DNA from: an archaeon | GTDB taxonomy: Archaea > Nanobdellota > Nanobdellia > SCGC-AAA011-G17 > GW2011-AR20 | Assembly: GCA_002688355.1 (NCBI GenBank) | Contig: NZCT01000025.1 | Location: forward strand, 27,175-91,174 | Reading direction: 5' to 3' | DNA length: 64,000 nt | In this document: piece after piece, positions 1 to 64,000 of the stretch | Numbering within the stretch: the first letter of the stretch is position 1 | Layout: each line of letters starts with the position of its first letter | The notes under the pieces: model-generated | Told to the model about the DNA's origin: nothing | Databases searched by the model: none | Seen by the model: only the letters and a program-made list of their open reading frames with translations | Translations under genes and position numbers: made by a program

Positions 1-139
1 AGAAAAACACATCTCTACCAGTTAATCTATTCCATCTAGCTAAAACATCAACTGAAATAGTGGTGTAAGAACTACCTATTGTGGGTTCTGCATTTATGTA
101 ATAGATTGGTGTTGTAATTAATAATTTTTTATTAGCCAT
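1..139 (-). CDS. Methionyl-tRNA synthetase-like protein, N-terminal fragment; the gene continues beyond the window start
   Basis: Reverse-strand translation from ATG at 139-137 gives MANKKLLITTPIYYINAEPTIGSSYTTISVDVLARWNRLTGRDVFF. This closely resembles the MetRS N-terminus (TTPIYYVNAEPHLGHAYTT..ADFLARWHRL.G..VFFLTGTDEHG), but the HIGH signature reads TIGS. Confidence 0.5.
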   Translation of the reverse strand, partial: MANKKLLITTPIYYINAEPTIGSSYTTISVDVLARWNRLTGRDVFF

Positions 140-175
140 AAAAGATTTAACAAAACTCAATATAAAAATCTTTTG

Positions 176-907
176 TTATTCTAAAATATTAATTAATTCT
201 TCCCACTCTTTGAAGTTAAGCGTGTAACTTTTCTTATCTAGAAATTTTAAACTTGGCAATTTAGCTTTGGCTTCTCTTTTACTTAACTTATAAATTTTAC
301 AAAATCCATCAATAATGGAATTTGAAATTTTTTTATTGCTCTGTAAGTAGATCTCTCTAATCAATATAGATTTTCTGTTTATTTTTTTATTTGTAATTCT
401 AATAGCTTCTGATTTAACTTTTGGCATTGGGTCAAAGGATTCTTCATTTACAATAAGTAATCTTTCAATATTAAAAAATATATTCATTAATAATTTTAGA
501 GAATCACTTTTCATGAAACCTTTGGAAACAGTAAACACAGCTAATTCAAATTCACTATTAACTAGAATTCTCATCAAACTTTCTAAAATAGAGTAAGGTA
601 AGTTCCCAACAATCTTATCATAATTTAACTCTCTATAATCTAAAATATTTTTATTTATTATTTTGGCATTTTTATACTTTGATTTTAGATCTAAACAAAG
701 TTCATAATCAATCTCGACAACAGTTAGATTTTTATTTTTTTTTAGAATTTCCTCTGTTAAAACTCCTTTGCCCCCACCAATCTCCAATATTGTTTCGGAT
801 TTATTAATATTAAGAAAACTAACAACCTCTTTAATTAATTCTTCATCTATCATAAAATGTTGATCAAATTTCATATGAATTTCTAAAATAGTTAGATTTA
901 TAAACAT
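176..907 (-). CDS. ksgA: 16S/18S rRNA adenine dimethyltransferase (KsgA/Dim1/RsmA); the true start may be the internal Met at about 874
   Basis: QHFMIDEEL, SAM-binding ILEIGGGKGVLTE, VVEIDYEL, and VGNLPYSI motifs. Confidence 0.85.
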   Translation of the reverse strand: MFINLTILEIHMKFDQHFMIDEELIKEVVSFLNINKSETILEIGGGKGVLTEEILKKNKNLTVVEIDYELCLDLKSKYKNAKIINKNILDYRELNYDKIVGNLPYSILESLMRILVNSEFELAVFTVSKGFMKSDSLKLLMNIFFNIERLLIVNEESFDPMPKVKSEAIRITNKKINRKSILIREIYLQSNKKISNSIIDGFCKIYKLSKREAKAKLPSLKFLDKKSYTLNFKEWEELINILE

Positions 908-940
908 ACTTTTTGCCCAATTATCTGCAGAAAGAACAAA

Positions 941-1210
941 ATGGCAAACTACGCAATAACTTTAAAGGCAAATACTAATCCTGAATTTTTCAAGAATTGT
1001 GAAGAAGTTTATCGCAGGGTTTTTGGATTTAATGATGGGTTAATAAGTTATTCCGCTGATAATGGGGAGCAAAGATTAGAGTTAAATGGATTATACGTAG
1101 ATGATAGTACAATGATGTGCTCAGTTGGATCTTCACCAGTAATAGATTTTAGCATTTTAGAAAAAATAGTAAAAGAAAAAAGATTAAAGATATCTCTTGA
1201 AGAAGTTTAA
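941..1210 (+). CDS. Hypothetical small protein (89 aa)
   Basis: Clean ORF between ksgA and the convergent AAA ATPase gene; no recognisable motif. Confidence 0.3.
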   Translation: MANYAITLKANTNPEFFKNCEEVYRRVFGFNDGLISYSADNGEQRLELNGLYVDDSTMMCSVGSSPVIDFSILEKIVKEKRLKISLEEV

Positions 1211-2421
1211 CCAATATAAGAAGCAAATTTCTTTAAATCGTTTCTATCTCCCTCTAACAAACTAGTTTCCATTAAATCCTTACCTTTATCAACCATTTCA
1301 GCAGCTTCTAAAAAATGTTTCATCTTAATTGTTTTATCTTTGTTGTCTAAAGATTCATTTGCAGCAAGTCTAGCAGAGTTAAGGATAACATTTTTAATAT
1401 CTCCTCCAGAAAAAGAATACTTATCTGCAAGTTCACCAAAATCAACATCAGAATCCAATGGCATTTTATCTCCAATTAACACATTATAAATTTTCTCTCT
1501 TTCTTCTTTTTCAGGTAAGCCAAAATAAATGTGGGAACTAATTCTTCTTTCAAAAGCTTTATCGATATTTGAAGCTAAGTTTGTAGAAAATATAACAACT
1601 CCTTTGAAAGTTTCTAATTTTCTTAACAAAATACTTTTATCCATATTAATTAAACTATCGGTTGAATCTAGAACATTAGTTCTTGTAGATATTATTGCAT
1701 CTGCTTCATCGAAAAACAAAACTGCATCATTATTAGAAGCATACTCAAAAGCTAATTTAATATTTTTCCCAGTCTCTCCAATATAGCTATCAACTAAATT
1801 AGAATATTGAACAACATGCAATTTTTTATTTAATTCATTTGCAATCACTTCTGCTGCTAATGTTTTTCCAGTTCCAGGCATCCCAATAAAATTTAAGGAT
1901 ACTGAAGTTCCATAATCATGTTTTTTACCAAGGCCCCAATCATTAAAAATTAAATCATGATTTTTTATTTGTGCTAAAGAGATATCCATCTGTTTTTTTA
2001 TCTCATCATTAATTATAATGTCCTTAAATGTTTTTTTAGGTTTAATTACTTCAACAGTTTCATTCAAATCATCTAAATACTCTTCACCTTCACTTTCAAC
2101 ATATTCTTTGATAAAATCATCTTTAATATCATCTATTTCATTTTTGAAATGTTTAAACTCAGATTTAGGTAATCTTATATCTACATTATTTTTTTGAAAA
2201 AAGATTTTTACTGAATCTTTCTTATAGCATTTAATTAAGCAAACATGTCCTTTTATATCAACAATTTTTTCATTATCTAATTTAGAAATGTCTTTTTTGA
2301 ATTTCATGAACTCATCTAATTTTAGAGTTATACTAATCTTATTATGTCTAAAAATAACATTCAATAAAGATTCCTCATTAACCTTATCATACCACAATTC
2401 GAATGTTTTTCCTTTATACAT
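1207..2421 (-). CDS. AAA ATPase, classic/meiotic-clade-like (Vps4/katanin/spastin-like C-terminal module) with a unique ~180-aa N-terminal domain
   Basis: Walker A GMPGTGKT, Walker B LFFDEAD, SRH-like FSTNLASNIDKAFERRISSHIYFGLPE (cf. Vps4 [26 protein letters not shown]), and a C-terminal lid helix. Confidence 0.8.
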   Translation of the reverse strand: MYKGKTFELWYDKVNEESLLNVIFRHNKISITLKLDEFMKFKKDISKLDNEKIVDIKGHVCLIKCYKKDSVKIFFQKNNVDIRLPKSEFKHFKNEIDDIKDDFIKEYVESEGEEYLDDLNETVEVIKPKKTFKDIIINDEIKKQMDISLAQIKNHDLIFNDWGLGKKHDYGTSVSLNFIGMPGTGKTLAAEVIANELNKKLHVVQYSNLVDSYIGETGKNIKLAFEYASNNDAVLFFDEADAIISTRTNVLDSTDSLINMDKSILLRKLETFKGVVIFSTNLASNIDKAFERRISSHIYFGLPEKEEREKIYNVLIGDKMPLDSDVDFGELADKYSFSGGDIKNVILNSARLAANESLDNKDKTIKMKHFLEAAEMVDKGKDLMETSLLEGDRNDLKKFASYIG

Positions 2422-2487
2422 TTTTTAGAATAATTTACCTCTTACTTTTAGTATAGTAAGAAGATATTTAAATCTTTTTCTTAAAAT

Positions 2488-2562
2488 TGCCCCAGCCGAG
2501 ATTTGAACTCGGGTCTCGACCTCGAGAGGGTCGCATCCTGGACCGGGCTAGACTACTAGGGC
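2488..2562 (-). tRNA. tRNA-Glu (anticodon CUC), CCA not encoded
   Basis: Reverse complement folds as acceptor GCCCTAG/CTGGGGC, T-arm CCGAG-TTCAAAT-CTCGG, anticodon stem CGACC/GGTCG with loop CTCTCGA. Confidence 0.6.
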
Positions 2563-2564
2563 AT

Positions 2565-2646
2565 TAGCTCTGCCAGGGGTCGAACCTGGGCCATAAGATT
2601 TCTCCTAAATCCAGAGTCTTATATCATTCCACTAGACTACAGAGCT
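2565..2646 (-). tRNA. tRNA, isotype undetermined; enlarged D-loop or small insertion; abuts tRNA-Glu with a 2-nt spacer
   Basis: Reverse complement has 7-bp acceptor AGCTCTG/CAGAGCT, D-stem GTCT/AGAC, and T-arm CCAGG-TTCGACC-CCTGG. The anticodon arm is ambiguous; GGATT/AATCT with loop TAGGAGA is one option. Confidence 0.45.
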
Positions 2647-2735
2647 TTAAGTTTTTATATTTAACTAACTTTATAAATATTAATAATTAAAGCAAAAAAA
2701 GAAGTTTTAAAAATACATTTATTCAATATTATACA

Positions 2736-3353
2736 ATGAATTTCATAGAAAAAATATTCAAAAATCAAGTAGACGAGGATATACATAAGCAATTCACTAG
2801 ATTCAGTAAAGGAACTTTTGAAGACAGAGCTTTAACAAGAATAAAGAAAACAAAAAATAAAATCACAGTAAAAGTAAGTTATGATTTATCAAAGTTCTTA
2901 GTTGAAGTATTCTCCGATTTAATTACAGAATCAGAGATATCTGGAAAGTTAGTAAAGAAAGGTAAAAAGTCAGAAATCAATGAAAAAGTAAATTCTGAAC
3001 AATTAAAAACTTTATTAGAAGAAAACGATTATTGTTTAATTGATACTTCAACTGAAAAGTACAAACTAAAATGTAAAAAAGCAGTTCCAAAACCTGGAAA
3101 AGCATTAGACACAAAATTCTGCTCAGCAACACTACCTATGGACAAATCAAAAGAATTTCTTTTTGATACTGATGAAGATTTCAAAGACGCAGAAATCACA
3201 CACACATTCATTATAGAAGAGATAGTTGTACCAAAAGAGTATGAAAATAACCCTGAAGAAGCAAGATTAAACGCAAAGAGAAAGGGAAAACTAATAAGAA
3301 AAATAATTTTAGACGACAAAGAGACAGTTAAGGAAAAAGAAATAGAGATTTAG
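2736..3353 (+). CDS. Hypothetical K/E-rich protein
   Basis: ORF only; lies immediately upstream of the ribosomal operon. Confidence 0.35.
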   Translation: MNFIEKIFKNQVDEDIHKQFTRFSKGTFEDRALTRIKKTKNKITVKVSYDLSKFLVEVFSDLITESEISGKLVKKGKKSEINEKVNSEQLKTLLEENDYCLIDTSTEKYKLKCKKAVPKPGKALDTKFCSATLPMDKSKEFLFDTDEDFKDAEITHTFIIEEIVVPKEYENNPEEARLNAKRKGKLIRKIILDDKETVKEKEIEI

Positions 3354-3405
3354 TTTATGAAAAGCATTTAAATCCTTCTATACACGGTTATTTGTAATAA
3401 GAACG

Positions 3406-3413
3406 TTTATAAA
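3406..3413 (+). promoter_or_regulatory. Candidate archaeal TATA box (TTTATAAA) about 30 nt upstream of the L3 start; leaderless or short-leader operon promoter
   Basis: TTTATAAA positioned 29-36 nt before ATG 3442 at the head of the ribosomal operon. Confidence 0.3.
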
Positions 3414-3441
3414 TCTTTAAAAATCGTTTTTTATATTTAAG

Positions 3442-4389
3442 ATGGGTAAAACAAGTAAACCAAGAGCAGGATCTTTGCAGTTTTGGCATAGAAAGAGAGC
3501 TAGAAGAATCTATCCAAGAATAAGATCATGGACAAAATTAAGCAAATCTCCATTATTAGGTTTCATTGGATACAAAGTTGGAATAACACAAGTTCAAGGC
3601 TTAGATCAAAACCCTGCAAAAAAATCAAAAGAACCAATTGTTACAGCTGCAACAATAATAGAGTGCCCACCAATTAAGACATTATCTATAAGATACTATC
3701 AAAAGTCCTACAAGGGTTTAAAAGTTGTAGGAGAAAAACTTGCAGAAAAACTTGACAAAAGTTTAGATAAAAAATTAAGATTACCTAAAAATCCAAAAAA
3801 CAAAGAAATAAAGGAATTTGATGATATAAGATTAGTATTATACACTCAACCAAAACTAACAACTATAAATAAAAAGAAACCTGAAATTTTCGAAGTTGCT
3901 TTACCAGGAAAAAAAGAAGAAAAACTAGAGTTAGCAAATAAATATCTTAATTCTGAAATTAAAATTTCTGAAATTTTCGAAGAAAATACATTAATAGATG
4001 TTCATGCTGTAACAAAAGGAAAAGGATTCCAAGGAGCAGTAAAAAGATTTGGAATATCTCTAAAATCTCACAAATCTGAGAAGAAAAGAAGATCGGCAGG
4101 AAACATGGGTGCTTGGACGCCTAAAAAAGTTTCATTCAGAATACCACAAGCAGGACAAACAGGATATCACACAAGAACAGAACACAACAAATTAATATTC
4201 AAAATAAGTGATAAGTTAGAAGAAATAAATCCAAAAGCTGGGTTTACCCATTATGGTAATGTTAAAAACGAATACATAATTGTTAAAGGCTCAATCCCTG
4301 GCGCTATTAAAAGACCAGTAAGATTAACAGCAGCAATGAGACCTCAAAAAAACATTTCACAATTCCAATTACAAGAAATTAAAAAATGA
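3442..4389 (+). CDS. rpl3: Ribosomal protein uL3
   Basis: N-terminal KPRAGSLQFWHRKRA..., C-terminal QAGQTGYHTRTEHN; canonical operon position. Confidence 0.9.
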   Translation: MGKTSKPRAGSLQFWHRKRARRIYPRIRSWTKLSKSPLLGFIGYKVGITQVQGLDQNPAKKSKEPIVTAATIIECPPIKTLSIRYYQKSYKGLKVVGEKLAEKLDKSLDKKLRLPKNPKNKEIKEFDDIRLVLYTQPKLTTINKKKPEIFEVALPGKKEEKLELANKYLNSEIKISEIFEENTLIDVHAVTKGKGFQGAVKRFGISLKSHKSEKKRRSAGNMGAWTPKKVSFRIPQAGQTGYHTRTEHNKLIFKISDKLEEINPKAGFTHYGNVKNEYIIVKGSIPGAIKRPVRLTAAMRPQKNISQFQLQEIKK

Positions 4390-5207
4390 AAATAAATATA
4401 CTAGATTTAACAGGAAAAGAAATTAAAAAAATAGATACTCCTGAACAATTTAATGAAGAATATCATCCAAATTTAATCAAAAGAGCAGTTCAAGTAATTC
4501 AAGCTAATAAGAGATCTGCATATGGTGCAAAACCTAGGGCAGGGAAAAGATCTTCATCTAAATTATCAAGAAGAAGAAAAGATTACAAAGGTGCATATAA
4601 CCACGGAATGTCAAGAGTCCCAAGAAAAGTATCTTGGAGAAGGGGAATGCAGTTTGGATATGTTGGAGCATGGGCACCTGGAACTGTTGGAGGTAGAAAA
4701 GCACATCCACCAAAAGCAGAAAAAATCTGGTCAAAAAAAATAAACATAAAAGAAAAAAGAAAAGCTATTAGATCATCTCTATCTGCAACACTAAATTTAG
4801 AAATAATAAAAGAAAGAAATGAAATAGTTCCTAAAAATTTTCCATTTTTCGTATCTTCAGATGTAGAAGATTCAAAAAAGACAAAAGAAGTTTTAACATT
4901 CTTAAATAAATTAGGGTTTAAAGAAGAATTAGAAAGATCTAGTAAAAAAAATGTAAGAGCAGGAAAAGGTAAAATAAGAAATAGGCCTTACAAAAAGAAA
5001 TTAGGTCCTTTAATCGTTGTTTCAAAGAAATGTTCATTACTAAAATCTGCATTAAACTTGCCTGGAGTGGATATAGTGGAAATTAAAAACATAAATTCAG
5101 AATTGTTAGCACCTGGAACTCAACCTGGTCGTTTAACACTTTATACTGAAAATTCAATAGAAATTCTAAACAAAGAAAGATTATTTCTGGACAAAAATAC
5201 AAAATGA
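4386..5207 (+). CDS. rpl4: Ribosomal protein uL4
   Basis: L4/L1e-like sequence and operon position; overlaps the L3 stop (ATGA). Confidence 0.85.
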   Translation: MKINILDLTGKEIKKIDTPEQFNEEYHPNLIKRAVQVIQANKRSAYGAKPRAGKRSSSKLSRRRKDYKGAYNHGMSRVPRKVSWRRGMQFGYVGAWAPGTVGGRKAHPPKAEKIWSKKINIKEKRKAIRSSLSATLNLEIIKERNEIVPKNFPFFVSSDVEDSKKTKEVLTFLNKLGFKEELERSSKKNVRAGKGKIRNRPYKKKLGPLIVVSKKCSLLKSALNLPGVDIVEIKNINSELLAPGTQPGRLTLYTENSIEILNKERLFLDKNTK

Positions 5208-5473
5208 AAAATAAAGATCCTTACTCAATCATAAAAAATCCAATCTCTACTGAAAAAGCTGTTAGAATAATGGAGACAGATAATAAATTAACTTTCGTAG
5301 TAAATAGAAAGTCAACTAAATCAGAAATTAAAAAGTCTCTTGAAGATATTTATAGTTTAAAAATAACTAAAGTAAATACAGCTGTTACAAACAAAGGTAT
5401 TAAAAAAGCATATATAAAATTACCAAAAGACGTAATTGCTTTAGATATAGCAACTCAGATCGGCATAATGTAA
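5204..5473 (+). CDS. rpl23: Ribosomal protein uL23
   Basis: PISTEKAVRIMETDNKLTFVV...KITKVNT. Confidence 0.85.
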   Translation: MKNKDPYSIIKNPISTEKAVRIMETDNKLTFVVNRKSTKSEIKKSLEDIYSLKITKVNTAVTNKGIKKAYIKLPKDVIALDIATQIGIM

Positions 5474-5474
5474 A

Positions 5475-6188
5475 ATGGGAAAACCCTTAATTCAACAAAG
5501 ACGTGGAAAAGGATCTATAAGATTCAGATCACCTAGTCATAATTATAAAACAAAGATAAATTTCCCTACCATAAATGAACCTATGTTGGGAATAGTAGAA
5601 GATTTTATTCATGATTCTTCTAAAAATGCACCTGTAGCAGAAGTTAAATTTAATAATAAGGAAAAAATTTTCCTACCAGCTATAGAGGGTCTAAAAATAG
5701 GAGACAAAATTAATTATCTAAATAAGAATAAAGCTAAAGGTAGTATATTAAGATTAAAAGAAATTGCAATAGGTGCTAATATTTCCAGTATAGAGAAAAT
5801 ACCAAACTCTCCTCAAGGTTCTTTCTGTAGATCTGCAGGATCAACTGCAACAATTTTTGCAAAAACAAAAAAATCAATTACAATTTTATTTCATTCAAAA
5901 AAGAAAAAAACATTTCATCCAGAGTGTAGAGCTATGTTAGGGATAGTCGCAGGATCTGGAAGATTAGATAAACCAATCGTTAAAGCTGGAAAGAAACATC
6001 ACATGATGAAAGCTAGAAATAGATTCTGGCCTAAAGTTTCTGGTGTTTCTATGAATGCAGTAGCACATCCATTTGGTTCTGGAAGAGGAAAACATTTAGG
6101 AAAACCAAAAACACCGCCAAGATTTGCATCACCTGGAAGAAAAGTAGGTCAAATCCACGCAAAGAGAACAGGAAGGAAGAACAAATAA
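5475..6188 (+). CDS. rpl2: Ribosomal protein uL2
   Basis: MGKPLIQQRRGKGS...; C-terminal GKHLGKPKTPP. Confidence 0.9.
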   Translation: MGKPLIQQRRGKGSIRFRSPSHNYKTKINFPTINEPMLGIVEDFIHDSSKNAPVAEVKFNNKEKIFLPAIEGLKIGDKINYLNKNKAKGSILRLKEIAIGANISSIEKIPNSPQGSFCRSAGSTATIFAKTKKSITILFHSKKKKTFHPECRAMLGIVAGSGRLDKPIVKAGKKHHMMKARNRFWPKVSGVSMNAVAHPFGSGRGKHLGKPKTPPRFASPGRKVGQIHAKRTGRKNK

Positions 6189-6189
6189 A

Positions 6190-6585
6190 ATGGCTAAAGA
6201 ATTTACTTACAAAGGTCACAATCTAGAACAATTAAAGAAAATGGAAGTAGAAGAGCTAATGAAAATAATGCCTTCTAGTAAAAGAAGATCTTTGAAAAGG
6301 GGATATTCAGAAGAACAAAATAAGCTTCTTAAAAAAATAGACAGAGTAATAGAAGGATCTTATAAAAAACCAATAAAAACTCATTGTAGAGATATAATTA
6401 TAATCCCAAAAATGGTTAATTTAACAATTCATGTTCATAAAGGAAACGCATTCATCCCTGTACATATTGCTCCAGAAAGCATTGGAATGTACTTAGGAGA
6501 ATTAGTTCTAACAAGACAAAGAGTTCAACATTCTGCACCAGGGGTTGGAGCAACAAAATCAAGTGCTTCTGTATCTGTAAAATAA
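6190..6585 (+). CDS. rps19: Ribosomal protein uS19
   Basis: RRSLKRGYSEEQNKLLKKI, GHN/HVHKG motifs. Confidence 0.85.
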   Translation: MAKEFTYKGHNLEQLKKMEVEELMKIMPSSKRRSLKRGYSEEQNKLLKKIDRVIEGSYKKPIKTHCRDIIIIPKMVNLTIHVHKGNAFIPVHIAPESIGMYLGELVLTRQRVQHSAPGVGATKSSASVSVK

Positions 6586-6586
6586 A

Positions 6587-7039
6587 ATGGAATCAGCAAA
6601 ACTACATGTTAAAAATTTACCAATATCAACAAAGAATTCTGTTGAAATATGCAAGTTTATTAGAAATTTAGAATTAAATAAAGCTAAAACTATTCTAAGT
6701 AATGTTGTTCAAAAGAAACAAGCAGTACCTTACTTTAGGTATAGAAAAGATACCCCTCACAAACCAGGATTAGCAGCTGCAAGATTTCCCGTAAATGCTT
6801 CTCAACACATATTAAAATCACTTGAAAGCGTGGAACAAAATGCTTTGAAATCTGGAATGTCCACAAACTTAATAATTTCACATATTTCTGCGAGTAAAGG
6901 AGCGGTCCAGTGGCACTATGGAAGACAAAGAAGAAGAAAAAACAAAGCGACAAGTATAAGAATAATACTTAATGAAATAAAAGAAACAAAAAAGGAAAAG
7001 CCTAAAAATAACACAAAGAAAGTTGAAACTAAAAAATGA
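6587..7039 (+). CDS. rpl22: Ribosomal protein uL22
   Basis: Operon position between S19 and S3; L22-like sequence with a K-rich tail. Confidence 0.8.
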   Translation: MESAKLHVKNLPISTKNSVEICKFIRNLELNKAKTILSNVVQKKQAVPYFRYRKDTPHKPGLAAARFPVNASQHILKSLESVEQNALKSGMSTNLIISHISASKGAVQWHYGRQRRRKNKATSIRIILNEIKETKKEKPKNNTKKVETKK

Positions 7040-7740
7040 TTGAAAAACAAATAGTATCTAAAAAGGTAAAAGAAAATCTGTTAGAAGGATATGTTGCAGA
7101 ACAAATTTCTTCAAAGGCTTATAGTAAAATAGAAATTAAAAAAACTCCATTGGGAGAAAGAATTTTAGTTTATACTTCTAAACCGGGATTAGTTGTGGGT
7201 AGAGCAGGATCAAATATAACTAAATTGACTAAAAACTTAAAAACAAAATTTGATATGGAAAATCCACAAGTGGAAGTTGTAGAACTTGAAAATCCTGACT
7301 TAGATGCAAAATCCATAGCAGATAGAATAGTTTCTTCTTTTGAAAGATATGGTCCCAAAAGATTCAAATCTATTGGCTATAGAAGTCTACAAAACATTAT
7401 GGATGCGGAAGCATTAGGTGCAGAAATAGTAATCTCTGGAAGAGGCGTTCCAAGTAGCAGAACTAAAACTTGGAGATTTTCAGCAGGACATCTAAAAAAA
7501 TCAGGAGATATATCAGAAAATCACATGGAAAAAACAATATCAGTTGCACATCTTAAATCAGGTTCAATAGGCATCAAAGTAAGCATATTAACTCCAGATG
7601 TTAAATTACCAGATGACATTAAAATAAGAGAATTAGAAAAAGAAGAAAAGGAAATTAAAGTTGAAGAAAAAAATGAAGAGCCGAAAGAAGAAAAAACTGA
7701 AAAGGAAATAAAGGAAAATGGTAAAAAAGAAAGACCTTAA
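7036..7740 (+). CDS. rps3: Ribosomal protein uS3
   Basis: KH domain GLVVGRAGSNITKLT; K/E-rich C-terminal tail. Confidence 0.9.
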   Translation: MIEKQIVSKKVKENLLEGYVAEQISSKAYSKIEIKKTPLGERILVYTSKPGLVVGRAGSNITKLTKNLKTKFDMENPQVEVVELENPDLDAKSIADRIVSSFERYGPKRFKSIGYRSLQNIMDAEALGAEIVISGRGVPSSRTKTWRFSAGHLKKSGDISENHMEKTISVAHLKSGSIGIKVSILTPDVKLPDDIKIRELEKEEKEIKVEEKNEEPKEEKTEKEIKENGKKERP

Positions 7741-7939
7741 AAAGCTTACAGAACAAGGATTAAATGAAAGATTAGAAGAATTAAGAAAAGAAATGATTAA
7801 AATAAATGCTCAAATTTCAACAGGAACTCCTCCAGAAAATAAAGGTGGAGTTAAACAAGTTAAAAAGAATATAGCTAGAATATTAACTTATCTCAATCAA
7901 AATAAATCAAGTATAAAATCACAGGGGGTCAAGAGTTAG
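7718..7939 (+). CDS. rpl29: Ribosomal protein uL29
   Basis: [27 protein letters not shown]. Confidence 0.8.
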
Positions 7940-7941
7940 AT

Positions 7942-8256
7942 ATGGCTAATACATGCCCAAAATGTGGGTTAAACTTAGAGCTATGTGTTTGTGAAACAAT
8001 AGCAAAAGAAGGACAGCAAATAAAAATTTATACTGTTAAGAAAAGATTTGGAAAACTATCCACCATGGTAGAAGGTATAGATTCCAAAGATATAAATCTA
8101 AAAGATTTAGCTAAAAAATTAAAATCAAAGTTTGCATGTGGTGGAACAGTTAAAAATAATATTATTGAGTTACAAGGAGATCATGTTAACAAAATAAAAG
8201 AAGAGCTAGTTCAACTAGGTTTCGCAGAAAATACAATAAACGTAAACAGAAGATAA
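7942..8256 (+). CDS. sui1: Translation initiation factor SUI1 (aIF1)
   Basis: N-terminal C-x2-C...C-x-C zinc knuckle plus SUI1 core [18 protein letters not shown]. Confidence 0.8.
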
Positions 8257-8444
8257 TGGCCACCAAATTACCAGAAATAACATTGATAGGATCAAAAATA
8301 AAAGTTAAAGACTCAAAAAACAAAACATTAATTGGCCTTCAAGGAAAAGTCATTGATGAAACTAAAAACACAATTACAATCGAACACAATAACAAAGTTA
8401 AAAAATTAATAAGATCACAAGTAAAAATCGAAAAAATAAAATGA
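8256..8444 (+). CDS. rnp1: RNase P protein subunit Rpp29/Rnp1 (short form)
   Basis: Sm-like LIGLQGKVIDETKNTITIEHNNKVKKLIRSQVKIEK; conserved position between SUI1 and S17. Confidence 0.55.
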   Translation: MATKLPEITLIGSKIKVKDSKNKTLIGLQGKVIDETKNTITIEHNNKVKKLIRSQVKIEKIK

Positions 8445-8773
8445 AAGCAAAAACAAAAAATATAGGGTTGGGTATTAAAGCACCTAAAGCTAGTTGTAAT
8501 AGTGTAACCTGTCCGTTCCATGGAAATTTGAAGATAAGAGGAAGATTATTCAAAGGAGATCTAATTAAAAAAGATATATCTAACACAGCTATAATGTCTT
8601 TCTCTTATTATAATTATTTAAGAAAATATGAAAGGTATGAAAAGAAGAGAACAAGAATTAAGGTTCATAATCCAACCTGCATAGATGCAAACATAGGGGA
8701 TAAAGTATTAATTGGTGAAACAAGACCAATATCTAAAAATAAAAATTTCGTAATACTAGAAATAATAAAATGA
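8441..8773 (+). CDS. rps17: Ribosomal protein uS17
   Basis: GNLKIRGRLFKGDLIKK... and operon position. Confidence 0.85.
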   Translation: MKAKTKNIGLGIKAPKASCNSVTCPFHGNLKIRGRLFKGDLIKKDISNTAIMSFSYYNYLRKYERYEKKRTRIKVHNPTCIDANIGDKVLIGETRPISKNKNFVILEIIK

Positions 8774-9171
8774 AAGCAATTGAAGCAAGAATAACAAAAT
8801 CACTTCCATTTGGTGCAAGACTGAATGTTTGTGATAACTCAGGATCAAAGATAATTAGGATATTCTCTGTTTACAAACATAAAACTGTAAAAGGGAGATA
8901 TCAGGCAGCAGGTGTTGGAGACATGGTTAATTGTTCAATTATAAAAGGTAAACCTGGAACAAAGAAAGAAACAGTACAAGCAATTATAGTTAGGCAAAAA
9001 AAAGAATTTAGAAGAAAAACAGGAGAAAGAGTGAAATTTGAAGACAATTCAGCAGTGGTTCTTAAAGATGACAAAGGCAATCCGAAAGGAACAATAATCA
9101 AAGGGCCTATAGCAAAAGAAGTAGCAGCTAAATGGCCAGCAGTAGCAAAAATAGCAAGTGCCATACTATAA
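8770..9171 (+). CDS. rpl14: Ribosomal protein uL14
   Basis: LNVCDNSGSKIIRIFSV... Confidence 0.9.
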   Translation: MKAIEARITKSLPFGARLNVCDNSGSKIIRIFSVYKHKTVKGRYQAAGVGDMVNCSIIKGKPGTKKETVQAIIVRQKKEFRRKTGERVKFEDNSAVVLKDDKGNPKGTIIKGPIAKEVAAKWPAVAKIASAIL

Positions 9172-9173
9172 AA

Positions 9174-9554
9174 ATGAAGACACAATTTTCAAAAACATGG
9201 GTAGCAAGTAAACAAAGAAGAAAGCAAAAGAAATACAGACTTAATGCTCCTTTGCATATTAAACATAAATTCTTATCAGTAAATTTATCAAAAGAATTAA
9301 GAGCAAAACATAAAAAGAGAAGTTTTCCACTAAGAAAAGGCGATTTAATAAAAGTTTTAAGAGGAAAATACAAAGGTAAATCTGGAAAAGTCGAAGCAGT
9401 TTTACTTAAAAGAACTAAAGTACATATAGAAGATATTCAAAGAGCAAAACATGATGGAAGTAAAAAATTCATTCCATTAGAACCTTCAAACTTACAAATA
9501 ATAGAATTAGATTTAACAGATAAAGTAAGGGTAAAAGCATTAGAAAGAAAATAA
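9174..9554 (+). CDS. rpl24: Ribosomal protein uL24 (KOW); start trimmed to the ATG after the L14 stop
   Basis: LRKGDLIKVLRGKYKGKSGKVEAV KOW motif. Confidence 0.85.
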   Translation: MKTQFSKTWVASKQRRKQKKYRLNAPLHIKHKFLSVNLSKELRAKHKKRSFPLRKGDLIKVLRGKYKGKSGKVEAVLLKRTKVHIEDIQRAKHDGSKKFIPLEPSNLQIIELDLTDKVRVKALERK

Positions 9555-9555
9555 A

Positions 9556-10251
9556 ATGGTACACATATCAAGACAAAGCACTCCCAAAGGTTGGCAAATT
9601 AGTAGAAAGGAAACTAAATGGATAACAAGACCAAGCCCAGGACCACATCCAATAAATAAAGCAATGCCTCTAACATTAGTAGTTAAAAATTTGTTAGGTC
9701 ACGCTAAAACAACAAGAGAAGTTAAAAATATTCTAGAAAATAAAAATATTCTAATTAATAAAAAAGTAAGAAAGGATCATAGATTCCCAATTGGAATTTT
9801 TGATGTTATTGAAATTGAAAAAACAAATGAATATTTTAGATTGTTCCAAGATCAAAAATTAAATTTCATATTGCATAAAATCTCAAAGGAAGAATCAAAT
9901 ATAAAACCTTCAAAAATAATTAATAAAACTAAATTAAAAAAAGGATTAACCCAAATTAATCTTTCTGATGCAAAGAATATGATTGTAAAGGAAGATAAAT
10001 ATAAAGTTGGAGATACTCTAATTATAGATTTAGATAAAAATTTAATAAAAAAACATATAAAACTAAGCGAAGGATCAAGAATATATTTAATGGATGGAAA
10101 ATATACTGGAAGATTTGCAAAAATCAAAAGTATAACAAATAAAAAAGATCTTAACCCTTCCAAAATAACATGTGAATATGGGAGTAAAACATTTCAGACA
10201 TTAAAGAAATATGCATTTGCAATTGAAGATGGAATCACAACACCAAAATAA
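9556..10251 (+). CDS. rps4e: Ribosomal protein eS4
   Basis: MVHISRQSTPKGWQISRKE... Confidence 0.85.
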   Translation: MVHISRQSTPKGWQISRKETKWITRPSPGPHPINKAMPLTLVVKNLLGHAKTTREVKNILENKNILINKKVRKDHRFPIGIFDVIEIEKTNEYFRLFQDQKLNFILHKISKEESNIKPSKIINKTKLKKGLTQINLSDAKNMIVKEDKYKVGDTLIIDLDKNLIKKHIKLSEGSRIYLMDGKYTGRFAKIKSITNKKDLNPSKITCEYGSKTFQTLKKYAFAIEDGITTPK

Positions 10252-10253
10252 AA

Positions 10254-10774
10254 TGAAGCAAGAACAAGTTGAGAAGATAACTCTCAATATTGGAGTGGGT
10301 AGTCCTGGAGACAAATTAACGAAAGCTAAAAAACTGTTAGAAGTAATATCAGGATCAAAAGCAGTTGAAACAAAAACTATGAAAAGAATTCCAACGTGGG
10401 GATTAAGACCAAATCTTGCTATAGGTGTTAAAGTTACATTAAGAGGAGAAAAAGCAGAAAAATTGTTAATAAGATTATTCAGTTCATTAGATAACAAACT
10501 AAATATTAAAAATTTCGATGATTATGGAAACTTTTCATTTGGGATAAAAGAATATATTGATATTCCAGATGTTGAGTATAATCCTGATTTTGGAATGATT
10601 GGATTAGAAGCAGCAGTAACTCTTGAAAGACCAGGATTTAGCATTAAAAAGAGAATGAAAAAAACAAAAATACCATTTAGACACAAAATCAAAAAGCAAG
10701 AAGCAATGGATTTCATAAAATCAAAATTTAAAATAGAAATAGTTGAAGAGGAAGATCAAAATGACCTACAGTAG
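10254..10774 (+). CDS. rpl5: Ribosomal protein uL5; start trimmed to the ATG after the S4e stop
   Basis: [16 protein letters not shown]... L5 signature. Confidence 0.85.
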
Positions 10775-10991
10775 CTTTAGCAAATCAACAAAACAATTGG
10801 AAAATAAACCAGCGAAGCTAAAAAAATTTTTAAAACACAATTCTCCAAAAGATAGAAAATTTGGAGTGACAACAAGAAAATGCAAAATTTGTGGAAGAAT
10901 AGGGGCACATTTAAGAAAATACACTATAGGATTATGCAGACAATGTTTTAGAGAACAAGCAAAAAATTTAGGATTTAAAAAATACTCATAA
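10761..10991 (+). CDS. rps14: Ribosomal protein uS14 (zinc type)
   Basis: [25 protein letters not shown]; overlaps the L5 end. Confidence 0.8.
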
Positions 10992-10992
10992 A

Positions 10993-11385
10993 ATGGCACT
11001 AAACGATCCCTTATCAAATGTCCTTTCCCACATAAATAATTGTGAGAAAACAGGAAAAATAGAATGTACTACTAAACCAACCTCTAATACAATTTTAAAA
11101 GTCTTAGAAATAATGAAAGAACACCATTATGTTGGTGATTATGAGATTATAGAAGATGGAAGGGGCAATATTATCAAAATAAACTTACTAGGAAACATAA
11201 ATAAGTGTAATGTAATAAAACCTAGATTTTCATTTAAACTAAATAATTTGGAAAAATTTGAGAAAAGATTTCTTCTAGCAAGGGATTTCGGATTAATAAT
11301 AGTATCAACAAATAAAGGTTTAATGACACATATGGAAGCTAAAGAGAAAAAATTAGGTGGAAGGCTGATTGCATATGTTTACTAG
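10993..11385 (+). CDS. rps8: Ribosomal protein uS8
   Basis: MALNDPLSNVLSHINNCEK... Confidence 0.85.
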   Translation: MALNDPLSNVLSHINNCEKTGKIECTTKPTSNTILKVLEIMKEHHYVGDYEIIEDGRGNIIKINLLGNINKCNVIKPRFSFKLNNLEKFEKRFLLARDFGLIIVSTNKGLMTHMEAKEKKLGGRLIAYVY

Positions 11386-11445
11386 AGAAAATTAGCATTG
11401 ACATAACCTTTATAAAACTTAATTTTCTAAATTTACTTTGTTAAA

Positions 11446-11991
11446 ATGGTTAATAATTTCATAGAAGAAAAAATTGAAATACCCTCAGATATAGAGATTT
11501 CTATAGAAGATTCTTTAGTTAAAGTAAAAGGACCTAAAGGAGAAAACGAAAGAAAATTTATTATGCCTCTAATAAAAATATCTAAAGAAGAAAACACAGT
11601 TTTATTAAAATCTAATAGAAAAACAAAAAAAGAAAAAAGATATCTAAACACAATAAAATCTCATATTCAAAATTTAATTAATGGAACAATAGAAAAATAT
11701 ACCTGCACATTAAAAGTTCTTTCAAGCCATTTCCCCATGACTATTGCTATTGAAAATAATGAATTAGTAATTAAAAATTTCCTTGGTGAAAAAATTCCTA
11801 GAAGGGCAAAAATTCTTGAAGGGACAGATGTTAAGATTGAAGGAGATATCATAACAGTTACAAGCACAAATATAGAATCAGCTGGACAAACTGCTGCTAA
11901 TATGGAACAAGCATGTAGAATAACAAATAAAGATAGAAGAGTTTTCCAAGATGGTTGTTGGGTAACTAGTAAAACAAAAGATAAAAAATGA
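11446..11991 (+). CDS. rpl6: Ribosomal protein uL6
   Basis: L6 fold repeats; operon position. Confidence 0.85.
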   Translation: MVNNFIEEKIEIPSDIEISIEDSLVKVKGPKGENERKFIMPLIKISKEENTVLLKSNRKTKKEKRYLNTIKSHIQNLINGTIEKYTCTLKVLSSHFPMTIAIENNELVIKNFLGEKIPRRAKILEGTDVKIEGDIITVTSTNIESAGQTAANMEQACRITNKDRRVFQDGCWVTSKTKDKK

Positions 11992-12530
11992 GATTAATAA
12001 AAAAACCAAAATTTGTAAGAACAGATGTAACTAATGTTCCTGGATTAAAAACTAAATGGAGAAAACCAAGGGGGCAACAAAACAAAATCCGTTTACATAG
12101 AAGAGGAAAAAACAAAATGCCAAAAATTGGATTTTCTAATAGCAACTCATTAAAGTTCAAAATTGAAAAACTTAATCCACACATAATCAAAAATTTAAAA
12201 GATTTAATTTCATTAAAGAAAGATCAAGACATAGCAGTCCTTTCTAAAAGTTTAGGAAATAAAAAAAGAATAGAGATAATCAAAAAATCAATTGAATTAG
12301 ATATGAAGGTAGCAAATTTCAAAGATTTAAAATTATATTTAGCAGATTTAGAAAAGGATTTAGAATCAAGAAAAGAGAAAAAGAAAGCTAAACAACAAGA
12401 AAAATCTAAAACAGAAGAAACTAAAAAGGAACCTGCAAAGGAAGAGGAAACAAAGAAAGAAGAAAAAACTGAAGAAGAAGTGAAAGATAAACAAGAACAA
12501 GATAAAAAACAGGTATTAGAAGGAAAATAA
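11988..12530 (+). CDS. rpl32e: Ribosomal protein eL32 with K/E-rich C-terminal extension
   Basis: KPKFVRTDVTNVPGLKTKWRKPRGQQNKIRLHRRGK. Confidence 0.85.
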   Translation: MRLIKKPKFVRTDVTNVPGLKTKWRKPRGQQNKIRLHRRGKNKMPKIGFSNSNSLKFKIEKLNPHIIKNLKDLISLKKDQDIAVLSKSLGNKKRIEIIKKSIELDMKVANFKDLKLYLADLEKDLESRKEKKKAKQQEKSKTEETKKEPAKEEETKKEEKTEEEVKDKQEQDKKQVLEGK

Positions 12531-12531
12531 A

Positions 12532-12990
12532 ATGTCACTAAAACTACAAAAAAGATTAGCATCGTCATTGATGAAAATATCACAGAAAAAGATTCAATTT
12601 GATCAAGAGAAGCTTTCAGAAATAAAAGATGCAATTACAAAAGTGGATGTAAGGAAATTAATAAGTAATAAAAGCATTAAGAAAAAAAAGGGAAACTCCC
12701 AATCAAAATACAGGGCAAGAAAAAACCTTTTACAAAAGAGAAAAGGAAGGCAAACAGGAGTAGGATCTAGAAAAGGTAAGAAAACTGCAAGAACTCCAAA
12801 TAAAACAACCTGGATGAATAAAATTAGAAAACAAAGATTATTCTTAAAAATTTTAAAAGATAAAAATCTTATATCAACCCAAGAATACAGAGGATTATAC
12901 ATGAAATCCAAAGGCGGTTTCTTCAGAAGCAAAAGGCACTTAAAAGGGTATTTAGAAGAACATAATATTATCAAAGATGGCAAAAAATAA
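12532..12990 (+). CDS. rpl19e: Ribosomal protein eL19
   Basis: MSLKLQKRLASSLMK...GRQTGVGSRKGK. Confidence 0.85.
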   Translation: MSLKLQKRLASSLMKISQKKIQFDQEKLSEIKDAITKVDVRKLISNKSIKKKKGNSQSKYRARKNLLQKRKGRQTGVGSRKGKKTARTPNKTTWMNKIRKQRLFLKILKDKNLISTQEYRGLYMKSKGGFFRSKRHLKGYLEEHNIIKDGKK

Positions 12991-13558
12991 AAAATTCACA
13001 GTATTGTACAGAAGGAAGAGAAACAATAAGACAGATTACAAAAAAAGATTAAGATTACTTGTTTCAAGAAAACCAAGACTAGTTGTAAGAAAAGGACTTA
13101 GAAATATAACTGCTCAAATTATTGAATATTCTCCTACTGGAGATAGAATAATAGTTTCTTCAAATACAAGAGAAATTAAAAATTTAGGTTGGAAAGGCGG
13201 TCTTTCAAATATCCCTTCAGCTTATTTATTAGGTTTAAAGATAGCAGAAAAAGCAAAGGAAAAGAAAATAGAATTTGCTATCTTAGATAAAGGAATACAT
13301 CAATCCATAAAAGGATCTGCAATATACGCTTTAGTTAAAGGTGCTGTTGATAATGGATTAAATGTACCCCATAGCAAAGATATTTTCCCAAGTGAAGAAA
13401 GAATTTCAGGAGAACATATTAAGAATTACGCAGAAAAAATAAAAAATACAGAAAAATATGCAAAACAATTTTCAAATTATGAGAAAAATAATTTTAATGT
13501 AAGTAATATATCAGAAGAATTTAATAAAATAAAATCACAAATAATGAAAAATGGCTAG
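12977..13558 (+). CDS. rpl18: Ribosomal protein uL18
   Basis: RLVVRKGLRNITAQIIEYSPTGDRIIVSSNTRE. Confidence 0.85.
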   Translation: MAKNKKFTVLYRRKRNNKTDYKKRLRLLVSRKPRLVVRKGLRNITAQIIEYSPTGDRIIVSSNTREIKNLGWKGGLSNIPSAYLLGLKIAEKAKEKKIEFAILDKGIHQSIKGSAIYALVKGAVDNGLNVPHSKDIFPSEERISGEHIKNYAEKIKNTEKYAKQFSNYEKNNFNVSNISEEFNKIKSQIMKNG

Positions 13559-14273
13559 AAAAGACGATGCTCCAAGAGGAGTTGCAATGGAAAAGGAATT
13601 TGATAAGGAAGCTTGGATCCCTAAAACAGATTTAGGTAAGAAAATAAAATCTGGAGAATTTAAAACAATAGACGAAGTTATTAAATCAGGGAAAAAAATA
13701 CTTGAGAGTGAAATTTCTGATTACTTAATCGAAGATCTATCCTCAGAAATAATCGCAATAGGCCAATCTAAAGGAAAATTTGGTGGTGGAAAGAAAAGTA
13801 TTTGGAGACAAACTCAGAAGAAAACAAGTGAAGGAAACAAACCAAAGTTTGCAACTTTAGTAGCTGTAGGAAATAATGATGGTCTAATCGGCATCGGCAC
13901 TGGAAAATCAAAAGAAACAATGCCTGCAAAGGAAAAAGCACTAAGAAACGCTAAATTAAATGTTAAAAAGATCAAAAGAGGCTGTGGTTCGTGGTCATGT
14001 TACTGTGGGAAATCACATTCAATTCCATTTACAGTAATAGGTAAATGTAGTAGCACAATTGTAAAACTTATGCCTGCACCAAAAGGAACAGGATTAATGA
14101 TAGATTCAGAACCTCAAAAAATCCTAAAATTAGCAGGAATAACAGATGTATATTCTGATTCAAAAAATACAACAACAAAAATTAATCTAATGAATGCTTT
14201 ATTTGATGCTCTTAAAAAATTATCAAAAACAAAAGTTAATGAAGAATTCTCTAAAAAGGCAGGTATTGTATAA
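13551..14273 (+). CDS. rps5: Ribosomal protein uS5
   Basis: S5 dsRBD and C-terminal domain motifs (GIGTGKSKE...). Confidence 0.85.
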   Translation: MARKDDAPRGVAMEKEFDKEAWIPKTDLGKKIKSGEFKTIDEVIKSGKKILESEISDYLIEDLSSEIIAIGQSKGKFGGGKKSIWRQTQKKTSEGNKPKFATLVAVGNNDGLIGIGTGKSKETMPAKEKALRNAKLNVKKIKRGCGSWSCYCGKSHSIPFTVIGKCSSTIVKLMPAPKGTGLMIDSEPQKILKLAGITDVYSDSKNTTTKINLMNALFDALKKLSKTKVNEEFSKKAGIV

Positions 14274-14743
14274 TGACAAAGGTTGCAGTAATAAGAATAA
14301 AAGGAAAGATTGGATTGAAAAGAGGAATTAAAGATGCGTTAAATATTTTAAGATTATATAACAAACATACTTGTGTAATTATTGACAATACTGAAAATTA
14401 TATTGGGATGCTGAAAAAAGTTAAAGATTATGTAACTTGGGGGGAAATAGATGGAAGCACATTCAAATTACTAATAAGTCAAAGGGGTAGAATTGCTGGA
14501 AAAATAAGATTAACAGAAGAATATGCAAAAGATAAATTAAAATTTAATATTGATGATTTTATCAAAGATTTCTTTTCTGGAAAGAAAAAATTCAAAGATA
14601 TTCCGGGATTCAAACCTTTTTTCAAACTAAAACCACCTACAAAAGGTTTTGAAAGAGGCGGAATTAAAAAACCATTCTCTCTTGGAGGGGTTTTAGGATA
14701 TAGAAAAGAAAAAATTAATGATCTAATTCAAAGGATGCTCTAA
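14273..14743 (+). CDS. rpl30: Ribosomal protein uL30
   Basis: AVIRIKGKIGLKRGIKDALNILRL. Confidence 0.8.
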   Translation: MTKVAVIRIKGKIGLKRGIKDALNILRLYNKHTCVIIDNTENYIGMLKKVKDYVTWGEIDGSTFKLLISQRGRIAGKIRLTEEYAKDKLKFNIDDFIKDFFSGKKKFKDIPGFKPFFKLKPPTKGFERGGIKKPFSLGGVLGYRKEKINDLIQRML

Positions 14744-14744
14744 A

Positions 14745-15203
14745 ATGGCAGTCAATAAAAGAAATAAAAATAAAAGATTTAGAGGCTCTATGACACATGG
14801 ATGGGGTTCTAAAAAGAAACACAGAGGTTCTGGAAATAGAGGTGGATTTGGTATGGCTGGAACTGGAAAGAGAGCTGACCAAAATAAAATCTCAATCTTA
14901 AAATACAGAGGTCATGAATACTTTGGAAAGAAGGGTTTCAAAAGACCTCAGAAAATATTAAAGAAATCAAAAACAATTAACATTGGATTAATAGAACAAA
15001 AGCTTAAATATTACTTGTCCGTAAAAAAAGTAAAAGAAGATAATGGAAAGTTTATTATTAATTTAAAAGATCTAGGTTATGATAAACTTTTAGGCTCCGG
15101 AAAAGCAAAATCCAAAATGGAAATAACTGGAGAAAAAGCATCAAAAAAAGCAATGGATAAATTAGAAAAAATAGGTGGTAAATTTACATCACAAGCAAAG
15201 TAA
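14745..15203 (+). CDS. rpl15: Ribosomal protein uL15
   Basis: HGWGSKKKHRGSGNRGGFGMAG. Confidence 0.85.
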   Translation: MAVNKRNKNKRFRGSMTHGWGSKKKHRGSGNRGGFGMAGTGKRADQNKISILKYRGHEYFGKKGFKRPQKILKKSKTINIGLIEQKLKYYLSVKKVKEDNGKFIINLKDLGYDKLLGSGKAKSKMEITGEKASKKAMDKLEKIGGKFTSQAK

Positions 15204-15205
15204 AA

Positions 15206-16584
15206 TGTCTCTTAGAAATTTTCTTACAAGCTTACCAGAAGTTAGAAGACCAGATCAGAAACATCGACCATTTAAGTCAAAATTAAAATGGACATTGATG
15301 ATGCTCCTAGGTTATTTTTTACTTGGAGTAATACCATTATATGGTCTTGGAGAAAATTCTTTACAACAATTTGAATTCTTATCTATAATTTTGGGAGCAC
15401 AGTTTGGTTCATTAATATCTCTAGGTATTGGACCAATCGTAACAGCATCTATCGTATTACAATTATTAGTTGGTTCAGGTTTACTAAAGCTAGATACAAC
15501 AAAACATGAAGATAGAATTTATTTTCAAGGTATACAAAAAGTTCTAGCAATATTTTTCATAGTTTTCGAGGCAATTATTTATGTTTTCATGGGTGGGCTC
15601 TCTCCCGCAGCAGGGTTTTCTCCATGGATTTTAATATTCCAACTTCTACTAGGTGGATTACTGATATTATTCATGGATGAAGTAACAAGCAAATGGGGCT
15701 TTGGTTCAGGTGTGTCATTATTCATTGCAGCAGGAGTAGCTTCACAAATAGTAATAAGTGCATTCTCTCCATTAACAACATCAGGACAATTAGCATTTGG
15801 TTCAGGACAAGCACCAGTTGGAAGAGTTTTTGTTCTTTTCATCTCTTTATTTCAAGGAAATATACTAGAAGCATCTCTAGCATTTTCTGCCATCCTAGCA
15901 ACGATAGTAGTATTTTTATTAGCTGTTTATGCCCAAGCTATGAAAGTAGAAATTCCATTATCATTTGGTAGAGTAAGAGGTTATGGAATAAGATGGCCTC
16001 TAAATTTTATTTATACAAGTAATATTCCAGTTATATTAGTGGCCGCGTTATTAGCAAACGTTCAATTATGGGCTAGTTTATTAGAAAGAGCAGGGCATCC
16101 TTTCTTAGGAACATTCTCAGGACAAGTTCCTGTAACAGGTGTAGTGGCATGGTTATATTCTCCAAATTTAATTCAAGATTTATTAACAGGAAGTTTTGTA
16201 GGCATAAGCATAGCTAAATCTTTGATATATGTTTTATTTATGGTAGTTGGTTCCGTAATTTTCTCCATATTTTGGGTACAAACAGCAGGTATGGATGCAA
16301 AAAGTCAAGCAAAGCAAATTATGGCTTCTGGTTTACAAGTTCCAGGATTTAGAAGAGATGAAAGAGTCTTAGAACATTTATTAAAAAGATATATTGGTCC
16401 TCTAACAATAATGGGTGCAATAACAGTGGGAGTTCTAGCCGCGATGGCTGATTTAACAGGAGCTTTGTCAAGAGGAACAGGAATTTTATTAGCAGTAATG
16501 ATAATCTATAAATTATATGAAGATATTGCACAACAACATATGATGGATATGCATCCAGCATTAAGACAATTTATGAAAAAATAA
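15206..16584 (+). CDS. secY: Preprotein translocase subunit SecY; start trimmed to the ATG after the L15 stop
   Basis: 10-TM SecY pattern and conserved operon position. Confidence 0.9.
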
Positions 16585-16623
16585 AATAGTTAACTTTAAA
16601 AAAACAAATAAAAACATAATAAA

Positions 16624-17052
16624 ATGGCAGAACTTATAACAGGTTTTACAATATGGGCTCAGGCAATGCCTTTGTATAGTTTAATAGTTATTTCATTTGT
16701 AATAACATTACTAACAACAATAGCTTACAAATATTTTTCAGATCAAAAGGCAATAAAATTTCTAAAAGATGAGATAAAATCTTTAAGCGATCAAATGAAA
16801 GAATTAAAAGATAATCCTCAAAAGATGATGGAAAAACAAAAGGAATTAATGGAAAAAAATCTAAAAATGATGAAATATTCTTTAAAACCTAGCCTTTATA
16901 CTGCAATACCATTAATTGCAATTTTTTACTTCATTAGAAACATTTATGAAGATTCTGGTGCTATAATTTTTAGCTTAACATGGATATGGATATACATTAT
17001 TTTATCTATTGTTTTCAGCATAATCTTAAGAAAAGTATTGAAAGTACACTAA
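16624..17052 (+). CDS. DUF106-family membrane protein (archaeal YidC/Oxa1-like)
   Basis: TM, amphipathic coiled region, then 2 TM topology; conserved archaeal position downstream of secY. Confidence 0.55.
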   Translation: MAELITGFTIWAQAMPLYSLIVISFVITLLTTIAYKYFSDQKAIKFLKDEIKSLSDQMKELKDNPQKMMEKQKELMEKNLKMMKYSLKPSLYTAIPLIAIFYFIRNIYEDSGAIIFSLTWIWIYIILSIVFSIILRKVLKVH

Positions 17053-17053
17053 A

Positions 17054-17326
17054 ATGACAGCACCAAGATTTAGATCAAGAACGTTTAGAAGAATTTACAC
17101 AAGGATTCCTAGCTCTAAAGTTGTAATACACTATAAAACAAGAAAACCAAGTAATCATAAATGTGGCTCTTGTAGAATTGTACTAAAAGGTGTAAAATCA
17201 AATATATCTAAAACTATTAAAAAACTTACAAAATCCAAAAAAACAGTTAAAAGAATGTTTGGTGGAAGTTTATGTTCAAAATGTTCAAGAAGAGAAATTA
17301 TAAGTAGGACTAGAAAAAATGGCTGA
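17054..17326 (+). CDS. rpl34e: Ribosomal protein eL34
   Basis: TAPRFRSRTFRRIYTRIP...CGSC...CSKC. Confidence 0.8.
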   Translation: MTAPRFRSRTFRRIYTRIPSSKVVIHYKTRKPSNHKCGSCRIVLKGVKSNISKTIKKLTKSKKTVKRMFGGSLCSKCSRREIISRTRKNG

Positions 17327-17666
17327 TTTAATTGGAAGACTTTGTGTTAAAACAACAGGTAGAGAATCTGGAAGAGAATGTGTTATTGTTAATGTAGAAA
17401 ATGATGCTTTTGTAACTATAGATGGAAATGTTAAAAGAAGAAGATGTAATATAAATCATTTAGAATTTCTTAATAAAAATGTTGATATAAAGAAAGATGA
17501 ATCAACTGAACAAGTAAGAAAAGCAATGGAAAATTTAGGCATAAAATTAATGACAAAAACAAAAAAAGAAAAATCTACTACAGAGAAACCAAAAAAACAG
17601 AGACAAAAAGAAGAAGAAAAACAAAAAGAAGTGAAAGAAGAAAAGCCTAAGAAATCAAAGAAATAA
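17319..17666 (+). CDS. rpl14e: Ribosomal protein eL14 (KOW) with K/E-rich tail
   Basis: RLCVKTTGRESGRECVIV...VKRRRCNINHLE. Confidence 0.75.
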   Translation: MADLIGRLCVKTTGRESGRECVIVNVENDAFVTIDGNVKRRRCNINHLEFLNKNVDIKKDESTEQVRKAMENLGIKLMTKTKKEKSTTEKPKKQRQKEEEKQKEVKEEKPKKSKK

Positions 17667-18058
17667 TGGAAGAAAAAAATCAAGATCAAGAAAAATATTT
17701 ACAATTACAAATTCTCACGCAACAAATACAATATTATCAAGAGAATATTCAAGTAATAGAACAAAATCAAATTGAGTTACAAAATCTTAAGAATAGTTTG
17801 GATGAATTTAAAAAGATTGAAAAAAATAAAAAAATTTTAGTTCCTCTAGGTCAAAATATTTTCTCTAAAGCAACTTTAGAAAACTCTGAAGATGTTATAA
17901 TGGGTGTAGGCTCTAGTATATTAATTAAAAAAACTTTAGAAGAAGCTAAAGAATCTATAAAAAAACAAGAAGAAGAACTAAACGTAGTCTTTAAACAACT
18001 ACAAGAAGAAATGCAAAAAACTTATTCTAAGTTTGAAGAGTTACAAAAAGATTCTTAA
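17666..18058 (+). CDS. pfdA: Prefoldin alpha subunit
   Basis: Coiled coil, double beta-hairpin (ILVPLGQNIFSKATLENSEDVIMGVGSSILIKK), coiled coil. Confidence 0.65.
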   Translation: MEEKNQDQEKYLQLQILTQQIQYYQENIQVIEQNQIELQNLKNSLDEFKKIEKNKKILVPLGQNIFSKATLENSEDVIMGVGSSILIKKTLEEAKESIKKQEEELNVVFKQLQEEMQKTYSKFEELQKDS

Positions 18059-18102
18059 TTAATATAACAAAAATTTATAAATATTCAATCTAAGCTAGTT
18101 TA

Positions 18103-19374
18103 ATGAAAAAAATAGGTGTTTACATAGGTTTACTAGTATTATTCTCAATATCAGTTCTAGCACAATCTAATTCTCCAGTAGCAATAGCAGGAGAAGATCT
18201 AACTACAACACCAGGGAGAATAATAATCTTAGATGCATCACAATCATATGACTTAGATAATGATATAACAGAAAGTTCATTTAAATGGTATGAAAATGAA
18301 CAACAAATAGGTCAAGGAAAAATATTAAGGTTAACATATTCTGAAACAGGAAGACACTTTATAACTTTAAGATTAACAGATTCAAAAGGATTATCTTCTG
18401 CTGATATAGTATCAATAAAACTAAAAGAGAAAGAGGTTTGCACAAAAACAAAAGCAGTGTACTTTCCTCAAGATACAATATGTAATAGTAAATGGCCTTC
18501 TCAAGATGGCGATAAAATGTTCATAAATAGTGAGGATTTCTCGTGCAATTTAATAGAAGTTTGTAGTGATGAACTAGATCCAATAGTGAAAGATTCAATC
18601 AAATGTTGTAGTTCTGCCATATTAGATAGTTCTTCTAAAGATTCTTCATGTAGCTTTGCACAAAGAAAATCAAATGGAAACTTCAAAAAATGTCAAGCTC
18701 TATATGTTACCAAAGGTCTTGGTACTGACCAAACATATATGGAAGGTTATTTTGAAGCAGAAATGTGTTGCTCGGCCATAGAAGGTTTATGTTCTAATCA
18801 AAGAAATTTTTATTCTCTTAAACCAATTCCCAGAACAAATACAAACACAGATTTTAGAAGATTTAATTGTGGGTCCACTCCAGAATACAACCCTCCTGGA
18901 GAATGGGTATCAAATTTAGATTTAAGTAAAAACAATTTAGCACTATCGGATTTACCCCCAAGTGTAACTATAAATACAATAGGAACAGGAACTTGTGTTG
19001 ATTTTAGTCTATCAATAACAACATTACTGAGAAAAATTGGCTACAAAAGTGATGAAATTTATTCAGTCTCAACAGAAAATCATGCATTTAACTTAGTTAA
19101 ATTTCCCTTAGATAGAAAATTCACAATCATTGACACAACAGGAACATCCCAAGATATTAGATTAGGTAAAAAGCCCTCTAGTTATGAATATTGTGAAGAA
19201 TTAGATAAATGTTGGAATGACTTAGGTCAAGTAGCATGTCCAGCTCTTTCCAATATAGTTGGTTGTGAAGGAGTTCCAGAAGATTTTTTCAGAAAAACAG
19301 AGAGAACTAAATTCAAAATTACAGATACGTCAAAGAAAATAATACGTGCAATAGCAAAGGAGGCATCATTTTAA
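18103..19374 (+). CDS. Secreted protein with N-terminal PKD-like domain and C-terminal transglutaminase-like cysteine protease core
   Basis: Signal peptide; PKD-like PVAIAGEDL...ILDASQSYDLDNDI...FKW...; Cys/His/Asp triad context GTCVDFS, ENHAFNLV, IIDTTG. Confidence 0.55.
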   Translation: MKKIGVYIGLLVLFSISVLAQSNSPVAIAGEDLTTTPGRIIILDASQSYDLDNDITESSFKWYENEQQIGQGKILRLTYSETGRHFITLRLTDSKGLSSADIVSIKLKEKEVCTKTKAVYFPQDTICNSKWPSQDGDKMFINSEDFSCNLIEVCSDELDPIVKDSIKCCSSAILDSSSKDSSCSFAQRKSNGNFKKCQALYVTKGLGTDQTYMEGYFEAEMCCSAIEGLCSNQRNFYSLKPIPRTNTNTDFRRFNCGSTPEYNPPGEWVSNLDLSKNNLALSDLPPSVTINTIGTGTCVDFSLSITTLLRKIGYKSDEIYSVSTENHAFNLVKFPLDRKFTIIDTTGTSQDIRLGKKPSSYEYCEELDKCWNDLGQVACPALSNIVGCEGVPEDFFRKTERTKFKITDTSKKIIRAIAKEASF

Positions 19375-19400
19375 AAACTTAAAATGTATATTAATAAAAA

Positions 19401-20153
19401 ATGAGGTACAAACCAATATTACTTTTAGCATTTATATTTTTACTTCAACTTTCTATAGTAAATGCTCAAGAGGTAACTGTAGACAGAGTATTACTAAACG
19501 AAGTAAGATATAATGAAGATTTAAGAATATCATTATCATTAACAAATAATCTAGCAGTAAAGAAAACATTTGAACTAAATGAAAGACTTCCTGTAAATGT
19601 AGAACTAATACAACCAGCTCAACCAACAGAAGTAAAAAATTTTAATGCTGTTGAAGTAATGTTCCTAAAATGGGATGTTGAATTAAACCCTTCTGAAAGT
19701 AAAGTAGTTTCATATACAATTAGACCTCAAAGAGTTGGGGAATTCACAATAGTCGGAGCTGAAGTTCTTGATCTTACTTCAGCCAGTACATATTCAGGCA
19801 TACAATCTCCTTTTGATGTTTCTTGTATATTAGATAATATTTGTAATTTAGATATAGGTGAGAATTATCAAACATGTGTTGCTGATTGTGACACAGGACT
19901 TGGGGATGGAATTTGTAATGCAATTCCTGATAATCAATGTGATCCTGATTGTACAAGTGATCCAGACTGTACTGGATCTGGGTTTAATATCTGGTATGTT
20001 ATCATTCCAGTTATTCTTGTCATAATAGGTTTCTTAATATATTTCTTCAAAAAACCAAATCAAGGTATTCCTGATGCAGAGCAACCTCGCCAAAATAATC
20101 AACCACAGAATCCTAAACAACCTCAAAAACCGAATGATATAATGTATAGCTAG
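19401..20153 (+). CDS. Surface protein: signal peptide, Cys-rich module, C-terminal TM anchor and Pro/Gln-rich tail
   Basis: N-terminal signal MRYKPILLLAFIFLLQLSIVNA; CxxxC-rich DCDTGLGDGICN...CDPDCTSDPDC; TM VIIPVILVIIGFLIYFF. Confidence 0.5.
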   Translation: MRYKPILLLAFIFLLQLSIVNAQEVTVDRVLLNEVRYNEDLRISLSLTNNLAVKKTFELNERLPVNVELIQPAQPTEVKNFNAVEVMFLKWDVELNPSESKVVSYTIRPQRVGEFTIVGAEVLDLTSASTYSGIQSPFDVSCILDNICNLDIGENYQTCVADCDTGLGDGICNAIPDNQCDPDCTSDPDCTGSGFNIWYVIIPVILVIIGFLIYFFKKPNQGIPDAEQPRQNNQPQNPKQPQKPNDIMYS

Positions 20154-20198
20154 TTTCTATATAAATTTATATAAAGAATAGAGGTTTTATATTAGAAA

Positions 20199-21659
20199 AT
20201 GAACATCCCTTTATTATTGAATTACTATTCTAGAAAAGATGTGCAAGAAGAACTCTTAAATTTTTCTAAGAATAAAGAATTCGTACCTAAATTTAAAGAT
20301 AGCTTTGGTAAAAGACCAGATATGGTGCAATATCCTAGAGATATTCTAGAACATGTCAAAAAAGGTGCAACTTCTTTTCACGTATCTGAAGAGAGATGGA
20401 AAGACCCTTTATCTCTAAAAACAGGTTTAACAAAAAAAGATCTAGATAAATTAAGAATTTCATGGGATTTCGTAATTGATGTAGATTTTGAAGTTTTTGA
20501 ATGCTCCAAGATAATAGCAAACAATATAGTAAAAGCTTTAGAAGAACATAAAATAAAAAATATCTTTGTAAAATTTTCAGGTAACAAAGGATTCCATATT
20601 TTAATCCCTTTTGAATCTTTTCCAGAATCAATTAAAAAACATAACGTTAAAGATTTATTTCCTGAAGCTCCCAAAGATTTACTTTTTTACATAAACAATT
20701 ACATAGATAATGAAAAAAATAACTTTAAGTTAACAAAAGAAATTGTTTCTAATAATTATTTTCAAGAATATCTAAAAACTAAAAAGAAAAAAGAAAGCGA
20801 TTTCATTCAAAATTTGTGTTCTAAATGTAACAAACCTAAAGTAAGTGGGGAAAAAATAGAATTTGTTTGTCCTTATTGTAATGAAACCTATTTTGAAGAT
20901 CCAAAAACTAAATTCAAAAAATGCAAAATGTGTAAAAAATTCACACAGAGAATGACGGATTTAAAATCAAAATGCTCTTGTGGAAATAGAAAATTCATTA
21001 AAAGAATAAATCTAGCTTTAGATACTATACTAATTTCAAGTAGACACTTATATAGAGCACCATATTCAATACATGAAAAATCAGATTTAGTTTCCCTACC
21101 TATAGATAAAAATAAAATTTTAGATTTTAATAAAGACGATGCAAAACCAGAAAACATTAAAGAAATAAAACCTTTTGTAGATGAATCTATAATCATTAAA
21201 GAAGAAGCTAGAACGTTAATGAATAGGGCTTTCAGTATTCAAAAAATTGAACAAAAAAAAGAAATAAAAGAATTTGATATACCTAAATCTCCTATAAAAA
21301 TCCAAAATTTTCCACCTTGCATTCTTTTAGGGTTAAAAGGTCTAGAAGATGGAAAAAAGCGTTTCTTATTCATATTGTTAAATTTCCTAAAATCTTCAGG
21401 TTATAATCACTCTCAGATAAAAGATATAATTTACGATTGGAATAAAAGAAATAAAGAACAATTAAATGAAGGATATGTATTATCTCAGTTAAGTTGGCAT
21501 CAAAGACAAAAACAAGTCCCTCCTCCAAATTGTCCTTCTAATTCAAATCTAGGGTATTACACTGATTTAAACATTTGTAAACCAGATAATCTATGTAAAA
21601 CAATCAAAAACCCTGCACAGTATACATTAAAGAAAAGTAAAACAAAACAAAAGAAATAA
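20199..21659 (+). CDS. priS: DNA primase, fused PriS catalytic domain plus PriL-CTD-like Fe-S domain
   Basis: PriS motifs DFVIDVD and FSGNKGFHILIP, R..PYSIHEKS; two CxxC zinc knuckles; C-terminal FPPC motif plus three further Cys. Confidence 0.75.
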   Translation: MNIPLLLNYYSRKDVQEELLNFSKNKEFVPKFKDSFGKRPDMVQYPRDILEHVKKGATSFHVSEERWKDPLSLKTGLTKKDLDKLRISWDFVIDVDFEVFECSKIIANNIVKALEEHKIKNIFVKFSGNKGFHILIPFESFPESIKKHNVKDLFPEAPKDLLFYINNYIDNEKNNFKLTKEIVSNNYFQEYLKTKKKKESDFIQNLCSKCNKPKVSGEKIEFVCPYCNETYFEDPKTKFKKCKMCKKFTQRMTDLKSKCSCGNRKFIKRINLALDTILISSRHLYRAPYSIHEKSDLVSLPIDKNKILDFNKDDAKPENIKEIKPFVDESIIIKEEARTLMNRAFSIQKIEQKKEIKEFDIPKSPIKIQNFPPCILLGLKGLEDGKKRFLFILLNFLKSSGYNHSQIKDIIYDWNKRNKEQLNEGYVLSQLSWHQRQKQVPPPNCPSNSNLGYYTDLNICKPDNLCKTIKNPAQYTLKKSKTKQKK

Positions 21660-21717
21660 CATATAGTTAAGTTTAAATAATAAAATTGTCTTTATCTTCT
21701 ATATTAAAAAGAGGAAA

Positions 21718-23319
21718 ATGAAATTTAAGAATTATATAATCTTATTGGCCTTACTTATAATAATACCAATAGTTTCCTCTCAATCTAATCAGGATTCACT
21801 TAATTGGATACAAACAAACATAAATTGGCAAGACGATAGTATCCATGATACAGTATTTTCTATATCGTCTTTAAATTTAAACAGCATAGAAACAAATACA
21901 CCTTCAAATATTTTATTACAAAGACAAGATTCTCAAAGCACTGAAGAATGTTATCCAAAAGGAAATTGTAATGTTAAAGATACAGCACTTTCACTTTTAT
22001 TTCTTAATCAAATATGGAAAGACAATAATAAAACATTAACTTGGCTAGCATCTGCTCAAACAAAAGCTCCAGTTTCTGGTAGCTGGCTAATACAGATAGT
22101 TTCTAGTAAAAATGGAACTTGCGTAATTGAACATAAAGGAAAGAATATAAATCATACAATATCTATTGACGAAAATAACAAAATCCAGCCATTTAACGTA
22201 GATTGGTTAGATATTGAGAGAGATTTACAAACAAGTTTGACTAATCCTGTAGAATTTTTATCTGTAGATTGTAGTAATCTTAAAAGTTCAAATGTTTTGA
22301 TTTCTTTATTAAGAAGATCTGGAAGTGAAATACACATTGTTCAACAAGAAAACAGAGATAAAGCAATATTGGAGGTTAATAATGCATGTTATCCTTTTTC
22401 AAAAGGAGGTCAGTGTGATTTAGATTCAACTTTCTTAGCATCTTGGGCCCTACATAAAACATCTGCAAAATTAGTGACAGTTCCTTATCTAGAAGATAAT
22501 GCTCAAACTAATTTACATAATGCTATTTTATACCAAATAACAGCAAATCCTAGATACGAAACAAAACTATCTGATAATGTAAACACAGATGGTTTCTGGG
22601 ATGATGTGTATACAACTTCATTTGTTATTAATTCCTTACAATCAAGAGCTCCAAATACTCAATTACTTAGTAATGCAAAATCTTGGCTAGACACTCAAAA
22701 GGATAATTCAACAAATAGGGGTTCTTTTAATGCAAATTTAAGAGATACTTCAGCAGCAACATATTTGGTTCTAAGTGGAGGTGGAAGTTTCACTCCGCCA
22801 TTAGACAGATCTACAAGAGAAGTACTAGAAACTTGTGGAGATGGCACAGTACAAACTTTTAATGATCAAGGTATATCTGAACAATGTGAAGCTGATAATG
22901 ATTCTTTATGTCCAGGACTATGTAATGTTAATACCTGTCAATGCATAACTTCTCAAACAACTACTACATCTTCTTCTACCTCTTCAACTTCTATTAGAGA
23001 TAATGATGGTTCTGGTGGAGGAGAAGATAATGGAGATCCTGACGATGAGGGTGGTTCAATATTCTTCAAAGTAATATTACCTATTCTTATTATTCTGATT
23101 ATTGGTGCAGGAGTATTCTTATATCTGAGATATGCGAAAAAGCCAAAACACAAAGATGAAGATCTTTTTGGAAATTACAGTCCTCCAAAAGAAGAAAAAT
23201 CAAGAGAACAACCAAGAAGAGAACCAAGAAAATACCAACCAAGTCCACGAGAAAATGCTATAGAAAGAGAATTAGATAAATCATTAGATGAAGCCAAAGA
23301 ATTATTTAAAAAGAAATAA
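21718..23319 (+). CDS. Cell-surface protein with prenyltransferase-like alpha/alpha-toroid repeats, Cys-rich domain, Ser/Thr linker, C-terminal TM anchor and basic tail
   Basis: Signal peptide; repeat CYPKGNCNVKDTALSLLFL; TM ILPILIILIIGAGVFLYL; paralogue of 60747-62879. Confidence 0.6.
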   Translation: MKFKNYIILLALLIIIPIVSSQSNQDSLNWIQTNINWQDDSIHDTVFSISSLNLNSIETNTPSNILLQRQDSQSTEECYPKGNCNVKDTALSLLFLNQIWKDNNKTLTWLASAQTKAPVSGSWLIQIVSSKNGTCVIEHKGKNINHTISIDENNKIQPFNVDWLDIERDLQTSLTNPVEFLSVDCSNLKSSNVLISLLRRSGSEIHIVQQENRDKAILEVNNACYPFSKGGQCDLDSTFLASWALHKTSAKLVTVPYLEDNAQTNLHNAILYQITANPRYETKLSDNVNTDGFWDDVYTTSFVINSLQSRAPNTQLLSNAKSWLDTQKDNSTNRGSFNANLRDTSAATYLVLSGGGSFTPPLDRSTREVLETCGDGTVQTFNDQGISEQCEADNDSLCPGLCNVNTCQCITSQTTTTSSSTSSTSIRDNDGSGGGEDNGDPDDEGGSIFFKVILPILIILIIGAGVFLYLRYAKKPKHKDEDLFGNYSPPKEEKSREQPRREPRKYQPSPRENAIERELDKSLDEAKELFKKK

Positions 23320-23362
23320 TTTTATTAAAGATTAACTTTAAATAAACTATTATTAGATTATA

Positions 23363-23626
23363 TTGATAAAAATGGAAACAGAGAAAAAAAATCACATTCG
23401 AGTTTATAGTACAGATTCTTGTAGTTGGTGTCACAAAGTTAAAGAATTCCTACAAGAGAATAAAATAGAATTTGAAGATATCAATGTAGGAGAAGATCAA
23501 AAAGCAGCTGAAGAAATGATTGCAAAATCAGGACAGTCAGGTGTTCCTGTTGTAGAGATAAATGATGAGATAATTGTTGGCTTTGATCAAGAAGCAATAA
23601 AAAAAGCTCTGAAAATAAAAAACTAA
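23363..23626 (+). CDS. Glutaredoxin-like protein
   Basis: CSWC active site in a thioredoxin-fold context; GVPVVEI. Confidence 0.7.
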   Translation: MIKMETEKKNHIRVYSTDSCSWCHKVKEFLQENKIEFEDINVGEDQKAAEEMIAKSGQSGVPVVEINDEIIVGFDQEAIKKALKIKN

Positions 23627-23671
23627 AAACATATAAACATTAGAAGTTTTCTATTTCTAAAAAGAGGTAAT

Positions 23672-24691
23672 ATGAAATTTTTATTTAAACTAATGGAAGC
23701 CTTCGGAACTTCAGGTAATGAAGAATCTGTTAGAGCTATGATCTCCAAAGAAATTAAACCATATGTAGATGATCTTTCTGTTGATAAATATGGTAACTTA
23801 ATAGCACACAAAAAAGGTGCTCTACCAAAAGTAATGCTTGCAGCTCATATGGATGAAGTAGGTTTAATGATTAAAAGTATAGATGACAGAGGAAGAATTG
23901 CTTTCTCAAATGTTGGAGGCATAGAACCACTAGTTTTAGTAGGTCATGCTGTCCATATAAATAAAAAAGGAAATAAAGTACATGGTGTTATAACAACAGA
24001 AGAAGTAAGTAATGATTTTTCAGTTGAAAAAATGCCTAAAATAGCAGATTTATTTGTAGATACAGGTCTATCAAAAACAGCATTAACAAAATTAGGTGTA
24101 AAACCAGGAGAATATTTAATGTTAGATCATAAAGTAAATCATCATTTAGGAAATAAAAATCTTATAGCCGGGAAAGCCTTAGATGATAGAATAGGTTGTT
24201 ATATTCTAACAGAATTAATTAAAAAAATAAAAAGTTCGAAAAATGAAATTTATTTTGTCTTTACAGTTCAAGAAGAAATTGGATTATATGGAGCAAAAAC
24301 CTCTGCCTATAAAGTAGAACCTGATTGGGCCATTGCTGTTGACGTCACAAATTCAGATGACAGAGCACCACAACCAACAATAGAATTAGGCAAAGGACCT
24401 TGTCTAACTATAAAAGATGCAGATATGATTTCCAATAAATGTTTAAACAATCATCTAGAAAATATAGCAAAAAAAATTAAGATACCAATACAATATGATG
24501 TTTCAGATTTTGGAGCTACAGATGCTGCAAATATTTCCATATCCAAAGAAGGCGTTTCCTCAACAGTCGTTTCTGTTCCAGTAAGAAATTTACACTCCAC
24601 GATAAGCATAGCACATAAAAATGATATAGAAAATTCAATTACACTTCTAAGAGAATTATTAAAGAACCCGCCAAAATTATGTTTAACCTAG
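23672..24691 (+). CDS. M42 family (TET/FrvX-like) aminopeptidase
   Basis: MLAAHMDEVGLMIKSIDDRGRIAF..GGIEP, ALDDRIGC, QEEIGLYGAKT. Confidence 0.85.
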   Translation: MKFLFKLMEAFGTSGNEESVRAMISKEIKPYVDDLSVDKYGNLIAHKKGALPKVMLAAHMDEVGLMIKSIDDRGRIAFSNVGGIEPLVLVGHAVHINKKGNKVHGVITTEEVSNDFSVEKMPKIADLFVDTGLSKTALTKLGVKPGEYLMLDHKVNHHLGNKNLIAGKALDDRIGCYILTELIKKIKSSKNEIYFVFTVQEEIGLYGAKTSAYKVEPDWAIAVDVTNSDDRAPQPTIELGKGPCLTIKDADMISNKCLNNHLENIAKKIKIPIQYDVSDFGATDAANISISKEGVSSTVVSVPVRNLHSTISIAHKNDIENSITLLRELLKNPPKLCLT

Positions 24692-25327
24692 AACTAATCT
24701 TGCATCAACTACAGTTGCTTTATCATCATGCATTATAATTGGATTTATATCTAATTCTTGTAAATTATCGTGCTTTAAAGGAATTCTAGATATTTGTATT
24801 AATATTTTCTTTAGCAATTTAATATTAACAGGTTTTTCTCCCCTTACACCATATAAAATAGATTTAGCTTTCAATTCATCAATTAACTCTTGAGCATTTT
24901 TATCATCTATAGGACAAACTCTAAAATTAACATCTTTTATAACTTCTGTAAAAACTCCTCCAAAACCAAATCCAATCACATGTCCAAAAACATCATCTTT
25001 TTTTAACCCAATAAACAATTCTTTACCCTTTTTAAATTCCTGAACTAAAATACCTTCAAATTTTTTAACCTTTAATTTTTTAACAATACTCATTATCTCT
25101 TCATATTCTTTTTTAACATCATTAATATTATAACAAATTCTAACACCACCAACATCACTTTTATGTAAAACTTCTGTAGACATAATTTTTAAATCAATAG
25201 GAAATCTAATTTTTTTAATTGCATCTAAAACTTCTTCATAAGAATTTGTTAAAAATCTTGTAGATACCGGTATTTTATATTTTAATAAAAATTCTTCTGC
25301 TTGATACTCTGTATAAATTATTTGCAT
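24683..25327 (-). CDS. acdB: Acetyl-CoA synthetase (ADP-forming) beta subunit (ATP-grasp)
   Basis: ATP-grasp pattern LKYKIPV...KIMSTEVLHKSDVGGVRI...; partner alpha subunit at 27704. Confidence 0.7.
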   Translation of the reverse strand: MQIIYTEYQAEEFLLKYKIPVSTRFLTNSYEEVLDAIKKIRFPIDLKIMSTEVLHKSDVGGVRICYNINDVKKEYEEIMSIVKKLKVKKFEGILVQEFKKGKELFIGLKKDDVFGHVIGFGFGGVFTEVIKDVNFRVCPIDDKNAQELIDELKAKSILYGVRGEKPVNIKLLKKILIQISRIPLKHDNLQELDINPIIMHDDKATVVDARLVLG

Positions 25328-25385
25328 TATAACTTAAACTAAAAACAATTTATAAAGATTGTATACTATTTAATAATTAAAACAA

Positions 25386-26132
25386 CTATCTCATAAACTT
25401 CCATTCATCTTTCTTAAATTTATTTTCAATCAAATTTTCAGCTCTTTTTAATTCATCCTCAGACCAAGTATCAAAAGTAAACTCTTTATCTTTTGTAAAA
25501 CCTTTAATTAAAGAATTAATTACTTCATCTTTAGTTAAATTATTATGATCTAAAACACAAGTAACTCTTTCCTTAACATTACTAATCATTTTATCAGAGA
25601 TCTTCTCTTTTCCAACATTCAAATATGAAAACATTTTATTTACATCCAAACTATAAATTAAAGTTCCATGTATTAAAACACAATTATTCCTTATTGTTAA
25701 GGCATTACCAGAAATTTTCTTATTATCAACAATAATATCATTTATTGGTTTAAACTCCCCTTTTAATCCTATTAATCCTAAACTGTCAATAATCCAATCT
25801 CCAACTATTTTATAGCATTTAGTTATATCATTAGTAAAGTACTTTGTTGGGACTGCAACACTAAAAGTTAATCCACCATCATTATCTTGGTAAACAGCTC
25901 CACCACCAGAAATTCTCCTAACAAAATCCACATTATCTTCTTTACATTTTTCTATATTAACTTCATCTTTAATTTTCTGAAAATAACCAATAATTACAGA
26001 ACTATTCTTCCAGCCATAAAATCTTATAGTGGGTTTAACTAATTCTTTTCCAACATATTCTGTTAGCACCTCATCTAAAGCTAAATTCATATTTGGTTCA
26101 TTTAACTCTAAATTAATTACTCGCCATTTCAT
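25386..26132 (-). CDS. lplA: Lipoate-protein ligase A, catalytic N-terminal domain (LplA)
   Basis: BPL/LPL catalytic domain RRISGGGAVYQDNDGGLTFSV; K...isGnA motif KKISGNAL. Confidence 0.75.
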   Translation of the reverse strand: MKWRVINLELNEPNMNLALDEVLTEYVGKELVKPTIRFYGWKNSSVIIGYFQKIKDEVNIEKCKEDNVDFVRRISGGGAVYQDNDGGLTFSVAVPTKYFTNDITKCYKIVGDWIIDSLGLIGLKGEFKPINDIIVDNKKISGNALTIRNNCVLIHGTLIYSLDVNKMFSYLNVGKEKISDKMISNVKERVTCVLDHNNLTKDEVINSLIKGFTKDKEFTFDTWSEDELKRAENLIENKFKKDEWKFMR

Positions 26133-26412
26133 TTTTAGTTGCCTCTTTTATTAGTTCTGCTAAATCTTCTTCTTGAAAACCAATTATCTCAATTTTATTG
26201 GATTCTATGAAATCTTTTAGCTTGTTTACTATAATTTCATTTTCTATATTTACTTCTAAATTTAGTAATGAGTTCTCAATATCTTTTATTGATTCTTCAG
26301 GGTGTATAAAAAAATCTCCAGAAATTTCCAATTTGTTTATTTTATTATCATAATCTACAATAACTTTTACTAATTTACCATTCACAATTTTTTTACTTGC
26401 ATTTCCTATCAT
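26113..26412 (-). CDS. lplB: Lipoate-protein ligase C-terminal accessory domain as a separate polypeptide (LplB)
   Basis: Small ORF overlapping the lplA start by 20 nt (co-transcribed) with an LplA-C-terminal-domain-like sequence; split arrangement known from Thermoplasma. Confidence 0.5.
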   Translation of the reverse strand: MIGNASKKIVNGKLVKVIVDYDNKINKLEISGDFFIHPEESIKDIENSLLNLEVNIENEIIVNKLKDFIESNKIEIIGFQEEDLAELIKEATKNEMASN

Positions 26413-26750
26413 TTTTCTTTAAGTTTTCTAATTTTTTTTATTATAGAATCTTGGTATAATCTAAATGCTTTCCTATTCTCTTTTTCATATATGTAAGCAT
26501 TTCCCAATGTTTCATCACATTTTTTACATTTTAATAAGGAAATTTCTTTAATTGACTTTTTTCCTAAATCAGTTAAATTTTTAGGTGAAAATATTCTATC
26601 TAAATATAATCTTCTTAAATTTCCTGGTCCATCTTTTTGATATGTTAGCACAAAACTTTCACATTTTCTACAAGAAATATTCAAGATACGTGAATGACTG
26701 CCCCTAGAACTTTTGTATTTATCTTTCTTTATTTTTATGTTAGATCTCAT
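26409..26750 (-). CDS. Hypothetical zinc-ribbon protein
   Basis: Two CxxC pairs (CRKC...CKKC); basic. Confidence 0.35.
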   Translation of the reverse strand: MRSNIKIKKDKYKSSRGSHSRILNISCRKCESFVLTYQKDGPGNLRRLYLDRIFSPKNLTDLGKKSIKEISLLKCKKCDETLGNAYIYEKENRKAFRLYQDSIIKKIRKLKEK

Positions 26751-27607
26751 TTTATTTCTATTCTTTGAATTTCATTCTTACATCTTCTTGAGCAACAGTT
26801 ATCAAATTTAGCATAACATTTTTCACAAACAACAAAGAACTTATCACACTCAACTTTAGCACAATTCTCTTGATTATCTGAAGGGATATGACAAATTGCA
26901 CATTGTGAAATTAATTTTGGTTCTTCTTCATTAATGCTAACAGCCCCTCTATGATCAAATACAAAACATTTCCCTTCCCAATGATCTACACCAACAGTTT
27001 TACCATATCTTATGATTCCACCATGTAGCTGTTTTACATTAGTAAATCCTTGTTCCACCATATAAGCAGATGCTTTCTCACATCTTACTCCTCCAGTACA
27101 GTAAGTCACAATTAATTTCTCTTTATTTTTTCCTAGTTTAGAAACTGCTTTTGGCCATTCAGAAAACACATCTATCTTCGGCGTAATAGCATTCTCAAAT
27201 CTTCCAATTTCAGATTCATAAGCATTTCTAGCATCCACCATTATTACTTCATCTTTAGAGTCTAACAGTTTCTTCAATTCTTTTGGTTCAATATATTCGG
27301 CTTTATTTTCCAAATTGCTTTTGTAATGTGTTGAAATAATTTCATCTCGTATTCTAACAAACATTTTTTTAAATGTGTGTTTCAAAACTTTACTTTCCTT
27401 AAATTCAACTTTTCCAAATTTCAAAGTAATATAATCTTTAATTTTTTTTATATCCTCATCTTTTCCAGAAACACAACCATTAACACCTTCTTTAGCAATT
27501 AGAATCTTTCCCAATAAACCAAGGGATTTACTTTTAGATAACAATTCTTCCTGTAATTTCTTTAGTCTATTTACATTAGTATACTTATAAAATAAAATAT
27601 TTTTCAT
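26747..27607 (-). CDS. trhO: Rhodanese-domain protein of the TrhO/YceA (tRNA U34 hydroxylase) family with C-terminal Cys-rich extension
   Basis: IVTYCTGGVRCEKASAYM (cf. CTGGIRCEKAS), upstream VDARNAYE. Confidence 0.7.
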   Translation of the reverse strand: MKNILFYKYTNVNRLKKLQEELLSKSKSLGLLGKILIAKEGVNGCVSGKDEDIKKIKDYITLKFGKVEFKESKVLKHTFKKMFVRIRDEIISTHYKSNLENKAEYIEPKELKKLLDSKDEVIMVDARNAYESEIGRFENAITPKIDVFSEWPKAVSKLGKNKEKLIVTYCTGGVRCEKASAYMVEQGFTNVKQLHGGIIRYGKTVGVDHWEGKCFVFDHRGAVSINEEEPKLISQCAICHIPSDNQENCAKVECDKFFVVCEKCYAKFDNCCSRRCKNEIQRIEIK

Positions 27608-27703
27608 ATAAATAAAGATAAAATTACACTTATAAATATTGTCTTAAAAACAGTAAGTTTAAATTCTATAATATTTTCTAATAAGTAATAAAAAGAGGTA
27701 AAA

Positions 27704-29062
27704 TTGGATTTAAATAAGTTTTTCAAAGCCAAATCTATAGCCATAGTTGGCGTCTCAAAAACTCCTGGAAAAGTTGGACATGTAATTTTTAGAAATTTAA
27801 TAGATGCTCATTACAAAGGAGAATTATATGTTGTAAATCCAAATGCAAAAGAAATTCTAGGCTACAAATCTTATAAAAAAGTTCAAGATATTAAAAAACC
27901 AATAGACCTAGTAGCAATAGCAGTTCCAGCTGTTTTAGTTTTAAAAGTTTTACAAGATTGTCAAAAAGCTAAAGTAAAAAATGTAATAATTGTAACTTCT
28001 GGTTTCAGAGAAACAGGAAATGAACAACTAGAAAATAAATTAAGAAATTTCTTAATCCATAATAGGATGAATGCTATCGGTGTTAATTGTTTAGGTGTCT
28101 TGGACACTTACACAAATGTAGATACTTTATTCTTACCAAGATTTAGACTAAAAAGACCCAAAAAAGGCGGAATAGCTTTTATCACTCAATCTGGAGCAGT
28201 TGGTTCAACAATCTTAGATTTAGCTTCTAAGAATAATTATGGTTTCTCAAAATTTGTAAGTTATGGTAATGCAACACAAGTAGATGAGGCAGATATTATA
28301 GAATACTTAGCTAATGACAAACAAACAAAAGTAATCTGCATGTACATAGAAGGTGTTGTAGATGGGAAAAAGTTCATGAGAATAGCATCAAAAGCTTCAA
28401 AGAAAAAACCAATCTTGGTTCTAAAAGGTGGAACTTCAAAAGAAGGACATAAAGCTACAATTTCTCATACAGGTTCTTTAGCTGGAAATGAAAAAATATA
28501 CAATGGGGTTTTCAAACAAACAGGAATTATACAAGTAGAAACTTTAGAAGATATGTTTGATTACGCAAGATTATTAGAAAAATCAATGAAACCAAAGGGA
28601 AAAAGAATTCAAGTTATAACAAACGGTGGTGGTTTTGGAATAATAACTACTGACGCTTTAGTTAAGAATGGGTTAGAACTTGCAACTTTATCAAAAGATT
28701 CTGAACGAATATTAAAGAAAAACTTCCCACCAATCGCTCAGATACAAAATCCATTAGATGTTTTAGGAGACGCTACTACAGATAGATATAAATTATCAAT
28801 TGAAACTTTCCTATATGATAAAAACATAGACATTATTTTAGTTATAGCTTTATTACAGACTCCATTAATAACAGTAGAAATAGTAGATACAATAACAGAA
28901 TTAAATTCATTAAATAAAAAACCAATAATTGTAGTTTCAACAGGTGGAGATTTTACAGAAGTGCTAAGAAATTCTTTAGAAGAAAATGGAGTTCCAACAT
29001 TTGTTTTTCCAGAAAATTCAGCTAGAGCAATTAAAGCTTTAGTAGATTATAATTCAAACTAA
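27704..29062 (+). CDS. acdA: Acetyl-CoA synthetase (ADP-forming) alpha subunit
   Basis: CoA-binding AIVGVSKTPGKVGH; phosphohistidine loop ISHTGSLAG. Confidence 0.8.
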   Translation: MDLNKFFKAKSIAIVGVSKTPGKVGHVIFRNLIDAHYKGELYVVNPNAKEILGYKSYKKVQDIKKPIDLVAIAVPAVLVLKVLQDCQKAKVKNVIIVTSGFRETGNEQLENKLRNFLIHNRMNAIGVNCLGVLDTYTNVDTLFLPRFRLKRPKKGGIAFITQSGAVGSTILDLASKNNYGFSKFVSYGNATQVDEADIIEYLANDKQTKVICMYIEGVVDGKKFMRIASKASKKKPILVLKGGTSKEGHKATISHTGSLAGNEKIYNGVFKQTGIIQVETLEDMFDYARLLEKSMKPKGKRIQVITNGGGFGIITTDALVKNGLELATLSKDSERILKKNFPPIAQIQNPLDVLGDATTDRYKLSIETFLYDKNIDIILVIALLQTPLITVEIVDTITELNSLNKKPIIVVSTGGDFTEVLRNSLEENGVPTFVFPENSARAIKALVDYNSN

Positions 29063-29064
29063 AG

Positions 29065-29880
29065 TTACAATCTCTTATTGATAACATTAAAAACTTCTTC
29101 AAAAAATAGAATATTAAAATCTTTATTTCTAAAATTCTTAAAATATAATTTCTTTAATTTGTTAAATGATCTTTCAGTTTCTTTTAACTTAATAGAATAA
29201 TTCTTTTCAATAGTATTTTTTAAAATATCAAAATTATTAGTTTTAAATTTCTCCAAAGACCAAACTACACTTAATAAAGATAATTCAAATTTCAAAATAT
29301 TTTCTTTTGAACCTTTTTTAAATAATACAGCAGAATTAACTTTTTTAGAGAATTGTTTTAGATAATATGTAATTAATTTATCTGAAAACTTTTTCTTAAC
29401 CAATAATTCATTAGCATACAACTCCTTTAACAATAATTTAGAATAGTTCATCATTCTAATTATAATTTCAAAATCATCTTTATGAATATTTAATTTGTTT
29501 ATGTTTTCAAATAAGACTTTCTTTAAATCTAAATTTATTTTCTTATTAAAATCATGAGAAAATTTAGAATGCATCAATTCATGCAATATCAAACCTTCTA
29601 AAGCAACGCTATCATCCAACAAATAGTTTTCATTTTTAATATCAATAATTATGTAATTATCTTCATTATGAGAATATGAAAAGGAAACATTCCTTTTACA
29701 AACATTATTGAAGTCTTTCTTTAATTCTTCAGATAAATTATTAGAAATAGGTCCACAATCCTCTTTATCTTCAATTATATAAAATACAACATTCTCAGGG
29801 ATTTTAATTCTTTTATTTATATTAGAGATTACATTTTCAAAATACTTTTTATCTAACCCTTTTTTTACAACTAGATTCAT
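29065..29880 (-). CDS. Putative zinc metallopeptidase (HExxH)
   Basis: LILHELMHSKFSH motif; no signal peptide. Confidence 0.4.
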   Translation of the reverse strand: MNLVVKKGLDKKYFENVISNINKRIKIPENVVFYIIEDKEDCGPISNNLSEELKKDFNNVCKRNVSFSYSHNEDNYIIIDIKNENYLLDDSVALEGLILHELMHSKFSHDFNKKINLDLKKVLFENINKLNIHKDDFEIIIRMMNYSKLLLKELYANELLVKKKFSDKLITYYLKQFSKKVNSAVLFKKGSKENILKFELSLLSVVWSLEKFKTNNFDILKNTIEKNYSIKLKETERSFNKLKKLYFKNFRNKDFNILFFEEVFNVINKRL

Positions 29881-29940
29881 ACTATAAAATTAGTATATTT
29901 TATATATAAGTTTATTTGATTTAATCAAGAGGTGAAATAG

Positions 29941-30951
29941 TTGAAGTTTTTATACAAATTAATGAATGCATTTGGTGTTTCTGGTTCAGAAGAAGAAGTG
30001 AGAGATATTATAAAAAAAGAAGTAAAGAAATATATTTCTGATATTAAAGTTGATAAATTAGGGAACTTAATAGTGCATAAAAAAGGTGATCAACCAAGAA
30101 TTATGGTTGCAGCTCATATGGATGAAATAGGCTTAATAATAAAATCAATAGATCATAAAGGAAGAATTCGTTTTTCATCTCTTGGAGGAATAGAACCTCT
30201 AACATTATTAGGACAAAGAGTACATATTTTTACAAAAAGAGATTTCATAAACGGATTTATTTCTTTAGATGAGATAAGTAATGATTCTATTTTACATAAA
30301 CTACCAGACATGCAAGATCTTTTCATAGACACAGGATTAAATAAAAAAGAATTAACTGAATTAGGAGTAGAAATAGGTTCTTCTTTAGCAACAGGACAAA
30401 GAAGAAATTTTAACCTAGGCAAAAAAGATATAATAGCAGGAAAAGCTTTAGATGATAGGATAGGTTGTTTTATCTTAATAGAATTAATAAAAAAAGCATA
30501 CAGATTCAAAAATGAAATTTACTTTGTCTTTACAGTTCAAGAAGAAATTGGTCTTTATGGGGCAAAGACCTCTGCTTACCAAATTGATCCAGAATATGCT
30601 CTAGTAGCAGAAACAACATCTTCAGATGACATGAAGTTTGAACCTTCAATAGAAATAGGCAAAGGACCTTGTTTAACAATTAAAAATGCTGAAAGTGTTA
30701 CAGATAAAAAAATAAACAAATGGATTAAAGAGACTGCAAAGAAAAAAGATATACCTTTACAATACGATATTAATGATATTGGAACAACAGACGCAATGAC
30801 AATCAGCATTTCAAAAGGAGGCGTTCCATCTTCAGTAGCTTCTGTACCAGTTAGAAACATCCATAGTGCAATGGGCATTTCTCATAAAGATGATATTGAA
30901 AATGCTATTATATTATTTGAAGAACTTCTTAAAAATCCCATAAAATATTAA
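29941..30951 (+). CDS. M42 family aminopeptidase, paralogue of 23672-24691 (TTG start)
   Basis: MVAAHMDEIGLIIKSIDHKGRIRF, ALDDRIGC, QEEIGLYGAKTSAY. Confidence 0.8.
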   Translation: MKFLYKLMNAFGVSGSEEEVRDIIKKEVKKYISDIKVDKLGNLIVHKKGDQPRIMVAAHMDEIGLIIKSIDHKGRIRFSSLGGIEPLTLLGQRVHIFTKRDFINGFISLDEISNDSILHKLPDMQDLFIDTGLNKKELTELGVEIGSSLATGQRRNFNLGKKDIIAGKALDDRIGCFILIELIKKAYRFKNEIYFVFTVQEEIGLYGAKTSAYQIDPEYALVAETTSSDDMKFEPSIEIGKGPCLTIKNAESVTDKKINKWIKETAKKKDIPLQYDINDIGTTDAMTISISKGGVPSSVASVPVRNIHSAMGISHKDDIENAIILFEELLKNPIKY

Positions 30952-30952
30952 T

Positions 30953-31885
30953 ATGAAAAATAAAACTATAATTATCGCTTTAGGTGGAAATGCTTTAATC
31001 AAAAAAGGAGAAAAACATACTTCTAGGAATCTTGTTAAGAACATTTCTAAAGTTTGCAAAAATATAATTCCAATTATAAAAGATAATAAAACAATTATTT
31101 CTCATGGTAATGGTCCAGAAATAGGTTACCTATTATTGCAAAATGAAGCTTCTAAAAAATTACCACAAATGCCTCTAGATATTTTAGGAGCACAATCTCA
31201 AGGATTAATCGGTTATCCTTTGGAAGAACAATTATTAAATGAATTAAGAAAGAAAAACATTAAAAGAAATATTTCCACAATACTTACACAAGTTCTCGTA
31301 GATAAAAAAGATCCTGCTTTTAAAGAACCAACAAAATTCGTTGGTCCATATTACACAAAACAACAAGCAAAAAAATTATCTAAAAAAGGAATGAAAATAA
31401 AAGAGGATTCTAAAAAAGGATACAGAAGAGTAGTTCCTTCCCCAAAACCAATTAAAATCATAGAAGAAAATACAATTAAGAAATTAGTCAATAAAAATAA
31501 CATAACCATAGCAGCAGGTGGTGGAGGAATTCCAGTAATAAGGAAAAATAATTTGCTTCAAGGAATAGAGGCTGTAATAGATAAAGATCTAGCAAGTTCA
31601 TTATTAGCAAAATCAGTAAAGGCTAGTTTATTGTTAATATTAACAGATATACCTAAGGTTGCAATTAATTTTAAACAAAAGAATCAGAGATTTTTAAGTT
31701 CAGTAGATATAAAAACAATCAAGTTATACAAAGAGCAAGGACATTTTCCTCCTGGAAGTATGGGTCCAAAAATTGATGCAGCAATAGATTTTTTAGAGAA
31801 CAAAGGCAAAAAAGTCATAATAACAAATCCAGAAAATGCTTACAAAGCTTTATTAGGTAAAGCTGGTACAATAGTAACTAAATAA
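30953..31885 (+). CDS. arcC: Carbamate kinase
   Basis: IIALGGNALI, HGNGPEIGY. Confidence 0.85.
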   Translation: MKNKTIIIALGGNALIKKGEKHTSRNLVKNISKVCKNIIPIIKDNKTIISHGNGPEIGYLLLQNEASKKLPQMPLDILGAQSQGLIGYPLEEQLLNELRKKNIKRNISTILTQVLVDKKDPAFKEPTKFVGPYYTKQQAKKLSKKGMKIKEDSKKGYRRVVPSPKPIKIIEENTIKKLVNKNNITIAAGGGGIPVIRKNNLLQGIEAVIDKDLASSLLAKSVKASLLLILTDIPKVAINFKQKNQRFLSSVDIKTIKLYKEQGHFPPGSMGPKIDAAIDFLENKGKKVIITNPENAYKALLGKAGTIVTK

Positions 31886-31893
31886 AAAAGAGG

Positions 31894-33216
31894 TTGATGA
31901 TGAGTAAAATAAATGTTATAATTGCAGGTGCAGGTGGCAGAGATTTTCAAAACTTTTTAGTTTATTTTAAAAATAACTCAAACTTCAATGTAGTTGCGTT
32001 TACAGCAACACAAATCCCAGGTATAGAAAAAAGACATTTTCCTAAAGAACTTTCAGGATCTAAATACAAAAAAGGAATAAAAATCTACCCTGAAAAAGAT
32101 CTTCCAAATTTAATAAAAAAATTAAATGTAGACTATGTTTACTTATGTTATTCTGATTTAAGTCATCAACAAGTTGGAGATATTGCTTCTGTTGTTTTAG
32201 CAAATGGCGCAAATTTTGGTTTACTTGGAACAGAACAAACCTGGATCAAATCTAAAATTCCAGTAATAAGTGTTTGTGCTGTTCGTACAGGTTGTGGTAA
32301 ATCTAGAGTTACAAGAAAAATTGGACTTTACTTAAAAAGTAAAAATAAGAGATTTGTAATTTTAAGACATCCAATGCCTTATGGAGATTTAAACAAACAA
32401 GCTGTTCAAAAATTTTATACTTATGAAGATCTAATAAAGGCAAAATGTACTGTAGAAGAATTAGAAGAATATGAACACCATATAAGGCAAGGGTTTCCAG
32501 TATTTGCAGGTGTTGACTATGAAAAAATTCTAAGAGAAGCAGAAAAAGAAGCAGATGTAATATTATGGGATGGTGGAAATAATGATTTTTCTTTCATAAA
32601 ACCAGACTTGAATTTAGTTTTGGTAGATCCTAGAAGAGCTGGCCATGGTTTAAGCTATTATCCTGGAGAGGTTAACTTACGTATAGCAGATATTGTTATT
32701 GTTAATAGAATGTTTGGGATTACTAATGAACAAATTCAAAAAGTAAAAGATAATGTAAAATCAGTAAATAAAAATTCAAAAATTGTTGATGTTACTTCTT
32801 TAGTTTTAGTAGAAGATCCTAAATTAATTAGAAATAAAAAAGTTTTAATTATTGGAGATGGACCTACATTAACTCATGGTGGTATGGCAACAGGAATTGG
32901 AACAGCGGCTGCTATTAAATATAAAGCAAAGAAAATTGTAGAACCAAGAAAATATGCCGTAGGTTCAATAAAAGAAACTTATGAAAAATTCCCACATCTA
33001 AAGTCAGAATTATCTGCAATGGGTTATAGCAAAAAACAATTAAAAGATCTTGAGAAATCTATAAATAGAGTTCCTTGTGATATAATAATTGATGGAACTC
33101 CTTCAGATATTAAGAAATTAATTAAAATAAAAAAAGAAGTTATTTACTCTGGATATGATATAGATGAAAAAACATTAGGTCCAATATACAAAGCAATTGA
33201 TAAAATAATAAAATGA
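31894..33216 (+). CDS. P-loop NTPase-domain protein of unknown function (possibly COG2403 / cyclic-2,3-diphosphoglycerate-synthetase-like)
   Basis: N-terminal Rossmann-like VIIAGAGGRD; Walker-A-like AVRTGCGKSRVT; translationally coupled (ATGA overlap) to the downstream carbamoyltransferase. Confidence 0.35.
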   Translation: MMMSKINVIIAGAGGRDFQNFLVYFKNNSNFNVVAFTATQIPGIEKRHFPKELSGSKYKKGIKIYPEKDLPNLIKKLNVDYVYLCYSDLSHQQVGDIASVVLANGANFGLLGTEQTWIKSKIPVISVCAVRTGCGKSRVTRKIGLYLKSKNKRFVILRHPMPYGDLNKQAVQKFYTYEDLIKAKCTVEELEEYEHHIRQGFPVFAGVDYEKILREAEKEADVILWDGGNNDFSFIKPDLNLVLVDPRRAGHGLSYYPGEVNLRIADIVIVNRMFGITNEQIQKVKDNVKSVNKNSKIVDVTSLVLVEDPKLIRNKKVLIIGDGPTLTHGGMATGIGTAAAIKYKAKKIVEPRKYAVGSIKETYEKFPHLKSELSAMGYSKKQLKDLEKSINRVPCDIIIDGTPSDIKKLIKIKKEVIYSGYDIDEKTLGPIYKAIDKIIK

Positions 33217-34115
33217 GACATTTACTTTCAATAGAAGAATTAGAAAAAAAAGATATCTTAGATATTATAAATTTAGCAATTAAAATTAAAAAAAAATCAA
33301 AACACTATTCTAAATTAATGTACGAGAAATCTTTGTTAATGATTTTTGAATTACCATCGTTAAGAACAAGAATATCTTTTGAAACAGCAATGACTCAAAT
33401 GGGTGGTCACGCAATTAACTATTATACAATACATTCTCCATGGGGAGTGGGTAAAGAATCTATTGAAGACGTAGGTAATGTTGTTTCTCGTTATGTAAAT
33501 GCTGTAATGACAAGAATAAAAGATCATAATGAAATAGTTAAGCTAGCACAAAATTCACAAGTTCCAATAATAAATGGATTATCAAATAAAGAACATCCTT
33601 GCCAAATATTAGGAGATTTATTAACAATATATGAAAAAGGAAAATTAAAAAATTTAAAATTAGCTTATCTTGGAGATGCAAATAATAATGTAACATATTC
33701 TCTAATGCATGCTTGTAGTAAAATGGGCATACAAATGAGTATAGCTTGTCCACAAACAGAAGAATTTCTTCCATCCGAAGACGTAATAAGAAAAACTAAA
33801 ACTAAAGTTTTCAAAAATCCAGGAGATGCTACAAGAAACGCTGATGTTGTTTACACAGATTCTTGGATGAGTTACTCAATTCCTAAAAAAGAAAAAATAA
33901 GAAGAACTAAAGCTCTTAAAAGATATCAAGTCACTAAAGATTTAATGGGAATAACAAAAAAAGATTCTATATTTATGCACTGTCTTCCTGCTTTACGTGA
34001 ACACGAAGTTACTAAAGATGTTATAGACGGATCTAAAAGTGTAGTGTTTGATCAAGCTGAAAATAGAATGCATATACAAAAAGCAATTATTACATGGTGT
34101 TTGGGAAAGCTTTAA
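33213..34115 (+). CDS. arcB: Ornithine/putrescine carbamoyltransferase family protein
   Basis: SLRTR carbamoyl-phosphate motif, HCLPA motif; C-terminal DxW-S-M box diverged. Confidence 0.75.
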   Translation: MRHLLSIEELEKKDILDIINLAIKIKKKSKHYSKLMYEKSLLMIFELPSLRTRISFETAMTQMGGHAINYYTIHSPWGVGKESIEDVGNVVSRYVNAVMTRIKDHNEIVKLAQNSQVPIINGLSNKEHPCQILGDLLTIYEKGKLKNLKLAYLGDANNNVTYSLMHACSKMGIQMSIACPQTEEFLPSEDVIRKTKTKVFKNPGDATRNADVVYTDSWMSYSIPKKEKIRRTKALKRYQVTKDLMGITKKDSIFMHCLPALREHEVTKDVIDGSKSVVFDQAENRMHIQKAIITWCLGKL

Positions 34116-34139
34116 AAATATTATAATTAAACTGTTTTT

Positions 34140-34460
34140 ATGATTAAGTTAGATATTGAAAGAATAATAGAAGAAGCTGATCCTGAAAAACCAATAAAAT
34201 TATCTTGGAATACTTATGTAATTAAACACGGAAATTCTTACGAAACATGTACAATGGATAATACACACCTAAGAATTAGTTTTTTTGATAAAAGAGGACA
34301 GGAAAAAAATTATATCAGTCAAAGATTCGAAACAATTATCACTAAAACAAGAACAGTAATAGAATATTTTTCCGTAAAAAGAAAGTTAAATCAATTTGAT
34401 TTAACTGTTGAAACTCCAAATGAAATAGGCCATAATTTTCTTTATCCAAAAACCTTTTAA
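34140..34460 (+). CDS. Hypothetical protein
   Basis: ORF only. Confidence 0.3.
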   Translation: MIKLDIERIIEEADPEKPIKLSWNTYVIKHGNSYETCTMDNTHLRISFFDKRGQEKNYISQRFETIITKTRTVIEYFSVKRKLNQFDLTVETPNEIGHNFLYPKTF

Positions 34461-34484
34461 ACCATTCTTTACAATTTTTATAAA

Positions 34485-34994
34485 ATGGGTATGTACAAAT
34501 ATATTCAAAAAATCTGGAAAAAGCCAGTTGAAAATCTTGGTGAAACTCTAAGAAATAGAATGATAGAGTGGAGAACATCAGAAACTGTTGTTAGAGTTGA
34601 AAAACCAACAAGATTAGATAGAGCTCATGCTCTTGGCTACAAAGCAAAGAAAGGATATATTATTGTTCGTGTTCGTGTTAGTAAGGGTAGAAGAATGAGA
34701 GAAAAACCTGCAGGTGGTAGAAGGTCTAAACATTCTGGAAGAAGAAAAGTTGTTTCTAAAAGTTACCAATGGATTGCAGAGGAAAGAGCAAATAGAAGAT
34801 ATGTAAATTGTGAAGTTCTTAACAGTTATCCATTGATCTCAGATGGAAAATTCCATTTTTTTGAAGTTATATTGTTAGACAGAGTAACTGCAGCTAAATA
34901 TCCAAAAGCTAGCTGGGTAATTAACAATCAAGGTAGAGTTTACAGAGGTAAAACAAGCGCTGGCCAAAAATCTAGAGGATTAAGAAAAAAATAA
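34485..34994 (+). CDS. rpl15e: Ribosomal protein eL15
   Basis: MYKYIQKIWKKP...RLDRAHALGYKAKKGYIIVRVRV..GRR. Confidence 0.85.
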   Translation: MGMYKYIQKIWKKPVENLGETLRNRMIEWRTSETVVRVEKPTRLDRAHALGYKAKKGYIIVRVRVSKGRRMREKPAGGRRSKHSGRRKVVSKSYQWIAEERANRRYVNCEVLNSYPLISDGKFHFFEVILLDRVTAAKYPKASWVINNQGRVYRGKTSAGQKSRGLRKK

Positions 34995-35025
34995 TCTTAT
35001 AAACTAATTCTTTATCTAATACTAT

Positions 35026-36045
35026 ATGATATCTCTTAAAAAAATTAAAGATCAATTAGAAAAATCAGAAAATCCATTAATATTATATGATGATGATCCT
35101 GATGGGTTATGTTCCTATTTATTATTAAAAAGATCATTCCCAAAAGCATCTGGTTTTATTGTAAAAAGTTCTCCTTACGTTACAGAAGAAATAGTTCCAT
35201 TAATTAGAAATTATTATCCTGATTTAATTGTAATAGTAGATAAACCTGTAGTAACACAAGATTTCGTAGATAAAATAGCTGTTCCAATAATTTGGATAGA
35301 TCACCATCCAATCATAAAACTAAAAGGTGTAACTTATTTTAACCCAAGATTAAAAGATCCAGAAGATAATAGACCAACAACACATTGGTGTTATAATTTA
35401 GTCAAAAAAGATATGTGGATAGCAGCTATAGGGATAATATCTGATTGGGCAAAGCCAAGTTTCTTCAAAAAATTCGTAAAAGAATATCCTGGTTTAGCAG
35501 ATGAAAACGCAAAAAAAGAAGACGTATTATTCAGCTCAGAATTAGGAAACCTAATCAAAATATTTGATTTCATCTTAAAAAATAATACTTCCACAATCAA
35601 TAAATGTGTAAATGTTCTAACAAGAATAGAAACACCATATGAAATAATTAATCAAGAAACAAAAGAAGGAAAATATATTTACTCAAATGCTAAGAAGTTC
35701 GCAAAAAGATACGATGACTTATTCGCTAAGGCAATTAAAATCAAACCAGATGGAAATATAGTAATCTTTACTTATACAACAAAACTAACTAGCTTCACTG
35801 GAGAGATAGCTAATGCATTAAACTATAAACATAAAGACAAAGTTATTTTCGTAGGAAGACAAAAAGAAGATAGAATTAATTTTAGTCTAAGAAGTGAAAA
35901 AATAAAAGTTCGTCCTATCTTAGATAAAGCAATAAAAGGTTTAGATGGTTCTGGTGGCGGACATGATTTTGCTTGTGGCGGTAATATATTATCAAGAGAT
36001 TTTTCAGAGTTTATAGAAAAGGTAAGAAAATACGTAAACAAATGA
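35026..36045 (+). CDS. DHH-DHHA1 phosphoesterase (NrnA / small archaeal RecJ-like)
   Basis: DDDPDGLCS (motif I), IWIDHHP (DHH), DGSGGGHDFACGG (DHHA1 GGGH). Confidence 0.7.
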   Translation: MISLKKIKDQLEKSENPLILYDDDPDGLCSYLLLKRSFPKASGFIVKSSPYVTEEIVPLIRNYYPDLIVIVDKPVVTQDFVDKIAVPIIWIDHHPIIKLKGVTYFNPRLKDPEDNRPTTHWCYNLVKKDMWIAAIGIISDWAKPSFFKKFVKEYPGLADENAKKEDVLFSSELGNLIKIFDFILKNNTSTINKCVNVLTRIETPYEIINQETKEGKYIYSNAKKFAKRYDDLFAKAIKIKPDGNIVIFTYTTKLTSFTGEIANALNYKHKDKVIFVGRQKEDRINFSLRSEKIKVRPILDKAIKGLDGSGGGHDFACGGNILSRDFSEFIEKVRKYVNK

Positions 36046-36584
36046 GACAAAATAGAATATTATTAATTATTGCAGCTATTATATTATTTGTCTTATCTTT
36101 ATTATATGATAAACAGATATTATTATTCGTAACTCAAAATAGAATTGAACTTTTAAATCCAGCATTTATATTCTTAGATAAAATAAATGGATTAGCAATA
36201 TTCTCAATTTTCTTAATATATTTCTTAATAAAAAAACAATATAAAACAATAAAACCTTATCTACTCAATATAGTAATAGTAACAATAATAACATACGGGT
36301 TGAAGTTTTTAATTTCTAGACCTAGGCCAACTGAAGAATTCTTACCTCTAATAATCAAATCTGGATTATCCTCAAACTTCTCTTTTCCAAGTGGCCATAC
36401 AACTGCAGCATTCTCAATATTATTATTCTTAGAAACAAAGGAAGAGATAATAACGTGGATTATTATATCATCTTTCTTAGCAATCTTAAGATTATATTTA
36501 GGTGTTCATTACTTATCTGATGTACTTTCGGGAGTAGTTTTAGGACTGTTTTTAGCATATATAGCCAAGAAATCAGTAAAATAG
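36042..36584 (+). CDS. PAP2-family membrane phosphatase
   Basis: KxxxxxxRPRP, FPSGHT, LGVHYLSD motifs; multi-TM. Confidence 0.75.
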   Translation: MRQNRILLIIAAIILFVLSLLYDKQILLFVTQNRIELLNPAFIFLDKINGLAIFSIFLIYFLIKKQYKTIKPYLLNIVIVTIITYGLKFLISRPRPTEEFLPLIIKSGLSSNFSFPSGHTTAAFSILLFLETKEEIITWIIISSFLAILRLYLGVHYLSDVLSGVVLGLFLAYIAKKSVK

Positions 36585-36672
36585 TAACATTATTAAACAA
36601 AAATTCTCCATCGTTAACTTTATAAATGTTTTTAACTCTAAAATAACAACACTAATAGGGGGAATTATAATA

Positions 36673-38637
36673 ATGAAATACACTAAAATTTTATTCGCAA
36701 TAATATTTATATTAGCTTTATTTACAGGCTTAGATCAAGTTAGTGCATTAACAATTACAAATCCAAGTAATGTAAATGCTGATCCAAGCACTACAGCAAG
36801 TTTAACTTTTAACATAGATAATAGCGCAGTAACTGATATAGAAAAAACATTGTCATTTACAAGTTCAGTATTAAAACTTACAAGCGATAATACAAAAACA
36901 ATAACAGGTCCAACTATAGCAACCCAAACGTTTGCTATAAATACTGTGAGAGACGTGTCTTTTACAGTAGTAATACCTTCAACACCAGCTGGAACATATT
37001 CTGGAACTATAACTCCAAATGATGGTGCAGCAGATCTTGAAGATTTAACATATTCTGTTATTGTTAATTCTAAAGAAGATTTTTCTTTAGATAAAACAAA
37101 TTTACTAATAGGTGTACAAACAGATGGTGAAAATACAGGAGTCTTTACAGTAACAAACAAAGGTAGTGTAGATTTAACAGCAGATGTAGCAATTATTGGT
37201 ACTTTTAAAGATTCAAGTGAAAATGAACTTAAATTTGATCCAATAACTCAATTTACATTAGCAATAGGGGCTACAAAAGATATAACAATAAGAGTAACTG
37301 AAGAAGACGATATTGATTTAGGAACTTATACAGGATTAATAAGAGTAACTTCAACACAAAGCTTAGTAAAAGAAATATCAACATTTAGTGTTTTAGTTGA
37401 TCCAGAAATTTGTTCTGAAGGAAGAACAAAAAACAACATAAGAGTACCTTCATCTTCAGACCCTATTTTAAAAATCGATATTAAAGAACCAGGTTCTGGT
37501 GACGATCTTTACCCTGGTGACGAAATCGAAATCGAAGTTGATGTAGATAACCAAGGCCCAGATGATCTAGACGTTACAGTTGAAGCTATTCTTTTAAACT
37601 TAGATGACAACGATGAAGTTGAATCTGTTGAAGTAACTGAAGGAGTAAACGAAGATAAAGAAGAATCTTTCAAATTACTATTAACAGTTCCAGTTGATGA
37701 AGATATGACTGATAAAGATGATTATTCAATCTACATAAAAGCATATGATGATGATGACGAAGATTCAGATTGTAACTATGACAACGTTGATGTTGATTTC
37801 AAAAGAAGATCAAATGATGTTTTAATAAACAACTTCAATATTGAACCAACAATAGTATCTTGTAACTCTAATATTAGATTTACTGTTGATGTTGAAAATG
37901 TAGGTAAGAAAGAAGATAGCAATGTACAACTTAAAATATTAAATTCAGAATTAGGAATAAATCTAATTTCAGATGTATTCTTCTTGGATGAATTTGATAG
38001 ATCTGACAACATAGCTAAGAAATCATTTTCTCACTTCCTACCAGCGTCAGTAAAACAAGGAATCTATTCAATGGAAGCAATTGTCTTCTATAACAAAGGT
38101 TCAAAAAGTAGAAGTGAATTCACAGATCTAGAAGTAACTTGTGGTGACTCAGGTACAGGAACTGGAACAACAGGATCTGTAAACTTACTACAAAGTACAT
38201 TTTCAGCTACAGAAGGACAACAATTATCTGTTCCTGTTAAAATTATGAACCCAACAAGTTCAGCAGTAACATATACTGTAGAATTAATTCCAACAGGGAA
38301 TTGGGCAGATGTAGTGTCTCAACAAGAATCTGTACAAGCTGGTCAAGAGTCAACAGTATTTGTCTATCCTTTAATTAAACAAGGAACACAATCAGGCACA
38401 TACACAGGTGCAATAAACTTAAAGGAAGGAAGCAATATTCTATCTACTTCAAGTATTAGTGTTAACATACCACAAACAGGTACAGAATCTAATGCGGGAA
38501 CAGGTGGAGCAGTATTCCAACCAACAGGTTCATTTGTTCAAGACTGGATTGAAAACGGAAGAATATTCTGGATACTAGGAATAGTAGTACTAGCATTACT
38601 AGTAGTATTATTTGTTAGAATTATATTCAGAAAATAA
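36673..38637 (+). CDS. Large surface (S-layer-like) protein: signal peptide, Thr-rich Ig/CARDB-like domains, acidic D/E stretch, C-terminal TM anchor
   Basis: Signal MKYTKILFAIIFILALFTG; CARDB-like NNFNIEPTIVSCNSNIRFTVDVENVGKKEDSNV; TM IFWILGIVVLALLVVLFV + RIIFRK. Confidence 0.6.
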   Translation: MKYTKILFAIIFILALFTGLDQVSALTITNPSNVNADPSTTASLTFNIDNSAVTDIEKTLSFTSSVLKLTSDNTKTITGPTIATQTFAINTVRDVSFTVVIPSTPAGTYSGTITPNDGAADLEDLTYSVIVNSKEDFSLDKTNLLIGVQTDGENTGVFTVTNKGSVDLTADVAIIGTFKDSSENELKFDPITQFTLAIGATKDITIRVTEEDDIDLGTYTGLIRVTSTQSLVKEISTFSVLVDPEICSEGRTKNNIRVPSSSDPILKIDIKEPGSGDDLYPGDEIEIEVDVDNQGPDDLDVTVEAILLNLDDNDEVESVEVTEGVNEDKEESFKLLLTVPVDEDMTDKDDYSIYIKAYDDDDEDSDCNYDNVDVDFKRRSNDVLINNFNIEPTIVSCNSNIRFTVDVENVGKKEDSNVQLKILNSELGINLISDVFFLDEFDRSDNIAKKSFSHFLPASVKQGIYSMEAIVFYNKGSKSRSEFTDLEVTCGDSGTGTGTTGSVNLLQSTFSATEGQQLSVPVKIMNPTSSAVTYTVELIPTGNWADVVSQQESVQAGQESTVFVYPLIKQGTQSGTYTGAINLKEGSNILSTSSISVNIPQTGTESNAGTGGAVFQPTGSFVQDWIENGRIFWILGIVVLALLVVLFVRIIFRK

Positions 38638-38652
38638 TTCTATTTTCTTTTT

Positions 38653-39405
38653 TTATTTCTTTATATTTTTTATTATAAACTCAGAAATTAGTTTAATCAT
38701 TTTATTAAAATCCTTTTCTTCAGAAAATCTATGATTAGCACCTTCTATAATTTCTAATTTACAGTCTTTTATTATCTTAGAAACCTTCTTACTTTGTTCT
38801 ACTGGAACGGCTTCATCCTTATCACCATGAACTATTAAAGTAGGAATATTAATACTCTCAGCAGCCTTATAACCGTCTATATTAACAGAATCTTCATAGA
38901 ATGAATAGTTTAATCTAAGATTTTTTTGATATTCTAAAAAGCCTTTTTCCTTCCACTTTTCAGGGCTTATTCTATAACCTTTAGTTATTAATTCTTCCAT
39001 ATGATTAGATACAGGACACTTTAAAACTAATAGATAAATCCCATTACCTAATTTAGAAGCAGCTAAAATACTAACAATACCACCAAAACTTCCTCCAACA
39101 AGACCTAATTTCTTGTATCCTTTTTCTTTCAAAAATTTAACACAATTTAGAACTTCATCAACACCTTCAGATATTGTAATATTTTCAAACTTACCTTCAC
39201 TTTCTCCATGTCCATAAAAGTCAAACCTAAATGTAGAAATATTATTTTCATTTAGAACTTTTTCTAGTTCAATATTTGTGCTACTTTCTTTACTTGAAGC
39301 AAAACCATGAGATAATATAATTAAAGGATTCTCTTTATTAGAGCTTGACAAAATCCCACAGAGTTTATCCCCTTTACTATTTTCAAAATATATTTTTTCT
39401 TGCAT
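38653..39405 (-). CDS. Alpha/beta hydrolase (dienelactone hydrolase / S9-like)
   Basis: GxSxG nucleophile elbow LVGGSFGG; VHGDKDEAVP; terminal His region. Confidence 0.7.
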   Translation of the reverse strand: MQEKIYFENSKGDKLCGILSSSNKENPLIILSHGFASSKESSTNIELEKVLNENNISTFRFDFYGHGESEGKFENITISEGVDEVLNCVKFLKEKGYKKLGLVGGSFGGIVSILAASKLGNGIYLLVLKCPVSNHMEELITKGYRISPEKWKEKGFLEYQKNLRLNYSFYEDSVNIDGYKAAESINIPTLIVHGDKDEAVPVEQSKKVSKIIKDCKLEIIEGANHRFSEEKDFNKMIKLISEFIIKNIKK

Positions 39406-39414
39406 TTTAATAAA

Positions 39415-39519
39415 AGGATCCAGCCGGATTTGAACCGGCGATGACCGCTATCTCCCAATGGACTGCAGGTTGAACTAACAAATTGTTATCGGTTCCCTTG
39501 ACCACTTGGGCATGGATCC
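39415..39519 (-). tRNA. tRNA gene with a ~30-40-nt insertion (probable intron) in the anticodon region; isotype undetermined
   Basis: Reverse complement has acceptor GGATCCA/TGGATCC, D-arm CCCA-AGTGGTCA-(A)GGG, T-arm GCCGG-TTCAAAT-CCGGC; 105 nt total. Confidence 0.55.
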
Positions 39520-39568
39520 ATTAAGATATCCACATAGTAGAACTTTATAACCTTTTTTATAATTTAAG

Positions 39569-39676
39569 CGGGCCTGACGAGATTTGAACTCGCGACCCCT
39601 TGCTAACTTCAAAAGTTAGAAGGCAATCAAGCCAGTTTTTAAGCTGTGTGCTCTATCCAAGCTGAGCTACAGGCCC
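39569..39676 (-). tRNA. tRNA gene with a long insertion (probable intron); anticodon-like loop CTTAAAA (UAA, Leu?) present but stem unclear
   Basis: Reverse complement has acceptor GGGCCTG/CAGGCCC, D-arm GCTC-AGCTTGGATA-GAGC, T-arm GCGAG-TTCAAAT-CTCGT; 108 nt; internal hairpin CTAACTT-TTG-AAGTTAG. Confidence 0.55.
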
Positions 39677-39734
39677 ATGTTATGTTAAAAGTAAAGAATA
39701 TATTTGTTTAAAAGCTTTTTTACAACAAAGAAAT

Positions 39735-40427
39735 TTAAAAATTTATACCTGCTCCAACACGTCCTGAGACACGTCTTATGATTTTATTTTTTTCAATGTT
39801 ATCATCAAAACCATTAGTATAATCTCCAGAAACAACTATGTAAAATTTACTGCCTTTTTTTTCTTTATTTACTAAGTAAAACCTAATTCCACCACCAACA
39901 TGATAACTTGTTATAGTCATTCCATCGCTATCTATAGATTCACTAGATTCTCCAACTCCAAATCCTAAATTTGCAAAAATATTTTCGTAAGAAGAAGTTA
40001 ATCTGTTACTTTCAACTCCACCAGATATAAATGGAATAACTTTTCCCTCTTGTGCAAAATTAAGCCATGCTTCGAATCCAATACTCAAGTTTTCTAAAGT
40101 TTCTTTTTGCGAACTTAAACTTCCACCGAAAAATCTATTACTGGAAGCACGAAAAATATCTCCATGTTTAACGAATTTATCAAAAACTCCTCCAAATCCA
40201 ATATAATTATTCTCAGCGCCTATTAAAACTCTAGTTGAAATGTCATCTGGTTGATTATTAAAATCTTTAAATTCTTCACTTAATAGATTTGTAACTCCTG
40301 CACTACCTTGCATAATTAATCGAAATTTATTTTCTTGAGCTTCAACATTATTTATAGGATATAATAAATTAGATAATGCAATACTTCCATAAACAATACC
40401 TTTCTTTATAGTATTTGTTAAACTCAT
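39735..40427 (-). CDS. Bacterial-type outer-membrane beta-barrel-like protein (OmpA/OmpW/PF13505-like)
   Basis: Signal peptide with AQ cleavage context; repeated amphipathic beta-strand dyads (IGFGGVF, FGGSLSS, ISGGVES, LGFGVGES, YHVGGGIRFYL, VSGRVGAGINF); C-terminal aromatic Phe. Confidence 0.5.
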   Translation of the reverse strand: MSLTNTIKKGIVYGSIALSNLLYPINNVEAQENKFRLIMQGSAGVTNLLSEEFKDFNNQPDDISTRVLIGAENNYIGFGGVFDKFVKHGDIFRASSNRFFGGSLSSQKETLENLSIGFEAWLNFAQEGKVIPFISGGVESNRLTSSYENIFANLGFGVGESSESIDSDGMTITSYHVGGGIRFYLVNKEKKGSKFYIVVSGDYTNGFDDNIEKNKIIRRVSGRVGAGINF

Positions 40428-40476
40428 TTTGTTACTATTATAGAATTGTAAATCCTTTATAAAGCTTTCTAATTCA

Positions 40477-42921
40477 ATGACAACATTAAAAAACTATTTC
40501 TCTTTACTAATTAAAACAAAAATGGATTTTAAGAAAATAGAACAAAAATGGCAAGAAAAATGGGAACAGGACAAAGTTTTCAAGTCCATAGAAGATAAGA
40601 AAAAGAAATTCTATTGCCTAGAAATGTATCCCTACCCAAGTTCGGCTGGGCTGCATATGGGTCATGCATTGAATTATGGCATAGGAGACATATATGCTAG
40701 ATTTAAACGAATGAACAATTTTAACGTTTTATACCCGATGGGCTTTGACTCATTTGGTTTACCTGCAGAAAATGCAGCTATTAAAAATAATTCTCATCCA
40801 AAATTATTCACAGAATCAGCTATCAAAAATTATATTAAGCAAATGAAAGCTCTTGGTTTAAGTTATGATTGGGACAGAACCTTAATGAGCCACGATCCTA
40901 ATTACTACAAATGGAATCAGTATTTCTTTATTAAATTCTTGGAAAATGGATTAGCATCCAAAAAAAAATCAAGTGTAAATTGGTGTCCAGATTGTAATAC
41001 TGTTTTAGCAAACGAACAAGTAAATGAAGGTAAATGTTGGAGACACAAAGAAACAGAAGTTCAAATAAAACAATTAGAACAATGGTTCTTGAACACAACA
41101 AAATATGCTGATGAACTCCTTAAAGATATTGAAAAGTTAAATTGGCCAGAACGTATTAAAATAATGCAGAAAAATTGGATTGGTAAAAGTCACGGTTCTG
41201 AAATAATATTCAAAATTGAAGATGAGGATTGGAAAATATTCACAACAAGACCAGATACATTATTTGGAGTTACGTTTATGGTTATCTCTGCTCAACATAC
41301 AAAATTAATGTTCTTAGTTACAGAAGATCAAAAAGCAGAAGTTGAAACTTTCTTAAAAAAATTAAATTCAACAAAGGATGAAGATATTGATCAATTAGAA
41401 AAAGAAGGGGTTTTTACAGGAACTTATGCACAACATCCATTAACTAACGAAAAGATTCCAATTTATGCAGGAAACTTTGTCTTAGCTGAATATGGTTCTG
41501 GGATGATCATGGCAGTTCCTGGACATGACAAAAGAGACTTAGAGTTTGCAAAAAAATATGACTTACCAATTAAAGAAGTAATAAATGATTCTAATATTTT
41601 AATTAATTCAAAAAAGTTCAATGGTTTAACAGCTGAAGAAGCCAAAGATAAGATTACAAAAGAATTACAAAATAAAAATCTAGGAAAAAAAACAATTCAA
41701 TTCAAGATTCGTGATTGGCTAGTCTCAAGACAAAGATACTGGGGAACTCCTATTCCAATTATTTATTGTGATTCTTGTAATATAGTTCCAGTTCCAGAAA
41801 AAGACCTACCGGTTATACTCCCTGAAGATGTTAAATTTGGGGAAGGAAATCCATTAGAAACAAATGATGAATTTTTAAACGTTACTTGTCCAAAATGTGG
41901 CAAAAACGCTAAAAGAGAAACAGATACAATGGATACTTTCTTTGATAGTAGTTGGTATTTCTTAAGATACACAGATAACAAAAATAACAAAAAACCTTTT
42001 GAGAAAAGTAAAGTTGATTATTGGTTACCTGTTGATCAATATATTGGAGGAGCAGAACACGCAGTAATGCATTTAATTTATGCAAGATTTTTTACAAAAG
42101 CTCTAAGAGATTTAAAATTCCTAAATATAGATGAACCTTTTCCTAAATTATTTAATCAAGGGATGTTACATTTAGATGGTTTTGTTATGAGTAAAAGTAG
42201 AGGTAATGTTATCCTACCAGAAACTGTTTCAGAAAAATATGGGATAGACACAGCCAGATTATTTTTAGTTTCAGTAGCCTCTCCAGATAAAGATACAGAA
42301 TGGAATGAAAAAGGCGTAGAAGGAAGTCTAAGATTCATTAATAAAATCTTCAATTATTTTGAAACTGTTAAATTTGGAAAATCAAGTAAATCTCTAGAAA
42401 GTAAATTGAATAAAACTATTATAGATATATATGAAGATATTGAAAACTTTAGATATAATTATGCTGTCATTAAAATTAGAGAATTATTCGATTCGTTTGA
42501 AGAAGAGATTAATAAAAAAGATTTAGAATCTTTCATTAAAATATTAAGCCCTTTCTGTCCACACATCTCAGAGGAATTATGGGAAAAATTAGGAAATAAA
42601 ACATTCATCTCAAAAGAATCTTGGCCTAAAGCAGATAAAACTAAAATTAATAAAAAATTCGAAGAACAAGAAAAAATCTCAAATAATTTAATTAATGATA
42701 TAATTCATGTTGTAAACATAATAAAATCCAAAGGAAAGCAACCTGGAAAAGTTTATGTTTACGTTATCCCAAAAGAATTAACTCTTTACAATAAAGAATA
42801 TCTTGAAAAGAAATTAAACATAACTTTAGAAATTTATTCAGTTGCAGATCCAAAAAAACATGATCCTGAAAACAAATCTAAAAAAGCTAAACCAGGAAAA
42901 CCAGCACTATATGTAGAGTAA
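40477..42921 (+). CDS. leuS: Leucyl-tRNA synthetase (archaeal type, compact)
   Basis: HMGHALNYGIGD (HIGH), VMSKSRGNV (KMSKS), CPxC zinc motifs. Confidence 0.9.
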   Translation: MTTLKNYFSLLIKTKMDFKKIEQKWQEKWEQDKVFKSIEDKKKKFYCLEMYPYPSSAGLHMGHALNYGIGDIYARFKRMNNFNVLYPMGFDSFGLPAENAAIKNNSHPKLFTESAIKNYIKQMKALGLSYDWDRTLMSHDPNYYKWNQYFFIKFLENGLASKKKSSVNWCPDCNTVLANEQVNEGKCWRHKETEVQIKQLEQWFLNTTKYADELLKDIEKLNWPERIKIMQKNWIGKSHGSEIIFKIEDEDWKIFTTRPDTLFGVTFMVISAQHTKLMFLVTEDQKAEVETFLKKLNSTKDEDIDQLEKEGVFTGTYAQHPLTNEKIPIYAGNFVLAEYGSGMIMAVPGHDKRDLEFAKKYDLPIKEVINDSNILINSKKFNGLTAEEAKDKITKELQNKNLGKKTIQFKIRDWLVSRQRYWGTPIPIIYCDSCNIVPVPEKDLPVILPEDVKFGEGNPLETNDEFLNVTCPKCGKNAKRETDTMDTFFDSSWYFLRYTDNKNNKKPFEKSKVDYWLPVDQYIGGAEHAVMHLIYARFFTKALRDLKFLNIDEPFPKLFNQGMLHLDGFVMSKSRGNVILPETVSEKYGIDTARLFLVSVASPDKDTEWNEKGVEGSLRFINKIFNYFETVKFGKSSKSLESKLNKTIIDIYEDIENFRYNYAVIKIRELFDSFEEEINKKDLESFIKILSPFCPHISEELWEKLGNKTFISKESWPKADKTKINKKFEEQEKISNNLINDIIHVVNIIKSKGKQPGKVYVYVIPKELTLYNKEYLEKKLNITLEIYSVADPKKHDPENKSKKAKPGKPALYVE

Positions 42922-42960
42922 ACCATAGCATTTATAAATATAAATCTTCTAAAAAATAAT

Positions 42961-43494
42961 ATGAATATATGGCATGATTTAGATCCGGGAAAGAAAGCTC
43001 CAGAAGAAATTACTGTAGCAATAGAAGTTCCAACTGGATCACAAAACAAATATGAACTTGATAAAGAATCAGGAATGGTTAAATTAGATAGAGTTCTTTA
43101 TAGTCCAATGCATTATCCTGGAGATTATGGTTTAATTCCAAAAACATTATGGTTAGATGGAGATCCTTTAGATGTTCTAGTTTTAACTACAAATCCTTTA
43201 TTACCTGGAGTTTTAGCAGATGTTAGACCTATCGGAGTTTTAAAAATGGTAGATAATGGAGAAGAAGATGATAAAATTATAGCAGTTCCAATAGAAGATC
43301 CAAGATTCAATGAAATTAAAGATATTAAACATATCTCAGAACATAAAAGAAAGGAAATAAAACATTTCTTTGAAGTGTATAAACATCTACAAAACGTAAA
43401 AGTTACAGTACATGAAGAATTTCTAAATAAGAAAGAAGCAATTAAAGTAATTAAGAAAGGTTTAGAACTTTATAAGAAAGAATTTAACAAATAA
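42961..43494 (+). CDS. ppa: Inorganic pyrophosphatase (family I)
   Basis: YPGDYGLIPKTLWLDGDPLDVLVL metal-binding Asp cluster. Confidence 0.85.
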   Translation: MNIWHDLDPGKKAPEEITVAIEVPTGSQNKYELDKESGMVKLDRVLYSPMHYPGDYGLIPKTLWLDGDPLDVLVLTTNPLLPGVLADVRPIGVLKMVDNGEEDDKIIAVPIEDPRFNEIKDIKHISEHKRKEIKHFFEVYKHLQNVKVTVHEEFLNKKEAIKVIKKGLELYKKEFNK

Positions 43495-43523
43495 ATTTAT
43501 AAATATAGAAATTCTCCAAGTTT

Positions 43524-44045
43524 ATGAAAAAAGTATTATTTTCAATATTAATCTTAACAAGTTTATTTATTTTAGGTTGCACGACTGAAACTACCACAAC
43601 CACATTACAAGAAACTACTACAACTACAGAAGAAACTACAACCACAATAGAACCAAAGATGAAGAATATTGATGTACTAACAAATAAGGAACTTTACTTT
43701 CGAGCAGATGACGTAGAAATAAGTGTAAGAAACAATGGCCAAGAAATAGTAACCTTAACAGCAAGTAATGGCTGTGAAGATTTTTTCAAAATAACAAATC
43801 AAGATACTGGTAAAACTGTTCTTTTATACGATCACGAAGCTTTCTGTACTCAAGCAATTAAAGAATTAACAATAGAACCTGGCAAAACTGAAGTAATAGG
43901 AAATTGGGATCAAATTGATTTTACATCTAAAACATGCACTTATGGGGAATGCGATCCAGGCAATGCTGCCTTAGGAACATATAAGATACAAGTAAATGGT
44001 GCATCAAAAATAATAACTCTTATGATTCAACAAACTAATCTATAG
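43524..44045 (+). CDS. Putative lipoprotein, Thr-rich linker
   Basis: Signal plus lipobox-like LFILGC; poly-Thr; small beta-rich domain with paired Cys. Confidence 0.45.
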   Translation: MKKVLFSILILTSLFILGCTTETTTTTLQETTTTTEETTTTIEPKMKNIDVLTNKELYFRADDVEISVRNNGQEIVTLTASNGCEDFFKITNQDTGKTVLLYDHEAFCTQAIKELTIEPGKTEVIGNWDQIDFTSKTCTYGECDPGNAALGTYKIQVNGASKIITLMIQQTNL

Positions 44046-44106
44046 TTTCAATCTATTTCGTAGCTTTAAACAGGTTTATAAGTTAATCTTTCTATAATTA
44101 TTTAAA

Positions 44107-44727
44107 ATGGCTAAGCAAGAAAAATTCTTACTTTTATCTTTAGAAGAAGACAAAGCAAAAGAACTAGCTAACGCTATAAGCAATGAAACTTCGAGAAAAA
44201 TTCTAAATTACTTAACTGAAAAAGAAGCTTCAGAACATAAATTAGCTAAAAACTTAAAATTACCAGCTTCAACTATAAACTACAATATTAAAAATTTATT
44301 AAAAGCAAATTTAATTGAAGTAAAGGATTTTTATTGGAGTGAAAAAGGAAACAAAATAAATATGTACCAGGTTGCAAATAAATTAATTGTTATCTCTCCA
44401 AAACATGATGTTAATGAATTAAAAGTTAATATCAAAAGAATTTTACCAGTTGCTTTATTATCTTTTATAACCACAGGATTTATTTACATATTTACAAAAA
44501 CTAAAAATTTAGTAAGTTTTGGAGTGCAAGCACCACAAAAAGCTTTAGACTCTTCTAGGGGTTTAGTTGCAGAATCCGCTTCAATAACACAAGATACTTC
44601 TCAAACACCAACAGAAATATTTCAACAAATTATTCATGAACCCAATTACGCTTTGTGGTTTTTCCTGGGTTCCTTGTTTGTTATTGTAGTTTATGTTTTA
44701 ATTAATTTAATTAGAAAAAAGAAGTAA
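44107..44727 (+). CDS. ArsR/TrmB-like winged-helix regulator with C-terminal transmembrane segments
   Basis: HTH segment ISNETSRKILNYLTEKEASEHKLAKNLKLPASTINYNIKNL; two C-terminal TM helices. Confidence 0.5.
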   Translation: MAKQEKFLLLSLEEDKAKELANAISNETSRKILNYLTEKEASEHKLAKNLKLPASTINYNIKNLLKANLIEVKDFYWSEKGNKINMYQVANKLIVISPKHDVNELKVNIKRILPVALLSFITTGFIYIFTKTKNLVSFGVQAPQKALDSSRGLVAESASITQDTSQTPTEIFQQIIHEPNYALWFFLGSLFVIVVYVLINLIRKKK

Positions 44728-45955
44728 GTTTAGGTTGTTTTAATTCTTCATACAATAGACTTTTCTTTAACATCAAATCTAAGTTATATCTGAATTTTCT
44801 TAAAACAGTATTTCTAAGATAAGAAAACATTAGCTCTTTATTCTCAAAGCTTAAAGGATTATTTTCCATTGCTTTCCTTGCACTAGTCCTCGTAACCCAA
44901 ACTCCTAAGGGAACAGAGTAATCTTCTGTAACAAATCTAAAAACTATAGCAGAAGCTTTTCTCTTAATATTATTCAAATATTCTAGTATTCCCAACCTAA
45001 CAGTATAATAACCACCTGCAGTAGAATCAGCATATTTCGTTCTTCCTTTATATCCCTCATAGTCGGAACTAAAATTTAAAATCCCAGTGTGATTTTTAGG
45101 AGAATAAGTCTCAAATAACTCATAACTAAAACTATCTGGAAATAATAAAATATAATAATGATTACCAAAATATTCTGCATAATGTAATTGACAATTATCA
45201 ATTTGCTCATTAAATTTAATTAACTTAATAAAATTCTTACCTAACTGATCATCTACTGCAGTTATGCTCCATTTTGTTGGAACTAATTTTCTATTTTTTT
45301 TAAGACCAACAGAACCAACACTTAATACTTGTTGTAAAAACTGCTCATCAAAACCTTTCTTTTGTAAATAGTTCAAAGCTTCAACAGCCTTTAAATCCGT
45401 ATCATTAGTAACTTTATCAACACTTCTTTCTATCTTAACGTTAGAAGTTAGAGAAACTTTTTTCATAGGAGCACTTGGACCCATTGGCATTGCAATTTCT
45501 TCAAAATTAACTCGCATACTAGGTTTTTTCTTTAGTTCAACTTCAACATCTACTTTTTTACTAGCAACCCCAACATCTTTCATTAGCTCAATTAATCTAT
45601 TATCTTTCTGAATCTCAAATACATTTGTACTAGTTCTAGAATTAATCAAACTAGTTCTATATCTTACAATTTGAGCAATATTAAAATTATTCTTAACCCA
45701 GTAATTAACATCACTATAAATAGAAACATCCTTATCATGAAATCCAGGGCTCAGTATACCAACATTAACTTTAGGATATGCTAACTTACTTCCAACAAAG
45801 ATATTAGGAGGTGAAGAACCATAGAATGATTCTTTATCTAAACTCTTTACAGTATTATAGTAATATTCGTTCTTAGCACAAACAGGACAAAAGTTCCCTG
45901 AATAGTAAATCTTATGATGTTTATTCTCACATTTAACGTTAGGAAAATCAACCAT
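44711..45955 (-). CDS. nreA: NreA-like archaeal DNA-repair-associated protein with C-terminal PCNA-interacting (PIP) box
   Basis: N-terminal Cys4 (C..H..C..C); extreme C-terminus QPKLTSFF matches QxxLxxFF. Confidence 0.4.
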   Translation of the reverse strand: MVDFPNVKCENKHHKIYYSGNFCPVCAKNEYYYNTVKSLDKESFYGSSPPNIFVGSKLAYPKVNVGILSPGFHDKDVSIYSDVNYWVKNNFNIAQIVRYRTSLINSRTSTNVFEIQKDNRLIELMKDVGVASKKVDVEVELKKKPSMRVNFEEIAMPMGPSAPMKKVSLTSNVKIERSVDKVTNDTDLKAVEALNYLQKKGFDEQFLQQVLSVGSVGLKKNRKLVPTKWSITAVDDQLGKNFIKLIKFNEQIDNCQLHYAEYFGNHYYILLFPDSFSYELFETYSPKNHTGILNFSSDYEGYKGRTKYADSTAGGYYTVRLGILEYLNNIKRKASAIVFRFVTEDYSVPLGVWVTRTSARKAMENNPLSFENKELMFSYLRNTVLRKFRYNLDLMLKKSLLYEELKQPKLTSFF

Positions 45956-46041
45956 CTTACTTAGATTATATTAAAATATATAAATATTTATCAAGACTAA
46001 AATTATCTTTTAATCTAAGAAAAATATATAAAAGAGGTAAA

Positions 46042-46776
46042 ATGCTGAAAATTCAGAAAGATATCAATAATCTCAAAACATATCTAAATAGACTAAGTAA
46101 TACAAATAAAATAAAAGATATTAAAACAAAAAGAATTCTAAAATTTAATACTAGTAACAAATCTCTAGTTCAAAAAAATATTCAATATACAATATCATCT
46201 ATAAAAAACAATTTTTGGGAATTTTCTGATAATTTAGCAAAAGATGAAACTAATATAAAAATACTAAATAAAGTATATGATGGCGTTAAAACTCTAAATT
46301 ATAAAGATACAGATACTACTATTGACGCTTTAATACAAATAGAAGACGAACTTAAAAAAATTAAAACAACTCCAGATTTAAAAATAACTTTTGATGCTAA
46401 AAAAATCCCTTTAGAAATTAAAGAAGAGATAGTAACAGATTTTAATGAAGCTCACAGATGCTATCTTTCTGGAAATCATAGAAGTTCAATTATTTTATGC
46501 GGTCGTGTTTTAGAGATAGTATTACACAGAAAATACTTTGAATTAACTTCTCTAGATATTTTAGAAAAAAACCCTGGAATTGGTTTAGGTACATTAATAG
46601 CTAAGTTACAAGATAAAAACATAAATTTTGATCCAGGGGTTACTCAACAAATTCATCTAATAAATCAAACTAGAATTCATTCAGTTCATATTAAAAAAGA
46701 AACATTTTATCCTACAAAATCACAAAATCAAGCTATTTTACTCTTAACACAAGATATTTTAGAGAAGTTATTCTAA
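46042..46776 (+). CDS. HEPN-like (DUF4145-type) domain protein, predicted RNase / defence effector
   Basis: C-terminal helical domain HRCYLSGNHRSSIILCGRVLEIVLHRK ... QTRIHSVH (Rx4H HEPN motif). Confidence 0.45.
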   Translation: MLKIQKDINNLKTYLNRLSNTNKIKDIKTKRILKFNTSNKSLVQKNIQYTISSIKNNFWEFSDNLAKDETNIKILNKVYDGVKTLNYKDTDTTIDALIQIEDELKKIKTTPDLKITFDAKKIPLEIKEEIVTDFNEAHRCYLSGNHRSSIILCGRVLEIVLHRKYFELTSLDILEKNPGIGLGTLIAKLQDKNINFDPGVTQQIHLINQTRIHSVHIKKETFYPTKSQNQAILLLTQDILEKLF

Positions 46777-46784
46777 AAACCTTT

Positions 46785-46815
46785 ATATATACGTACATAT
46801 ACGTACAATATACTC
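46785..46815 (+). promoter_or_regulatory. Tandem direct repeats ATATACGTAC x2 (each with palindrome TACGTA) within an AT-rich promoter upstream of the RHH gene; putative operator
   Basis: Sequence tatATATACGTACATATACGTACaatatac read directly, 6-30 nt upstream of ATG 46821. Confidence 0.5.
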
Positions 46816-46820
46816 AAAAA

Positions 46821-47063
46821 ATGGAAGAAGGTGATCTAAATCTATACAGAAGAAAAAGACTTAATATAACGATAAATGAGAAGGTTCTAACTGATTTTAA
46901 ATCTCATTCTAGAGATAATAGTGTAAATATATCAAGATTCGTAGAAAATAAGATGTTAGAAGAGATGATGGCAAAAGACGTAAAGCAAAAAGATATGACT
47001 ATGGTAGCAGGAGCGTGGAGTGATTTATCTAATAAAAATTTCTTAAAGAAAAAAACAAAATAA
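46821..47063 (+). CDS. Ribbon-helix-helix (CopG/antitoxin-like) DNA-binding protein
   Basis: KRLNITINEKVLTDFKSHSRDNSVNISRFVENKMLEEM fits the RHH strand-helix-helix pattern. Confidence 0.5.
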   Translation: MEEGDLNLYRRKRLNITINEKVLTDFKSHSRDNSVNISRFVENKMLEEMMAKDVKQKDMTMVAGAWSDLSNKNFLKKKTK

Positions 47064-49562
47064 CTATTTCTTCAAATCTTTCAAAAACCTACTAACAGTA
47101 TTAACTAAATGTTCTTTTTGAGTTTTTAGAACTTGAGTTAATTTCTCTAAAACTTCTTCATCTCCTAGTTTACTTTCTACTTTACTCTCAAGTACAAAAA
47201 CTTCATCAGAACCTTTCTTAACAATTCTCTTCCACTTACTAAATAATTCCTCAACTCTCCCAATTAAATATTTCTTATCAATATTTAAAATCTCAGATAA
47301 TTCACCAATCAAGTTCTTTTCTTTATTCAAATAATTTTGAGCTTTCTGTCCTGCAACATATTCTAACCTTACAACAGAATCAGAAATTTTGCTAGATTTA
47401 GTAATTTTAATCAACTTAACCGTCGAGGTATTCTCAGAATGCGTGCCACCACAAGCCTCAACATCAAAACCTTTAATACTCACAATTCTCAAATATTTTC
47501 CAGGAATTGCACCACCTTGATAAATTCCCATTCCAAATTCTTTCTCAGCATCATTTCTCAAAACAATATCACTATCTATAGAAATTCTCTTATCAATAAT
47601 AGCATTTGCACAATCTTCGATTTCTTTAATCTCCTCTTCTTTCAAAGACTGATAATGTGTAATATCTAAATGTCCTTTTTCTGTATCTTTAAACGCAGAA
47701 GCTTGATTAATATGATTACCTAAAACCTTTTTAGCAGCTCCATTTAAAATATGTGCAGCATCATGGTGTACAGTTAATAACAATCTTCTTTCTAAATTTA
47801 TTTTTACACTAACAGTATCATTAACTTTAAAATTAGGTTTCTCTTTTAATTTATGTAAAATAACATTACCTTGTTTAATTACATCTATAATTTCTATTCC
47901 ATTCACTTTTCCAAGATCATGTAACTGTCCTCCAGAAGTTGGATATGCAACTGTCTTATCTAAAACTACTAAATCTTTTATAATCTTCAAAATTTTTCCT
48001 TTATTTTCAGTTTTCTTATAATCTTTTAAATACAAAGCTTCAGTTTCTTGTACATTATCTAAAGATAAATCACTTTTCTTAGTTTGATGTTTTTGTTCTT
48101 TCTTTTCATTTAATTCTGAAACTTTCAAATAAAAATCGTCGGGGATATCAACCTTCTTTTTTAATTTAGAAGCTTCTTCTTTTATTAATTCTGGATTAAT
48201 ACCTTGACTATTATAAACTTCTAATAATAAATTTTCATCAATATTTTTCTTTATCAATCCAGAAATTAGTTTCCTAGATTTCTCCTTAGTATTTTCATAT
48301 TTAGATTTCTCTACATCCAAAATCTTTTGAACATCATTTAAATTTTCACTCAATTCGGGAAATAAAGGTCTCAAATAATTAGCGTGTTCCTCCACTAACG
48401 AAAGAAAATCAACCTCCCAATTATATTGATCTATAAAACTTAAAGCTCTTCTATATAAAATTCTTAAATTATATCCTCCTCCAACATTAGATGGTAGGGC
48501 TCCATCACTTAAAGAAACTAATAATGCTCGAGAATGTTCACCAATAGAATACATAGCGCCCAATTCTAAGATTTTATTTTTCAATTCAGAAACATCATAT
48601 CCAACTTTCTTAGAAATATCCTTCCAAGTCTTATCAATATTATCAACTTCATCAATATTCAAATAAGAAGAATATGGTAAAAAGTTTTTCATCAAATCAT
48701 TATCAACTTTAATATTAGTTATTTTTTTTAACTTACGAACAATAGTTGGAAATGTAGTCTCGTAACTTGTAGATTTTCCTTGCGAGAACCAAGAAACTCT
48801 TTCATGACCCATCCCCATATCTAAAACTTTTATTTTTAGCTCTCGTAAACCTTTATCTAAAACTTCATATTGCATATAAACTTGATTAGCTAATTCTAAA
48901 CCTCTAGAAAAAAACTCACAGCTTACACCAGCATTACCACCACCAGTCCAAGAATCTGGCATAATATACAACTCATCTTTTGGTATTTTTAATCCACGTA
49001 AAAAAAACTCATGTAAATCCGAAAAATATTTACCAATATCATATTTTTCACTTGGAACAAAGGCATGTTGTCCTGACATTAAAAAACAACTATAATGTGC
49101 TCCTGTTATCCCAACATTATCAATATCATTAAACCTCATACATAATTGAGGAACAATTAAAGGGTTTGCAGGAGGTTCTACTTCGCCACTAACTACGTAA
49201 GGTTGAAAATCATAAATAGAAGCACCAACCCAGTACTCATCTTTTCTCCATCTTGCTACAACAGGATATCTTTTTATCTCAGCATAACCTTTCTTCTTTA
49301 AAATATTTGAAAATTCTTTCCATGCTCCAATATAATCTAATTTATTTCTAGCAGGACTGTCGTTAATAAATCTAAATCCACCAGAACAATTACCCTCTCC
49401 ACACAAATCTTTTTCTTCTAAAGTATAAAATATTCTTTTACAATTTTTACATTTATTTAAAATATATCCCAAACTTTTTAAAACATCAACAGGATAATAC
49501 TTTTCAGGTTTAGAAAAAGCCTTCTTTCTTAAATCTTCTTTTATCTTTTTATTATCTAACAT
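47064..49562 (-). CDS. alaS: Alanyl-tRNA synthetase (archaeal type)
   Basis: Class II core; editing-domain HxxxH...CGGTH motifs (HHDAAH, CGGTHSEN). Confidence 0.9.
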   Translation of the reverse strand: MLDNKKIKEDLRKKAFSKPEKYYPVDVLKSLGYILNKCKNCKRIFYTLEEKDLCGEGNCSGGFRFINDSPARNKLDYIGAWKEFSNILKKKGYAEIKRYPVVARWRKDEYWVGASIYDFQPYVVSGEVEPPANPLIVPQLCMRFNDIDNVGITGAHYSCFLMSGQHAFVPSEKYDIGKYFSDLHEFFLRGLKIPKDELYIMPDSWTGGGNAGVSCEFFSRGLELANQVYMQYEVLDKGLRELKIKVLDMGMGHERVSWFSQGKSTSYETTFPTIVRKLKKITNIKVDNDLMKNFLPYSSYLNIDEVDNIDKTWKDISKKVGYDVSELKNKILELGAMYSIGEHSRALLVSLSDGALPSNVGGGYNLRILYRRALSFIDQYNWEVDFLSLVEEHANYLRPLFPELSENLNDVQKILDVEKSKYENTKEKSRKLISGLIKKNIDENLLLEVYNSQGINPELIKEEASKLKKKVDIPDDFYLKVSELNEKKEQKHQTKKSDLSLDNVQETEALYLKDYKKTENKGKILKIIKDLVVLDKTVAYPTSGGQLHDLGKVNGIEIIDVIKQGNVILHKLKEKPNFKVNDTVSVKINLERRLLLTVHHDAAHILNGAAKKVLGNHINQASAFKDTEKGHLDITHYQSLKEEEIKEIEDCANAIIDKRISIDSDIVLRNDAEKEFGMGIYQGGAIPGKYLRIVSIKGFDVEACGGTHSENTSTVKLIKITKSSKISDSVVRLEYVAGQKAQNYLNKEKNLIGELSEILNIDKKYLIGRVEELFSKWKRIVKKGSDEVFVLESKVESKLGDEEVLEKLTQVLKTQKEHLVNTVSRFLKDLKK

Positions 49563-49607
49563 TACTTACGTAAAAACGTAACACTTTTTATTATTTCCTA
49601 TAAAGAA

Positions 49608-50033
49608 CTAAATCTTAATTCTATCTAGTCTATTTCTTAAATCGCTTAATTCTCTCTGTAAAGGATCTAAAACAATTTTTGGTTTATGATGTACTACAGG
49701 TTTTACTTTATGTGGTTTAGGAACTTTAATATGAACTTTTTTATGTTGAACATGCGCTCTAGGTTGTTTAATATAATCTCCAAAATTAATATTAGGTAAA
49801 TCTCTTTTAAAATGGGTTAAATCTTTATGAATAGTATCACAACATTTCTTTAACTCATTTAACAAAGTTGTCTTATGTGATTTAATTTCTCTTATATTTT
49901 CATATTTTTGTAAAATCTTAACAGAATCCATACTTGTTTCTAATATCTCTCTTCTTAAATCTACAGAGTTTCCTATTGAAGTATACACAGGATTACTCTT
50001 TCTATGAGTCTTGTGTTTTGTTTTATGTTTCAC
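49608..50033 (-). CDS. Hypothetical basic His/Lys-rich protein
   Basis: ORF overlapping the upstream gene by 11 nt (operon). Confidence 0.35.
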   Translation of the reverse strand: MKHKTKHKTHRKSNPVYTSIGNSVDLRREILETSMDSVKILQKYENIREIKSHKTTLLNELKKCCDTIHKDLTHFKRDLPNINFGDYIKQPRAHVQHKKVHIKVPKPHKVKPVVHHKPKIVLDPLQRELSDLRNRLDRIKI

Positions 50034-50472
50034 TTTCGAATAATTTCTTATCTATTTCAAGAAGTCTATCTTTTAATCTTCTTACTTCATCATGCCATGC
50101 ATTTAGTTCTTTAGCTTCAGCTTCTCTAATATCGTTTAATTTTTCTAGAACTTCATCAGTTCTACTTAATTCATCTTTTACTCTTGCTATAGTTTTCATA
50201 GCATCTTTGTAATGTTCAATTCTTACAAATAATGGCTTTTCACTTCCATTTACCTGAGAACTAGAAGACATTGATGATAATGAAGGCTCTTTTTTCCTAA
50301 AACTTGCACCAGAATCTAAACTTGGCGCTGGAAATGATGGAGCATAACTCGGAAAGTTTCCTGCTGATCCATTACTATTGCCTTTAGGATCTGGAAAATC
50401 TGGTAATTTCGGAACCATTGGCTCTAATTTATGTTCTTTACTGCTTTTTTTTGAGAATGAAAATAATCCCAT
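50023..50472 (-). CDS. Hypothetical protein: Pro/Ser-rich disordered N-terminal region plus C-terminal coiled coil (start set at MGLFSF...)
   Basis: ORF; coiled-coil heptads at C-terminus; the ORF-track N-terminal extension runs into the AT-rich promoter and is discarded. Confidence 0.35.
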   Translation of the reverse strand: MGLFSFSKKSSKEHKLEPMVPKLPDFPDPKGNSNGSAGNFPSYAPSFPAPSLDSGASFRKKEPSLSSMSSSSQVNGSEKPLFVRIEHYKDAMKTIARVKDELSRTDEVLEKLNDIREAEAKELNAWHDEVRRLKDRLLEIDKKLFESET

Positions 50473-50604
50473 ATAGTTACACCTCCGATTTCTTACTATA
50501 AAATAAATTATAATACTTATTAAAGCTTTCCTTATTATTTTAAAATGGTAAAAAATTTTAAGCAAAGGTTTTTAAATTAATATGGCGTAATATATATAAT
50601 CAAG

Positions 50605-51324
50605 ATGAAGAATTTTAATGATATAGTGAAGCAACTTATCAAAGAGATTATCAACGAAAAAGGCGTTTCTCTTTATAATTTTATATGGAATAAACGAAAT
50701 GTATCAGAATTTGTGATTTCTGAAGTTCTAGAAATAACAGTAAATCAAGTAAGAAATATCCTGTATCAATTTTCTGCTTATAATTTAGTTTCCTTTACTA
50801 GGCAAAAAGATAGAGAAAAAGGCTGGTATATCTATTATTGGACTATAAACTTTAACGAAGTACGATCATTATTAGTTCAAAGAATGAATGTTAATTTAAA
50901 CTCTCTATATAATGAATTAAAAACAGAAAAAGACAATAAATTCTATTATTGTGAACGTGACGGTTCTAAATTAGAATTGGAAGAAGCAATGGCCTTTAGC
51001 TTCAAATGTCCTGAGTGTGAAGATATTTTAGTCAATCTTCCAAATACTAAGAGAATTGAATCTATTGGAAGTGAAATAAAAGAAATTAAACAAGATCTAG
51101 AAAATATATCTAAAGATGATTTCGTTAAAGAAATAACTTCCCAACAAACAGAAGAAGGATTACCTAAAGAAAAATCTAAAAGAAGAAAGAGAAAGACAAC
51201 TAAGAAACCTACTAAAAAGAAAGCAAAGAAGACCAAGAAGAAAGTAGCTAAAAAGAAACCTAAAGTAGCTAAAAAGAAAGTAGCTAAAAAGAAACCTAAA
51301 AAATCAAAGAAAAAGAAAAAATAA
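50605..51324 (+). CDS. tfe: Transcription factor E (TFIIE alpha homologue) with K-rich C-terminal tail
   Basis: Winged-helix N-terminus, zinc ribbon YYCERDGSKLE...FKCPECEDIL. Confidence 0.75.
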   Translation: MKNFNDIVKQLIKEIINEKGVSLYNFIWNKRNVSEFVISEVLEITVNQVRNILYQFSAYNLVSFTRQKDREKGWYIYYWTINFNEVRSLLVQRMNVNLNSLYNELKTEKDNKFYYCERDGSKLELEEAMAFSFKCPECEDILVNLPNTKRIESIGSEIKEIKQDLENISKDDFVKEITSQQTEEGLPKEKSKRRKRKTTKKPTKKKAKKTKKKVAKKKPKVAKKKVAKKKPKKSKKKKK

Positions 51325-51326
51325 TA

Positions 51327-51524
51327 TTATTCACTTCTCATATCACTTAAACCTACGAAAATCATTAATAAACCTATTAAGATTACAGATATTAAAAGTC
51401 CGCCTTTAACAAGTTCAATCACAGCTCTTCCCCATGAACTAGCAACAATACCTATCCATCCAACAATTATTAATAGAATTATTCCTACAATGATTTTAAA
51501 TAAGTTATTTGCTACGTTTACCAT
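51327..51524 (-). CDS. Small hypothetical membrane protein (2 TM)
   Basis: Hydrophobic 65-aa ORF. Confidence 0.3.
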   Translation of the reverse strand: MVNVANNLFKIIVGIILLIIVGWIGIVASSWGRAVIELVKGGLLISVILIGLLMIFVGLSDMRSE

Positions 51525-51955
51525 TTTATATACAAAGGATGAGAATGTTTAAAAGTGTTTTTATGAAATTAAATTATATGGATAATCTAAAAAGTATACA
51601 TGAAAATATTTTAAAAAAGATAAAAGGGGAAGGGGCATTAGAAGGAATACTCACATATAGAGAACATAAGGAGATATATGAAAAACTGCCTACAGAACAT
51701 GCTGAATTCTATTGGAGAGAAATATTCCAAGCAATAGAGAAGAAAGAGAATTTACAACCCATAAGTATCTTAGCAAAAGATGATCCTTTTAATGATGTAG
51801 ATCTATTTTCTCTAGCTGAAGATGAATTACTAGAAATAAGAAAATATAGGCAAAATTTACCTCTTGATATTAGTTTAGCAAATTATATTTTTGATGTATA
51901 TGAAAACTCTATAAAATTATTTCATAAATGGAAAGAAATACCTATTTCAAATTAA
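51509..51955 (+). CDS. Hypothetical protein
   Basis: ORF only. Confidence 0.3.
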   Translation: MLRLPFYIQRMRMFKSVFMKLNYMDNLKSIHENILKKIKGEGALEGILTYREHKEIYEKLPTEHAEFYWREIFQAIEKKENLQPISILAKDDPFNDVDLFSLAEDELLEIRKYRQNLPLDISLANYIFDVYENSIKLFHKWKEIPISN

Positions 51956-53021
51956 CAATAGTCTTAGTTCCTTTTATACCTAAACTTACTTCTTTAAAAT
52001 TTATTAACTTCAAATCTCGTAATTTATTTAGTTTAGATTCTTTAAATCTCCTATATTTTATTTCTTTATCACTCTTTCCCAAGTATAATTCATATATTTC
52101 TTTACTACTTTTGCTTTCATTATCTTTAATAATTTCTAATAGTAATCTTTCATCATCATTTAAACTTTTACTCTCAGAATTTTTATTTAATTCACCACTA
52201 GAAACTTTAATTTTATCAATAGCTTTCTTAGCATAATCTAAAGTTATTTTTTTACTAGAATTTTCTTCTGCAATATTCCCACTTTCCTTTAATAAAAATA
52301 AACCAGTTCTTAAATCATTTACATTATGAGTATATGAACTTATCTCATCTAAAGACTCTTTATCAAAAATATTACTAACAAAAGCATACTCAATTCTCTT
52401 ATCTAAAATACCTTTCACTTCTGTTAAATTATATGCTCTAAAATCTAAATTTTCTAAAGTTAATCTAGATCTTAATCTATTGTCTAATTTAATCAACCAT
52501 TCTTTATTATTTGTAATAAATATTAGTGTTTTATTATAAATTTGTTCTAAAACCATGTAGATCACAGAAATATCTTCTATCTTATCACATTCATCAAAAC
52601 AAATAACAGCAGATTTCCTATTTAATTTTTTTTTAATTTCATCAAATAATTCATTAGTAGTCTTATTATGTGTAAATTTATATCCAATAGCATCACATAT
52701 ATCTAAAGCAATTCTATGACTACTAGAGTCCTTCCAACAATTAATATAAATAGGTTTAACCTCTTCATCAAAACCATCATCTTCCAATTCTTTAAAAACA
52801 GCTTTTACAGCTAAAGTCTTTCCAATTCCTGGGCTTCCAGAAATAACAATATTTTTCCCATTTCTATTATGGAATAATGGTTTTATACATTCTGCAATAT
52901 ATTTTTGTTCATTTTCTCTGTATTGAATTATTGGAGGAAAGAAACTAATATCTAAAGCTAAGTGATTCTTAAATATAGATTCATCTCCTTTTAAAAAATC
53001 TCTATTAAATAAATCTGGCAT
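51942..53021 (-). CDS. orc1: Orc1/Cdc6 replication initiator
   Basis: AAA+ Walker A ISGSPGIGKTLAV, Walker B CFDECD, C-terminal winged helix. Confidence 0.85.
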   Translation of the reverse strand: MPDLFNRDFLKGDESIFKNHLALDISFFPPIIQYRENEQKYIAECIKPLFHNRNGKNIVISGSPGIGKTLAVKAVFKELEDDGFDEEVKPIYINCWKDSSSHRIALDICDAIGYKFTHNKTTNELFDEIKKKLNRKSAVICFDECDKIEDISVIYMVLEQIYNKTLIFITNNKEWLIKLDNRLRSRLTLENLDFRAYNLTEVKGILDKRIEYAFVSNIFDKESLDEISSYTHNVNDLRTGLFLLKESGNIAEENSSKKITLDYAKKAIDKIKVSSGELNKNSESKSLNDDERLLLEIIKDNESKSSKEIYELYLGKSDKEIKYRRFKESKLNKLRDLKLINFKEVSLGIKGTKTIVNLK

Positions 53022-53132
53022 TTTACAATATTTAAATTAACAAATCTTTTATACATTATTGTATTTTAGAATATACTTTAAACAAAACTTTTTTTACGTT
53101 AAATATATAAATTAATATGATTTAACAATAGT

Positions 53133-53333
53133 ATGGAAGTTAAAGTAATTTTAGAAAAACAAAAAGAAGGCGGTTACACAGTTTACGCTCCTTCATTATC
53201 AGGTTGTATTTCTCAAGGTGAGACAAAAGAAGAATCTCTAAAGAATATAAAAGAAGCTATAGAGTTATACTTAGAAGTTGATGAAAATGAAATAATTGTA
53301 TATGAAGGGGAGATTGCTGAAATTATAGTATGA
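53133..53333 (+). CDS. hicB: HicB-family antitoxin
   Basis: KQKEGGYTVYAPSLSGCISQGETKEESLKNIKEAIELYLE. Confidence 0.75.
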   Translation: MEVKVILEKQKEGGYTVYAPSLSGCISQGETKEESLKNIKEAIELYLEVDENEIIVYEGEIAEIIV

Positions 53334-53545
53334 AGCTTCCACAAATTTCTGGAAAAGATTTGATTAAAATTCTACGTAGAAATGGTTTTGTTGTTGTAAG
53401 ACAGAAAGGATCACATATAAGATTAGAGAAAAATACTGAAAAAGAAACTATTAAGATTACAGTACCAAATCATAAAACTATAAAAAAAGGAACATTAAAT
53501 CAGATTATAAAAGTATCAGGGTTAAAAGAAGAAGATTTGATATAA
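53330..53545 (+). CDS. hicA: HicA-family toxin (mRNA interferase)
   Basis: LIKILRRNGFVVVRQKGSHIRLEK...ITVPNHKTIKKGTLNQIIK; 4-nt overlap with hicB. Confidence 0.75.
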   Translation: MKLPQISGKDLIKILRRNGFVVVRQKGSHIRLEKNTEKETIKITVPNHKTIKKGTLNQIIKVSGLKEEDLI

Positions 53546-53546
53546 A

Positions 53547-53957
53547 ATGAAAAAAACTCAAAGCGCAGGTGGAATTGTTCTTTCTAGTAAAGGATTAATC
53601 TTAGTTGTAAATCAAAAAGGAACTTCTTGGTCTTTACCAAAAGGACATATTGAAAATAATGAAACTCCAATAGAAGCAGCAAAAAGAGAGATCTATGAAG
53701 AATCTGGAATAAACGAGCTAGAATTAATAAAAGAATTATCAACATACCAAAGACATAAGATAGGACTTCGCGAAGATGAAGATAAAACAGAATTAAAAAC
53801 AATTCAAATGTTCTTATTTAAAACAACCCAAGAAAACTTAAAACCAATTGACCCACACAATCCAGAAGCAAGATGGGTTCCCAAAGATAAAGTAGAAAAT
53901 TTACTAACACATAAAAAAGATAAAGAATTTTTCTTAAATCATATTAATGAAATATAA
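53547..53957 (+). CDS. NUDIX hydrolase
   Basis: Perfect Nudix box GHIENNETPIEAAKREIYEESGI; start 1 nt after the hicA stop. Confidence 0.85.
   Translation: MKKTQSAGGIVLSSKGLILVVNQKGTSWSLPKGHIENNETPIEAAKREIYEESGINELELIKELSTYQRHKIGLREDEDKTELKTIQMFLFKTTQENLKPIDPHNPEARWVPKDKVENLLTHKKDKEFFLNHINEI
53907..53957 (+). repeat. 51-bp direct repeat, copy A (3' end of the nudix gene)
   Basis: acacataaaaaagataaagaatttttcttaaatcatattaatgaaatataa; 49/51 identical to 54471-54521. Confidence 0.8.
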
Positions 53958-54012
53958 CAATATTATTTTAAGCTTCGATAGAATTAAATAGATAATAATT
54001 TTTATTGATGAC

Positions 54013-54450
54013 ATGAAACCAAAGTTTCTTTATCATGGAAGCAATGCATTGATTAAGGAAAAATTTCTCAAAGAAAATACACCTACGGACAAGACTTCTA
54101 TTCATAATTATTTTTTTGGTGTTTACGCAACTGACAATAAGGATATAGCAAAAGGAATGGCTTTGGCTGGTTTTAGATTTACAAAAAGCTTTGGAGATTA
54201 TTCTAAAAAACCATTTAAAATTATTTTTGTTAGAGGAAAACCAAAAGGAAGATTTGTATATGTGTACAAAGTTTCATCATCATCATTTATTGAAAATCCA
54301 AAAAGATCGCATCAATGGATTTCTAGGAAAAATGTTAAAATCATTAATGTTGAAAAATTTTCAGTTGATTCTTTAAAGGAGTTTTGGCGAGGGGCAACAG
54401 CAAAAGAGAAATTGTGGTACTATAAACAGAAATCTAAAAGTTCAAGATAA
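54013..54450 (+). CDS. Small ADP-ribosyltransferase-fold (PARP/Tpt1-like, H-G-S type) protein, putative
   Basis: FLYHGS (cf. PARP LLWHGS, Tpt1 LYHGT) followed about 30 aa later by YFFGVYATD (cf. PARP GKGIYFAD). Confidence 0.35.
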   Translation: MKPKFLYHGSNALIKEKFLKENTPTDKTSIHNYFFGVYATDNKDIAKGMALAGFRFTKSFGDYSKKPFKIIFVRGKPKGRFVYVYKVSSSSFIENPKRSHQWISRKNVKIINVEKFSVDSLKEFWRGATAKEKLWYYKQKSKSSR

Positions 54451-54470
54451 ATGGACATAAGAGTAAATAT

Positions 54471-54521
54471 ACACATAAAAAAGATAAAGAATTTTTCTTA
54501 AATCATATTAGTGAAATTTAA
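54471..54521 (+). repeat. 51-bp direct repeat, copy B (duplicate of the nudix 3' end)
   Basis: acacataaaaaagataaagaatttttcttaaatcatattagtgaaatttaa. Confidence 0.8.
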
Positions 54522-54585
54522 AGCTTTGTTATTCAAAAGATATGTATTAGAAAACTTAATAATGTAAGGGAATTATTGTTTTAAT

Positions 54586-55332
54586 ATGACAAAAGATATT
54601 AAAAAGTGGTGGAATGAAGTATCAAAGAGTTATCAAATAGATTCAAAGATTAGAACTAAATCTGCCCACTACGGTCCATATTCTCCAGATGAAAAAAAGC
54701 TTAAATTGTTAGGAAACGTTAAAGGTAAAAAAATTTTAGAAGTTGGTTGTGGGGGTGGACAATGTTCTATTGCATTTGCAAAACAAGGAGCAAAATGTAC
54801 GGGTTTAGATTTGTCAAAAGAACAACTTAAGCATGCAGAAGAACTAGCAAAAAAAGAAAAAGTTTCAGTAAAATTTCTTAAACATGATATACAGACACTT
54901 AAAGGAATTAAATCAAAAGAGTATGATATTGTTTTTACTGCTTTTGCCCTACAATATATCCCAAATCTTACAAAATGCTTCAAGGAAGTGCATCGAGTCC
55001 TAAAAAGAAATGGTTTATTTGTTCTAAGTTTAGATCACCCTTTCTTCATGGTGATAGACACAAAAACAAACAAAATTAAAAGAAGTTATTTTAAAACAGG
55101 AAAAATAGAAGAAATTGATGTTTGGCCAGATAGTAGTAAACATAAATTTGTAATTTATAGAAGAAAGATAAGTGATATCTTTAATAGTTTAACTGAAGCT
55201 AAATTTTTTGTAGAGAAAATAATAGAGCCCTTATCAAAAAATGCAAAATCATGGAAATGGGAAGAAATTTATCCAAAAGAACTAGTTAAATTAGTTGGTC
55301 CAACAATAATTTTCAAAACAAAAAAGAAATAA
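54586..55332 (+). CDS. Class I SAM-dependent methyltransferase
   Basis: ILEVGCGGGQCSIAFAKQGAKCTGLDLS. Confidence 0.75.
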   Translation: MTKDIKKWWNEVSKSYQIDSKIRTKSAHYGPYSPDEKKLKLLGNVKGKKILEVGCGGGQCSIAFAKQGAKCTGLDLSKEQLKHAEELAKKEKVSVKFLKHDIQTLKGIKSKEYDIVFTAFALQYIPNLTKCFKEVHRVLKRNGLFVLSLDHPFFMVIDTKTNKIKRSYFKTGKIEEIDVWPDSSKHKFVIYRRKISDIFNSLTEAKFFVEKIIEPLSKNAKSWKWEEIYPKELVKLVGPTIIFKTKKK

Positions 55333-55362
55333 TCCTAGCACAAATATTTGAGGTTATGAAAT

Positions 55363-55719
55363 TTAAACTTCTTCAACACCATCTTTTGTCAATGCTAAAA
55401 ATCTTATGCCAATTCCTAATTTCAATAAAGCAGACATTAACGCCATATGTTCTTTCCCAGTTCCAGAAACAAAATTCACAGCAACTTCTGATTCTTGAAT
55501 TCTTTTGCCTAGTTTTTCTTTAATCTCATCTCTTAATTCAATTAAACCTTGACCCATATTAACATTTATCAATTCTGTTTTATCATTACTATTAAAATTC
55601 TCCTTCCCATAATCATTAGTTATCAAATAAATTTTAGTCCATTCTTGATCTTGCATTAATCTAGCTACATGGCCCCAAGTTCCTTTTCCAGTTGATAAAC
55701 AAGCTATTAATTCTGCCAT
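55363..55719 (-). CDS. Hypothetical conserved small protein
   Basis: ORF; GKGTWGHVARL and VSGTGKEHMALMSALLKLG segments. Confidence 0.3.
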   Translation of the reverse strand: MAELIACLSTGKGTWGHVARLMQDQEWTKIYLITNDYGKENFNSNDKTELINVNMGQGLIELRDEIKEKLGKRIQESEVAVNFVSGTGKEHMALMSALLKLGIGIRFLALTKDGVEEV

Positions 55720-55766
55720 TTTCTATTTTAAAAAATCAAGATAATAGTTATAAAAGCTTTTTGGTG

Positions 55767-56384
55767 TTATTTCTTTTTTTCATTAAGAACTTTTTCTATT
55801 AATGGCTTCAAAGAAGAACTCAAAGCAACTCCAACAGCTATAGCTAATATTAATCCTAATGTATATAACCCAACTCTAAATATTTCAAGAAATGGAGTAA
55901 CCTTAACTCCAATAGCTTCTAAAGCAGATAGTATAGTTGCATATATAAAGACAATTTCTAAAAATTTAGCTAATAAGTTATTATGATTAAATTCTATAGA
56001 TCTTATTTTTCTAGATAAAACATTAGTAATAATTAATCCAATAACAATAATAAAAAATGCAATAGCTAATTTAGGAACAAAATTAATTGACAATCTTAGA
56101 ATTTCATCTAATAAATAGATCTTAAAAGCAGACAATGCCTGTAAAAAGAACATTAAAATAATAACCCATTGAACCACATCAGCTACTAAATTAACTCCAG
56201 AAACCGTTCTTTTGTACAATCCTGGAGATGTTTTTCTAACCCATGGGTATATGTTAATTTTAGCTATTTTCTTAATAATAACTTTAATCAAATAACCTAA
56301 AAATACTCCTAAAAACAGTAAAAAGCCTATCTTAAGCCATTCTGTTATTCCTATTTGAGGGATTGCTATGTCTGTTATTGCCAT
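55767..56384 (-). CDS. Hypothetical integral membrane protein
   Basis: 5-6 predicted TM helices. Confidence 0.4.
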   Translation of the reverse strand: MAITDIAIPQIGITEWLKIGFLLFLGVFLGYLIKVIIKKIAKINIYPWVRKTSPGLYKRTVSGVNLVADVVQWVIILMFFLQALSAFKIYLLDEILRLSINFVPKLAIAFFIIVIGLIITNVLSRKIRSIEFNHNNLLAKFLEIVFIYATILSALEAIGVKVTPFLEIFRVGLYTLGLILAIAVGVALSSSLKPLIEKVLNEKKK

Positions 56385-56385
56385 T

Positions 56386-56889
56386 TTAAACTCTTATTTT
56401 ACTTACTATTTTACGCTTTTTATTAGTTTCTATTTCGAATATTATATCTCTCTTCCATTCCATATATTCTTTCTGTATGTAATCTAGCTCCTTGTTAAGA
56501 TAGTTCTTTATCATTTCCCTAATCACACCACCATGAGATATAATAAGGCCTTCATTAAGATTATATTTTTCTTGAAAACTTAGAACTCTATTTTCAAATT
56601 CTTCTATGGTTTCAAAGTGATCTAACGGTTGAGTCTCTTCAAAATTTCTTTCTCTTAATAATTTTGTTACTTCAAGTTTAGAACCACTTTCTTTTTGAAT
56701 AGCCCTTGCAAGGTCTAAACATCTCTTCAAATCACTAGAGTATATTTTTTCTTTATAATTTCTGAAGTATCTAACTATTTTGTTAAATTGGTTTAAACCA
56801 TCTTCTGTATACTTTGTTTCTTCCCAACCCGTTAATTTATATTCCTTATTATGGATTGTTTCTGGATGTCTTACCAAATATAATCTCAT
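56386..56889 (-). CDS. Histidine phosphatase superfamily (PGM-like) protein
   Basis: LVRHPET (RHGE-type) and SHGGVIR motifs. Confidence 0.7.
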   Translation of the reverse strand: MRLYLVRHPETIHNKEYKLTGWEETKYTEDGLNQFNKIVRYFRNYKEKIYSSDLKRCLDLARAIQKESGSKLEVTKLLRERNFEETQPLDHFETIEEFENRVLSFQEKYNLNEGLIISHGGVIREMIKNYLNKELDYIQKEYMEWKRDIIFEIETNKKRKIVSKIRV

Positions 56890-56941
56890 ATAAATTTAGA
56901 TTATGGAAATCCTTAAATACCTTATCTAAATATTCTCAAAT

Positions 56942-57673
56942 ATGATAACAAAATCTACAGAAGAAATAAAAGATATTTATAACAATCAAGAAAATATATT
57001 CGATTCTTGGAGAGACAAAACAAATTATTACAAGATTGTAATTGAAATTCTTTACAATGCTATGGAAAATAATATTTCTTTTCCAACTAAAGAAAGAAAA
57101 GTATTAGATGCGGCGTGTGGTCCTGGAAGAAATATAAATGCTATTTTAGGTGCTGGTGCAAAAGAAGTAACGGGGTTAGATTTAACACCAAATTTGCTAA
57201 ATATAGCTAAAAAAAGATTTAAAAATAATAAGAATGTAAATTTTTCCCAACATAATTTAGAAAAAAAGTTACCTTTTGAAGACGAATCATTCGATGTTGT
57301 TGTCTGCTGCAAAGCTTTGCCCCATATAAAAAATATAGATCAAGTTTTAGGAGAATTCAAAAGAATTCTTAAAAAAAATGGGGTAATGTTTCTTGATTTT
57401 TATAGTCCTTATAGCTTCAGAAGATTATTTGCTGGTAAAAATTATTTAACATACACTAGATGGGATTCTGTCTCTAAAGTTAAAAGCTATTTGGAAAAAC
57501 AGAACTTAGAAATTAAAAAAATCTACGGTCAAAACACATTTATACCTAACGAATCTTTCCTTAACACTTTTAAACTTTTTAAGTTTTTTAGATGGTTAGA
57601 AAATAAATTCACAAATTCCTTCCTAAATAAATTTTCTGGATATTACAATGTTATAATAAAAAAAGATAATTAA
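56942..57673 (+). CDS. Class I SAM-dependent methyltransferase
   Basis: VLDAACGPGRNI...GLDLTPNLL. Confidence 0.7.
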   Translation: MITKSTEEIKDIYNNQENIFDSWRDKTNYYKIVIEILYNAMENNISFPTKERKVLDAACGPGRNINAILGAGAKEVTGLDLTPNLLNIAKKRFKNNKNVNFSQHNLEKKLPFEDESFDVVVCCKALPHIKNIDQVLGEFKRILKKNGVMFLDFYSPYSFRRLFAGKNYLTYTRWDSVSKVKSYLEKQNLEIKKIYGQNTFIPNESFLNTFKLFKFFRWLENKFTNSFLNKFSGYYNVIIKKDN

Positions 57674-58725
57674 GTAATTTTTTCTATTTCTTTTAAGAGA
57701 GATTCAACTGATTTATCCCAAGAGTATCTTTCTGCCTCTTTCCTTGATGCTTTACTCATTTTTTCTCTTAGTTTCTTGTTTCCAACTAAAAGATTAATTT
57801 TTTCAGACATTTCTTTCTCATCATTAACTAAGAATCCAGTTTTTCCATCCTTGATTATTTCATCAGAAGCTGTAGTAATTTTCTTACCATCTGGTCTAAA
57901 GGCAATACATGGAAGACCAGAAGCCATTGCTTCCAACAAGACTAGGCCAAAGGATTCATAGATTGAAGGCAAGACGAAAATTTTGGATTCTTGTAAATAT
58001 TTTAATGGATTTTTCTGTCCAAGTAATTGAATTTTATCTTTAACGTTGTTTTCTAATATTAATCTTTTGTAAGTTTTCTTCAGCTTACCATCTCCCAAGA
58101 TAATGAAATTAGATCTAGATTTTTTTGCAACTGATATCAACTTGTCGATGCCTTTTCTAGGATCAAAGTTAGCTACAGTGACAACATCATATTTTTTCTT
58201 ACTTTGTTTATTCGGTTTAAACTTATTTAAATTAACTCCATGAGGAATAACTATGCCTTTGACAAAATTGTATTCTTTCTGCACTTGTTTATTCAAAGAT
58301 TTACTAGAACAAATTAATTTTTTGCACTTCAAGATTCCATTTCTCTCAATTTCTGATATTCTCTCAATTTCTTTTTCGTTTTTAAATCTCCCATTCTCAT
58401 CCATAAATTTTATACTCATACTTCTAACTGACGGAATGATATAAATCACATTTTTAAAGTTATTAATTGCCTGTAAAAGGAATTTGTAATAACGAACTAA
58501 GATAAGGTCAAAATTATTTCTGTTTTCTTGCATAAATCCCATTATGTTTTTTTCTTCAACTCTATAAACTTTGACGTCCATTATAATTTCTTCTGTTTCA
58601 TAGTTTTTTTTTTGACATAGGATAGTTACTTCATGATTTTTACATAAGATTTTTGAAACATTCTGAGAATATTGGGCTATTCCTCTTAAACCTGGGTAAA
58701 CATCAGAACAAATTAGTATTCTCAT
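57670..58725 (-). CDS. Glycosyltransferase family 4
   Basis: C-terminal KIFVLPSIYESFGLVLLEAMASGLPCIA. Confidence 0.8.
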   Translation of the reverse strand: MRILICSDVYPGLRGIAQYSQNVSKILCKNHEVTILCQKKNYETEEIIMDVKVYRVEEKNIMGFMQENRNNFDLILVRYYKFLLQAINNFKNVIYIIPSVRSMSIKFMDENGRFKNEKEIERISEIERNGILKCKKLICSSKSLNKQVQKEYNFVKGIVIPHGVNLNKFKPNKQSKKKYDVVTVANFDPRKGIDKLISVAKKSRSNFIILGDGKLKKTYKRLILENNVKDKIQLLGQKNPLKYLQESKIFVLPSIYESFGLVLLEAMASGLPCIAFRPDGKKITTASDEIIKDGKTGFLVNDEKEMSEKINLLVGNKKLREKMSKASRKEAERYSWDKSVESLLKEIEKIT

Positions 58726-59477
58726 TTAAAATATATCCCTTTCTTTAATTTTTCTTTAATTACTTTGCTTGCAATAAGCTTTTTTCCTTTACTTACATTG
58801 CCTTTGTGAATTCTGTACCTATATGCAAGTATGTTTAATTTTTTAAGTTTAAAACCTTTACCAATAATCTTAAACCATAAATCATAATCTTGTGATGCTA
58901 CTAAATCTTCGTCAAAATGTACACTTTTAAATATTTCTCTTCTCATCATAACAGAACACCCTGGAATTAATTTCTTTCCTCTCTCGCTTAAAATTTCATA
59001 AGTTTTGATTTTCTCAAAATCTTTTCTTTTCACAGACCTTAGCATAATTTTTTTTGGATTTTCTTTAAATTCTATAGCATCTACAAATTCAAAATCTCCT
59101 TCTTCGTTAAATCTTTTCATATTTCCATAAACCAAATCTATTTTCATATTCTTCTCTAGAAATTTAGTTTCTTCTTCTAACATATTGGACATATAGATAT
59201 CATCCCCATCTAGAAAAGTAATATATTTTCCTTTAGAATTCTTAATTCCTGTGTTTAATGCTCCTGCTCTATATTTGTTTTCATTATGATTTATTAATTT
59301 AATTCTTTTGTTTTTCTTGCAATAATTTTGAGATATTTTCTTAGTGTTATCAGTTGATGCATCATTCACAATAACTAACTCCCAATCCACAAAAGTCTGA
59401 TTTATAACAGAGTTTATCGCTTCAGAAATATGTTTTTCTTCATTATACACAGGCATTATTATTGATACTTTTACCAT
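58722..59477 (-). CDS. Glycosyltransferase family 2
   Basis: VSIIMPVYNEEKHISEAINSVINQTF...LVIVNDASTDNT; DGDD. Confidence 0.8.
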   Translation of the reverse strand: MVKVSIIMPVYNEEKHISEAINSVINQTFVDWELVIVNDASTDNTKKISQNYCKKNKRIKLINHNENKYRAGALNTGIKNSKGKYITFLDGDDIYMSNMLEEETKFLEKNMKIDLVYGNMKRFNEEGDFEFVDAIEFKENPKKIMLRSVKRKDFEKIKTYEILSERGKKLIPGCSVMMRREIFKSVHFDEDLVASQDYDLWFKIIGKGFKLKKLNILAYRYRIHKGNVSKGKKLIASKVIKEKLKKGIYFK

Positions 59478-59478
59478 T

Positions 59479-60627
59479 TTACTCTAAGTGCATTAAAACA
59501 TCTGAAAGGCTTGAAATAATTTTACATTTTTCTTTTAACTTTATTGGTGAATTCTCAAAACAAAAAGCTACATCCACTTCATTAGCTAAATATTCAAACC
59601 CGGCTCTGCTAGCAACTAAAACACAATCTTTTAGTTCAAGATCATTTTTCTTAGCTATTTTTTTCACATAATACAAAATATTTTCTCCACTCTCTGTAGA
59701 ATTTATCCTTTTTACAGTATTAAAGTACTCTAATTTAGAATCTACATTTTTAGTTGTTAATAGCGCGATTTTAATTCTTTTTTTCATTAGAGTTTCTAAA
59801 AATAATTTACAATCTTCCTTTAAATCAAAACCCCTAAATAATATTCCTTCTGAAAAAATAATTAATTTATGTTTATTGTAAAATAATCCAGATTTTCTTA
59901 ACATAGTTTCCATAACTTCTCCAGACATTTTTGCAATCTCTTCGTCAGGACTTTTTTTATGAACTAATTCCCCTATATTTATCTCAACTACTCTTTGTCC
60001 TTGTTCTATTGCATCTAAGAAAATAGCAATGTCAATTCCCCATTTTGGTTCTATTGTTATATCTTTCAAAAAAGATTTTCTTCCTGCAAATTGTCCACTT
60101 ATCGGTTGTTTAAATTTTTGATCTGGGTAAAGAACTTTCATCATAGGTTTAACAGCAAATTCTGTAACTCTACCTCTACTTCTTGTAAATGAAGCTTTTG
60201 TAAAATCAGCTTTATTTTTCAAGATAGGTAATATTAATGCTCTTATTTTTTTATCTGTAATATTCTTCAAATCAGCATCTAAAAATAATATAATCTCTCC
60301 AGAAGCATGTGCTATTCCTGTTTTCAAAGCTTCTCCCTTACCCAAATTTTCATGATGGCTAACTACTTCAACACCTAAATTTCTAGAGATTTCTCCAGTT
60401 TTATCTTTACTTCCATCATCCACAACTATAATTTCTTCTATTTCTTTTACTAATTGAGCTTGTTTTATTACATAAGAAAGAGTCTTTTCTTCATTAAATG
60501 CAGGAATAACTAAACTAACCTTCTTTTCGCCAATTTCAAGCAAAGAAGACATAAAATCTCCAATTCCTTTTGCTATCGATTTAACCTTAATATCTTTTAC
60601 CATTATATTAAAATCATCAAATTTCAC
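59479..60627 (-). CDS. GT2 (DPM1/GpgS-like) glycosyltransferase with ~150-aa C-terminal extension (degenerate HAD-like?)
   Basis: VSLVIPAFNEEKTL...IIVVDDGSKDKTGEI, FLDADL; extension unassigned. Confidence 0.6.
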   Translation of the reverse strand: MKFDDFNIMVKDIKVKSIAKGIGDFMSSLLEIGEKKVSLVIPAFNEEKTLSYVIKQAQLVKEIEEIIVVDDGSKDKTGEISRNLGVEVVSHHENLGKGEALKTGIAHASGEIILFLDADLKNITDKKIRALILPILKNKADFTKASFTRSRGRVTEFAVKPMMKVLYPDQKFKQPISGQFAGRKSFLKDITIEPKWGIDIAIFLDAIEQGQRVVEINIGELVHKKSPDEEIAKMSGEVMETMLRKSGLFYNKHKLIIFSEGILFRGFDLKEDCKLFLETLMKKRIKIALLTTKNVDSKLEYFNTVKRINSTESGENILYYVKKIAKKNDLELKDCVLVASRAGFEYLANEVDVAFCFENSPIKLKEKCKIISSLSDVLMHLE

Positions 60628-60746
60628 TATAAAAAGTGAATTTATAGCTTTCTAAACGTAAACTACAGAAGGTTGTGATAATCTTATAAAATTATGTTTT
60701 TAACTAAATAACAAAATTAATAAGCAACTTCTAATTATTTAAAGAT

Positions 60747-62879
60747 ATGAAGAGAATCTTGTTTTTAACCCTAATTTTAGCTATTTTCTTAATTTCTAGT
60801 GTAAATGCTGCTAACATTGATATAATAACACCAAAAGACGATTATCTAGCAAAAGAGACATTTCAAGCAGAAATTATTCTAAATATAGATTCTTTAAGCA
60901 AGATTTCAACAAATAATTTAAAACTAATCAATGAAACTAATTCAATAATTCCAGTACAATACTTTTTAGAACAATTAACAAATAAACACTATTTTATCTA
61001 TTTTAACTTACCAAACATAGATCAAGGAATCTATAAATTTCAACTAGATAATATTCAATATAAGTTAGATAATTCCCTTAAAATAGAATCTCCATTTAAA
61101 GAATTTAACATAAAAAAACTAAATCCTGGATTTGACTATTTACTAGAAAATCAAAATTCTGATGGTTCTTTTAATTCAATTTCGGAAACAGCTTTAGCTT
61201 CCTTGGCGTTAAAAAATATTTATCCTTCTCAAGCTAAAAAATCATTAAATTACTTAGAAAATAATCAAGATCCTTTAGGTTGTTATCCAAAAGGAAATTG
61301 TAATATAAAAGACACTTCTTTTGCTCTACTTTCTTTACATAATTTTAACAAAGATACTACAAAAATAACAAATTGGTTATTAGGTGCACAAAATAATTTT
61401 GATATTGGTTCTTGGACCTTAACATTAAACTCTGGAAGTTCCTGTTTAGTAAATAATCAAAACTATCAAACTTCTCAATCAATAGATATAAATGTAAATA
61501 CTGAAAATTTAATAATATCTTGTGATGCAGAAACAGAAATAACATTAAAACATTCTTTCCTAGGAAACGTAAAAACAATTCAACAATTACAAGCTACTGA
61601 AGCAAATATAACAATTGACAATTCTCAATGCTTTGGAAAAAATTACAAATCTGAATGTGATTATGAATCTACTTCTTTAGCTCTTTATTCTTTAAAACAA
61701 ACTGGAAATACAATAACAACAAATTATCTCCAAGAAAATCCTTCAGATACAAAAACTCTAGATCAAGCTTTTTTAAATTTATTAAACAATAATCAATATT
61801 CAAAAGATTGGTTAGAAAATAATTTAATAACTAATCAAAACGCATGGTCCCTTTCCTCAGTTTCAATATCTCAAACCCCAGATGTTTACTCGACTATATT
61901 TGCAACACTTTCATTAAAAGATACAGAACAATATGAAAAATCTATAAAATACTTAGAAAAGCAAACAACGAATAATATTTTAAATTCTGCTTTAATTTTA
62001 CATCTTTTCTTAGCTGATCAACAAAAAGAACCAATAATTTCTATATTCCCTGCATTCATTAATAAAAAAGGATCATTTGATTTAATTATAAAAAACGAAA
62101 ATAATATTCCTACTTTAGTAAAAGTAAATTCTCCAAACTTTACAAACATTCCAGCTAGTTTCACATTAGAAAACACAAAAGTATTTTCAGTAAATGTTCC
62201 TAAAACCTCTAAAGATTTTAATATAGAAATAGATTATGGAAATAATTCTTACTCAATATCTGTAATAACTGGAAACTTAACTCAAGGCTCCAACGGAATA
62301 AAACCATTAATTCAACCACCAGAAAATTCAATCTTAATCTTAACAAAAGACCTTTCTGAAAAAACTTCATTAATTGCAACCTTACTCAAGGAAGATGAAA
62401 TAACTGATGATTTAAGAATAAAAAATAATTGGGACTTTATCTTAAATAACATAAAAATAGAATTAACAGGAAATTTAGCAGAAATAATAGAACTTGAAAA
62501 ATACAATTATAACACAATACAACCAAACGAGATATTAAAACAGAAAATAATTATTAATAAGAATAAAAATTCTCTAGGATTATTTGAAGGGGAATTAATT
62601 ATAACAACAGATGAACTAACTCTAACATCATTACCAATATCTTTAACATTTACAGAAGATGAATCTAAAGTTGATACTCTTGAAGATAATGATAAAGATG
62701 AAATTAACGAAACTGAAGAAGATAATGGACCTACAGAAGATGATGATAAAATTTCTCCATGGATATGGTTAATACCTTTCTTTATTTTAGTAACAATCGG
62801 TATAATAATTTTTATATATTCAAGAGGACCTAAAAATAATACATTTAATAAATATATAGAAGGTATAAAAAAGAAATGA
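60747..62879 (+). CDS. Cell-surface alpha/alpha-toroid-repeat protein, paralogue of 21718-23319, with C-terminal TM anchor
   Basis: Signal peptide; repeats LLENQNSDGSFNSISETALASLAL and CYPKGNCNIKDTSFALLSL; acidic linker; TM WIWLIPFFILVTIGIIIFIY. Confidence 0.6.
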   Translation: MKRILFLTLILAIFLISSVNAANIDIITPKDDYLAKETFQAEIILNIDSLSKISTNNLKLINETNSIIPVQYFLEQLTNKHYFIYFNLPNIDQGIYKFQLDNIQYKLDNSLKIESPFKEFNIKKLNPGFDYLLENQNSDGSFNSISETALASLALKNIYPSQAKKSLNYLENNQDPLGCYPKGNCNIKDTSFALLSLHNFNKDTTKITNWLLGAQNNFDIGSWTLTLNSGSSCLVNNQNYQTSQSIDINVNTENLIISCDAETEITLKHSFLGNVKTIQQLQATEANITIDNSQCFGKNYKSECDYESTSLALYSLKQTGNTITTNYLQENPSDTKTLDQAFLNLLNNNQYSKDWLENNLITNQNAWSLSSVSISQTPDVYSTIFATLSLKDTEQYEKSIKYLEKQTTNNILNSALILHLFLADQQKEPIISIFPAFINKKGSFDLIIKNENNIPTLVKVNSPNFTNIPASFTLENTKVFSVNVPKTSKDFNIEIDYGNNSYSISVITGNLTQGSNGIKPLIQPPENSILILTKDLSEKTSLIATLLKEDEITDDLRIKNNWDFILNNIKIELTGNLAEIIELEKYNYNTIQPNEILKQKIIINKNKNSLGLFEGELIITTDELTLTSLPISLTFTEDESKVDTLEDNDKDEINETEEDNGPTEDDDKISPWIWLIPFFILVTIGIIIFIYSRGPKNNTFNKYIEGIKKK

Positions 62880-63379
62880 TAAAAATGACTTTAAGGATAA
62901 TTTTTGTACTTGCGTTTATTATGTTCATAACAGCTCTAATTATAGATACAACAAATAATAGAACTCTAGAAAAACCATTTAACGATTTAGTTGATAAAGT
63001 AGTTTACAATGCTCAACCTTATCCCAAAGATAGAGTAAAAGAAGAACAGATAAGAATTTACGAAGATAGAATTGTTATTAATGTTGCAGATGCTAAATAC
63101 GCGTCCTTTGCAGATACCCATTCCCAAGAACCATTTTTTGGAGAAGGTTCTAATGCAATTCAAATAGCTCCTGAATCTCCTCAAGATATTCAATTAGGAG
63201 ATGTTATAACCTATAGATCTACAGATTCTGGAAGTTTAATCATCCATAGAGTAATAAGTATTAAAAATGATGAGAATGGTTTATATTACACATTAAAAGG
63301 AGATAACAATAAAAAACCAGATCCTGAACGTGTGAGATTTAACCAAGTTAAAAGCGTTTTAATAGGAGTGATATACTAA
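62876..63379 (+). CDS. Type I signal peptidase (archaeal Sec11-like), divergent Ser box
   Basis: N-terminal TM; LGDVITY (box C), LIIHRVISI (His box), LKGDNNKKPDPE (box E GDNN..D). Confidence 0.5.
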   Translation: MIKMTLRIIFVLAFIMFITALIIDTTNNRTLEKPFNDLVDKVVYNAQPYPKDRVKEEQIRIYEDRIVINVADAKYASFADTHSQEPFFGEGSNAIQIAPESPQDIQLGDVITYRSTDSGSLIIHRVISIKNDENGLYYTLKGDNNKKPDPERVRFNQVKSVLIGVIY

Positions 63380-63380
63380 A

Positions 63381-63623
63381 ATGAAAAGAGTAACATGGAT
63401 TTTAATTATAGTTTTGTTATTAGTAGCTTCTTCAATATTATTAATCAAAAATAGAAATGAATCTCGTGCTGTTGGTGCTGATTTTCTTACAGAAGATGAA
63501 ATAGAATTCCAAAAAGCAGATCTTAAAACATGCTGTTTCTATGAGGAAAATAATGAAAATAAAGCTTGTAGAATTTTAAAAAGATATGATTGTTCTGTAT
63601 GTAGTAGTAAGTGTGATAGTTGA
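63381..63623 (+). CDS. Small secreted/anchored Cys-rich protein
   Basis: N-terminal hydrophobic segment; 6 Cys in C-terminal 30 aa. Confidence 0.3.
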   Translation: MKRVTWILIIVLLLVASSILLIKNRNESRAVGADFLTEDEIEFQKADLKTCCFYEENNENKACRILKRYDCSVCSSKCDS

Positions 63624-63660
63624 TAATTAAACTTATAATATTATTCTCTTTATTTAAAAT

Positions 63661-64000
63661 ATGTCTTTTAACTTTAACATTAGAACTCTAGATGATGAGA
63701 AGGATATTCCCAAATTAATGGATTTCTTAGCAAAACAAGATTTAGGTTATCCAAATTATCAAGATTGGCTTCAAAGAGCAGAATATGAAATTTATATTGG
63801 TTATAAAAAACCAATTTTGGCATCCTTTGATAATTATTTCATAGGGGATCTTATCTATCAACCGCATAAAGAATTACCAAGAACAAGAGAATTAAAAAAT
63901 CTTAGAGTCCACCATGATTTTAGAAGAAGAGATATAGCTCATTTTATGTTAAACCAAGCTGAAGTTAATGATAGAGAAGAATACGATATGCTAATATGTG
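63661..64000 (+). CDS. GNAT-family acetyltransferase, partial (continues beyond the window end)
   Basis: ATG at 63661, open to the window end; LKNLRVHHDFRRRDIAHFML resembles GNAT motif A region. Confidence 0.4.
   Translation, partial: MSFNFNIRTLDDEKDIPKLMDFLAKQDLGYPNYQDWLQRAEYEIYIGYKKPILASFDNYFIGDLIYQPHKELPRTRELKNLRVHHDFRRRDIAHFMLNQAEVNDREEYDMLIC

Follow-up and report, generated by a model that had tools for sequence, protein, structure and literature searches.

How did the end of a NUDIX hydrolase gene come to stand on both sides of a single small gene? The question is raised by a 64,000-nt stretch of DNA, referred to here as the window, from a marine DPANN archaeon that is Woesearchaeota-like. 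A 51-nt direct repeat occupies positions 53907-53957 and 54471-54521 of the forward strand, with 564 nt from start to start and 513 nt separating the copies, and 49 of its 51 positions are identical. This duplication of the NUDIX 3' end, stop codon included, has the coordinates and the identity given in the original prediction. The first 40 nt match perfectly and the two mismatches both fall within the last 11 nt, where the codons differ as AAT/AGT (N/S) and ATA/ATT (I/I). Both edges are sharp, identity being at background level directly upstream of ACACAT and directly past the TAA stop. The search for homology past 51 nt found none; the 8-mer AAGATAAA that lies 16-20 nt upstream is out of register. 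The perfect 40-mer occurs twice in the window compared to zero expected occurrences (100 shuffles). No other repeats or orphan gene ends were found in the window: within the 64 kb no local direct repeat other than the NUDIX-end pair is strong, and NUDIX alone among 81 genes is followed downstream by an orphan of its own 3' end, with a score of 43 against a background of ~14. Copy 1 is the native NUDIX end, since the THKKDKEFFL..I..I tail that it encodes is conserved across the family. Copy 2 is an orphan that has no start codon and ends in TAA, and it also matches the NUDIX 3' end of a related locus, L027. The 18-nt core of the repeat, TTCTTAAATCATATTAAT, occurs a third time in inverted orientation (53111-53128, reverse strand, 17/18 positions), 5 nt upstream of the HicB start. 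Three matches to this core in 64 kb compare with 0.17 expected, and an inverted copy appeared by chance in 6 of 2000 shuffles and in 1 of 3000 random windows.

A repeat of this kind could be created by assembly error or by a chimera of two haplotypes, and short contigs do break within or just past it, which is also the expected behaviour of a genuine repeat. Against such an origin, contigs from independent assemblies and samples show 100% identity across 12.4 kb of the locus. One identical contig is a MEGAHIT 'k127' contig, a prefix that presumably means that the assembly finished at k = 127, which exceeds the length of the repeat; the Tara sequencing reads, which we take to be about 100 nt, are longer than the repeat as well. 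Because the repeat is shorter than both the reads and k, each copy must be covered by reads that reach into the flanks on its two sides. The original prediction had named an assembly artefact as the result that would overturn it; with the same arrangement in independent assemblies and samples, we regard this as having next to no probability.

The repeat lies in a slot between two conserved genes. The left border is a Cdc6/Orc1 gene (51942-53021, reverse strand; Pfam AAA_22 and Cdc6_lid) with a conserved intergenic segment next to it (53039-53078; 81-83% blastn identity to L027 and L031), in which the DNA homology between lineages ends on this side. The right border is orf118 (55363-55719, reverse strand), which is conserved in L027, L031 and L023. 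Between these borders the forward strand carries a HicB-HicA toxin-antitoxin pair (53133-53545; Pfam HicB_lk_antitox and HicA_toxin), the intact NUDIX hydrolase gene of 136 aa (53547-53957; Pfam NUDIX, E=7.7e-19), the inserted unit (53963-54450) and, as a further slot unit, a class I SAM methyltransferase gene (54586-55332; Pfam Methyltransf_11 and others). The inserted unit consists of a 50-nt upstream region and a 145-aa ORF (54013-54450). The 5-nt junction CAATA (53958-53962), from the NUDIX stop to the unit, is outside the repeat and outside the homology with L006 and L010. A 20-nt junction, read from the sequence as ATGGACATAAGAGTAAATAT (54451-54470), runs from the end of the ORF to copy 2, and opens with GGACATAA, which matches the opening of the inter-cassette element behind the homologous gene in L006. 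HicB-HicA is placed between the NUDIX promoter region and NUDIX. We considered a HicBA-NUDIX module that travels as a whole and rejected it, as the closest NUDIX homologues stand alone in other contexts.

Scanning a genome collection with Cdc6 gave only distant relatives (38-47% identity), and closer ones were obtained by protein search. Cdc6 homologues 66-70% identical to that of the window flank the same slot in L027-L031. The order in L027-L030 is Cdc6 (66% identical), a single-copy NUDIX gene, a 117-nt spacer and orf118 (90% identical), whereas the L031 slot holds an unrelated 168-aa ORF and the L023 slot is empty, with orf118 (60% identical) directly adjoining Cdc6. The orf118 gene is 89-90% identical in L027 and L031. 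The closest relatives carry no insert, no methyltransferase and no HicBA, the latter two being absent in L023, L027 and L031. An unduplicated, unoccupied NUDIX end was therefore found in L027-L030, although not in the form that had been proposed for an empty site, NUDIX followed by the methyltransferase. Since NUDIX directly precedes orf118 in the relatives, the methyltransferase is also likely to be an addition. The positional NUDIX homologue in L027 (136 aa) is 62% identical, which places these relatives at genus or family level only, so that we infer the order of events. The NUDIX stop codon is the exact limit of sequence conservation between lineages: past copy 1, past copy 2 and past the L027 NUDIX stop, the flanks are all mutually unrelated, and the spacers behind the stop codons in the window and in L027 have no significant homology. 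With HicB-HicA, NUDIX, the ~0.5-kb ART-like unit and the methyltransferase as its cargo in this lineage, the Cdc6/orf118 slot is a variable gene-insertion hot spot. All contigs of the population carry the occupied site, and exact look-ups of the insert ORF, NUDIX and methyltransferase returned the occupied form only, with no empty-site allele in the same population. The 90% clusters of these three proteins and of orf118 have one member each, and sister haplotypes (NUDIX-methyltransferase or NUDIX-insert-orf118) were absent from the collections, in which the lineage is very thinly sampled. An empty-site junction would read ATT-A[A/G]T-GAA-AT[A/T]-TAA followed by AGCTTTGTTATTC, and a circle or tandem junction would read GAGTAAATAT, the 51-mer and CAATATTATTTTAAGC.

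The insert, described as foreign in the original prediction, is a discrete single-gene unit that is found elsewhere in unrelated contexts. It is single-copy in the window and shares ~80% DNA identity with three loci in two other archaeal genomes (L006, L010 and L011). The homology with L006 and L010/L011 is confined to 53963-54450/60, beginning 6 nt past copy 1 and stopping 10-20 nt short of copy 2. Between a minimal mobile cassette and a decayed larger element, the two options originally offered, the former fits better because the edges of the insert coincide within 5 and 10-20 nt with those of the unit shared elsewhere. The 145-aa ORF is the single ORF that had been noted between the repeat copies. 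A TATA-like TTAAATAG box lies ~26 nt ahead of its ATG, and its dN/dS of 0.18-0.22 indicates purifying selection. The unit bears an imperfect 13-nt terminal inverted repeat (53963-53975 and 54438-54450) that matches at 10/13 positions in the window, at 13/13 in L006 (0/3000 shuffles) and at 12/13 in L010; its right arm lies on the final codons of the ORF, stop included. The ends of the unit are ragged: of the elements around the unit in L006, the upstream one persists in L010 as a 55-nt piece and the downstream one in the window as ~10 nt.

The AF2 model of the ORF product has a pLDDT of 92.3, and its best PDB matches are ~140-aa rifampin ADP-ribosyltransferases (Arr), at modest values (probability 0.97-0.84, E 0.04-0.13, TM 0.41-0.44). 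LYHGS and GVYA are among the conserved residues. No Pfam family scored above its threshold, the matches to DUF3990, ART-PolyVal and DUF6886 all lying below theirs, and the ORF received no defence-system or phage family label. An ART fold is plausible but weakly supported. The ART-like gene with its own promoter is a small, widely dispersed, selectively maintained recurrent cargo. The neighbourhood of the homologous gene in L006 resembles a cassette array, and the contig ends inside the array. The inter-gene elements there fold as three separate hairpins with no long-range pairing; their identification as attC or as a known RNA was rejected on this folding and on the lack of an Rfam match, and as a genome-wide or viral repeat on finding only single, chance-level matches.

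Reiterated gene ends were also found around a homologue of the same 145-aa ORF in L007/L008, a locus recovered from two samples. The 3' end of a permease gene is present three times in L007: the native end at 3647-3709, an orphan at 4519-4581 (59/63 identical) and a second orphan at 4941-4976. Each copy ends at the stop codon or 9 nt beyond it, and the single-gene unit behind it is different in every case. The first of these units ends in 35 nt that reproduce, without a mismatch, the 3' end region of the flanking gene on the opposite side, and these 35 nt abut the permease orphan at an AAAGTT microhomology. Because this unit carries the 3' end of the opposite flank, the incoming DNA probably came from an allelic locus, and the reiterated ends together with the opposite-flank piece suggest additive recombination between allelic versions of the hot spot. 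Of the 12 loci with homologues of the ORF, the window, L006 and L007 alone have significant flanking repeats, and L022 has a weak intergenic 23-mer. The repeats are derived from the target, have lengths of 27-63 nt and vary by genome, being 51 nt of NUDIX in the window and, in L007, stretches of 63, 36 and 35 nt from two other genes.

From this comparison we infer that the 51-nt orphan may be a scar of combined homologous and illegitimate recombination between locus haplotypes, a reading that in our judgement is as apt to be right as wrong. Two haplotypes of the locus, each with a different cargo beginning right behind the NUDIX stop, would recombine additively. One end of the incoming DNA would pair homologously inside a conserved flank and the other would join illegitimately 51 nt upstream of the resident NUDIX stop, a route known as homology-facilitated illegitimate recombination; Campbell-type integration of a circularised allelic fragment via the 51 nt of homology would be equivalent. 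The resulting order would be an intact NUDIX gene, one cargo, the displaced NUDIX end and the other cargo. The repeat would end exactly at the stop because homology between the haplotypes ends there, its other edge would be the illegitimate junction, and the two mismatches would be allelic differences. Several features of the locus are those of such a scar. The orphan is the conserved end of the adjacent intact gene, in direct orientation and start-less; the repeat edge coincides with the limit of homology between variants, as it does for the three permease ends in L007; and the ART-like unit lies on one side of the orphan and the methyltransferase on the other, in a slot that varies among relatives. 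Unlike the L007 unit, the window insert contains no piece of the opposite flank, orf118, and so offers no proof of allelic origin, and the TAAATAT|ACACAT junction shows no clear microhomology. The inverted 17/18 core and the 13-nt terminal inverted repeat hint at a sequence-specific process that the recombination model does not account for.

Site-specific integration, with the repeats as attL and attR, was the original interpretation. In its present form, a tyrosine or serine recombinase acting in trans would have joined a NUDIX-end-like site borne by the element to the chromosomal NUDIX end, leaving a non-autonomous cassette that may be cis-mobilisable. Such an event would explain direct repeats at a gene 3' end that leave the gene intact, the identical 40-nt core in direct orientation at both junctions, and the slightly diverged stretch up to the stop, as if the element had brought its own version of the gene end. 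The inverted third copy of the 18-nt core within the locus and the unoccupied site in L027-L030 (at genus or family level, with the methyltransferase likewise absent) also fit, and the permease ends of L007 resemble tandem accretion at a single att site. However, the insert holds one 145-aa ORF only, in line with the lack of an integrase that had already been noted, and neither the genes at 48-60.5 kb (Pfam) nor 20 integrase-sized ORFs elsewhere in the window (E<=1e-8) contained a recombinase domain. Nothing like a NUDIX attP was found, as neither the 18-mer core nor any NUDIX-like match, in DNA or in protein, is present in the homologous units of L006, L007 and L009-L022. The flanking repeats are the ends of different genes in different genomes, the cassette ends are ragged, and the opposite-flank 3' end in the L007 unit is not predicted. 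Nor does the search proposed for the repeat in viruses and plasmids help, the 31-mer core being absent from viral contigs and the locus unmatched in phage and plasmid collections. The att interpretation is thus unsupported, and we consider it improbable. A target-site duplication, in which the ~490-bp unit with its 13-nt inverted repeats was inserted at a staggered break with nicks 51 nt apart, by a transposase in trans or by end-joining, and fill-in copied the NUDIX end, draws on inverted repeats located exactly at the ends of the shared unit in L006, L010 and the window and on repeats that are target-derived and locus-specific. It is unlikely, since in none of these three loci do the inverted repeats adjoin a duplication that is short or of fixed length, 5 and 20 extra nt separate the unit from the 51-nt repeats, no transposase was found in the window, and 51 nt far exceeds, to our knowledge, the duplications made by known prokaryotic transposons. 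It also leaves unaccounted for the repeat edge at the stop codon, here and twice in L007, and cannot account for the 35-nt opposite-flank copy.

The short cores and inverted repeats could alternatively belong to a dedicated DPANN host system, as yet undescribed, that captures ~0.5-kb promoter-plus-gene cassettes at the stop codons of resident genes, which we think distinctly unlikely. In such a system the 13-nt inverted repeats would delimit each cassette, a 26-bp palindrome arising where the two ends meet, and a host-encoded recombinase would use cores like the 18-mer, of which the locus has two copies in direct orientation and a third inverted. With every capture, 27-63 nt from the end of the target gene would be copied, and cassettes would be stored in the manner of the L006 array with its structured inter-gene elements. 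Very unlikely, in our view, is a local tandem duplication that included NUDIX, with the second copy mostly replaced or deleted and the ART-like unit arriving independently. The 49/51 near-identity is compatible with such an intragenomic origin, but several events are needed, no other remnant of a second NUDIX gene lies upstream of 54471, and the edges of the insert coincide with those of a unit that is mobile elsewhere.

Additive recombination between haplotypes has partial parallels in known systems. Orphan rhs-CT/rhsI and cdiA-CT/cdiI modules have been described in Rhs and CDI loci (PMC3967940). As in the window, the intact main gene has downstream of it a start-less piece of its own conserved part, with different cargo behind that piece, an arrangement that is read as displacement by incoming DNA recombining with the conserved region. 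In contrast to the window, the orphan is there a whole alternative toxin domain with its immunity gene and the homology covers hundreds of bp; in this archaeon, the duplication is limited to 51 nt at the end of a NUDIX gene of housekeeping type and the cargo genes are independent rather than alternative tips. In transformable bacteria, homology-facilitated illegitimate recombination reportedly combines one homologous anchor with one illegitimate (microhomology) join. In insertion-duplication, the targeting segment becomes duplicated when the substrate is circular or one-sided, and neither process requires a dedicated recombinase. The passages of PMC2884548 on these processes cite de Vries & Wackernagel 2002 and Prudhomme et al. 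2002. The proposed route resembles them in that one homologous anchor and one illegitimate join insert DNA, and differs in that the bacterial cases are laboratory observations with anchors of usually at least 100 bp, often producing a deletion and not a duplication. We know of no described natural insertion-duplication in a DPANN archaeon with duplications of 27-63 nt.

Integrase-mediated islands that duplicate target 3' ends are well known, examples being e14 and phage 21 at icd, islands at tRNA genes, CIMEs and additive flexible genomic islands. They share with the window the direct repeats equal to the 3' end of the target gene, the reconstituted gene and the reiteration of ends by tandem accretion. 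They need an integrase and a travelling attP, however; here neither was found, and one 0.5-kb gene is all the cargo. Integron cassettes and CALINs are promoter-poor or single-gene units of ~0.5-1 kb in head-to-tail arrays, and integrase-less arrays are common and have been reported in Nanoarchaeota (PMC9668308). The neighbourhood of the homologous gene in L006 is similar to these. Integron insertion occurs without target duplication, whereas the window cassette has its own promoter and only 20 nt past the ORF, and no single long attC-like hairpin with R''/R' pairing; no IntI integrase or attI was found in the window. In the manner of MITE/IS elements, the shared unit is closed on both sides by 13-nt terminal inverted repeats, of which only 10/13 positions match in the window. 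It differs from such elements by the lack of a transposase and of a short, fixed, abutting duplication, and the protein that it encodes is conserved, is not a transposase and is under purifying selection.

Because the genomes of DPANN archaea are tiny and few mobile elements can be recognised in them, their gain of accessory genes is poorly understood. The locus also advises caution, in that a duplicated gene 3' end need not be an att site. Together with L007, it suggests a recombinase-free form of gene gain in which variant versions of a hot spot, here beside Cdc6/Orc1, recombine additively. Cargo genes would then accumulate, separated by orphan ends of the flanking gene. Start-less orphans that end exactly at a stop codon would be easy to scan for and may provide a readable record of how such hot spots have grown.

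The window is a segment of archaeal chromosome (28% G+C) whose genes include those for ribosomal proteins L3 and L4, SecY, TFE, Cdc6/Orc1 and alanyl-tRNA synthetase. Its closest relatives carry the labels Woesearchaeota or Nanoarchaeia. At 2487-2646 the minus strand carries genes for tRNA-Glu(CTC) and tRNA-Gln(CTG) with 1 nt between them. The local gene order is Cdc6 on the minus strand; HicB, HicA, NUDIX, a 145-aa ORF, an orphan NUDIX end and a SAM methyltransferase on the plus strand; and orf118 on the minus strand. The NUDIX gene ends with a 51-nt stretch (53907-53957, TAA included) that is present again at 54471-54521, with 49/51 identity and a spacing of 513 nt, and the coordinates and identity of this repeat bracketing a single-ORF insert were as given in the original prediction. 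The copies are identical over nt 1-40, both mismatches falling within the final 11 nt (AAT/AGT and ATA/ATT), and the edges are sharp, similarity being lost upstream of ACACAT and directly past the stop codon. The 40-mer core occurs at only 2 sites in the 64 kb and in none of 100 shuffles. NUDIX alone among the 81 window genes has an orphan copy of its 3' end downstream (score 43 versus a background of ~14), and no second local direct repeat of comparable strength was found in the window. The repeat is native coding sequence of NUDIX, as shown by conservation of the encoded tail, THKKDKEFFL..I..I, throughout the NUDIX family; copy 2 lacks a start codon and is the orphan. The arrangement is not an assembly artefact, a concern raised with the original prediction, as it is identical in contigs of independent assemblies and samples (Tara Oceans metagenomes); short contigs end at the 51-nt repeat. 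Two more small direct repeats were seen in the window, one of 30 nt (8421-8450 and 8750-8779; 87% identity, spacing 329 nt) and a perfect one of 22 nt (56255-56276 and 60772-60793; spacing 4.5 kb).

The closest relatives were identified via Cdc6 (66-70% identity), and their orf118 is 89-90% identical. They share with the window the order alaS, orf141, orf180, TFE, orf65, Cdc6 ... orf118, and differ from it in the content between Cdc6 and orf118. This slot holds five genes in the window (53022-55362). In L027-L030 (6374-7000 in L027) its sole gene is an equally oriented NUDIX of 136 aa (62% identity), whose 3' end is single-copy and separated from orf118 by 117 nt. It contains an unrelated 168-aa ORF in L031 (464-1145) and is empty in the more distant L023, where the gap is 48 nt (274-321). 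The relatives thus supply the single-copy, unoccupied NUDIX end that had been proposed as a check, but it is followed by orf118 rather than by the methyltransferase, which is also an addition. As their slots lack the methyltransferase, the 145-aa unit and HicBA, all three are additions in the window's lineage. The slot is a hot spot immediately next to Cdc6; archaeal replication origins usually adjoin cdc6/orc1. Inter-lineage DNA conservation has three limits: a Cdc6-adjacent segment, the orf118 stop at the opposite border and, exactly, the NUDIX stop codon. Since HicBA intervenes between NUDIX and the conserved promoter segment near Cdc6, NUDIX is probably now co-transcribed with this toxin-antitoxin pair. 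A single nucleotide separates the HicA stop from the NUDIX start (53545-53547). The window's 136-aa NUDIX has >2000 relatives and is 63-73% identical to homologues (P0020-P0138) in very different bacterial and archaeal phyla but only 62% identical to its positional homologue in the closest relative, which suggests frequent horizontal transfer or replacement. In the relatives' contigs, an IS1595-family transposase gene, not present in the window, lies ~1.4 kb past orf118 (L027 3829-4608).

Homologues of the 145-aa protein, comprising only 18 close relatives by word-indexed search and 450 representative clusters by full profile search, occupy unrelated neighbourhoods. Such loci from two different organisms, L006 and L010/L011, share ~80% DNA identity with the window, limited to 53963-54450/54460, a span that begins 6 nt past copy 1 and stops 10-20 nt short of copy 2. 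The shared unit consists of the ORF, which is under purifying selection (dN/dS 0.18-0.22), and 50 nt upstream, which are conserved above the level of synonymous sites and include a TATA-like TTAAATAG box preceding the ATG by ~26 nt. The ends of the unit form an inverted repeat of 13 nt, TTATTTTGAGCTC ... GAGCTCAAAATAA, whose arms match at 13/13 positions in L006 (4951-4963 and 5426-5438; 0/3000 shuffles), 12/13 in L010 (400-412 and 879-891) and 10/13 in the window (53963-53975 and 54438-54450). The right arm overlaps the stop and last codons, and abutted ends would give a 26-bp palindrome. The span's ends are ragged: L010 retains 55 nt more, from the element preceding the unit in L006, and the window retains ~10 nt (GGACATAA) of the element located after it there. 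The insert is, from these comparisons, a discrete unit. L006 4878-6215, at a contig end, resembles a cassette array, with single genes separated by a structured element of ~70-85 nt, present in four copies. Each copy combines the hairpin ACATAA-N5-TTATGT with a second, GC-rich hairpin that shows compensatory changes, and has one of two tail types, which alternate. This element was absent from the other loci, is not attC-like and had no match in Rfam.

A confident AlphaFold2 model of the 145-aa protein (pLDDT 92.3) matched best, among solved structures, the rifampin ADP-ribosyltransferases (Arr) of ~140 aa; probabilities were 0.84-0.97, but E was 0.04-0.13 and TM ~0.41-0.44. PARP1 catalytic domains ranked lower. 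Sequence matches to DUF3990, ART-PolyVal and DUF6886 were all below threshold. Given these modest scores, an ART-like assignment is plausible but unproven. Conserved residues include LYHGS and GVYA, which we take to be PARP-like NAD-site motifs. Some distant relatives (P0303, P0386, P0408 and others) are longer proteins in which the ART-like domain, itself covered by no Pfam family, is fused to Zeta-toxin/AAA_33-like, cytidylyltransferase-like or GNAT domains. The neighbouring NUDIX, annotated as an ADP-ribose pyrophosphatase, is a suggestive functional hint; the pairing did not recur in other genomes.

A footprint of the same kind surrounds a homologue of the 145-aa ORF at L007 3647-5487, with the same arrangement in L008. 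Here, the upstream permease gene's 3' end is present in three copies, each extending to the stop codon or 9 nt beyond: the native end (3647-3709), a 63-nt orphan (4519-4581; 59/63, stop TAG changed to TAA) and a 36-nt orphan (4941-4976). Each is followed by a distinct single-gene unit; the genes are a methyltransferase encoded on the opposite strand, an ORF of 95 aa and the ART-like ORF. At the end of the first unit, 35 nt (4478-4512) perfectly match the 3' end region of the convergent NTP-transferase gene; the native version of this stretch (5453-5487) terminates the array. The 35-nt copy meets the permease orphan at an AAAGTT microhomology. Because it carries the ends of both flanking genes, the first unit must derive from another version of the same locus.

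Such a structure would arise if allelic DNA were added to the locus instead of exchanged, with homologous pairing in a conserved flank at one end and an illegitimate join within the resident copy of the flanking gene's end at the other; equivalently, a circularised allelic fragment could integrate via a single crossover. The window follows the pattern seen in L007, and we therefore read the 51-mer as a possible displaced NUDIX end from additive recombination of two Cdc6/orf118 haplotypes, to which we give about an even chance. The distal edge, at the stop codon, would mark the limit of inter-haplotype homology and the proximal edge would be an arbitrary junction. The few differences between copies, as in L007, and the different cargo on each side of the orphan (ART-like unit versus methyltransferase) would fit the same route. 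No parental haplotypes were found, the population's contigs all being identical; the insert contains no orf118 fragment, and no microhomology was evident at the TAAATAT|ACACAT junction. Additive recombination also leaves two features without explanation, the unit's terminal inverted repeat and an inverted 17/18 match to the repeat core TTCTTAAATCATATTAAT at 53111-53128 (minus strand), which precedes the HicB start codon by 5 nt. The core has three matches in all in the 64 kb, and the score of the inverted one was equalled in 6/2000 shuffles and in 1/3000 random windows. This inverted copy may serve as a HicB operator or a recombination site, or may be a scar.

These two features keep a sequence-specific mechanism alive. 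A recombinase acting in trans is nevertheless unlikely, and attL/attR integration, as originally proposed, is probably wrong: neither the locus nor 20 further window ORFs of integrase size yielded an integrase or transposase domain, in agreement with the cargo having been described as integrase-less. Related cassettes carry nothing like the NUDIX end, and an element-borne attachment site is thus unsupported; their flanking repeats, where present, have other sequences and lengths. The 51-mer had been suggested for a search of viral and plasmid contigs, but its core was absent from viral contigs and the locus had no match in phage and plasmid collections. Transposition-like insertion with an unusually long duplication seems rather improbable, as no short duplication adjoins the 13-nt inverted repeat.

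The window unit is not a standard IS or MITE, and an integron cassette was rejected, as no attC was found; archaeal integrons and integrase-less arrays do exist in Nanoarchaeota (PMC9668308). The footprint looks similar to those of integrase-borne islands in which the 3' end of the target gene becomes duplicated, but fails the tests for membership. It is closest in its workings to the displaced 'orphan' modules known in Rhs and CDI loci (PMC3967940). It is also like laboratory homology-facilitated illegitimate recombination and insertion-duplication (references in PMC2884548). Collectively, the observation behind the original prediction is right and its mechanism probably wrong: the locus carries a real, well-defined insertion footprint.
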